Below, piece by piece: positions 1 through 24,000 of a stretch of DNA of 24,000 nt (within the stretch, counting starts at the first letter, position 1; every line of letters starts with the position of its first letter). Both the position numbers and the translations under genes were made by a program. The stretch is from NCBI GenBank assembly GCA_036504445.1, contig DASXVE010000025.1, positions 353,955-377,954 of the forward strand, given 5' to 3'. The notes below the pieces were generated by a model, which ran no database searches, was not told the origin of the DNA, and was given only the letters and a program-made list of their open reading frames with translations. The stretch is from Candidatus Aquicultor sp. (lineage in GTDB: Bacteria > Actinomycetota > Aquicultoria > Aquicultorales > Aquicultoraceae).

Positions 1-743
1 TCCATAACCTCGCTCTCCTCCTTGACAACCGTTCCGGCACCGCCGGTGAAGCTGCTGCGCACGTTGATGATTACACCGTGGTTTCGGCCAAACTCAACCG
101 AGCGCAGCTGCAAAACCTTCGCACCGGTCGCAGCCATCTCAAGCATTTCTTCATATGTGATCTCCGGGACGAGTGAGGCCTCCGGGACGATCCTGGGATC
201 GGCGGTAAAAACTCCCTCGACATCGGTATATATCTCGCACTTCTCCGCGCCCAAACCGGCGGCTAGGGCAACGGCGGTGGTATCCGAGCCACCACGACCA
301 AGTGTCGTGATGGTGTTATCGAGCGTCACACCCTGGAACCCGGCGACGATAACAATTTTGCCGTTCTCAAGTTCGCATTGAATGCGTTCGCTGCGCACAT
401 CTTCGATGCGCGCTTTGGTATGACAATCATCGGTTACAATACCCACTTGATACCCGGTAAATGATATTGCATCGTGACCAAGCTCATGTATCGCCATCGC
501 CAGCAGGGCGACCGATATCTGCTCACCGGTCGAAAGCAACATATCCATCTCACGCTCAGGCGGTTTGGTCGAGATTTGACGCGCCAGTTCGACAAGCTCG
601 TCTGTAGTATCGCCGAGCGCAGAAACGACGACAACAACCGATTTACCCTCGGTTTTTGTTGCCACGACACGCCGGGCAACATTTTTTATCTTCTCGACAT
701 CGGCTACCGAGCTACCGCCGAATTTCTGTACTACAACACCCAA
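1..743 (-). CDS. lysC: Aspartate kinase, N-terminal ~247 codons; the 3' end of the gene lies off-window to the left
   Basis: The minus-strand frame is open to the window edge, so it is absent from the supplied ORF track. Translation reads (M)[72 protein letters not shown], the amino-acid-kinase signature of aspartokinases. The TTG at 743 has GGAGGA about 6 nt upstream (750-755). The in-frame ATG at 776 has no SD. Confidence 0.9.
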
Positions 744-850
744 AGCGCTTCCTCCAAAGACGTGTGACCATTTCATGTGAGCTTGTGAGTTAACTTATTG
801 TACCAGCCAAAACAGTTCACTTCAACCGCACGACCACGGTATGTCTATGA

Positions 851-920
851 TAGTATAAAGATTCACGCGTTTCTGCAACCTACGCGGCTGAGATGTACTC
901 TCAGGGGTGCCCCTATACTA
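851..920 (-). promoter_or_regulatory. Candidate structured 5' leader RNA (three-way junction) upstream of aspartate kinase; class unknown
   Basis: Read on the minus strand, the closing stem is TAGTATAGGG / CTTTATACTA (10 bp including two G-U pairs). It encloses hairpin CTGAGA-gtaca-TCTCAG (888-904) and hairpin CGCGT-11 nt-ACGCG (866-886). On the plus strand the G-U pairs become A-C mismatches, so the fold favours the lysC-sense transcript. Confidence 0.3.
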
Positions 921-1105
921 GTCACCTAACTACCGCTTGGCGTATGGCCTTACCATAGGATTGCATCTCAATCCATATTATGTCTCGATTGTGGAACACC
1001 GCTTTACAACTAAGCAGTGTTATTAGTTTTCTTGATGATACTTCGCGGTATAATATATTTGCATAAATTCTTGAATAAAAAGCGCAGGGCGTTAATCCCG
1101 ATTAC

Positions 1106-1870
1106 GTGGCAAATAATATGGTAAAATTAAGACGTATTGTCATCATTGTTAGCACATTTATTTTCTTCCTCATTATGGGCGGGCTACTTACGACTGCGCA
1201 CCAAAAAGACCCCGCTCGGCCACGCGCAACCCTCTACGATCACACAACGTATAAAAAGCCTATCGCCCTAACATTTGACGACGGTCCTGATGTTCGCTAT
1301 ACACCCCAAGTGCTGCGCATATTAAAAAAGGAACACGTACCGGCAACTTTTTTTGTAGTCGGTAATGAAGTCGACGCTCACCCGGATTTGGCACGACAGA
1401 TAGTTGCGGACGGCAACCTTATTGAGAACCACACGTACACGCACCCTAACTTGCGCTATGATTCTCCGAAAGACATCCAGCGCGAGCTCAGTTTATGCGC
1501 CGAAGCAATTAAGCATGCAACCGGCATGCAGCCAATATATTTCAGGCCGCCGCGTGGGATTTTTGACAACCGCACGCTTGCGATAGCAGAGAAAGATAAC
1601 TATGACGTTCTACTCTGGAGTATAGCTGTTGAACACAAAGCCTCACGCACACCGGCCGACGAAGCCAGGCGTATCTTACACTACACAACGCCTGGCAGCA
1701 TTCTTCTTGCCCATGATGGCCGGCTCAACCGTGAGAAGACCGTAAAAGCCCTTCCCATGATTATTCATGGGCTCAAGGCTAGAGGCTATACATTTGTCGA
1801 TGCTACATATTTCGACTACCATCCGCATGCACCGTTTAGGCCTGAGTTTCAGAGGATACATGACCCATAA
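1106..1870 (+). CDS. Polysaccharide deacetylase family protein (NodB homology domain, PgdA-like), N-terminal membrane anchor
   Basis: The ORF carries LTFDDGPD..TPQVLRILKKEHVPATFFVVG..IENHTYTHPNL..FRPPRG..LLAHDG, the canonical NodB motifs. An N-terminal hydrophobic helix reads IVIIVSTFIFFLIMGGLL. The start is either GTG 1106 or ATG 1118. Confidence 0.9.
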   Translation: MANNMVKLRRIVIIVSTFIFFLIMGGLLTTAHQKDPARPRATLYDHTTYKKPIALTFDDGPDVRYTPQVLRILKKEHVPATFFVVGNEVDAHPDLARQIVADGNLIENHTYTHPNLRYDSPKDIQRELSLCAEAIKHATGMQPIYFRPPRGIFDNRTLAIAEKDNYDVLLWSIAVEHKASRTPADEARRILHYTTPGSILLAHDGRLNREKTVKALPMIIHGLKARGYTFVDATYFDYHPHAPFRPEFQRIHDP

Positions 1871-1906
1871 AATGTGCGCTGCGCGAGATTTATGTGCGCA
1901 CGTCTC

Positions 1907-1935
1907 TTTAAAAACAGTCCCGTAAACCGTATAAT
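1907..1935 (+). promoter_or_regulatory. Candidate sigma70-type promoter (TTTAAA-N17-TATAAT) for the zinc-ribbon gene
   Basis: TTTAAA lies at 1907-1912, followed by a 17-nt spacer and TATAAT at 1930-1935. The -10 element ends 8 nt before ATG 1944, and there is no SD. Confidence 0.3.
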
Positions 1936-1937
1936 CA

Positions 1938-2375
1938 TTGAATATGTCATATTGTCCAAAATGCGGAACTAAATACGAATCTGGATTCAAGTGCGCTAAT
2001 TGCGGCACGTTGCTGAAGTATGGCGGTTCCCCTGAGCGCAAAGGTCCGTCGCTATGGCAGCGGATCATGCAATATAAGAGCTATATTGTACTTGTTGCGC
2101 TTGCAATCGTCATCGCAGCAACCCGCGCCACGTTCGCTGTTACCTCGATTTACTGGATTCTTATCATCGGTCTTGTCATCGCAGTTATAGTGTTATGGCT
2201 GCGCGGCAGAAACCGTGCGCGTCAATACAATCAGTACAACAGACCGCGCAGCGCGCCCCCGCAGGGGCGGTATCCAAACCAGGGTCCGCAGGCGGCGCCG
2301 CACAAGAAACACGCGAACGTTATCCCGTTTCGGAAAAAACGCGACGGTAAATCGAAAGCGAAACCGGATCGGTAA
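1938..2375 (+). CDS. Zinc-ribbon membrane protein, function unknown
   Basis: The N-terminus CPKCGTKYESGFKCANCG is a CxxC-N10-CxxC zinc ribbon. It is followed by two hydrophobic helices (IVLVALAIVIAA.., IYWILIIGLVIAVIVLW) and a basic, Pro/Gln-rich tail. The likely start is ATG 1944; the track start TTG 1938 is the alternative. Confidence 0.6.
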   Translation: MNMSYCPKCGTKYESGFKCANCGTLLKYGGSPERKGPSLWQRIMQYKSYIVLVALAIVIAATRATFAVTSIYWILIIGLVIAVIVLWLRGRNRARQYNQYNRPRSAPPQGRYPNQGPQAAPHKKHANVIPFRKKRDGKSKAKPDR

Positions 2376-2434
2376 AGCTGAAAGGCAACACATACCGGTT
2401 AGCAAAAAATACCAATTACAGATTATGAACAACA

Positions 2435-2469
2435 AAACCCCTTTGAGAACTTCAAAGGGGTTTCTTTTG
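2435..2469. terminator. Bidirectional rho-independent terminator between convergent genes
   Basis: AAACCCCTTTGA-gaac-TCAAAGGGGTTT forms a 9-12 bp stem. It is flanked by A-runs upstream and TTTCTTTTG downstream, so it reads as a hairpin plus U-tract on both strands. It sits between the stop at 2375 (+) and the dnaB stop at 2498 (-). Confidence 0.7.
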
Positions 2470-2497
2470 ATCTTGAATTTTTGTTGCGTCAATTTAG

Positions 2498-3862
2498 CTA
2501 GCTCGTCTTTGCGTAATTTTCAAAGCGCGTGCAATGTTCGTTAAAGTAGAGATTGATAACACCGGTCGGGCCGTTACGGTGCTTAGCGACAATAACTTCA
2601 GCCGAAGCACGTTCCTCAGCCGCGCTAATATCATCGTAGTTGCCGTACATGTTGCGGTGAATAAACATAACGATGTCTGCATCTTGTTCAATGGCTCCAG
2701 ACTCACGCAGGTCAGAGAGTTGCGGTTTCTTATCGCTTCTCTGCTCGACCGCACGCGAGAGCTGCGATAGCGCGATAACCGGTACCTCAAGCTCTTTTGC
2801 AAGGATTTTTAAACCTCGTGATATCTCGGCGATCTCTTGCTGCCTATTCTCAACACGGCGATACGATTGCATCAGCTGCAGGTAGTCAACGATGATAACG
2901 CCCGGCGAATGCCGTGCGAACAACCGGCGGGCTTTTGCGCGCACTTCAAGGATGCCGATACTCGGCGTGTCATCGATAAAGATCGGAGTTTCGGCGAGTT
3001 TGCCGACGGCGCGCGCGAGCTTTGCCCAATCGTCATCACCTAAGTGACCGGTACGCAAGCGATAGCTGTCGATACGCGCTTCGGCGCACATCAAACGCTG
3101 TGCAAGCTGCTGGCGGCTCATCTCCAAGCTGAACACCGCAACCGGGATGTTGGCAAGCGCCATATTTGTCGCCAAATTAAGTGCGAGTGCGGTCTTTCCC
3201 ATCGCGGGGCGAGCCGCTAAAACAACCAGGTCCCCGGGGTGAAACCCGGTAAGGAGCTTATCCATGTCGTGGTAGCCGGTCGGTACACCGGTGATTTGCT
3301 CCTTCTTTTCGTAGAGGCTTTCAACCAGCTCAAAACCCTCTTTGAGCAAGTCTTTAATATGGATGAACTTCTCGCTCATGCGCTTGTGGGCGATCTGGAA
3401 GATGAGGCCCTCCGCCCGGTCGATTAAGCCTTCGACGTCCTCGGGCGCGTTGTAGCCCATCGACGCGATTTCAGTTGAAACGCTGATGAGCGAGCGAAGC
3501 GTGGCGTTGCGCTCGATAATCTTCGCGTAATACTTTGCGTTGGCGGCGCTCGGTACCGAGCCTACAAGAGTGTGGATATACGACCTGCCGCCGCACGTCT
3601 CGAGGTAGCCTCGTGCCGAGAGCGCCTCAGAGAGCGTAATCGGATCGGCGGGCTCCCCTTTGGCGTACAGATCTACAATCGTCTCGTAAATACGGCGATG
3701 CGCCTCGGTATAAAATGCCTCTGGCGCGAGCATCTCTAGAATCTCAGAAACCGCTTCCTGAGAGATCAGCATCGCGCCAAGCAACGACTGCTCCGCCTCT
3801 ATATTATGCGGCGGAACTTTATCAAAGTTTACATACTGCTGCGATCCGTCAGCAGTCCTCAT
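2498..3862 (-). CDS. dnaB: Replicative DNA helicase DnaB
   Basis: The 454-aa product starts PPHNIEAEQSLLGAML and has Walker A GDLVVLAARPAMGKTALALN, followed by FSLEMS and IIVDYLQLM motifs. Its ATG directly abuts the rplI stop. Confidence 0.97.
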   Translation of the reverse strand: MRTADGSQQYVNFDKVPPHNIEAEQSLLGAMLISQEAVSEILEMLAPEAFYTEAHRRIYETIVDLYAKGEPADPITLSEALSARGYLETCGGRSYIHTLVGSVPSAANAKYYAKIIERNATLRSLISVSTEIASMGYNAPEDVEGLIDRAEGLIFQIAHKRMSEKFIHIKDLLKEGFELVESLYEKKEQITGVPTGYHDMDKLLTGFHPGDLVVLAARPAMGKTALALNLATNMALANIPVAVFSLEMSRQQLAQRLMCAEARIDSYRLRTGHLGDDDWAKLARAVGKLAETPIFIDDTPSIGILEVRAKARRLFARHSPGVIIVDYLQLMQSYRRVENRQQEIAEISRGLKILAKELEVPVIALSQLSRAVEQRSDKKPQLSDLRESGAIEQDADIVMFIHRNMYGNYDDISAAEERASAEVIVAKHRNGPTGVINLYFNEHCTRFENYAKTS

Positions 3863-4318
3863 TTACTCCTCTTTGCTCTCGACTACGTTAACCTTTACCG
3901 TGGTCTCAACACCCGGATAAATCTTAATGGTTACCGGGTGCTCACCGAGCTCTTTAATATGTTCGCTTTCGATTTTCTTGCGATCGACTTCAACCTTAAG
4001 CTGGGCCAAAACCGCCTCGGCGATCTCTTTTGAGGTAACAGAACCGTAGAGTTTGCCTTCCTCGCCCGCACGGGCCGGAATGGTAACTTCTTTATCGCGA
4101 AGCAGGTTTGCAATCTCTTCTGCTTCCGTTCTCTCTTGTGCCTCGCGCCTGATAATTAGATGCTTCTTCTGATCCCAATCGCGCAGGGCGCCTTTGGTTG
4201 CCATCTCTGCCAGGCCTTTTGGCATAAGGAAGTTTCTGGCGTAACCGTCAGCAACGGCTACAACATCTCCCATTTTTCCAAGGCCAGCTACCGGCTCTTT
4301 AAGGATAACCTTCATCAT
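3863..4318 (-). CDS. rplI: 50S ribosomal protein L9
   Basis: MKVILKEPVAGLGKMGDVVAVADGYARNFLMPKGLA is the L9 N-terminal signature. GGAGGAG lies upstream of the start, and the gene sits in the conserved position before dnaB. Confidence 0.95.
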   Translation of the reverse strand: MMKVILKEPVAGLGKMGDVVAVADGYARNFLMPKGLAEMATKGALRDWDQKKHLIIRREAQERTEAEEIANLLRDKEVTIPARAGEEGKLYGSVTSKEIAEAVLAQLKVEVDRKKIESEHIKELGEHPVTIKIYPGVETTVKVNVVESKEE

Positions 4319-4402
4319 TCTCCTCCAACAGATATTAATCTTGGGCTTTTTATCTTAGCACACAAAGCCCTCTTCGTCGATTTGCCGCTGTGCCAAACGC
4401 CT

Positions 4403-4431
4403 AAAAGCCCTGCTTCCCTAGCAGGGCTTTT
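4403..4431 (-). terminator. Hairpin plus short U-run between rpsR and rplI (terminator or attenuator)
   Basis: On the minus strand, AAAAGCCCTGCT-aggga-AGCAGGGCTTTT is followed by AGG, and it lies about 25 nt after the rpsR stop. The element is symmetric, and its U-run is only 4 nt. Confidence 0.5.
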
Positions 4432-4453
4432 GCAACGACTAGTGCAACGATTC

Positions 4454-4681
4454 TTATCTCATCGTGTACGGGATGAGCGCCATCTCACGAGCCCGCTTAA
4501 TTGCGATTGAGAGATCACGCTGGTGCTGTGCACACGTACCGGTTACGCGGCGCGGCCTAATCTTGCCACGGTCGCTCATGAACCGGCGCAGCATTTGTGT
4601 GTCTTTGTAATCGATATAATCGATGTGGTCCTTGCAGAACGCACAATATTTCCGACGCGGCTTACGAACATAATCCGCCAC
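4454..4681 (-). CDS. rpsR: 30S ribosomal protein S18
   Basis: The 75-aa product reads ..[41 protein letters not shown].., typical of S18. Confidence 0.97.
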
Positions 4682-4694
4682 TTAAATCAACTCC

Positions 4695-5114
4695 TTAAAA
4701 TGGTACATCGTCGATGTCGACATCCCCCAGAGCTTGCAGGTCAGCATCGGCGCTTTGTTCCATCAAATCTTCAGGTCGTGCTCCACCCTTATCGAGGCCT
4801 TGTATTCTGTTTGCTACAACCTCGACAGCGGAACGCTTTTGGCCCTCAGGCGTTTCCCATGAACGGCTTTGCAAACGACCCTCAACAAGAATCTGATTGC
4901 CCTTGCGCAGGTATTCGTTAACGAATTCCGCCTGCTTGCTCCAGGCAACTACATTGAAAAAGCTCGCTTCTTCAACCCACTCGCCGTCGTTTCCTTTATA
5001 CCGGCGGTTAACTGCAATTCCGATATTTGCAACCGCAGCGCCGCTGGGGGTAAATCTAAGTTCCGGGTCTCTGGTTAATCTTCCGATTAATAACACCTGA
5101 TTTAAACTGGCCAT
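4695..5114 (-). CDS. ssb: Single-stranded DNA-binding protein
   Basis: MASLNQVLLIGRLTRDPELRFTPSG is an OB-fold N-terminus, and the acidic C-terminal tip ends DIDDVPF. The gene sits between rpsF and rpsR. Confidence 0.95.
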   Translation of the reverse strand: MASLNQVLLIGRLTRDPELRFTPSGAAVANIGIAVNRRYKGNDGEWVEEASFFNVVAWSKQAEFVNEYLRKGNQILVEGRLQSRSWETPEGQKRSAVEVVANRIQGLDKGGARPEDLMEQSADADLQALGDVDIDDVPF

Positions 5115-5123
5115 TGTCTTCTC

Positions 5124-5411
5124 CTAGCTCTCGAGACGAACGATCATGTGCCGAATAACGCCATCGGTAATCTTCAGAACGCGATCGAGCTCGTCAATCG
5201 TTTGATTTTCACCTTGGAACGTCATGATTGTGTAGTAGCCTTCGTTGTTTTGACCGATTTGATAGGCGAGGCGTCGTCGCCCCCACTTGTTAATGTTTTC
5301 GAGCTTCCCACCGTTGTTGTTTACCAAATCGGAAAACCGGGTGATCAGTGCGTCGATCGCCTCAGCTTCCAAAGTGGGCTCGAGAATGATCATGCATTCG
5401 TAGTTCCTCAC
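5124..5411 (-). CDS. rpsF: 30S ribosomal protein S6
   Basis: (M)RNYECMIILEP..GKLENINKWGRRRLAYQI..EGYY is typical of S6. The GTG start lies 5 nt after GGGAGGTG. Confidence 0.95.
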   Translation of the reverse strand: MRNYECMIILEPTLEAEAIDALITRFSDLVNNNGGKLENINKWGRRRLAYQIGQNNEGYYTIMTFQGENQTIDELDRVLKITDGVIRHMIVRLES

Positions 5412-5473
5412 TTTTTCACCTCCCTCGGACTATTGGCTTCAGTTGAGCTGAAGCAGGAGTATAGGACCTAATG

Positions 5474-5499
5474 ATTATACCAGGCAAAGTGGATGTCAA
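5474..5499 (-). promoter_or_regulatory. Candidate promoter of the rpsF operon (extended -10)
   Basis: On the minus strand, TTGACA (5494-5499) and TGGTATAAT (-10 at 5474-5479 with a TGn extension) are separated by only 14 nt, so the call rests on the extended -10. The element overlaps the 3' end of the M23 gene. Confidence 0.4.
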
Positions 5500-6758
5500 C
5501 AAGATGCGATTGACGTAGTAATCGCATTTGTACCAATATCTTGTGCACTTCGCACAAAGCGAGCTGCCCCCATGGCACCAATCACCAGCACAGCCAACAA
5601 CGCTATAGCATTCGGCAGCCAAGGTGAGCTGCATGTCTTCTCTAGCCATGCAAGAGCTGGCTTTTTCGCCGCTAAGCCTGACGTGTGTAGCGGGTTGCGT
5701 GCACTAAATGGGTTTGCCTGTATACCTATTGGAACTATATTGTGTTTCGCAATTACCTCCTTACTAAGACTAATGTCTAACTCCCCAGGCCGATGCCCCG
5801 GTCGTAATGTTGTGCTTTTTTCAGTGTCTATTTGTTGGTCATAGCGTGGCTCCACGGATGTAGCCTGGGCCTGACCGAGAACTGTATTATTCGGTGTACC
5901 TGTTACGGATATTTGAGCAACGCCATTTTTGCTTGCTGCTACTGCGGTGACCCGGGGCGTAACCCGGGCTTCATCAGACGGTATAATGTTAGTGGCCACG
6001 TTCGGCCTTACGGTGCTGGCTAGCTCCGCTGCTTTTGGATCTTCTACAATGATTTTGTCTTCGGCCTGGGCTGGAGCCTGTATACTTGTCCCTATTTGAT
6101 TGATTGATGTGTTCTCGGTATTCTGCCCTAAAGTACCGATGCCAATCTGCTCGTTTAGCGACGCACCACGAGCATCAGATATATCTGCACGCGTATTTTG
6201 CATAGCTAATGATGGTAGTACCGGTTCGCCTGGTAGTATCTCACTACCTTCTTCCACAGCCGGAACTTCAGCTTTGATATCATTATTACTTGTGTGCATC
6301 GCTGAAAGGTCCGGTAGATAATTTGCTGGGTCCACATATAATTTGTTATCACGGGTTGCCGTATCGTACATACCGAAATGAAGGTGCGGTCCCTCCGTCG
6401 ATGGATCTATCTCTGATGACAGTACTCCGATCAAATCTCCCGCCTTTATAACGGTTCCCTTTTCAACCAGAGCACCGACCGGTAGATATGTACTAGTGAC
6501 ACCATCGTGATGCTCTATTGTTAAGCAGGGTTCACCGCGCGGGGTTTTACCGATCCAGTTTATTACCCCATCCTGTGCTGCTACGATTTCCGCTCCAACG
6601 CTAGCTGTGATATCAATGCCCCTATGCGCACCCGGATCAAAATTTGCCACGATGTCGCCGGGAACAGGCCATGTAAAATCACTCTGTGCCAAGGCAAGCG
6701 GTATGGACAAAATAGAGCAGCAACAAACAATCAAAAATATCAGCAACAATTTTCGCAT
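5496..6758 (-). CDS. M23 family (LytM-type) metallopeptidase with signal peptide, long low-complexity linker and C-terminal membrane anchor
   Basis: HRGIDI (HxxxD) and GPHLHFGMY (HxH) flank a LytM-like core. The signal peptide reads MRKLLLIFLIVCCCSILSIPLALA. A Ser/Thr/Ala/Gln-rich linker is followed by the hydrophobic helix WLPNAIALLAVLVIGAMGAA. ATG 6758 follows AAGGGTGGTG and is preferred over the track start at 6797. Confidence 0.85.
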   Translation of the reverse strand: MRKLLLIFLIVCCCSILSIPLALAQSDFTWPVPGDIVANFDPGAHRGIDITASVGAEIVAAQDGVINWIGKTPRGEPCLTIEHHDGVTSTYLPVGALVEKGTVIKAGDLIGVLSSEIDPSTEGPHLHFGMYDTATRDNKLYVDPANYLPDLSAMHTSNNDIKAEVPAVEEGSEILPGEPVLPSLAMQNTRADISDARGASLNEQIGIGTLGQNTENTSINQIGTSIQAPAQAEDKIIVEDPKAAELASTVRPNVATNIIPSDEARVTPRVTAVAASKNGVAQISVTGTPNNTVLGQAQATSVEPRYDQQIDTEKSTTLRPGHRPGELDISLSKEVIAKHNIVPIGIQANPFSARNPLHTSGLAAKKPALAWLEKTCSSPWLPNAIALLAVLVIGAMGAARFVRSAQDIGTNAITTSIASC

Positions 6759-6807
6759 ACTTACACCACCCTTAGTTGAATATGTGCTTTTATGCATCTG
6801 TGCTATT

Positions 6808-6836
6808 AATATACGCTAGCTTGGTCCACCCGTCAA
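6808..6836 (-). promoter_or_regulatory. Candidate sigma70-type promoter for the M23 peptidase gene
   Basis: On the minus strand, TTGACG (6831-6836), a 17-nt spacer and TATATT (6808-6813) lie in the 48-nt gap after the upstream gene. Confidence 0.5.
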
Positions 6837-6845
6837 CTATTTTAT

Positions 6846-8747
6846 TTAATCCCGATCAACTTTGACCTGAGCGCTTATTGCCCTAGTATTACCAGCTAAA
6901 TCGGTTATATAAAGTTTCAGCATATAGATACCATCTGCAATTTTTTGACCCCGATTGTCCGTGCCATTCCAGGACACTAGCTGCTCTTCACCTTCACCGG
7001 TTCTTAGCCCATAAACCGGATTTGCCATATCGATGCGACCGCTCTTGACCGGATAAACTACCAAGCAAAACGACGATGGTTCATTTGATAGCACCGCAAC
7101 TGCTACCTTGGGTTTATTTAGCGTAATGGTATTATTTTTGACCTTGTAGCAAGGCTTAGGCGGAATTGTGTCAACGGTAAACATCCAATGACATTGTGCG
7201 GTACTCCCCGCCCTATCACTTACGGCAACAGTTGCATAATGTAAACCCTCCTGCAGCTTAGTTAGCGGCGACCCGGTAAGAGTATTCGACATCAACGTAT
7301 GTCGACAGGGATTATCATCGATCGAAATTGATAGTGTGCTTGAATCAATGCCGGAACCATCGAGCCCATCAGCCATATCAACATTTATTATAGGCAGCGC
7401 CGTATTGATAAAGGCTCCATCGAGTGGATAACGGATATTGATTCGGGGCGGTGCGATATCGGCGAGCACATCTGGTTCGGCTATACCATCAACGAGGAGC
7501 CTCTTCCAGAATGGCAAAATGCTAAATCCCGGATCAGTCATATTAACCTCATTGCACGCTGATGCTTTAACGCTTTCCCATAGCGCATGCTCATCTAAAA
7601 TCCGCATATTAACAGAGTACAGGCCGTCCGGCGTGTCGGTTTCCTCAACCACAACTTGTTCATTGTTGCAAGCGCCATCTATTATGCCTTGCCAAAAATT
7701 CGAGTCTTGTGCTTCGACAGCTATGCTTTTTTCTTGCGCTGTATACTGGTCAAAACCGGATGCCCTCCTATCCTCCGACCCTAATGCTCTTGCCTGCGTA
7801 GCTGCTTGTTGTGATGTAGACAAAAGCTTCTCTTTATAGAATGGGGCTACTTGTTCACTGTAATCCGGTATCATCCCTCTTGGTGTTGGGTTATTAATCC
7901 ATGCATAGACGGCCATCTCTGAGAGTGCGCGGTTGCTCTCTACTCCCTTTCGCTTCATGCTATCGAGAAATAGCGACCGCCTGACCGGGTCCCATGAACC
8001 AATACTTTTTCCATATGCAAATTGCATGATAGCCAGTTTTGTTGCCCAACTTTTGATCCTGTCACGGATGCATGATCTTGAAAGTGTTGTCGATAATGCT
8101 CGCTGCTTCAGTTCCTCATCAGATATAATCTTATGCTTCATGACGGCGCTGTCATGAAGCATAATCAGTCTGTAATTGAGTAGGGCTTGATATAGATTTT
8201 TGTCATCAAATGAGATCGATTTGTCATCCGCAGCATCAAGCGGACCTTGGGTCAAAAACGAATATGCTTCACAAAGAGATTCGCCTATAAAGTGTTTAAT
8301 GGAACCTCCTGTGCCATCGGGGCATATCGGAAACAAATTTTTGTTATGTGCCACCCAATCCGCGGCAATATGACCGCCCCATCCCAGGGCTTGAGCTTGG
8401 GCAAATTCCGTGATGGCCCCATTATTATTAGCTACGGCTAGCATTAAATAGCCGAAGTTAGGCATATCGGCAAACGGTCGCTGCTCGTTTTCTATTCTTG
8501 GATCAGGAGAATGGAAATAGTCCGCCCAACTCTGATTTTTGTTGTTCTCATCTAAAACTGGTGGATAATCGCCTATGACTTGTACGCTCATATCAGGCCC
8601 CGTACCGCTTACTCCAAAAACAGGAGTGAACTCTACTCCTGATAGACGGTTGATATGGTAATGACTAATAGCATTCCAGGCTAGAGCGTTACTACCAGTG
8701 CCAACGATAAGAAAGGCTAGTAACAACACGACTATCTTCCGAACCAC
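6846..8747 (-). CDS. Secreted multidomain protein: N-terminal Zn-dependent phospholipase C / S1-P1 nuclease-like domain (inferred), Ig-like domain, C-terminal FlgD-Ig-like domain
   Basis: The signal peptide ..GTGSNALA is followed immediately by W (WNAISHYH). Further candidate ligands are DYFHSPD, GGHIAADWVAH and KHFIGE, the spacing pattern of Zn ligands in the PLC/P1 fold. The C-terminus ..LVSWNGTDNRGQKIADGIYMLKLYITDLAGN.. looks like a FlgD-Ig domain. The GTG start abuts the stop of the lipoprotein gene. Confidence 0.6.
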   Translation of the reverse strand: MVRKIVVLLLAFLIVGTGSNALAWNAISHYHINRLSGVEFTPVFGVSGTGPDMSVQVIGDYPPVLDENNKNQSWADYFHSPDPRIENEQRPFADMPNFGYLMLAVANNNGAITEFAQAQALGWGGHIAADWVAHNKNLFPICPDGTGGSIKHFIGESLCEAYSFLTQGPLDAADDKSISFDDKNLYQALLNYRLIMLHDSAVMKHKIISDEELKQRALSTTLSRSCIRDRIKSWATKLAIMQFAYGKSIGSWDPVRRSLFLDSMKRKGVESNRALSEMAVYAWINNPTPRGMIPDYSEQVAPFYKEKLLSTSQQAATQARALGSEDRRASGFDQYTAQEKSIAVEAQDSNFWQGIIDGACNNEQVVVEETDTPDGLYSVNMRILDEHALWESVKASACNEVNMTDPGFSILPFWKRLLVDGIAEPDVLADIAPPRINIRYPLDGAFINTALPIINVDMADGLDGSGIDSSTLSISIDDNPCRHTLMSNTLTGSPLTKLQEGLHYATVAVSDRAGSTAQCHWMFTVDTIPPKPCYKVKNNTITLNKPKVAVAVLSNEPSSFCLVVYPVKSGRIDMANPVYGLRTGEGEEQLVSWNGTDNRGQKIADGIYMLKLYITDLAGNTRAISAQVKVDRD

Positions 8748-9437
8748 TTACTGCTCCTCTCTATAACCGATATCCGAAAGAGGTATCTTATTCCAACCTT
8801 GCATTTTGATATATTTAACCAAGCTTCCTGCATGCCGTGGCGGCTGAAACCAACCGAGGTAAGCAGAATAGCTGTCTTGAGGAACATAATCTAGAGGCAA
8901 TATTGATGGTTTCTCTGCCCTGACCTTATAATCGAGCGCATAGCCCAGCGCCCTAGCGCCCTGGAATTTAGCGTAAATATAGCTATCACATAGATAACCA
9001 TTTCTATAGTCAGCTAATTTGCGTGGTACCAATCGTGGGTTCAAGGGGAAACGCGGGCCCATTGAGTCTTGTGAGTACGGCTCTTCGAAACCAAACGCAC
9101 CGTCTAAGCCGTAACCTCGTTGATCTATAACCGGGATATAAACCTTAAGCAAGCTTCCGTGCTTGGTTTTAATTAAACCCAACTCTGCATCGGGATAATC
9201 CATAGCCCGGTATTTCGCATAATCCCTCTTCAACCCTCTATAAATCCCCCAGATTGGTTTGCCATTGCTCGCTGGAAATGGCAGGTATACCGTGACATTA
9301 CGCAATACTTCGCCTTTCGGGGGCGAGATCGCAAAGTTATAGGTAAAACTCACGTATTGCTTTCTGCCGCAGCCGCTAAGTGGAAAAAGAAGTAGCAGTA
9401 CAATAAGCGCTAAGGTCAACCGTACCCATCGATGCAT
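8748..9437 (-). CDS. Lipoprotein of unknown function
   Basis: The lipobox LLLFPLSG-C follows a basic/hydrophobic signal (MHRWVRLTLALIVLLLL). ATG 9437 has GGAGAA 7 nt upstream, whereas the track start 9485 would overlap the upstream gene by 26 nt. No recognisable domain was found. Confidence 0.7.
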   Translation of the reverse strand: MHRWVRLTLALIVLLLLFPLSGCGRKQYVSFTYNFAISPPKGEVLRNVTVYLPFPASNGKPIWGIYRGLKRDYAKYRAMDYPDAELGLIKTKHGSLLKVYIPVIDQRGYGLDGAFGFEEPYSQDSMGPRFPLNPRLVPRKLADYRNGYLCDSYIYAKFQGARALGYALDYKVRAEKPSILPLDYVPQDSYSAYLGWFQPPRHAGSLVKYIKMQGWNKIPLSDIGYREEQ

Positions 9438-9459
9438 CGGTTGTTCTCCAAGTCGTGAT

Positions 9460-11025
9460 CTATACATCTCCCTTGACCTCCACATCAGCGCTTCCCGTTA
9501 ATGTTGGCATGCCGTTTTCTATCGCAGTAACAACAATCCTATAGCTGCCGTCCGGCGCAACGCGAATGCATCTATCGCCGAACTCAGCTGCAAGCTCCGG
9601 GTCAACCATCTCCGGAAAATCTTTAAGTCCACACCACGTCATGTGATGCTCACCTGCCGGCAAAGACGCCTCCTGGGCTAGCTGCCTAACCACCGTGCCT
9701 TGGTAATCCATAACATCAACGGTAACAGTAGCTGGATTCGCAAGCGTAAAGCTGATAGTTGCACTGCCATTTTTTAGATCATACGGGTTGAAGCGTGGTG
9801 CATTCACAGAAACACCCAAGTTTGAGCTTCGTTGCGGGGTTGAAAAGCAGCACATTTGCGATCTGCTAAGATTCAAAATAACCGAGCCATCCGCAATAGC
9901 TGGAGAAGGGTCTATCAGATACCAGTCAGAATATCGGCCACCGGCTTCATAGCGCCAGGCAAGCTCTCCGGTGTTCTGATCTAGCACATAGAGCCTGCCA
10001 TCGGATGAATCAACGACAGCATCGGTAAACGGACGTGTTGAACCTATGAAAACATAGCCATTTGCAAGCGCTACCGATGCACCACGGTATTTGTTGCGCA
10101 CATCAAATGTCCATTTAACTTCGCCAGTGCCTATATCATAAGCGGTTACCGTACCTGCATATAACGTATTGCGCCCTACTGATAACGATTCAGATGCTCC
10201 ATTTACATCTGCAGTAGTCCTCGACCATTTTATCGCACCGGTATCGGCATCAAGGCAATACATGCCCAAGTTGCCTGCCGTAAAGACCGATGAGCCGGAT
10301 ACAACCGGCATAGAATGCCCTTTCCAGCTATTGAACGACCATTTTATGTGTCCGTCAGCTGCATCAAGTGCAAGCAGCTCACCGCCGCCGACAAACACCG
10401 AGTTATTGGTAAGCGTCGGCGCGGTAAGATATGTTGGGCGCGTGACGACCCAACGAACTTCGCCAGTCATCGCATCAAGGGAGTATACCTTGCTAGCCGA
10501 TGTGCTGAGAACGAGCATATTGCCTAGAACTACTGGTGTTGCCGGCATACCGGCAACAGATGTGCGCCATAGTATGCTTCCATCTACAGCGTTAAGCGCA
10601 TAAACCGATCCATCCGTCGTACCAACATACACATGTCTGTTTGCAAACACCGGCGTACCTGAAAACGGCAGGTTCTTAGCCGTCCAAACAGCCTTGCCGC
10701 TCGCAAGAGAGATTGCCTGAAGCTGGCATTCCGTTTTTATAAGGATACCCCACGCGTAGACGCTCCAGACTTCTCCAACATACACGATGCCATCAGCAAT
10801 AACCGGTCGGGTTCTGCTCTCATCGTACGCGCATTCACCTGGATGCAGCCAGGCAAAATCAAGCGGTGGGGTGATTTTCGTTTCTGCGGAATTATTACCG
10901 GTGTGCCATGAATCGCACTGCGCCATCGGCCAGTTTGAACCGTACGCTGGTTGCACAACACTTATTGCGGTGATGATAACCAAAATATTTAACGCTTTAA
11001 GTAGCCTGCTGAAAATGAGCGACAT
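9460..11025 (-). CDS. Secreted PQQ-like beta-propeller repeat protein with C-terminal FlgD-Ig-like domain
   Basis: After the signal peptide (..VVQPAYG) come six or more repeats of the type YALNAVDGSILW, YSLDAMTGEVRW, LALDAADGHIKW, YCLDADTGAIKW, AYDIGTGEVKW and YVLDQNTGELAW. The C-terminus ..ATISFTLANPATVTVDVMDYQGTVV..HHMTW..DGSYRIVVTA looks FlgD-Ig-like. Confidence 0.85.
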   Translation of the reverse strand: MSLIFSRLLKALNILVIITAISVVQPAYGSNWPMAQCDSWHTGNNSAETKITPPLDFAWLHPGECAYDESRTRPVIADGIVYVGEVWSVYAWGILIKTECQLQAISLASGKAVWTAKNLPFSGTPVFANRHVYVGTTDGSVYALNAVDGSILWRTSVAGMPATPVVLGNMLVLSTSASKVYSLDAMTGEVRWVVTRPTYLTAPTLTNNSVFVGGGELLALDAADGHIKWSFNSWKGHSMPVVSGSSVFTAGNLGMYCLDADTGAIKWSRTTADVNGASESLSVGRNTLYAGTVTAYDIGTGEVKWTFDVRNKYRGASVALANGYVFIGSTRPFTDAVVDSSDGRLYVLDQNTGELAWRYEAGGRYSDWYLIDPSPAIADGSVILNLSRSQMCCFSTPQRSSNLGVSVNAPRFNPYDLKNGSATISFTLANPATVTVDVMDYQGTVVRQLAQEASLPAGEHHMTWCGLKDFPEMVDPELAAEFGDRCIRVAPDGSYRIVVTAIENGMPTLTGSADVEVKGDV

Positions 11026-11067
11026 ATCGACACCCTAACAATAGCAGCACATTTACACTTTTGTGCT

Positions 11068-11096
11068 ATTATACATAAGGCAAGCGGAGTCTGCAA
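11068..11096 (-). promoter_or_regulatory. Candidate sigma70-type promoter for the propeller/lipoprotein/PLC-like genes
   Basis: On the minus strand, TTGCAG (11091-11096), a 17-nt spacer and TATAAT (11068-11073) lie about 40 nt upstream of ATG 11025. Confidence 0.5.
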
Positions 11097-11144
11097 GACC
11101 GAATATTTATTAAGCTAAAGAGGGTGCGTCAAGGATGTGCGCAT

Positions 11145-11172
11145 AAAACAAAAAGCGGCCGAATCGGCCGCC
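11145..11172 (-). terminator. Rho-independent terminator after the chemoreceptor gene
   Basis: On the minus strand, GCGGCCGA-t-TCGGCCGC is followed by TTTTTGTTTT, about 35 nt after the stop at 11206. Confidence 0.8.
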
Positions 11173-11205
11173 CGTTAAAGTCTTTTATATATTTGCATTA
11201 ATTAC

Positions 11206-12942
11206 TTATGCGCTAAGGCTTTCACTGAATTCGCTGACTGTCTTTTCGAGGTCTTCCGACATATCCGAGAGGACCTTGATGTATTCGGTGATTTTTTGCT
11301 CGGATTGTATCTGCACATCGGTCAGCTCAGAAGCTCTATTTGCCGACTCGGTGTTCTTCTTTGAGGTAGCTGCGAGCTGATCAATCGTGTTGACCGCCTG
11401 GGTTGTCGATGCGGCCACTTCTTCTGTCGCCGCTCCGTTTTCCTCGCTGATCATTGCGATCTCATCGATGGTAGCGTGTACCAAGTTGCTGGCGTCCGCC
11501 ATCTTGCCTGCGTTTTCCGAAACGGAGGAGATATGATCGACAATCTTGTTGATGGCCGATGTCATCTCTTCGATAGCGGCTCCGGCATTAACCGCAAGCT
11601 CGCTTCCCGATTCAACTTCGGAGGTTCCCTTCTCCATCGCGTCGACGGCAGCCAGGGTTTCATCCTGGATGCCTTTGATGAGCCCGGTAATCTCTTTCGT
11701 CGCTTTAGCAGACCTCTCGGCGAGCTTTCGCACCTCATCAGCGACAACGGCAAATCCCTTGCCGTGCTCGCCCGCCCGGGCCGCTTCGATAGCGGCGTTG
11801 AGTGCCAGCAGGTTTGTCTGATCTGCAATATCGGTGATAACTTCCACGATATCGCCGATCTGTTTACTCTTTTCACCGAGTATTTGGATCTTCTGAGCGG
11901 AGTCGAGAACCGTTTCTTTGATTCTCTGCATGCCGGATACGGTGTCGTCAACAGCGCCTTTACCTTTTACTGCGATTGATGAAGCCGAGTCAACGACCTC
12001 CGCAACCACGTTGGCGCTTTCGCTGACCATCTCAATCGACAACGTCAGGTCGTTGATGCCGTTGGCCGTCTCGGCGATACTTCCCGCCTGTATCTGCGCG
12101 CCGTCGGCAACTTGGCCGGTAATCTCGGCGATGCTGACAACGAGAGCGCCTAAGTCGTTCGCACCGCTGCACTGCATCGATGAACCGGAGACAACGTCTC
12201 CGACCATGCCCGAAATCTGCTCGGCAAGCTGGACGGTTTCATTATGCGCCGCCGCAAGCTCTTGGCTTGACGCTGAGAGGCGCTTCGCCGTCTCTGATGC
12301 GTGCAAAAGCGACGTTTTGAGTGGCTTTATCACGATGCGCTGAATGACAACAACAACGCCCGCTACAGCTAACCCCTCTATGATGAGGAGCAGCGTGATG
12401 ATAAAGATAAGACTTCGTTGGATCGTGTCGATATGCGAGCCTGCTGCTTTTTGGGCGGTAGCCCCACTTGCTTCAAGCGGCTGCAGTGTCGCAAGACTAG
12501 CACTAAGTGCCGTATCGACCTGTTGCAATTGCGCTGCAGCAAATTCTTCGTTATTGAAATGCTTAAAGAGCGAATCTGCTTGCGTTAGATATGCCGACCA
12601 ACTCTGCTCGGTAGCGGTGATAAGGCTGGGGTCAACGCCGCGTGTTTTCATCGCTGCTAGTAGAGCCGTAACCTTGTCAGTAATGCCGGAGGCTGCGTTA
12701 GCCTGCGCAGTATCTTGGTGTACTGTTGCCTGGTAAGCGCTTCCGCGATGTTCCTGCATTAATGCGCTTAGTGTTTGCGCATCATGCATCGTGACAGCGC
12801 TTTTTTGCATCGCGCTCTTCTCTGAAGCAACCGTGCTTAGACTCGAAATGGTGCAATAACACATGATAAGAAGCGGTATGATGATAACAGCTACCGCCCC
12901 GATGATAACGTTTAGTACTTTTGTCCTTCGCATCCAGCCCAT
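11206..12942 (-). CDS. Methyl-accepting chemotaxis protein (two TM helices, extracytoplasmic helical sensor, cytoplasmic signalling domain)
   Basis: The highly conserved hairpin-tip motif is present: [43 protein letters not shown]1 reads [21 protein letters not shown] and TM2 reads [23 protein letters not shown]. The RBS is AGAGGAGAG. Confidence 0.93.
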
Positions 12943-13082
12943 TCGCTCTCTCCTCTGGTTGTACAGGGCAAGTCTATTTGCATAACAACAATTAAATGGT
13001 TTGTGACAGATACCACTATATTCAGTTTCGGCTTTGGAAGCGATAACTTAATAGTAAAATCGTTAATTTACACTATATTAAC

Positions 13083-13116
13083 AAAAAAATAACGACGAAT
13101 TACTTTCGTCGTTATT
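13083..13116 (-). terminator. Rho-independent terminator after the DUF951 gene
   Basis: On the minus strand, the 12-bp stem AATAACGACGAA-agtaa-TTCGTCGTTATT is followed by TTTTTTTG. Confidence 0.8.
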
Positions 13117-13189
13117 AAACCGCCTTTTGAATACCCGCATGGGTATACAATACCTATGTTTTCCGGCATGTTTAGCTTTGTTACTGATG

Positions 13190-13429
13190 CTACTTTGTTA
13201 AGTTTTTATCATCATTTTCAGAGTTGGTTTTGGGACCGCAGCGCTTAATAAAGCCCCGGAATCTACGATCGAAGTCGTAGCGCATGAGACGCATTTTGCG
13301 CCCGCATCCTACACACGTAAGCCCGATGTCCATTCCAAGCTTCGTTACTTCCCACTCATTAACTCCGCAGGGGTGAGGTTTTTTCAGTTTAACAATATCG
13401 CCGATGCAAATAGGCACCACGTCTACCAT
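13190..13429 (-). CDS. DUF951 family small protein
   Basis: IGDIVKLKKPHPCGVNEWEVTKLGMDIGLTCVGCGRKMRL matches the DUF951 pattern (KKPHPCG..W.....G.D....C..CGR). ATG 13429 follows GGTGAT. The longer track ORF (start 13546) adds an unlikely 39-aa extension. Confidence 0.8.
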   Translation of the reverse strand: MVDVVPICIGDIVKLKKPHPCGVNEWEVTKLGMDIGLTCVGCGRKMRLMRYDFDRRFRGFIKRCGPKTNSENDDKNLTK

Positions 13430-13445
13430 GAATATCACCATATCC

Positions 13446-13473
13446 ATCATACAACGCCGCCGAGCTGTTGCAA
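13446..13473 (-). promoter_or_regulatory. Candidate promoter for the DUF951 gene
   Basis: The minus strand reads TTGCAA (13468-13473), a 16-nt spacer, then TATGAT (13446-13451). Confidence 0.35.
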
Positions 13474-13602
13474 GCATCAGCGGCAAAGTTGATACCGTTC
13501 TATATATGTATGAGCCCTCTTTTACTGACCGGCTTTTATGCCACAATCAGCGCAGAACTTGGCGTTGGGCAATGCACGGCATTTTAAACACCCTTATCTA
13601 CC

Positions 13603-13631
13603 TTGTAATTTATCGCCCGGTATGGGATAAT
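13603..13631 (+). promoter_or_regulatory. Candidate promoter for the ACT/UPF0210 operon
   Basis: TTGTAA (13603-13608), a 17-nt spacer and GATAAT (13626-13631) preceded by TGG (extended -10 pattern) lie about 95 nt upstream of ATG 13725. Confidence 0.45.
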
Positions 13632-13724
13632 CCTACGTTATTATACGAGTTTTTACGCAGCCGCAACCTACGCCCCAGGCAACACCGCTGCTGCGCTTCC
13701 CTCTATGGAAAACAAGGAGGCACC

Positions 13725-14000
13725 ATGAAAAGCAGAGCAATACTAACGGTCCTCGGGCAGGATCGCGTCGGCATTGTCGCCGGTGTGAGCCGCGTCTTGG
13801 CCGAAAACGGTGTAAATATCGAGGATATTAGCCAGACAATCATGCAAGATTTCTTCACGATGATAATGTTGGTAACCGTCGATGAGGAAGAAAACTCGTT
13901 TATGGGTTTGCAAAATAAGCTCGACGAGATCGCGGTGCAACTCGGTGTAAAAATCACCGTACAAAAAGAAGACATCTTCCGCTATATGCACAGGCTTTAG
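13725..14000 (+). CDS. ACT domain-containing protein (UPF0237-type)
   Basis: MKSRAILTVLGQDRVGIVAGVSRVLAENGVNIEDISQT is an ACT fold signature. AAGGAGG lies 5 nt upstream of ATG 13725. The track's 198-aa version (start 13404) is an upstream read-through artefact. Confidence 0.9.
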   Translation: MKSRAILTVLGQDRVGIVAGVSRVLAENGVNIEDISQTIMQDFFTMIMLVTVDEEENSFMGLQNKLDEIAVQLGVKITVQKEDIFRYMHRL

Positions 14001-14011
14001 GGGGTTAGCAC

Positions 14012-15373
14012 GTGTTAATTAACCCAAACGAGATACGGGAAACCATAGAGATGATTCAGGAGCAGCGGCTCGATATCCGCACGGTAACCATGGGGATATC
14101 CTTGCGCGATTGTTCCGATAAAGACGGCAAAAGACTTGCGGATAATATCTACAACAAAGTAGTGACATCGGCGGGGCGCCTGGTTGCCGCAGCCCAGGAG
14201 CTGCAGGCCAGGTACGGCATCCCTATCGTCAACAAGCGAGTCGCCGTTTCCCCCATCGCGGCGATTGCCGAGTCGAGCAATCTAAGTAATTATACCCTGG
14301 TAGCGAAAGCGCTCGACCGGGCGGCGCAAGAAATTGGCATCGATTTTATCGGCGGCTTCTCCGCCCTGGTGCAAAAAGGCGCCACGCCGGGCGATATGCG
14401 CCTCATCGATTCCATTCCCGAAGCGCTCTCAACAACCGCGAAGGTCTGCTCGTCGATTAATGTGGCGTCGAGCAAAGCCGGCATAAATATGGATGCGGTT
14501 CTAAAGATGGCTCGCATCATTAAAGAAACCGCCGAACGCACAGCCGAGCGTGACGGTATCGGGTGCGCTAAGCTCGTTGTTTTTGCCAATATCCCAGAGG
14601 ACAACCCCTTTATGGCCGGAGCATACCACGGCTTTGGCGAGCCGGATACCGTAATCAACGTGGGGATATCCGGCCCCGGGGTCGTTCGGGCTGCGCTTGA
14701 GGGGTATCCAGATGCCGACTTCACCAAGGTTGCCGAGATTATTAAGAAGACCGCTTTTAAGATTACGCGCATGGGCGAGCTCATCGGTCGTGAGTCCGCT
14801 GCTATGCTTGGTGTAACGCCGGGTATCATCGATCTCTCGCTGGCGCCGACCCCCACGCCGGGCGATTCGGTCGCACAGATTATCGAAGCGATGGGTATTG
14901 AGCGCTGTGGCGCGCCCGGAACAACTGCGGCGCTTGCACTGCTTAACGACGCCGTTAAAAAAGGAGGCGCGATGGCCACCAGCTCAACCGGCGGACTCTC
15001 AGGAGCGTTTATCCCGGTCAGCGAAGATTTAGGGATGATCGAGGCGGCGAAATTGGGAGCGCTCACTATAGAGAAACTCGAGGCTATGACGGCCGTATGC
15101 TCGGTCGGCCTCGATATGATCGTAATTCCCGGCGATACCACCGCGGAAACGATTGCCGGCATCATTGCCGATCAGATGGCAATCGCGGTCATCAATAAGA
15201 AAGCTGCCGGTGTTCGCCTGATTCCGGCCCCCGGCAAAGGCAAGGGTGACGAGGTTGAATTTGGTGATCTTCTGGGGTTTGCGCCGGTCATGGGGGTCAA
15301 CACCTACTCATGCGCGCACTTCGTACAGCGGGGCGGCCGAATCCCGGCGCCGCTAACGAGTCTCAATAACTAG
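14012..15373 (+). CDS. UPF0210 (DUF711, 'PFL family') protein
   Basis: The N-terminus ..[28 protein letters not shown].. and the 453-aa length are typical of UPF0210. The GTG start follows AGGGGG. The gene forms the conserved pair with the preceding ACT protein. Confidence 0.92.
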
Positions 15374-15398
15374 CAGCGAGAGGTTAAACCTTGGCACA

Positions 15399-15436
15399 AC
15401 ATAAGGCTGCGGTGTAATCCAGCCACAGCCTTATGT
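15399..15436. terminator. Hairpin between convergent genes (possible terminator, weak U-tracts)
   Basis: ACATAAGGCTGCGG-tgtaatccag-CCACAGCCTTATGT forms a 13-14 bp stem with one mismatch. It lies between the stops at 15373 (+) and 15454 (-). Confidence 0.45.
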
Positions 15437-15453
15437 AATAATATCGCAGGCTA

Positions 15454-15768
15454 TTACGAAGCGATCTCCTCGGCTTGCTCTCGCATTTCTTCAGCGTCTC
15501 GGCGCATCATTTTACGCGCACCCGACATCGTACTCAATGCCTGGTTACTGATCCTGCTTCTGGTTTCATAGCCGCTTGATGGAGCGATCAGAAGTCCCGT
15601 TAACAATCCTGCTGCAAAGCCTGACACCGCAATCAGGGCATACAATGTATAATTTCTGTTCTGCGCTTCTCTGTAAAGCTGTGAAGCCCGGTTTGCTATG
15701 TCTTCACCGGCTGATTTAACGCGCTCGGAACTCATCGCATCGCTTATTAAACTTAAGGGTGATGCCAT
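15454..15768 (-). CDS. YtxH domain-containing (general-stress-type) membrane protein
   Basis: The hydrophobic helix LYALIAVSGFAAGLLTGLLIAPSSGYETRSRI matches the YtxH core (..G...G.L.AP.SG.ETR). ATG 15768 has AAGGAGA 8 nt upstream; the track start at 15798 is the alternative. Confidence 0.75.
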   Translation of the reverse strand: MASPLSLISDAMSSERVKSAGEDIANRASQLYREAQNRNYTLYALIAVSGFAAGLLTGLLIAPSSGYETRSRISNQALSTMSGARKMMRRDAEEMREQAEEIAS

Positions 15769-15884
15769 TTTGACGTCTCCTTTCTCTTTTATATCCATAT
15801 ATTCTCATTCCCCACGAATGTACTGGATAAACTGTCCTCATCGGGATAGTTTTATGCAGATGTGGGCTACCAAACCATCAGAGC

Positions 15885-15923
15885 AATAAAAAGCCCGTCA
15901 ACCGGTTTAAAAGTCGACGGGCT
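15885..15923 (-). terminator. Rho-independent terminator after the nfnAB-like operon
   Basis: On the minus strand, AAGCCCGTC-15 nt loop-GACGGGCTT is followed by TTTATTG, about 90 nt after the stop at 16011. Confidence 0.65.
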
Positions 15924-16010
15924 TCTCTCCAAACTCTCCTGCAAGCAGGCAGATGATTTGTTAGTTAACGTTTTGTCGCCATTCTGTTAAGACAGCGCTT
16001 TTGCCTGTTT

Positions 16011-17444
16011 TTATTGCGGTACTTTGGCCATCAAGTATTCATGAATGGCGTCAGCGGCTTTGCGGCCCGCACCGGCGGCTAAAATTACGGTTGCCGCTCC
16101 GGTGACAATGTCGCCACCGGCAAACACGCCGGGTTTGCTGGTTGCGCCGTTCTCGCCGGCCACGATATAGCCGCGCTTGTTAAGCTCAAGACCGGGTGTC
16201 GACGCTGGAATAATCGGGTTTGACCCGGTACCGATCGACATGATGACAGTATCCACATCGAGCACGAACTCCGACCCCGGAACTTCGACCGGGCGGCGCC
16301 TCCCCGAAGCATCCGGCTCGCCGAGCTCCATCTGGATGCACTTCATGCCTTTAACCCAACCCTCGGCGCCCAGAATCTCAACCGGGTTATTGAGCAGCAA
16401 GAATTCCACGCCTTCTTCGATCGCGTGGTGGACTTCTTCTTTACGCGCCGGAAGTTCTTCCATCGAACGGCGATATACCAGGTAGACCTTCTTGGCGCCG
16501 AGGCGAAGCGCGGTACGCGCCGAATCCATCGCCACGTTTCCGCCGCCGACAACCGCGACATAATCGCCCTTTTTAATCGGCGTATCGTACTCCGGGAAGA
16601 GATACGCTTTCATTAGATTTGTCCTGGTTAGAAACTCGTTTGCCGAGTATACGCCATTTAAATTCTCGCCGGGGATATTCATAAACATCGGTAACCCCGC
16701 ACCACTGCCGATAAAGACCGCGTCATAACCGGCGCCTAAGAGCTCATCAACAGTGTAGAGCTTGCCGACGACCGAGTTAACCTCGATCTCGACACCGAGC
16801 TTCTTAATGCCGTCGACCTCGTGCTGCACGATGGCCTTGGGAAGCCTGAATTCCGGGATGCCGTAGATCAAAACGCCGCCCGCTTTATGCAGCGCTTCAA
16901 AGATTTTTACTTTGTGACCCTTTTTGGCCAAATCGGATGCAACCGTCAAACCGGCCGGGCCGCTGCCGATAACCGCAACCTTATAACCGGTCGGCTCTAC
17001 GTGAGGTGTTTCACCGTTGCCCGCGCCCACGGTGCGTTCCCAGTCCGCTACGTAGCGCTCGAGGCGCCCGATGGCAACCGGCTCGTTTTTCTTGCCGAGC
17101 GTACAGAACTTCTCGCACTGGCTCTCTTGCGGGCACACGCGTCCGCAGATCGCCGGAACGCTCGATTTTTCTTTAATTTTCTTGATTGCCCCGGCAAAGT
17201 CTCCCTCTTTTACCTTGGCTATAAATTCAGGGATAGGAATTTCAACCGGGCAGCCCTCGACACACGGCCGGTTTTTACACTCCATGCAGCGTGCTGCCTC
17301 ACGAAATGCGTCCTCCTCAGAGTAGCCGACCGTAACCTCTTTAAAGTTTCTCCCGCGCTCAACCGGATTTTGCTCGGGCATAGGCGTGCGGGTTTTTCGC
17401 ATCTCTTTTAACTCTTCTTTTGAGTATTCTTTCTTCTCTGCCAT
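16011..17444 (-). CDS. nfnB: NADPH-dependent glutamate synthase beta-chain-like oxidoreductase (NfnB / SudA / GltA-type)
   Basis: The Fe-S motif CMECKNRPCVEGCPV and ..CGRVCP..CE..C are present. FAD and NADPH Rossmann motifs read VAVIGSGPAGLTVASDL and VAVVGGGNVAMDSA. The 477-aa length and pairing with the upstream NfnA-like gene fit this family. Confidence 0.88.
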   Translation of the reverse strand: MAEKKEYSKEELKEMRKTRTPMPEQNPVERGRNFKEVTVGYSEEDAFREAARCMECKNRPCVEGCPVEIPIPEFIAKVKEGDFAGAIKKIKEKSSVPAICGRVCPQESQCEKFCTLGKKNEPVAIGRLERYVADWERTVGAGNGETPHVEPTGYKVAVIGSGPAGLTVASDLAKKGHKVKIFEALHKAGGVLIYGIPEFRLPKAIVQHEVDGIKKLGVEIEVNSVVGKLYTVDELLGAGYDAVFIGSGAGLPMFMNIPGENLNGVYSANEFLTRTNLMKAYLFPEYDTPIKKGDYVAVVGGGNVAMDSARTALRLGAKKVYLVYRRSMEELPARKEEVHHAIEEGVEFLLLNNPVEILGAEGWVKGMKCIQMELGEPDASGRRRPVEVPGSEFVLDVDTVIMSIGTGSNPIIPASTPGLELNKRGYIVAGENGATSKPGVFAGGDIVTGAATVILAAGAGRKAADAIHEYLMAKVPQ

Positions 17445-17462
17445 ATCTCTCCCACCTTTACC

Positions 17463-18302
17463 CTAGCTATGGTGAACGCAGTTGCACTCATGGCGTTCCA
17501 TTGCCTCTTTTTCCTCAGTTAAGTATGTGCGCTGGCGCGACATTAAAAGATCCCAGTCGACCAAATGGCCGTCAAAGTCCGGCCCGTCGGTGCAGCCGAA
17601 CTTGGTTTGCCCACCGACGGAAACACGACAGGCGCCGCACATGCCGGTGCCGTCGACCATAATCGGGTTTAAGCTGACAAACGTTTTCACGTTATAGGGT
17701 TTCGTGGTAAGCGCGACGAACTTCATCATGATTGCCGGCCCGATCGCCATTATAAAATCGGCGCCATTGGTCTCGATTTCTTGCTTGAGGACCTCAGTAA
17801 CCAGGCCTTTGTGCCCCTTACTGCCGTCATCGGTGGAAACGAGAACCTGATCGCTAAACTCAGCGAGTTCATCCTCATAAATTAGAAGATCGGCGGAACG
17901 TGCGCCGATAACTGAAGTTACTGTATTGCCCGCCTCTTTGAGCGCCTTGCCGATCGGATACATCGGAGCGGCACCAAAACCGCCGCCGACCAGCACAACG
18001 CGCCCGTAGTTTTCGATAGGTGTCTGGTGGCCCATCGGGCCGGCGATGTCCGAGAGGCTATCGCCCTCGTTGAGCTCTGAGAACTTTGTCGAGGTTACGC
18101 CGACCGTCTGAACGACTAAACCAAGCGTCCCCTCTTCGGGATTAATGCGGGCCAACGAGAGCGGAATGCGCTCGCCCTCTTCATCGACGCGAACAACTAC
18201 GAATTGCCCAGCCTTGGCTTTTTTGGCAATCTCCGGAGCCGCGACCGTGAAGAAAAACAAATCAGACCGCAGCGCCTGTTTCTTTAAAATCTTATTCGCC
18301 AC
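17463..18302 (-). CDS. nfnA: Sulfide/dihydroorotate dehydrogenase-like FAD/NAD-binding subunit (NfnA / SudB-type) with C-terminal 2Fe-2S motif
   Basis: The sequence shows ..AGQFVVVRVDEEGERIPLSLA.., LVGGGFGAAPM, and C-terminal GTGMCGACRV..C. The product is 279 aa. The GTG start follows GGGAGAGGAG. Confidence 0.88.
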   Translation of the reverse strand: MANKILKKQALRSDLFFFTVAAPEIAKKAKAGQFVVVRVDEEGERIPLSLARINPEEGTLGLVVQTVGVTSTKFSELNEGDSLSDIAGPMGHQTPIENYGRVVLVGGGFGAAPMYPIGKALKEAGNTVTSVIGARSADLLIYEDELAEFSDQVLVSTDDGSKGHKGLVTEVLKQEIETNGADFIMAIGPAIMMKFVALTTKPYNVKTFVSLNPIMVDGTGMCGACRVSVGGQTKFGCTDGPDFDGHLVDWDLLMSRQRTYLTEEKEAMERHECNCVHHS

Positions 18303-18381
18303 TACTGCACTCCTCTCCCTTGTAACACCTAAAATCGCACCATAACAATGTAATTATTGATACAATGTCTATTACCTTTTT

Positions 18382-18410
18382 AGATTAGCCACCACACCAG
18401 TTGTTGTCAA
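18382..18410 (-). promoter_or_regulatory. Candidate promoter for the nfnAB-like operon
   Basis: The minus strand reads TTGACA (18405-18410), a 17-nt spacer, then TAATCT (18382-18387). Confidence 0.4.
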
Positions 18411-18497
18411 GGATTTCTCAAGGTGTAAGCCACTACCTATATAGGATTTAGGCATACACCCCTCATAATGTAAAGAGCGGATAAATGGGATAGCAGG

Positions 18498-19490
18498 CTA
18501 CACTCCGGCGCCCTGCAAAAGCGATTCGGCCTCTTCGGGGGTTTGAACGTCCCACTTGCCGCAGCGGCCGCCCCAACAGGCAATCGCTTTGCCTGCTACC
18601 TGGATTTTTACGATCTCACAGTTGTTCTCGCACCCTTTGCAATGAAAACTTCGCGTCTGGTAATCGATATCGGCGACCTCAAAGCCTTTGAAGTTGGTGG
18701 CTTTATCCCGTACCGATGCCCGTGCCAAGAGGGCGGCGCCGAGCGCGCCCATAACATGATAATGCTTGGGTATTGTGACCTCTGCCTGAAGCGCGTCCTC
18801 GAACGCCTTCTTCATGCCGGCATTTGCCGCGACGCCGCCTTGAAATACGATCGGCGCCAGCAGGTCCTTCCCCTTCGCCAGGTTGTTGAGGTAGTTGCGC
18901 ACCAAGGCCTGGCAGAGGCCGTAAATTATATCTTCCATACGGTAGCCCATTTGCTGTTTGTGAATCATGTCCGACTCGGCAAACACCGAGCAGCGCCCGG
19001 CAATCTGGCACGACGCAGACGATTTAAGAGCATAATCGCCAAACTCCTCGATTGGGATACCGAGGCGGGCTGCCTGGTGATCGAGAAACGAACCGGTTCC
19101 GGCAGCGCAGACGGTGTTCATTGCAAAATCGACGACAATACCGTCGCGCAACAAAATGATCTTCGAATCCTGTCCGCCGATCTCGAGCACCGTTCGCACC
19201 TGCGGTACCACGTGGCTTGCCGCCACCGCGTGCGCCGTGATTTCATTCTTGACGATATCGGCACCGACCATCACTCCGCTCAGATACCGGGCGCTTCCCG
19301 TCGTGCCGACACCGGCTAGCTCGACATCATCGGAGATTTCCAAGGCGAGCTGCCGCATACCGTCTTTTACCGCCACGATCGGCTGGCCTTTCGTTCGGAT
19401 ATAGATATAGTTGACGATGTCACCGCGCTCGTCCGTTACCACCAGATTCGTGCTGACCGAACCGACATCGATCCCCAAGAAACCCCTCAT
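18498..19490 (-). CDS. BadF/BadG/BcrA/BcrD-type ATPase (HgdC-like radical-enzyme activase) with C-terminal Cys-rich extension
   Basis: FLGIDVGSVSTNLVV is the ASKHA phosphate-1 motif. The cluster-bridging cysteines lie in NTVCAAGTG and GRCSVFAES. The extra C-terminal motif reads CKGCENNCEIV..CWGGRCGKW. The RBS is TAGGAGGAAAG. Confidence 0.92.
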   Translation of the reverse strand: MRGFLGIDVGSVSTNLVVTDERGDIVNYIYIRTKGQPIVAVKDGMRQLALEISDDVELAGVGTTGSARYLSGVMVGADIVKNEITAHAVAASHVVPQVRTVLEIGGQDSKIILLRDGIVVDFAMNTVCAAGTGSFLDHQAARLGIPIEEFGDYALKSSASCQIAGRCSVFAESDMIHKQQMGYRMEDIIYGLCQALVRNYLNNLAKGKDLLAPIVFQGGVAANAGMKKAFEDALQAEVTIPKHYHVMGALGAALLARASVRDKATNFKGFEVADIDYQTRSFHCKGCENNCEIVKIQVAGKAIACWGGRCGKWDVQTPEEAESLLQGAGV

Positions 19491-19604
19491 GCGTGCTTTC
19501 CTCCTATATCAACAACAGCGTACACATTAGTTATTAGTTACGCTTACTCGATAAGCTTAAATATATCCGCACCCGCAATTGCCCGCGGGTGTGTTCTCTG
19601 CCAA

Positions 19605-20720
19605 CTACTTGCTCAGCGCAAACTCGGCGGTTGCACCTGTTCTTTTGTGCGTTTTCTTGCTATTGAGCAGATCTAGAAATGCTTCGAGACGCGTCAGCGT
19701 TCCGGCGCGACCGGTTTGCTCGTCGATGACAAAGGATATCGATGGGATGTCAAAATCCCTGCTGACCTGCGGCAGTATCGACTTGGCGATAGTGTCCGGC
19801 ATGCAGGTAAACGGGAAGAGATGCAAAATGCCGTCAAACCCCTCGCACCCGTAAATCACCGAATGGCCAACACTGGGCAAACCTTCGCCGCCGACAAAGT
19901 GATTCAGATACGGTTTTGCCGCCTGTGCGATTTCCTCGTCGGAGATTCCCATAATCGGGTTCTTCGTCGAGGGGCTGATCCAATCGGTGACGTAAACCGA
20001 GCGATCAAGAGATACGCCCATATTGCCAAGCCACTCCTCGACATCGAAATTAATAAACGGCTCGAGCAGGATAAAAAATTCGCCGATTATACCCATCTTT
20101 AAGACGTCGCGCTCCATGTCTTTCTCAACACCTTCGAGTACAGCGAACGCTTCTTCACACACCGCATCGATCTCGGCTTCACTATATGCGGCATCGATTA
20201 TAGCGAGCGCCTTTTTATACGCCCGCGTGCTGTCGCCTTGGTGAAGCTCGTAGCAGCGATATTTAAGCGTGTATTTCTCGAGCTCATCCATCATGCGCGC
20301 CTTTTTAAAGCTGACCCGGACCAGCCGCCAAATCTGGTACACTGATTTTCCCGGTGCAAGTAGCTTCAGCGTATCGACAAAGAGCTTCCACCCGGCGGCC
20401 GGCGGTTCGAGTACGATCATGTCGAATTTATAACCGGCGTCTTCGAGTACGCATCGCTGTATCTCAGCGTAATAACCGAAGCGGCACGGCCCGACGCCGC
20501 CCGCCATAAGCAGTGTATCTGCCCCCTGTTCGAGCGCCTCGATAAAGTTTCCGATCGTGATTTTTAGCGGCAGGCATGCGAACTCAGGAGAGTAACGCAA
20601 TCCGAGCTGTAGCGTCTTTGCGCTGGTTTGCGGGGGCACAATGTAATCGATGCCACTGCGATTAAAGAGATCTGAGAGCACCATATCGAGCTTTCCCATG
20701 CGAGGAAATGTAATCTTCAC
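19605..20720 (-). CDS. Acyl-CoA dehydratase activase-related protein (DUF2229 family), paralogue B
   Basis: (M)KITFPRMGKLDMVLSDLFNRSGIDYIVPP..SPEFACLPLKITIGNFIEAL..GPCRFGYY are family-typical motifs. GTG 20720 lies 8 nt after GGAGG and overlaps the upstream TAG (TAGTG). The track start ATG 20735 is the alternative. Confidence 0.8.
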   Translation of the reverse strand: MKITFPRMGKLDMVLSDLFNRSGIDYIVPPQTSAKTLQLGLRYSPEFACLPLKITIGNFIEALEQGADTLLMAGGVGPCRFGYYAEIQRCVLEDAGYKFDMIVLEPPAAGWKLFVDTLKLLAPGKSVYQIWRLVRVSFKKARMMDELEKYTLKYRCYELHQGDSTRAYKKALAIIDAAYSEAEIDAVCEEAFAVLEGVEKDMERDVLKMGIIGEFFILLEPFINFDVEEWLGNMGVSLDRSVYVTDWISPSTKNPIMGISDEEIAQAAKPYLNHFVGGEGLPSVGHSVIYGCEGFDGILHLFPFTCMPDTIAKSILPQVSRDFDIPSISFVIDEQTGRAGTLTRLEAFLDLLNSKKTHKRTGATAEFALSK

Positions 20721-21670
20721 TACATCGACCTCCATTTAAGCATATCGATAAACGCTTCAACTCGCGTGATGAGACCCGCTTCACCGCTGTGCTCGTCGAC
20801 GACGAGCGACATCAGCGGCGTGCCGCCGTGCTTTTTCGCCTCGGATTCAAGAAGCACCTGGATAAGCGAGTCCGGTCCGCAGGCAAATGAGAGCACGTAG
20901 ATGATACCATCGACGTTCTTCTTATGAATCCAGTGAAGCGCCCCGCCGACCACTTCCTTTTCGTAAGACCAGAACAGGCGCTTCGGCAAGCGATCCGCCT
21001 CGTGCTCGAGAGTTTTCGGCAGGATCATCTCGGTCGTGGTAACGTCGGCACCCCAGCCGCGAAGCTTCTTGATCAGATTCAAACTCGTATACGAGTCGTA
21101 AACGTTATACGGATGCCCGACGACCCCTATTTTTAGCCCCCCTCGAGCGGGTTGCGGCTCGACGCCGGCGATTGCTTCAACCGGGGTAAGCCCCGCTTCG
21201 AGTTTCTTTTGGAACGCCTTTTGCGCGGTGACCCCGTCCATCCAGGCGCGGATTGTCTGGGATTTCTTATTCGTAAAGAACTTGCCGAAATCCAATATTG
21301 CTTGGTAGAACTTACGGGTGCCCAAGCGCGCATTGAATTCCGGCTCTAGTATCAGTGGTAGCGCCGTGTCCGCGGTTTTCGCAAGGTCGGGCAAGCCCAA
21401 AAACTTCGGGCACGTATACGCACCGCTCTCAACACTTATAACCCGTGGGATAAACAGCGCGTCAACGCAATCTTTTACATCGAGGACGTGTCCGAAAAAC
21501 ACCTTAACCGGCAAGCAAAGCTCATTTTCGGCGGCGGCGGTTCCCAAATTAATCGTCTTCTTCGTCGTCGGATTGGACACGGCTATCTCGGCTCCTAAGC
21601 CGTGCAAAAACGATTCCCATAAGGGATAGTACTTGTAATACAACAACGCTTGTGGAACACCTACGGTCAC
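20720..21670 (-). CDS. Acyl-CoA dehydratase activase-related protein (DUF2229 family), paralogue A
   Basis: (M)TVGVPQALLYYKYYPLWESFLHGLGAEIAVSNPTTKK..ENELCLPVKVFFGHV is a family-typical N-terminus. GTG 21670 follows AAGGGTGA. The track start ATG 21748 would add 26 aa with no RBS. Confidence 0.78.
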   Translation of the reverse strand: MTVGVPQALLYYKYYPLWESFLHGLGAEIAVSNPTTKKTINLGTAAAENELCLPVKVFFGHVLDVKDCVDALFIPRVISVESGAYTCPKFLGLPDLAKTADTALPLILEPEFNARLGTRKFYQAILDFGKFFTNKKSQTIRAWMDGVTAQKAFQKKLEAGLTPVEAIAGVEPQPARGGLKIGVVGHPYNVYDSYTSLNLIKKLRGWGADVTTTEMILPKTLEHEADRLPKRLFWSYEKEVVGGALHWIHKKNVDGIIYVLSFACGPDSLIQVLLESEAKKHGGTPLMSLVVDEHSGEAGLITRVEAFIDMLKWRSM

Positions 21671-21983
21671 ACTCACCCTTACGAAACACCCCCATATACT
21701 AAAGGCATGATGCAGCAGGCTCCCCCCCTGAAGAGAAAGCCGCTTCATGCCCGGCTTAGCGATTTTGCAAGCAAACGCCTATTGGGTGATTTGTCCTGAA
21801 CATACCCGCTCTCGATACTTTTAAAACTCGCGTACTATATTTTAAATAGCAACACAACGTATTATCTGGTTATAACCGCTTACCCGGCATTTGAGCGTAC
21901 TTGGCTGAGATCAATGCAGTTGAAATAAGCGCTGAAGCGGCATGCGAAGGTAAGCATGTAATGCAAACTAATGCGTCTATCGT

Positions 21984-22008
21984 AAAAAAAGAGGGAGCGT
22001 TAACTCCC
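21984..22008 (-). terminator. Rho-independent terminator after the small membrane-protein gene
   Basis: On the minus strand, GGGAGT-taac-GCTCCC is followed by TCTTTTTTT, starting 5 nt after the stop at 22013. Confidence 0.75.
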
Positions 22009-22012
22009 TGTA

Positions 22013-22201
22013 TTAGATTAGCCGGGCCAGGTGAAATACCGTCGCCATGAGTGCAAAGAACACCAGTACGTATAGAATGCTTATGAGTGCGTTCGAGAAG
22101 GCAACGATCCCCAGAAGCTGTACTACAACCAGCATGGTGGCAATGGCAAGAACCGCATAAACCAAGCTCCACAACGGGGCACGCTGCATTCTAGCGGCCA
22201 T
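22013..22201 (-). CDS. Small (62 aa) two-helix membrane protein, function unknown
   Basis: ATG 22201 lies 6 nt after AGGAGGTG. The two hydrophobic helices read LWSLVYAVLAIATMLVVVQLLGIVAF and LISILYVLVFFALMATVF. The gene has its own terminator. Confidence 0.6.
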   Translation of the reverse strand: MAARMQRAPLWSLVYAVLAIATMLVVVQLLGIVAFSNALISILYVLVFFALMATVFHLARLI

Positions 22202-22384
22202 TATCGCCACCTCCTTACACAGTATATATACCCACTATTTGCCAACCTCAGCCAATACGAGTGCTCATGCTCTGGCACATGGGTCTATCATACTATTGAT
22301 GTTTCACCTAGACATTAATATTTGCATCCGCATCTCTAATTACGGCGTTCTAGTGCTCTTATTGTGAAATTTGTTTCGCTGGTC

Positions 22385-23137
22385 CTAATATCGTTCTGGA
22401 TAAAACAGATTTCGAACTTCAAATCTTCCCTGGACTAAAAGGGCAAGATCATACATCGCCATATCTTGATCTATTAGCGGTCGTAATGCACGAAGCCTAA
22501 CATAAAGACTCGGATGGCACTTGCTGATCAGCTTTCTTGAACCGCAAAGGCACGGCGTATCTGCTTTAATCGCATCACTCGTTGCGAGAAACTTAACGCT
22601 ACTAATGATCAATGAGTTATCCTCGACTTGAAGTTCTTCACGATAGAATTGCATTGTGCCAATAAATCCATGGCCATACTCACCAGCAGGCCACTTACCG
22701 GTTTTTTCGAAATAGCTCTGCTCGTAAAAAAACCATATTATGAGTTCGTTTAGTAGCGTTTCTATTGTTGTGTTCCTATTACAATAACGCTTTTTTGCTG
22801 CTGCATAGCAAAGGCAGGCCTTGCCTTCACGAAAGTAATGCAGGTTCGCGCTATTGTTTAGTTTCCAGATTTGCATAACTTTCTCTTTGCGACCCCCGAC
22901 CTCATAAACTCCTGGGAGAGCGTAAGGATAATCGTCCGGGAATTCAATTCTTACTCTATACGAATCCTGTATATATAGCCCCTCGACTGTGCCATCAAGG
23001 GGCAGAACGCCGACTAACACTACTCTACCTTGCTCTTCTTGGCAGTAAAGTGTTGGAAATTTTCCCTCGACAAGCGTTCGTTCTGCACGATAGAATTCTT
23101 CCTCACGTTTATACCAGGGTTCCATCTTCAGCTTCAT
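22385..23137 (-). CDS. Stand-alone E2/UBC-like protein with C-terminal SEC-C-type zinc knuckle (CBASS Cap2-like, E2-only)
   Basis: VLVGVLPLDGTVEGLYIQDSYRVRIEFPDDYPYALPGVYEV..NLHYFREGKACLCY follows the UBC pattern (beta-meander, FPxxYPxxxPxV, His, then Gly-x-x-Cys-Leu). CLCGSRKLISKCH (22514-22552) has the spacing of SEC-C motifs. The gene starts 8 nt after the CD-NTase stop. Confidence 0.7.
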   Translation of the reverse strand: MKLKMEPWYKREEEFYRAERTLVEGKFPTLYCQEEQGRVVLVGVLPLDGTVEGLYIQDSYRVRIEFPDDYPYALPGVYEVGGRKEKVMQIWKLNNSANLHYFREGKACLCYAAAKKRYCNRNTTIETLLNELIIWFFYEQSYFEKTGKWPAGEYGHGFIGTMQFYREELQVEDNSLIISSVKFLATSDAIKADTPCLCGSRKLISKCHPSLYVRLRALRPLIDQDMAMYDLALLVQGRFEVRNLFYPERY

Positions 23138-23145
23138 GGTATTTA

Positions 23146-24000
23146 TTACCTACTCTTAAAACCCAAAATTAGCAAGGCCCCACCAAGTAGTGACAATAGT
23201 AAGCCCCACGGCTTTGGTCTGCTTGTACCAGCAACAGGGTATGTAATTCTATTAGACTTCTTATCACCTGGCACTACGAATCTACTGCCGAACACCTTAT
23301 TCCATCCCTTGTATGCTTCAGTGGAATTATCTTGTGTGAGCGCATCATCAGCACGCTCAATAAGCTTTTCGAGCTTTTCTTTGAAGCTCTTCATTTGCGC
23401 CTCAGCGATCCTATCGCTCAAACGCTCTGTCGAGTCTACAGGATTGTAGATTATCTCCGAGAACCGCAGCTGGTTATAGATCGCCTTGACAGTACTCACA
23501 AACGAGACATCATCCCTTGTGGAACTCGAAAAATGATTAGCTGCCAGAACGGTGAGTATTAGACCGGATGGCATTTTGCAGGACTGATCATCAGCCCATG
23601 CTTTTAGGTACCGCACGACTTTCCGTAGCTGATCAGTCTTCGTTTTTACTTCGTCCAGGAACCAATTAGTCAAGGCTCTTGGATCACTCGCTATCCAACC
23701 GACACCTTTGACTGCCAGATATGGAATATCGGCGCACATACAGTAAATTGGCAGATCAACATGATAGTCGCCCTTATAGACAACACGGACGCATTTCTTC
23801 TTATCAACTGGTTTCTCGCTGGTGTGATTCTCAATCGCTTTATAAACCCAGCCATGGACCGTCTCGGACGTTGGCCATTCATTCTGATTATCGGCGAAAT
23901 GTTGCAGGTAGACGCCGTCATCAATATCAAACTCACTATCAATAGGATTAACGATTGTTGACATAGCGTATGATCCCTGGCCATGAAACTTTGGCACTTT
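23146..24000 (-). CDS. cGAS/DncV-like nucleotidyltransferase (CD-NTase, SMODS-type), 5' end off-window, with hydrophobic C-terminal tail
   Basis: The frame is open to the window edge, and the track's M is a GTG one codon from the end. The Pol-beta NTase triad context reads GQGSYAMSTIVNPI..EFDIDDGVYL..RVVYKGDYHVDLPIY. W..SDPRALTNWF and the helical C-domain ..TEAYKGWNKVFGSRF are typical of CD-NTases. The tail reads PKPWGLLLSLLGGALLILGFKSR. Confidence 0.8.
   Translation of the reverse strand, partial: KVPKFHGQGSYAMSTIVNPIDSEFDIDDGVYLQHFADNQNEWPTSETVHGWVYKAIENHTSEKPVDKKKCVRVVYKGDYHVDLPIYCMCADIPYLAVKGVGWIASDPRALTNWFLDEVKTKTDQLRKVVRYLKAWADDQSCKMPSGLILTVLAANHFSSSTRDDVSFVSTVKAIYNQLRFSEIIYNPVDSTERLSDRIAEAQMKSFKEKLEKLIERADDALTQDNSTEAYKGWNKVFGSRFVVPGDKKSNRITYPVAGTSRPKPWGLLLSLLGGALLILGFKSR

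Follow-up and report, generated by a model that had tools for sequence, protein, structure and literature searches.

The end of a 24,000-nt stretch of Candidatus Aquicultor DNA (the window, as the whole stretch is called here) carries two adjacent minus-strand genes, one for a CD-NTase and one for an E2-like protein, which raises the question of whether they belong to a CBASS anti-phage operon and, if so, where the effector of that operon is. The initial annotation, made from the sequence alone, read the pair as a CD-NTase with an E2-only, Cap2-like gene, that is, a type II short (E2-CBASS) module truncated by the edge of the window, and our results agree with that reading. Both ORFs are where it had placed them, a partial one at 23146-24000 and one of 250 aa at 22385-23137, with 8 nt between the CD-NTase stop and the E2 start. 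The features used in the analysis are the following.

21982-22009, minus strand: terminator-like hairpin and T-run, the first downstream of the E2 gene (consensus match only)
22211-22384, no strand: non-coding, low-GC spacer (GC 41.4%) at the distal end of the probably acquired cassette
22385-23137, minus strand: stand-alone long-form E2 of 250 aa, with a predicted UBC-like core followed by a helical C-terminal region (PADLOC, AF2, Foldseek)
22511-22552, minus strand: putative SEC-C-like zinc knuckle C196-x-C198-GS...C207-H208-P209 in the C-terminal region of the E2 (conservation and profile)
22670-22840, minus strand: predicted active-site residues of the E2, H100 (22838-22840), C108 (22814-22816) and H156 (22670-22672) (conservation)
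23146-24000, minus strand: CD-NTase, residues 47-330 of 330 and the stop codon (Pfam, PADLOC and NCBIfam profiles)
23149-23202, minus strand: C-terminal tail of the cyclase, LLLSLLGGALLILGFKSR, the 18 residues after G312, with TM-grade hydrophobicity (Kyte-Doolittle)
23203-23217, minus strand: PKPWG tag (P308-G312) at the cyclase C-terminus (tag comparison across loci)
23917-23982, minus strand: catalytic NTase motifs GQGS (G53-S56) and DIDD (D71, D73) (read from the sequence)

Extension of the contig past position 24000, a check proposed in the initial annotation, led to L001, a 411-kb JGI contig of a Ca. Aquicultor MAG with no mismatches to the window over 11,616 nt, and beside it to L002. 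On L001 the window end falls inside a three-gene operon with the order membrane effector, CD-NTase and stand-alone E2-like regulator, in which a gene for a 194-aa protein with three transmembrane (3-TM) segments, just past position 24000, precedes that of the full-length 330-aa cyclase (L001 9000-9992) by 18 nt, and the 250-aa E2 follows. All ORFs of the operon are intact, and a promoter-like site was found upstream of the effector gene in a sequence scan of L001. No ThiF/E1 or JAB gene was found within 10 kb on this contig, nor was such a domain present in either window protein. Two possibilities had been left standing for the missing effector, that it lies upstream beyond 24000 or that the module is a minimal or non-canonical variant; the first is what the contig shows, and the second is contradicted by the same layout of 3-TM protein, cyclase and long E2 in six loci of three lineages (L001, L007, L008, L023, L029 and L030). 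The locus is a further member of a catalogued system type, neither minimal nor non-canonical. Taken as one joint claim that includes the gene order and the mechanism proposed below, we consider it very probable that the locus is an E2-type (type II 'short') CBASS anti-phage operon of low GC, horizontally acquired by Candidatus Aquicultor (Actinomycetota).

The three cassette genes have a GC content of 41.7-43.8%, as opposed to 52-57% in the flanking host genes, and the islet as a whole spans 37-44% GC. No att-like flanking repeats were found around it, and an Rfam scan of the window gave no matches. Viral-contig scans for the E2 and for the effector were both negative, and there is therefore no evidence of phage carriage.

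The regulator was recognized as E2-like by the PADLOC E2 models PDLC00865/872/871 (1e-40) and by its predicted structure. The AF2 model (pLDDT 92.4, pTM 0.84) shows the UBC order of elements, with a helix at H13-26, four strands and further helices, and 29 of its first 30 Foldseek matches in the PDB are UBC/UEV folds such as TSG101 UEV, Cdc34 and UFC1 (probability 0.96-1.00, with E values of only 3.7e-3 to 2e-2 and TM(target) of at most 0.60). The E2 is thus predicted to have a UBC fold, as the initial annotation had supposed, but the similarity to the Cap2 E2 domain that it had also suggested looking for was not significant when the E2 family was compared with a Cap2 by hhalign. Pfam UQ_con scored 14.9 bits, below its threshold of 27. 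The ORF contains IEFPDDYPYALPGVYEV and GKACLC, and C108 is correctly numbered in the initial annotation; across 24 homologues C108 and H156 do not vary, and the conservation of H100 is at least 90%. The C-terminal region contains C196-L-C198-G-S...C207-H208, which corresponds to the SEC-C motif (CxCGSGKK...C[HC]) and points to a putative metal-binding knuckle: in the same 24 homologues the conservation of C196, C198 and C207 is at least 90%, C196/C198/C207/H208 are invariant in the seven closest, and the family profile matches SecA zinc-binding peptides (1OZB_I, 6e-4; 1TM6, 1.2e-3; 1SX0, 2.8e-3).

This long E2 is not an isolated protein. Its family comprises 2,516 representatives of 50%-identity clusters at E<=1e-3, typically of 210-260 aa, and in each of the related loci read a CD-NTase gene is directly followed by that of a member, in line with the co-occurrence in related genomes that the initial annotation had put forward as a check. 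Its description of the architecture as rare does not fit this number, nor the 616 E2-only operons counted among more than 5,000 CBASS operons (bioRxiv 10.1101/2022.05.25.493364). A GTDB genome scan with the E2 pattern A2 matched 45 stretches, none of them true relatives, and a metagenome scan with the same pattern added only L035, since L032-L034 were duplicates of known contigs. No experimental or structural study of the long-E2 subfamily with the SEC-C-like knuckle was found in the PDB or the literature searched.

The closest parallel to the arrangement of cyclase and E2 is the E2-CBASS of Serratia marcescens (SmCdnG and SmE2), in which a stand-alone E2 likewise comes after a CD-NTase and both E1 and JAB are lacking. 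The Serratia E2 cleaves its cGAS after Y405-G406 (Yan et al., bioRxiv 10.1101/2022.05.25.493364; Xiao et al., mLife 2026, PMC12948482), and it requires its H87, C101 and H152 to cleave, to form the thioester and to interconvert the bonds (bioRxiv 10.1101/2022.05.25.493364; PMC12948482), a catalytic Cys with two conserved His having been reported as specific to the E2s of E2-CBASS. In both systems the E2 Cys stands between two conserved His (C101/H87/H152 and C108/H100/H156) and the cyclase ends in an aromatic-Gly pair followed by residues that are removable in Serratia (Y405-G406|E407) and predicted to be so here (W311-G312|18 aa). The proposed equivalence of the active-site residues follows the His...Cys...His pattern and not an alignment or superposition; neither SmE2 nor Cap2 was among the matches when the PDB was searched with the E2 sequence and profile. 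The two systems also differ. The E2 has 250 aa here and about 160 aa in Serratia, belongs to a different subfamily and carries, unlike the Serratia E2, the SEC-C-like knuckle and extra helices; the leaving peptide would be 18 hydrophobic residues instead of a single Glu; and the cyclase is CdnB-like (7LJO), whereas that of Serratia belongs to clade G, which makes up 73.65% of E2-CBASS cyclases (Serratia E2-CBASS literature). The C-terminus of the Serratia CdnG has a ubiquitin-like alpha-helix and three-stranded beta-sheet (about 47 aa) that recruits the E2. This motif of the CdnG subtype is absent from the window cyclase, in which the DncV_C match stops at aa 287 and PKPWG begins at aa 308, the intervening 20 or so residues leaving no room for it.

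Comparison across loci links the end of the cyclase to the type of regulator. A C-terminal tag of the form [KQR][PA][WY][GAST] followed by 1-25 residues is present in all ten CD-NTases adjoining the long-E2 family, including cyclases only about 23% identical to that of the window (23% for L003), and in none of eight homologous cyclases from E1E2/JAB operons, which end in a free ...DD[SAH][RK]SA C-terminus even though the window cyclase is 47-55% identical to them. By analogy to Serratia, PKPWG is predicted to be where the E2 recognizes the cyclase and carries out cleavage and ligation, G312 serving as acyl donor. The last position of the tag is Gly in five of the ten long-E2 partners, Ala in three, Ser in one and Thr in one; with Ser in L008 and Thr in L030 in place of the expected Gly or Ala, the cleavage residue is therefore not strictly conserved.

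These observations suggest a mechanism, in which we infer the defence function, the nucleotide product, the cleavage by the E2 and the toxicity of the effector. By analogy to the Serratia E2-CBASS, the E2 would recognize the C-terminal PKPWG tag of the cyclase, and C108 with H100 would cleave after G312 and release the 18-residue hydrophobic tail; the cyclase may then be held by the E2 as a thioester or isopeptide adduct, which would prime or regulate its activity. Upon phage infection the cyclase, judging from its family, would make a cyclic (di)nucleotide, and this would activate the 3-TM protein, which would disrupt the inner membrane and abort the infection. The long E2 could instead act mainly as a negative regulator or chaperone that sequesters the cyclase or targets another protein, not as a primer by cleavage and ligation at G312, and the tail would then be an E2-binding or degron element and not a membrane anchor. 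The role of conjugation varies between the CBASS systems studied, and in that of B. cereus conjugation to PspA has been proposed to keep the cyclase inactive; the subfamily is also uncharacterized, and the residue at which cleavage is predicted can be Ser or Thr. However, the Cys/His/His arrangement and the aromatic-Gly tag with extra residues closely parallel Serratia, where cleavage and ligation have been demonstrated, and we regard negative regulation or chaperoning as an unlikely main role for the long E2.

If the E2 cleaves after G312, LLLSLLGGALLILGFKSR would be the leaving peptide. Its 15-aa Kyte-Doolittle mean is 2.50, and that of the L007 orthologue, which has a different tail sequence, is 2.44, both above the maximum of 1.97 among 3,975 windows of ten soluble proteins from the same contig. 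A hydrophobic tail was seen only in L001/L002 and L007. It is tempting to speculate, with considerable doubt, that in this lineage the cyclase is a tail-anchored or otherwise hydrophobically masked pro-enzyme, and that a protease/transpeptidase step of the E2 both primes it and detaches it from the membrane. If true, this would add a localization switch to E2-CBASS regulation, run by an uncharacterized long-E2 subfamily with a SEC-C zinc knuckle, in which the cyclase is freed from the membrane that houses the 3-TM effector and the signal is received by an effector family without a known nucleotide-sensor domain. Unless anchoring of the cyclase is demonstrated, this leaving peptide, hydrophobic as it is, amounts to a minor curiosity.

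The 3-TM protein is, from its gene context, the predicted effector of the operon. It belongs to a family of at least 60 homologues (clusters) with the signature LLNERYNASHKMRERS followed by three TM segments, which holds the effector slot in CBASS operons of two types, at least 13 in all. Homologues lie directly upstream of a CD-NTase that is followed by Prok-E2_B+ThiF and Prok-JAB genes in L012-16, L017, L019-20 and L021, and in relatives of the E2-only operon a TIR-SAVED protein occupies the same slot. Since the homologues hold the effector slot of four-gene type II operons and TIR-SAVED is found there in a relative, the effector is therefore placed upstream, beyond position 24000. The protein itself has no significant Pfam, PADLOC or PDB match and no recognizable nucleotide-sensor domain. 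In an HMM scan none of 39 members matched known CBASS TM families (SLATT_1-6, SUa-2TM, S-4TM, S-2TMbeta, Saf-2TM, PADLOC 2TM/4TM) below E 1e-3, the best sub-significant matches being SLATT_5 (0.066), PADLOC '2TM' (0.083) and RTasSLATT (0.0025), each in 1-3 of the 39, and Foldseek of the effector model returned solely non-specific long-helix matches (E >=0.47). Like Cap13-Cap16 and the SLATT, S-4TM and SUa-2TM effectors it is a small predicted inner-membrane protein in the CBASS effector slot, and CBASS TM effectors are presumed to disrupt the membrane by oligomerization (review PMC10419184), but it lacks a SAVED, beta-barrel or NUDIX sensor and has no significant HMM match to those families. 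A similar order of TM effector, cyclase and E2-only regulator is found in a lactococcal plasmid type II CBASS (NAR 2024, PMC11381338), where an operon of SUa-2TM, a SMODS cyclase and a 155-aa E2 is among the plasmid-encoded systems new in Lactococcus (PMC11381338). Its E2 is short and its cyclase comes closest to CdnG (7LJN), unlike the long E2 and CdnB-like cyclase described here, and its effector is of another family, SUa-2TM not being among the 25 most frequent Pfam families in the scan of 39 effector homologues.

Downstream of the E2 gene there is only one other candidate, and the initial annotation had rightly seen no recognizable effector there before the next terminator. A 65-aa, two-TM ORF (22013-22210) precedes the hairpin at 21992-22009 (L001 11129-11146), the T tail of which lies beyond, and it could be the effector or a fourth component, instead of or besides the 3-TM gene. 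It is on the same strand, follows the E2 gene ahead of the first terminator-like hairpin, is strongly hydrophobic, and two pipelines call a gene there. Its GC content of 52%, however, resembles that of the host flanks and not that of the cassette (42-44%), and it has no Pfam or PADLOC match. L008 has an unrelated gene for an ATP-cone protein downstream of the E2, other loci have different genes or none at that place, and the upstream 3-TM gene, by contrast, is conserved across both operon types. We therefore rejected the small ORF on GC, profile and synteny evidence, and consider any role for it, as effector or as fourth component, very improbable.

With the 3-TM protein as the predicted effector, the operon can be compared with canonical type II CBASS (V. 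cholerae capV-dncV-cap2-cap3; L012-L021), where the effector also lies upstream of the cyclase. In L012-L021 the effector is of the same 3-TM family and the cyclases are 47-55% identical to that of the window, but these operons have the ThiF/E1 domain (Cap2) and the JAB gene (Cap3) that are absent here, the regulator here comes from another E2 family than canonical Cap2, and the cyclase ends in PKPWG and a tail instead of the free C-terminus. The effector-plus-cyclase pair would thus be the cassette of canonical Cap2(E1-E2)/Cap3(JAB) operons with its regulatory module swapped for the E2-only type, the C-terminal tag of the cyclase having probably changed together with that module. The same identity of cyclase and effector (47-55%) to those of full E1E2/JAB operons could also be expected of a decayed remnant of such an operon, in which Cap2 has lost its E1 (ThiF), Cap3 has been deleted and the E2 is a non-functional stub. 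However, the E2 belongs to its own large stand-alone family, with its own invariant residues, the SEC-C knuckle and no significant hhalign similarity to Cap2; the cyclase has exchanged its C-terminal ...DDxRSA for the PKPWG tag, which is specific to the long-E2 family; and none of the ORFs is broken and six loci share the architecture. The remnant explanation was rejected, the E2 being a member of its own family, and has hardly any chance of being correct.

Pfam, PADLOC and NCBIfam profiles all match the cyclase far beyond chance, as the PADLOC models do the E2, in agreement with the initial annotation. The stop codon of the cyclase is at 23146-23148, and the ORF is open at the window end, with the first 46 residues beyond it. 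The pol-beta NTase triad is complete: GS in GQGS (23971-23982), D71/D73 in DIDD (23917-23928; D24/D26 of the initial annotation, which counted from the GTG at 23997) and the third acidic residue D128 in HVDLP (23749-23763). These motifs fall inside the Pfam DncV-like_NTFase match, and an SDP motif is at 23680-23688. The fragment matches PF21654 DncV-like_NTFase at 3.8e-25 and PF21713 DncV_C at 3.9e-10, and the full-length protein exceeds the gathering thresholds of PF21654 (88.7 bits, cut-off 24.9), PF18144 SMODS (53.8, cut-off 26.5) and PF21713 (39.8, cut-off 28.4). More than 40 PADLOC cyclase models match the full-length protein, the best being PDLC00774 at 9.2e-113 (3.8e-95 for the fragment), and NCBIfam NF041078 ('CBASS cGAMP synthase') gives 224 bits for the fragment and 254.5 for the full length with a cut-off of 150. 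Among solved structures, 7LJO (BfCdnB, clade B04; 5.6e-46) is the nearest. A literature search on the 'Nucleotidyltransferase' PDB entries 8YSC/8YSN yielded nothing of relevance. The cyclase is CdnB-like and is predicted to be a cGAMP-type synthase, a label taken only from the name of the NCBIfam equivalog model. That it is instead a non-signalling NTase (an MNT/KNT-type antitoxin or a CCA-adding-like enzyme), its pairing with a UBC-like protein being unrelated to cyclic-nucleotide immunity, is refuted by these profiles and the CBASS-typical neighbourhood in all related loci, as far as sequence evidence goes, and has practically no probability left, the generic GS/DxD/D triad being common to both and nothing else speaking for it.

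E2-only CBASS is common, and PADLOC already has HMMs for both window genes. What the locus adds is three testable points on the modularity of CBASS. One is a conserved 3-TM effector family of at least 60 clusters, for which neither Pfam nor PADLOC has a model and in which no sensor domain is known; another is the long-E2 subfamily, with about 2,500 cluster representatives and a SEC-C-like knuckle. The third is that one effector-plus-cyclase cassette pairs with regulators of two kinds, E1E2/JAB and the stand-alone long E2. The last 5-25 residues of the cyclase switch with the regulator, from ...DDxRSA to PKPWG and an extension, which is compact comparative evidence that a C-terminal tag couples the cyclase to its regulator.

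Extension of the contig and profile searches support the interpretation of this locus as an E2-only CBASS operon and place its effector gene just beyond the window end. An exact-protein search with the E2 retrieved two contigs, the parent contig L001 (JGI 3300035523 Ga0376481_000040, 411 kb) and a Logan contig of 7.7 kb (L002). Reverse-complemented, the window matches L001 from position 9138 on, with 0 mismatches in 11,616 nt. From 5' to 3' along the operon, the features are:

Spacer between clpB and the 3TM gene, on L001: promoter-like site
18 nt upstream of the cyclase on L001, preceded by clpB: ORF of 194 aa with three hydrophobic segments (3TM)
Running off window end 24000, stop at 23146-23148, minus strand: CD-NTase ORF with motifs GQGS, DIDD, HVDLP and SDP
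23137-22385, minus strand: long E2 ORF of 250 aa, beginning 8 nt past the cyclase stop and containing IEFPDDYPYALPGVYEV and GKACLC
22013-22210, minus strand: very hydrophobic, two-TM-like ORF of 65 aa, between the E2 gene and the hairpin
21992-22009: terminator-like hairpin, the first one 3' of E2
Window ~22211-24000 and beyond (L001 8115-10927): low-GC islet (37-44%) between clpB (56.5%) and DUF2229/BcrAD genes (52-57%)

Both ORFs described in the initial annotation, with their motifs, lie where it had placed them. GC content falls from 52-57% in the flanking genes to 37-44% across the three-gene CBASS unit, spacers included, which marks it as a small acquired islet; no direct or inverted repeats were found flanking it, and no ThiF/E1 or JAB gene occurs within 10 kb on L001. 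The 65-aa ORF, which has no Pfam or PADLOC match, was not counted as part of the system because its GC (52%) is host-like and it is not conserved beside other long-E2 genes (in L008, a related long-E2 locus, the downstream neighbor codes for an ATP-cone protein); perhaps it codes for a small membrane protein of the host, or is no gene at all. Adjoining the islet at 18498-21748 (minus strand) is an unrelated operon of two DUF2229/HGD-D-like genes and a BcrAD_BadFG activase of the 2-hydroxyacyl-CoA dehydratase-activator type, followed at 16011-18302 by genes with DHODB_Fe-S_bind/NAD_binding_1 and Pyr_redox_2/Fer4_20 domains. The genes at 16011-21748 look like ordinary anaerobe metabolism.

Profile searches leave no doubt that the first ORF codes for a CBASS CD-NTase. 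The window fragment matched Pfam DncV-like_NTFase (3.8e-25) and DncV_C (3.9e-10), as well as the PADLOC 'Cyclase' model PDLC00774 (3.8e-95), and it scored 224 bits against the NCBIfam equivalog NF041078 'CBASS cGAMP synthase' (254.5 bits for the full-length protein of 330 aa on L001), above the curated cut-off of 150 bits. The nearest solved structure in a PDB sequence search is 7LJO (5.6e-46), the clade B04 CdnB of Bacteroides fragilis (PMC10442399).

The initial annotation saw no effector and offered two explanations, an effector upstream beyond 24000 or a minimal or non-canonical variant. The first was correct, since the 3TM gene lies directly upstream of the cyclase, and its conserved position in CBASS operons identifies it as the predicted effector. 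The protein belongs to a family of at least 60 homologous clusters, none of them annotated or assigned a Pfam domain. A signature that is strongly conserved in this family, LLNERYNASHKMRERS, precedes the TM segments. Each homolog looked up (L012-16, L017, L019-20, L021) is coded directly 5' of the CD-NTase in a canonical four-gene type II CBASS operon, in the order 3TM, CD-NTase, Prok-E2_B+ThiF (Cap2) and Prok-JAB (Cap3). Among relatives of the window E2, every one checked directly follows a CD-NTase, and the gene 5' of the cyclase codes for a homologous 3-TM protein (L007, L008) or TIR-SAVED (L003-L006), a classical CBASS effector. The locus is not a minimal or non-canonical variant, as HMM-based comparison of every retrieved locus showed the layout of 3TM, CdnB-like cyclase and long E2 in six loci, from MAGs of Actinomycetota (to which Candidatus Aquicultor sp. 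belongs), Deltaproteobacteria and Syntrophales. A scan of 39 family members found no significant Pfam or PADLOC match, including to the SLATT, SUa-2TM and '2TM' effector models, and the all-helical AlphaFold2 model (pLDDT 84.8) has no meaningful PDB neighbor.

The E2 matched Pfam UQ_con marginally (E 0.02), and several PADLOC CBASS 'E2' models at ~1e-40 across nearly its full length. Its AlphaFold2 model, built from 24 homologs, is confident (pLDDT 92.4, pTM 0.84), and UBC/UEV folds such as TSG101 UEV, Cdc34 and UFC1 make up 29 of the 30 top Foldseek matches in the PDB, with probabilities of 0.96-1.0 but E-values of only ~4e-3. Throughout the family C108 and H156 do not vary, and conservation at H100 is at least 90%. 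The C-terminal part adds extra helices and a knuckle (C196-x-C198-GS...C207-H208), and the family profile matches the SEC-C zinc-binding peptide of SecA (1OZB_I, E 6e-4). This long form is common and already has PADLOC models: an exhaustive HMMER search found 2,516 representatives of 50%-identity clusters at E<=1e-3 (1,886 at E<=1e-10), mostly of 210-260 aa. No solved structure or experimental paper on it was found in the PDB and literature searched. E2-only CBASS, which the initial annotation had called rare, is not so, with 616 operons counted in the literature (bioRxiv 10.1101/2022.05.25.493364).

A characterised parallel is the E2-CBASS of Serratia marcescens, whose E2 (SmE2) cuts after Y405-G406 of cGAS, removing E407 or even a fused MBP, and links G406 to C101 in a thioester, which interconverts with an isopeptide between G406 and K159, in a reaction that requires H87 and in which H152 is a pH sensor (bioRxiv 10.1101/2022.05.25.493364). 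Similarly, the window cyclase has an aromatic-Gly tag with trailing residues and the long E2 has a His...Cys...His pattern, in which the individual residues, judging by the pattern, may be equivalent to those of SmE2. Unlike SmE2 (~160 aa), however, the window E2 has 250 aa, including the additional helices and SEC-C-like knuckle. E2-CBASS cyclases are 73.65% clade G, with a ~47-residue ubiquitin-like alpha/beta motif that recruits E2 (PMC12948482), whereas the window cyclase is CdnB-like and has only ~20 residues from the end of the DncV_C match to PKPWG, so that its recognition by E2 must, judging from this sequence, rest on a short linear tag.

Cyclase C-termini group by regulator type, and how closely the cyclases are related does not decide the grouping. 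Beside a long E2, each of the ten cyclases ends in [KQR][PA][WY][GAST] followed by 1-25 residues (PKPWG/LLLSLLGGALLILGFKSR in the window; PKPWG/NQ, PKPWS/AE, AKPWA/K, QPWA/C and PRAYG/ATSGQINL elsewhere), and the eight beside Cap2/Cap3 end in ...DD[SAH][RK]SA. The window cyclase is nonetheless 47-55% identical to cyclases of E1E2/JAB operons with the same effector and only 23% to that of L003, a long-E2 locus. In these loci a switch of tag goes with the switch of regulator. One E1E2/JAB-type cyclase (L024 2516-3493) ends in ...DDARSA-RDTT, four residues past the usual terminal Ala; the extension may be an artefact of the ORF end, or this cyclase may need trimming before E1 activation. The only unusual detail of the locus is its hydrophobic, predicted leaving peptide. 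Only in L001/L002 and L007 is the stretch after the predicted cleavage Gly hydrophobic, with 15-aa Kyte-Doolittle means of 2.50 and 2.44; in ten soluble proteins coded on the same contig, none of 3,975 windows scored above 1.97. The two tails are unlike in sequence yet both hydrophobic, which suggests selection for hydrophobicity; speculatively, the tail could be an anchor or a masking propeptide removed by E2.

Other loci showed further associations. A LexA-like repressor gene (LexA_DNA_bind + Peptidase_S24) lies immediately 5' of the long-E2 operon in L003 (851-1468), L004 (1794-2411) and L006 (481-1098), and in L037 (2725-3333) ~120 nt or less from a putative effector gene; L036 has, on the opposite strand, a Peptidase_S24 gene (2313-2966, minus strand) ~500 nt upstream. 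In L021 the equivalent position is taken by an HTH_3 gene, and L001 has no LexA-like gene. These neighbors hint at DNA-damage-responsive transcriptional control of the operons concerned. In more distant long-E2 operons the effector slot holds proteins of 161-180 aa with a single N-terminal TM and a soluble domain (L036 3484-3969, L037 3448-3990, L035 2791-3312), which may be another uncatalogued effector family; those of L036 and L037 are visibly alike (e.g. L..I.GYS.H..CNTP.RL.SDV.A.M.T.PE), with no Pfam match on record. In one E2-only lineage (L010 1532-1960, L011 1278-1721) a soluble Cys-rich protein of 142-147 aa (CxxC...C...C...H), without Pfam match, overlaps the E2 3' end. The most distant long-E2 homolog (P0083; L038 4094-8063 and L039) is preceded by a protein of 242 aa that has NTase-like motifs (FHLDTLP, SNPRGFAAWF) but neither an SMODS match nor a PW[GA] tag, and ~1.2 kb downstream is a reverse transcriptase gene (RVT_N + RVT_1). 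On the Ratteibacteria-type contigs L012-L016 (8920-10508), the E1E2/JAB CBASS with the same 3-TM effector is directly followed by a restriction-modification pair (N6_N4_Mtase + MvaI_BcnI), forming a small defence island.

The sequences themselves show the gene identities, the operon structure, the conserved effector position, the co-variation of tag and E2 family, the conserved Cys/His/His residues and the composition of the islet. By analogy with Serratia, the E2 would cleave after G312 and capture the cyclase covalently, thereby priming or regulating it. From what is known of CBASS families, the cyclase would respond to infection by making a cyclic nucleotide, which the NCBIfam equivalog suggests is cGAMP-type, and this would activate the 3-TM protein to permeabilise the inner membrane and abort infection. 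Modest follow-up would be worthwhile for three leads: the swap of tag with regulator, the unstudied long E2 and its SEC-C knuckle, and the family of 3-TM effectors, which is uncatalogued.

What the first reader, a model, noticed from the sequence alone, without database searches (positions are those of the whole stretch)
23146..23277. The CD-NTase C-terminus is a 43-aa extension ending in a hydrophobic helix with an internal Gly-Gly
After the usual end of the CD-NTase fold (..KGWNKVFGSRF) the ORF continues VVPGDKKSNRITYPVAGTSRPKPWGLLLSLLGGALLILGFKSR. This is a polar linker, a ~17-residue hydrophobic stretch (23158-23208) and a basic KSR end, which resembles a tail anchor. In characterised type II CBASS, the free C-terminus of the CD-NTase is the handle that the E2/Cap2 machinery conjugates. 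A membrane-embedded C-terminus conflicts with that unless it is processed. The ..SLLGG|A.. (G272-G273, 23179-23184) resembles a ubiquitin-like precursor with a removable extension, but no JAB-type protease is visible. Alternatively the cyclase is membrane-tethered, which would be an unusual way to localise signalling.
Basis: inference. Interest (0 to 1): 0.65.

Follow-up and report, generated by a model that had tools for sequence, protein, structure and literature searches.

The report
Hydrophobic removable tail on CBASS cyclase
An antiviral signalling enzyme in a bacterial E2-only CBASS defence operon carries an unusual, greasy 18-residue tail after the conserved site where its partner enzyme probably cuts and attaches it, so it may be made as a membrane-tethered precursor.

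Summary
The sequence is exactly as described. The ORF is a clade-B-like CD-NTase, cut by the window edge (full length 330 aa). A 250-aa E2-only protein follows it. There is no E1 domain and no JAB protease, so this is an E2-only ("type II short") CBASS.

The first 25 residues of the "43-aa extension" are normal for this clade. They form a disordered linker ending in a conserved [KR]P[WY]-G motif (here K309-P-W-G312). In 91 of 108 motif-bearing relatives that motif lies at most 4 residues from the stop.

Only the last 18 residues (LLLSLLGGALLILGFKSR) are unusual. The single close orthologue (73% identical) also has a 15-residue hydrophobic run directly after KPWG. Its sequence differs and it has no GG, although synonymous sites are nearly saturated. 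Hydrophobicity therefore appears selected, and the GG does not.

The E2 is homologous to Serratia marcescens E2, which cleaves after a C-terminal Gly of its cyclase. The catalytic His and Cys align.

Best reading: G312|L313 is the E2 cleavage and conjugation site, and the hydrophobic peptide is a removable, probably membrane-associating leaving group. This is a new variant of a known system. Cleavage and membrane binding are inferred, not shown.

The parts
23146..24000 (-). CD-NTase (clade-B-like CBASS cGAMP-synthase family), C-terminal 284 codons plus stop. The N-terminal 46 residues lie outside the window.
   Evidence: PADLOC Cyclase PDLC00774, E 3.8e-95. NCBIfam NF041078, 254 bits against a cutoff of 150. 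Closest solved structure is BfCdnB 7LJO, E 5.6e-46 (clade from PMC10442399). Full gene is L001:9000-9992. AlphaFold2 core pLDDT is above 90 up to about residue 290.
23215..23277 (-). Family-typical disordered linker, V288-P308 (VVPGDKKSNRITYPVAGTSRP)
   Evidence: Homologues of 316-349 aa all carry a 25-40-aa tail after FGxRF. pLDDT here is 41-55.
23203..23214 (-). Conserved K309-P310-W311-G312 motif. This is the inferred E2 recognition, cleavage and conjugation site (G312|L313).
   Evidence: [KR]P[WY] occurs in 108 relatives, followed by G in 60 and by S, A or C in 25. The motif is at most 4 residues from the stop in 91 of 108. All motif-bearing relatives whose loci were inspected sit next to E2-only genes. 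Translation checked.
23149..23202 (-). Atypical 18-residue tail L313-R330 (LLLSLLGGALLILGFKSR, 1884 Da). It has a 15-residue uniformly hydrophobic run (23158-23202) plus K-S-R. Inferred to be a removable leaving group and membrane-associating segment.
   Evidence: Hydrophobicity values. Orthologue P0002 has a 15-residue hydrophobic run at the same position, ending at R328. Among 108 motif-bearing relatives, only these two have long hydrophobic post-motif tails.
23179..23184 (-). It is not conserved.
   Evidence: The P0002 alignment shows L-G at this position.
22385..23137 (-). E2-only (UBC-fold) protein, 250 aa. Inferred to be the cysteine transpeptidase/protease acting on the cyclase tail. 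The true start may be the second ATG (M5).
   Evidence: PADLOC E2 PDLC00865, E 1.1e-40. AlphaFold2 pLDDT 83, with top Foldseek matches UFC1, Cdc34 and UEV. hhalign to the S. marcescens-type E2 gives probability 94.4%, E 9.2e-8.
22814..22840 (-). E2 active-site stretch H100-Y-F-R-E-G-K-A-C108
   Evidence: H100 and C108 are invariant in the family. They align to H87 and C101 of S. marcescens E2. Translation checked.
22514..22552 (-). SEC-C-like zinc knuckle C196-L-C-G-S-R-K-L-I-S-K-C207-H208 in the E2 C-terminal region
   Evidence: C196, C198, C207 and H208 are invariant. The family profile hits the SecA zinc-binding peptides 1TM6, 1OZB and 1SX0 at E 0.002-0.005. Translation checked.
22013..22210 (-). 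Small hydrophobic ORF (58-65 aa, two predicted TM segments) inside the low-GC island. Its membership of the operon is uncertain.
   Evidence: Kyte-Doolittle maximum is 2.8. It is absent downstream of E2 in related operons L004 and L013.
21992..22009 (-). Terminator-like hairpin plus T-run directly after the small ORF. This is the likely end of the transcription unit.

Best explanation
The locus is an E2-only CBASS carried on a low-GC island of about 3.2 kb. It encodes a 3-TM effector (just outside the window), a clade-B-like CD-NTase and an E2.

The cyclase has the disordered C-terminal tail typical of type II CBASS cyclases. The tail carries the clade's conserved K-P-W-G motif.

By analogy with S. 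marcescens E2-CBASS, the E2 (Cys108 and His100) attacks the G312-L313 peptide bond. This would form a cyclase~E2 thioester or isopeptide without ATP and release whatever follows the Gly. In most relatives the leaving group is 1-3 residues.

In this lineage the leaving group has grown into an 18-residue peptide with a 15-residue uniformly hydrophobic core and a basic end. Most likely it holds the unprocessed cyclase at, or partly in, the cytoplasmic membrane, where the TM effector sits. E2 cleavage would then free the cyclase as the covalent E2 conjugate.

Shown here:
- the gene content of the operon;
- motif conservation and its position near the stop;
- that the tail is rare, and that its hydrophobicity is retained in the orthologue;
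- E2 homology with aligned catalytic residues.

Inferred:
- cleavage at G312;
- membrane association;
- any regulatory consequence.
For: 1. E2-only architecture. PADLOC gives Cyclase 3.8e-95 and E2 1.1e-40. No ThiF or JAB gene lies within 10 kb on either side. The same three-gene layout occurs in L003, L004, L013 and L014.

2. Tail type tracks the partner enzyme within one cyclase clade. '...DDARSA-COOH' enders sit with Cap2 (Prok-E2_B + ThiF) and Cap3 (JAB). This matches the E. cloacae CdnD end ...TGRFA (10.1101/2022.03.31.486616). '...KPW[G]xx' enders sit with E2-only genes.

3. The motif is close to the stop in relatives. Of 108 relatives, 91 have at most 4 residues after PW. The query has 19 and P0002 has 26, and these are the only hydrophobic ones.

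4. Selection on hydrophobicity. The cyclase bodies are 73-76% identical. Four-fold synonymous sites are only 39% identical against 26% expected at random. The tails share about 4 of 18 residues. Both still have a 15-residue hydrophobic run from residue 313 to 327, followed by K or R at 328. T at the second codon position is 56% (tail 1) and 40% (tail 2), against 25% in the body.

5. Long leaving groups are mechanistically compatible. S. marcescens E2 removes MBP or GFP fused after the Gly (10.1101/2022.05.25.493364; PMC12948482). Natural cyclase-E2 fusions in this same clade place an entire E2 domain after ...TKPYA or ...FYGG.

6. E2 homology. The window's E2 is homologous to S. marcescens E2 (8HSB_B): hhalign probability 94.4%, E 9.2e-8. 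H100 and C108 align to H87 and C101, and both are invariant.

7. Tail flexibility. The tail is predicted flexible (pLDDT below 50), as needed to thread into an E2 active site.

8. TM-like character. The segment plots as TM-like, not amphipathic (Eisenberg <H> 0.86, muH 0.11). It is more hydrophobic than any soluble neighbour.
Against: - No experiment or complex model shows cleavage in this subfamily. The characterised system uses a clade-G cyclase with a structured E2-binding motif that is absent here (PMC12948482).
- The residue after PW is not always Gly. V, L, Y and W occur in some relatives. G-to-V abolished linkage in S. marcescens, so the exact scissile bond is uncertain.
- The hydrophobic run is only 15-17 residues and contains 3-4 Gly. 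The Kyte-Doolittle mean at a 19-residue window is 1.66, and the Hessa sum at 19 residues is +2.4. It may not span a bilayer.
- K-S-R at the C-terminal end does not fit the positive-inside rule for an N-in/C-out anchor.
- AlphaFold2 predicts no helix.
- Only two sequences in 5.8 billion clusters carry this tail, so the conservation evidence rests on a single pair.
Confidence: 0.5

Rival explanations
1. Permanent tail anchor. The hydrophobic segment is a true C-terminal membrane anchor that is never removed. The cyclase works as a membrane-tethered enzyme next to its TM effector, and the E2 acts on it in another way or not at all.
For: - The segment is TM-like by hydrophobicity and has a low hydrophobic moment.
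- An unrelated member of the same cyclase family, P0221, has a clear 20-residue C-terminal TM segment in an operon with a patatin effector and no E2. Membrane-anchored cyclases without processing therefore probably exist.
- The effector here is a 3-TM protein.
Against: - The KPWG motif that marks E2-only partners is intact and sits immediately before the hydrophobic run.
- The E2 keeps its invariant catalytic His and Cys.
- An E2 without an E1 has no known way to use a cyclase other than by attacking a peptide bond (10.1101/2022.05.25.493364).
- The segment is short for a stable anchor.
Confidence: 0.12
2. Functionless extension. The leaving group is discarded and therefore weakly constrained. 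A stop-loss or insertion after the ancestral ...KPWGYL* produced a tail that happens to be hydrophobic and is tolerated because the E2 removes it.
For: - Post-motif length varies in the family, with polar tails of 6-11 residues in 15 relatives.
- P0002 reads KPWGYL and then continues. KPWGYL is a common complete ending in relatives, which suggests read-through as the origin.
- Tail sequence is poorly conserved.
- The tail is very rare.
Against: - A random 18-aa extension reaches this hydrophobicity in only about 1 in 1,100 trials.
- Synonymous sites between the two orthologues are nearly saturated (about 1.3 substitutions per site by Jukes-Cantor). Even so, both keep a hydrophobic run of identical length and position, ended by a basic residue.
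- Unselected hydrophobic C-termini are usually costly.
Confidence: 0.15
3. Protein-docking element. The hydrophobic tail binds a hydrophobic groove on the E2, the TM effector or the cyclase itself, rather than lipid. It would act as an autoinhibitory or recruiting pro-segment and stand in for the structured E2-binding motif of clade-G cyclases.
For: - This cyclase lacks the alpha-helix/beta-sheet E2-binding motif described for SmCdnG (PMC12948482).
- The segment is short and Gly-rich for a TM helix.
- Its E2 is 56% identical between the two tail-bearing operons, so co-evolution is possible.
Against: - The single-chain AlphaFold2 model shows no docking of the tail onto the cyclase (pLDDT below 50).
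- The low hydrophobic moment argues against an amphipathic docking helix.
- Relatives with the same E2 family work without such a tail.
Confidence: 0.15
4. The protein is a ubiquitin-like precursor processed after G319-G320 (..SLLGG|A..).
For: Superficial resemblance to the ubiquitin ..LRGG|X precursor end.
Against: - The GG is not conserved in the orthologue and lies in the middle of the hydrophobic run.
- The clade-wide conserved small residue is G312 in KPWG.
Confidence: 0.04

Closest known systems
Serratia marcescens E2-CBASS (SmCdnG-SmE2; PDB 8HSB, 8YJY, 9KKB; Yan et al., bioRxiv 10.1101/2022.05.25.493364; Xiao et al., PMC12948482)
   Same: - The operon has a CD-NTase and a stand-alone E2, with no E1 and no JAB.
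- The E2s are homologous, with the catalytic His and Cys aligned.
- A conserved small residue (Gly) near the cyclase C-terminus is followed by a leaving group.
- The E2 there is shown to tolerate long C-terminal fusions as leaving groups.
   Different: - The cyclase here is clade-B-like (330 aa) rather than clade G (407 aa). It lacks the structured alpha/beta E2-binding motif.
- The E2 is 250 aa with an added helical region and a SEC-C-like zinc knuckle, against 162 aa.
- The effector is a small 3-TM protein rather than 2TM-SAVED, and there is no exonuclease gene.
- The natural leaving group is an 18-residue hydrophobic peptide rather than a single Glu.
- Direct sequence searches do not link the two E2s. 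Only a profile-profile comparison does.
Canonical type II CBASS (Cap2 E1-E2 fusion plus Cap3 JAB; Ledvina et al., Jenson et al. 2023)
   Same: - The cyclase clade is the same. Relatives 50-55% identical to the query use Cap2/Cap3 with the same 3-TM effector family.
- Both have a disordered C-terminal tail used as the conjugation handle.
   Different: - There is no E1 (ThiF) domain and no JAB gene here.
- Cap2 substrates end exactly at ...[GA]R[SF]A-COOH with no extension. The query has KPWG plus 18 residues.
Sibling E2-only operons of the same subfamily (e.g. P0047/L004, P0043/L013): CdnB-like cyclase ending ...KPWGYR/YL plus a 239-250-aa SEC-C-type E2. Catalogued by PADLOC but, as far as I found, not studied experimentally.
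   Same: Same effector, cyclase and E2 families, same gene order, and same KPW-G motif.
   Different: Their leaving group is 1-3 residues. Only the query and P0002 carry the hydrophobic 18- or 25-residue extension.
Sortase-type C-terminal sorting signals (motif, hydrophobic segment, basic tail) and tail-anchored proteins. This is a functional analogy from general knowledge only.
   Same: - The layout is tripartite: recognition motif (KPWG), hydrophobic run, then a basic end (KSR).
- A cysteine transpeptidase would cleave at the motif and form a thioester acyl-enzyme.
   Different: - The protein is cytoplasmic with no signal peptide.
- The enzyme has a UBC fold, not a sortase fold.
- The hydrophobic run is shorter than typical sorting-signal TM segments.
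- No homology is implied.

Membership tests
E2-only ('type II short') CBASS | CD-NTase with intact catalytic core | tested here: met
   NF041078 scores 254 bits against a cutoff of 150. PADLOC Cyclase E 3.8e-95. G55, S56, D71, D73 and D128 are invariant in a 119-sequence alignment. AlphaFold2 core pLDDT is above 90.
E2-only ('type II short') CBASS | Adjacent stand-alone E2 (UBC-fold) gene, with no E1/ThiF domain and no JAB/Cap3 gene | tested here: met
   PADLOC E2 E 1.1e-40. Foldseek top hits are UFC1, Cdc34 and UEV. The 20-kb locus has no ThiF or JAB gene.
E2-only ('type II short') CBASS | E2 catalytic Cys with a nearby His, equivalent to SmE2 C101 and H87 | tested here: met
   H100 and C108 are invariant. 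They align to the SmE2-type H and C by hhalign (probability 94.4%, E 9.2e-8).
E2-only ('type II short') CBASS | Conserved small residue (Gly) near the cyclase C-terminus, followed by at least one leaving residue | tested here: met
   KPW-G312 is present. G follows the motif in 60 of 108 relatives and S, A or C in 25 more. At least 1 residue follows the motif's G-position in 107 of 108 relatives.
E2-only ('type II short') CBASS | ATP-independent cleavage after the Gly and a covalent cyclase-E2 thioester or isopeptide | not testable with these tools
   Needs biochemistry or mass spectrometry. Known only for S. marcescens (10.1101/2022.05.25.493364).
Characterised CdnG-E2 subgroup (SmCdnG type) | Clade-G cyclase with a C-terminal alpha-helix plus three-stranded beta-sheet E2-binding motif | tested here: not met
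   The closest solved structure is clade-B BfCdnB (PMC10442399). SmCdnG is not among the PDB hits at E up to 0.001. AlphaFold2 shows no structured element after about residue 290.
Canonical type II CBASS (Cap2/Cap3) | E1 (ThiF) adenylation domain fused to the E2, a JAB isopeptidase, and a cyclase ending in a free Gly or Ala | tested here: not met
   No ThiF or JAB gene. The cyclase ends ...GFKSR. Cap2-associated relatives end ...RSA.
Tail-anchored membrane protein | A single hydrophobic segment within about 30 residues of the C-terminus, with no signal peptide and no other TM segment | tested here: met
   The only hydrophobic window is residues 311-327 of 330. The rest of the protein folds as a soluble cyclase.
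Tail-anchored membrane protein | Hydrophobic segment long and hydrophobic enough to span the bilayer (about 18-22 residues) | tested here: inconclusive
   The run is 15-17 residues. Kyte-Doolittle means are 2.50 (15-mer) and 2.13 (17-mer) but 1.66 at a 19-residue window. Hessa sums are -2.15, -1.11 and +2.44. Eisenberg <H> is 0.86 and muH 0.11. No dedicated TM predictor was available.
Tail-anchored membrane protein | Membrane localisation in vivo | not testable with these tools
   Needs fractionation or imaging.
Ubiquitin-like precursor processed at a di-glycine | Conserved GG immediately before the removed extension | tested here: not met
   G319-G320 is not conserved in the 73%-identical orthologue and is absent from all other relatives, which end before this position.

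The most novel reading that the evidence does not exclude
The cyclase is made as a tail-anchored or monotopic membrane pro-enzyme. The E2 then acts like a cytoplasmic 'sortase': transpeptidation at KPWG312 detaches the cyclase from the membrane as a covalent E2 conjugate. This would couple priming of CBASS signalling to location next to the 3-TM effector, or to the state of the membrane. It would also leave an Ibs-sized 18-residue hydrophobic peptide in the bilayer. Membrane tethering of a bacterial cGAS-like enzyme by a cleavable anchor has not, to my knowledge and in the papers searched, been described.
Probability: 0.25. Interest if true: 0.75.

Novelty: new variant of a known kind. Interest (0 to 1): 0.5.

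Why it matters
E2-only CBASS is the least understood of the ubiquitin-like CBASS types. Only one system, which uses a clade-G cyclase, has been studied.

This locus contributes three things:

1. **A clear sequence rule within one cyclase clade.** A free ...RSA end goes with Cap2/Cap3. KPWG plus a short leaving group goes with E2-only partners. This fits ATP-free peptide-bond activation.

2. **A natural variant with a hydrophobic leaving group.** If the tail tethers the pro-enzyme to the membrane, this would be a new layer of spatial control of a bacterial cGAS-like enzyme. It would also be a ready-made natural reporter for E2 cleavage, since processing would cause a 1.9-kDa shift and a change of cell fraction.

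3. **A simple, decisive set of experiments**, listed under the next steps.

Tried and rejected
- **Frameshift, stop-loss or assembly artefact.** Rejected as a current artefact. The tail is in frame with normal codon composition (GC3 0.39 against 0.45 in the body). It ends in a double stop 5 nt before the E2 start. The orthologue P0002 has an equivalent tail. The second assembly, L002, is 100% identical and possibly from the same sample, so I did not count it as independent. An ancient stop-loss remains the likely origin.

- **Duplication origin of the tail DNA.** blastn-short found no source within the locus or in L003.

- **GG as the processing site.** Rejected.

- **Searches for more tail-bearing relatives.** These gave almost nothing:
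  - The genome-contig scan gave one distant hit.
  - The metagenome-contig scan used poor patterns and gave three distant loci.
  - A homologue search with the TM-tailed P0221 returned only three proteins.
  - The E2 homologue search gave only seven proteins.

- **Direct sequence links between this E2 and solved structures.** phmmer and profile searches against the PDB found only weak UBC hits and SecA zinc-finger peptides. hhalign against the single SmE2 fragment was not significant (E 0.11). The link appeared only with a small alignment of SmE2-type domains.

- **Effector and small downstream ORF.** Neither has a PADLOC, Pfam or NCBIfam match.

- **AlphaFold2 of the cyclase.** It gave no information on the tail conformation.

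- **Literature searches for membrane-anchored or TM-tailed CD-NTases.** They found nothing relevant.
Full report
**1. The observation**

Window 23146-23277 (minus strand) encodes VVPGDKKSNRITYPVAGTSRPKPWGLLLSLLGGALLILGFKSR and a stop. It follows ..KGWNKVFGSRF, with the GG at 23179-23184, exactly as reported.

The ORF is open to the window edge. The whole gene (330 aa) was recovered from the source contig (L001:9000-9992, 100% identical to the window). In full-length numbering:
- the core ends at F287;
- the hydrophobic run is W311/L313 to F327;
- the GG is G319-G320.

Curated cyclase models end at about residue 287.

The hydrophobic run is not a chance feature:
- The 15-mer Kyte-Doolittle mean is 2.50 and the Hessa sum is -2.15.
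- Eisenberg <H> is 0.86 with muH 0.11, so it is uniformly hydrophobic rather than amphipathic.
- It is more hydrophobic than any soluble protein in the neighbourhood.
- About 9e-4 of simulated random extensions reach this level.

The run is short, at 15-17 residues. At a 19-residue window it is only borderline (Kyte-Doolittle mean 1.66). AlphaFold2 leaves residues 295-326 unstructured at pLDDT below 50, so 'helix' is unverified.

**2. What the locus is**

On the minus strand the cyclase is followed 5 nt after a double stop by a 250-aa protein. This protein matches PADLOC CBASS E2 models (E 1e-40) and has no E1 domain.

Its AlphaFold2 model (pLDDT 83) matches UBC and UEV folds. Family alignment shows the following invariant residues:
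- H100 and C108;
- H156;
- a SEC-C-like zinc knuckle, C196, C198, C207 and H208. The best PDB profile hits for this part are the SecA zinc-binding peptides.

Upstream of the cyclase, just outside the window, lies a 194-aa three-TM protein with no family match. It is conserved in the same position in related operons and is the presumed effector.

No JAB or ThiF gene lies within 10 kb.

The three genes sit in a low-GC island (0.40-0.46, against 0.52-0.58 in the flanks) between ClpB and a 2-hydroxyacyl-CoA-dehydratase-like cluster.

The closest solved cyclase is BfCdnB (7LJO, clade B04; PMC10442399). The locus is therefore an E2-only ('type II short') CBASS with a clade-B-like cyclase.

**3. What relatives show**

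All 120 closest homologues (46-73% identical) and 150 more distant cluster representatives were inspected. Two main tail types stand out:

- **...[GA]R[SF]A at the very C-terminus.** A representative (P0006) sits with Cap2 (Prok-E2_B + ThiF) and Cap3 (JAB). This matches the E. cloacae CdnD end used by Cap2 (10.1101/2022.03.31.486616).
- **...[KR]P[WY]-G plus 1-3 residues.** Representatives P0047, P0043 and P0002, and the query, sit with the 239-250-aa E2-only protein.

Among 108 motif-bearing relatives:

| Residues after PW/PY | Number of relatives |
|---|---|
| at most 4 | 91 |
| 6-11 (polar) | 15 |
| 19 (query) and 26 (P0002) | 2 |

The residue after PW is G in 60 and S, A or C in 25.

The query reads K309-P-W-G312 followed by 18 residues. 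The only close orthologue, P0002 (73% identical, same three-gene operon), reads KPWG followed by YLILPIIALGAFIIG-RQYNWPNLQG. These two are the only hydrophobic post-motif tails. A third, rarer tail type (...FYG plus 1-2 residues) occurs among the more distant representatives.

The two hydrophobic runs occupy the same positions (313-327) and are each closed by a basic residue (328). They share only about four residues, and the GG is not conserved.

Four-fold synonymous sites between the two genes are 39% identical, against 26% expected at random. That corresponds to about 1.3 substitutions per site. Retention of the hydrophobic character therefore indicates selection.

**4. Link to the known mechanism**

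In S. marcescens E2-CBASS the stand-alone E2 is a cysteine protease and transpeptidase. It cuts after a conserved C-terminal Gly of the cyclase. The natural leaving group is one residue, but MBP and GFP fusions are also removed. The E2 then holds the cyclase as a thioester or isopeptide, and poly-cGASylation activates it (10.1101/2022.05.25.493364; PMC12948482).

Direct sequence searches did not connect the window's E2 to SmE2. The connection was made in two steps:
- SmE2-type domains fused to cyclases of this same clade hit SmE2 (8HSB_B) at E 2.8e-12.
- A profile of those domains aligns to the window's E2 family with 94.4% probability (E 9.2e-8). H100 and C108 fall on the catalytic H87 and C101.

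Natural cyclase-E2 fusions in the clade place a whole E2 domain right after ...TKPYA or ...FYGG. Long sequences after the motif are therefore a natural occurrence.

**5. Interpretation**

The most economical reading is that G312|L313 is the E2 cleavage and conjugation site, not G320|A321. The 18-residue hydrophobic peptide would be an enlarged, selected leaving group. Before cleavage it most likely associates the cyclase with the membrane, where the TM effector resides.

Cleavage and membrane association are both inferences. I put about 0.5 on this package. The rivals and their probabilities are:
- a permanent anchor (0.12). This is encouraged by P0221, a distant cyclase with a clear 20-residue TM tail in a patatin operon without an E2;
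- a functionless extension of a discarded segment (0.15);
- a protein-docking pro-segment (0.15);

**6. Comparison and novelty**

The system works like SmCdnG-SmE2. It fails the structural definition of that subgroup: it has no clade-G cyclase and no alpha/beta E2-binding motif, and its E2 is larger with a zinc knuckle.

It belongs to a catalogued but, as far as I could find, experimentally unstudied E2-only subfamily. Within that subfamily the hydrophobic leaving group is a rare variant, seen in two sequences. No paper found describes a membrane-tethered or TM-tailed CD-NTase.

I rate it a new variant of a known kind, with interest 0.5. It offers a concrete, testable twist on CBASS regulation, but the evidence base is thin.

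Noticed in passing
window 22013-22210 (-) and 21992-22009 (-): A 58-65-aa strongly hydrophobic ORF with two predicted TM segments lies 175 nt downstream of the E2, inside the low-GC island. A terminator-like hairpin plus T-run follows it directly. It has no family match and is absent from related operons, so it may be a fourth, lineage-specific gene of the transcription unit or may be spurious.
   Followed up: partly
window ~21840-24000 (L001 ~8100-11300): The CBASS genes form a low-GC island of about 3.2 kb (0.40-0.46, against 0.52-0.58 in the flanks). It is inserted between ClpB/MerR/DnaK-DnaJ genes and a 2-hydroxyacyl-CoA dehydratase-like cluster, which suggests horizontal acquisition.
   Followed up: partly
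window 22514-22552 (-): The E2 family carries an invariant CxCGS..K....CH knuckle. Its best PDB matches are the SecA C-terminal zinc-binding (SEC-C) peptides and YchJ-C. It is also present in E2 domains fused to cyclases (P0203). Its role in a CBASS E2 is unknown.
   Followed up: partly
L001:8397-8981 (just outside the window, upstream of the cyclase): The presumed effector is a 176-201-aa three-TM protein with an invariant N-terminal ..A.HKMRERS.. motif. It is shared by E2-only and Cap2/Cap3 operons of this cyclase clade. It has no PADLOC, Pfam or NCBIfam match, so it appears to be an uncatalogued CBASS membrane effector family.
   Followed up: partly
P0006/L011 against P0047/L004 and P0043/L013: Within one cyclase clade (about 50% identity), the C-terminal ending predicts the partner. 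A free ...DDARSA end goes with Cap2 + Cap3. ...KPW[G]xx goes with E2-only. This fits a requirement for a peptide-bond leaving group when no E1 is present.
   Followed up: yes
P0199, P0178, P0189, P0266, P0202, P0203 (cluster representatives): These are natural cyclase-E2 fusion proteins in the same clade. SmE2-type small E2 domains follow a ...FYGG motif, and SEC-C-type E2 domains follow a ...TKPYA motif. They look like self-contained substrate-enzyme fusions joined at the putative scissile site.
   Followed up: partly
P0221; L005:1827-2915, L006:2106-3194: A distant cyclase (35% identical) has an unambiguous 20-residue C-terminal TM segment (AVAVVILAIGALILGGLWAW). Its operon has a patatin phospholipase and a CD_NTase_C-domain protein and no E2. 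It is nearly an orphan in the databases.
   Followed up: partly
window 23125-23172 (-): The last tail codons (AAG AGT AGG) overlap a likely Shine-Dalgarno sequence for the E2. The E2 has two in-frame ATGs (M1 and M5), and relatives start at the position of M5 (MEPWYK).
   Followed up: no
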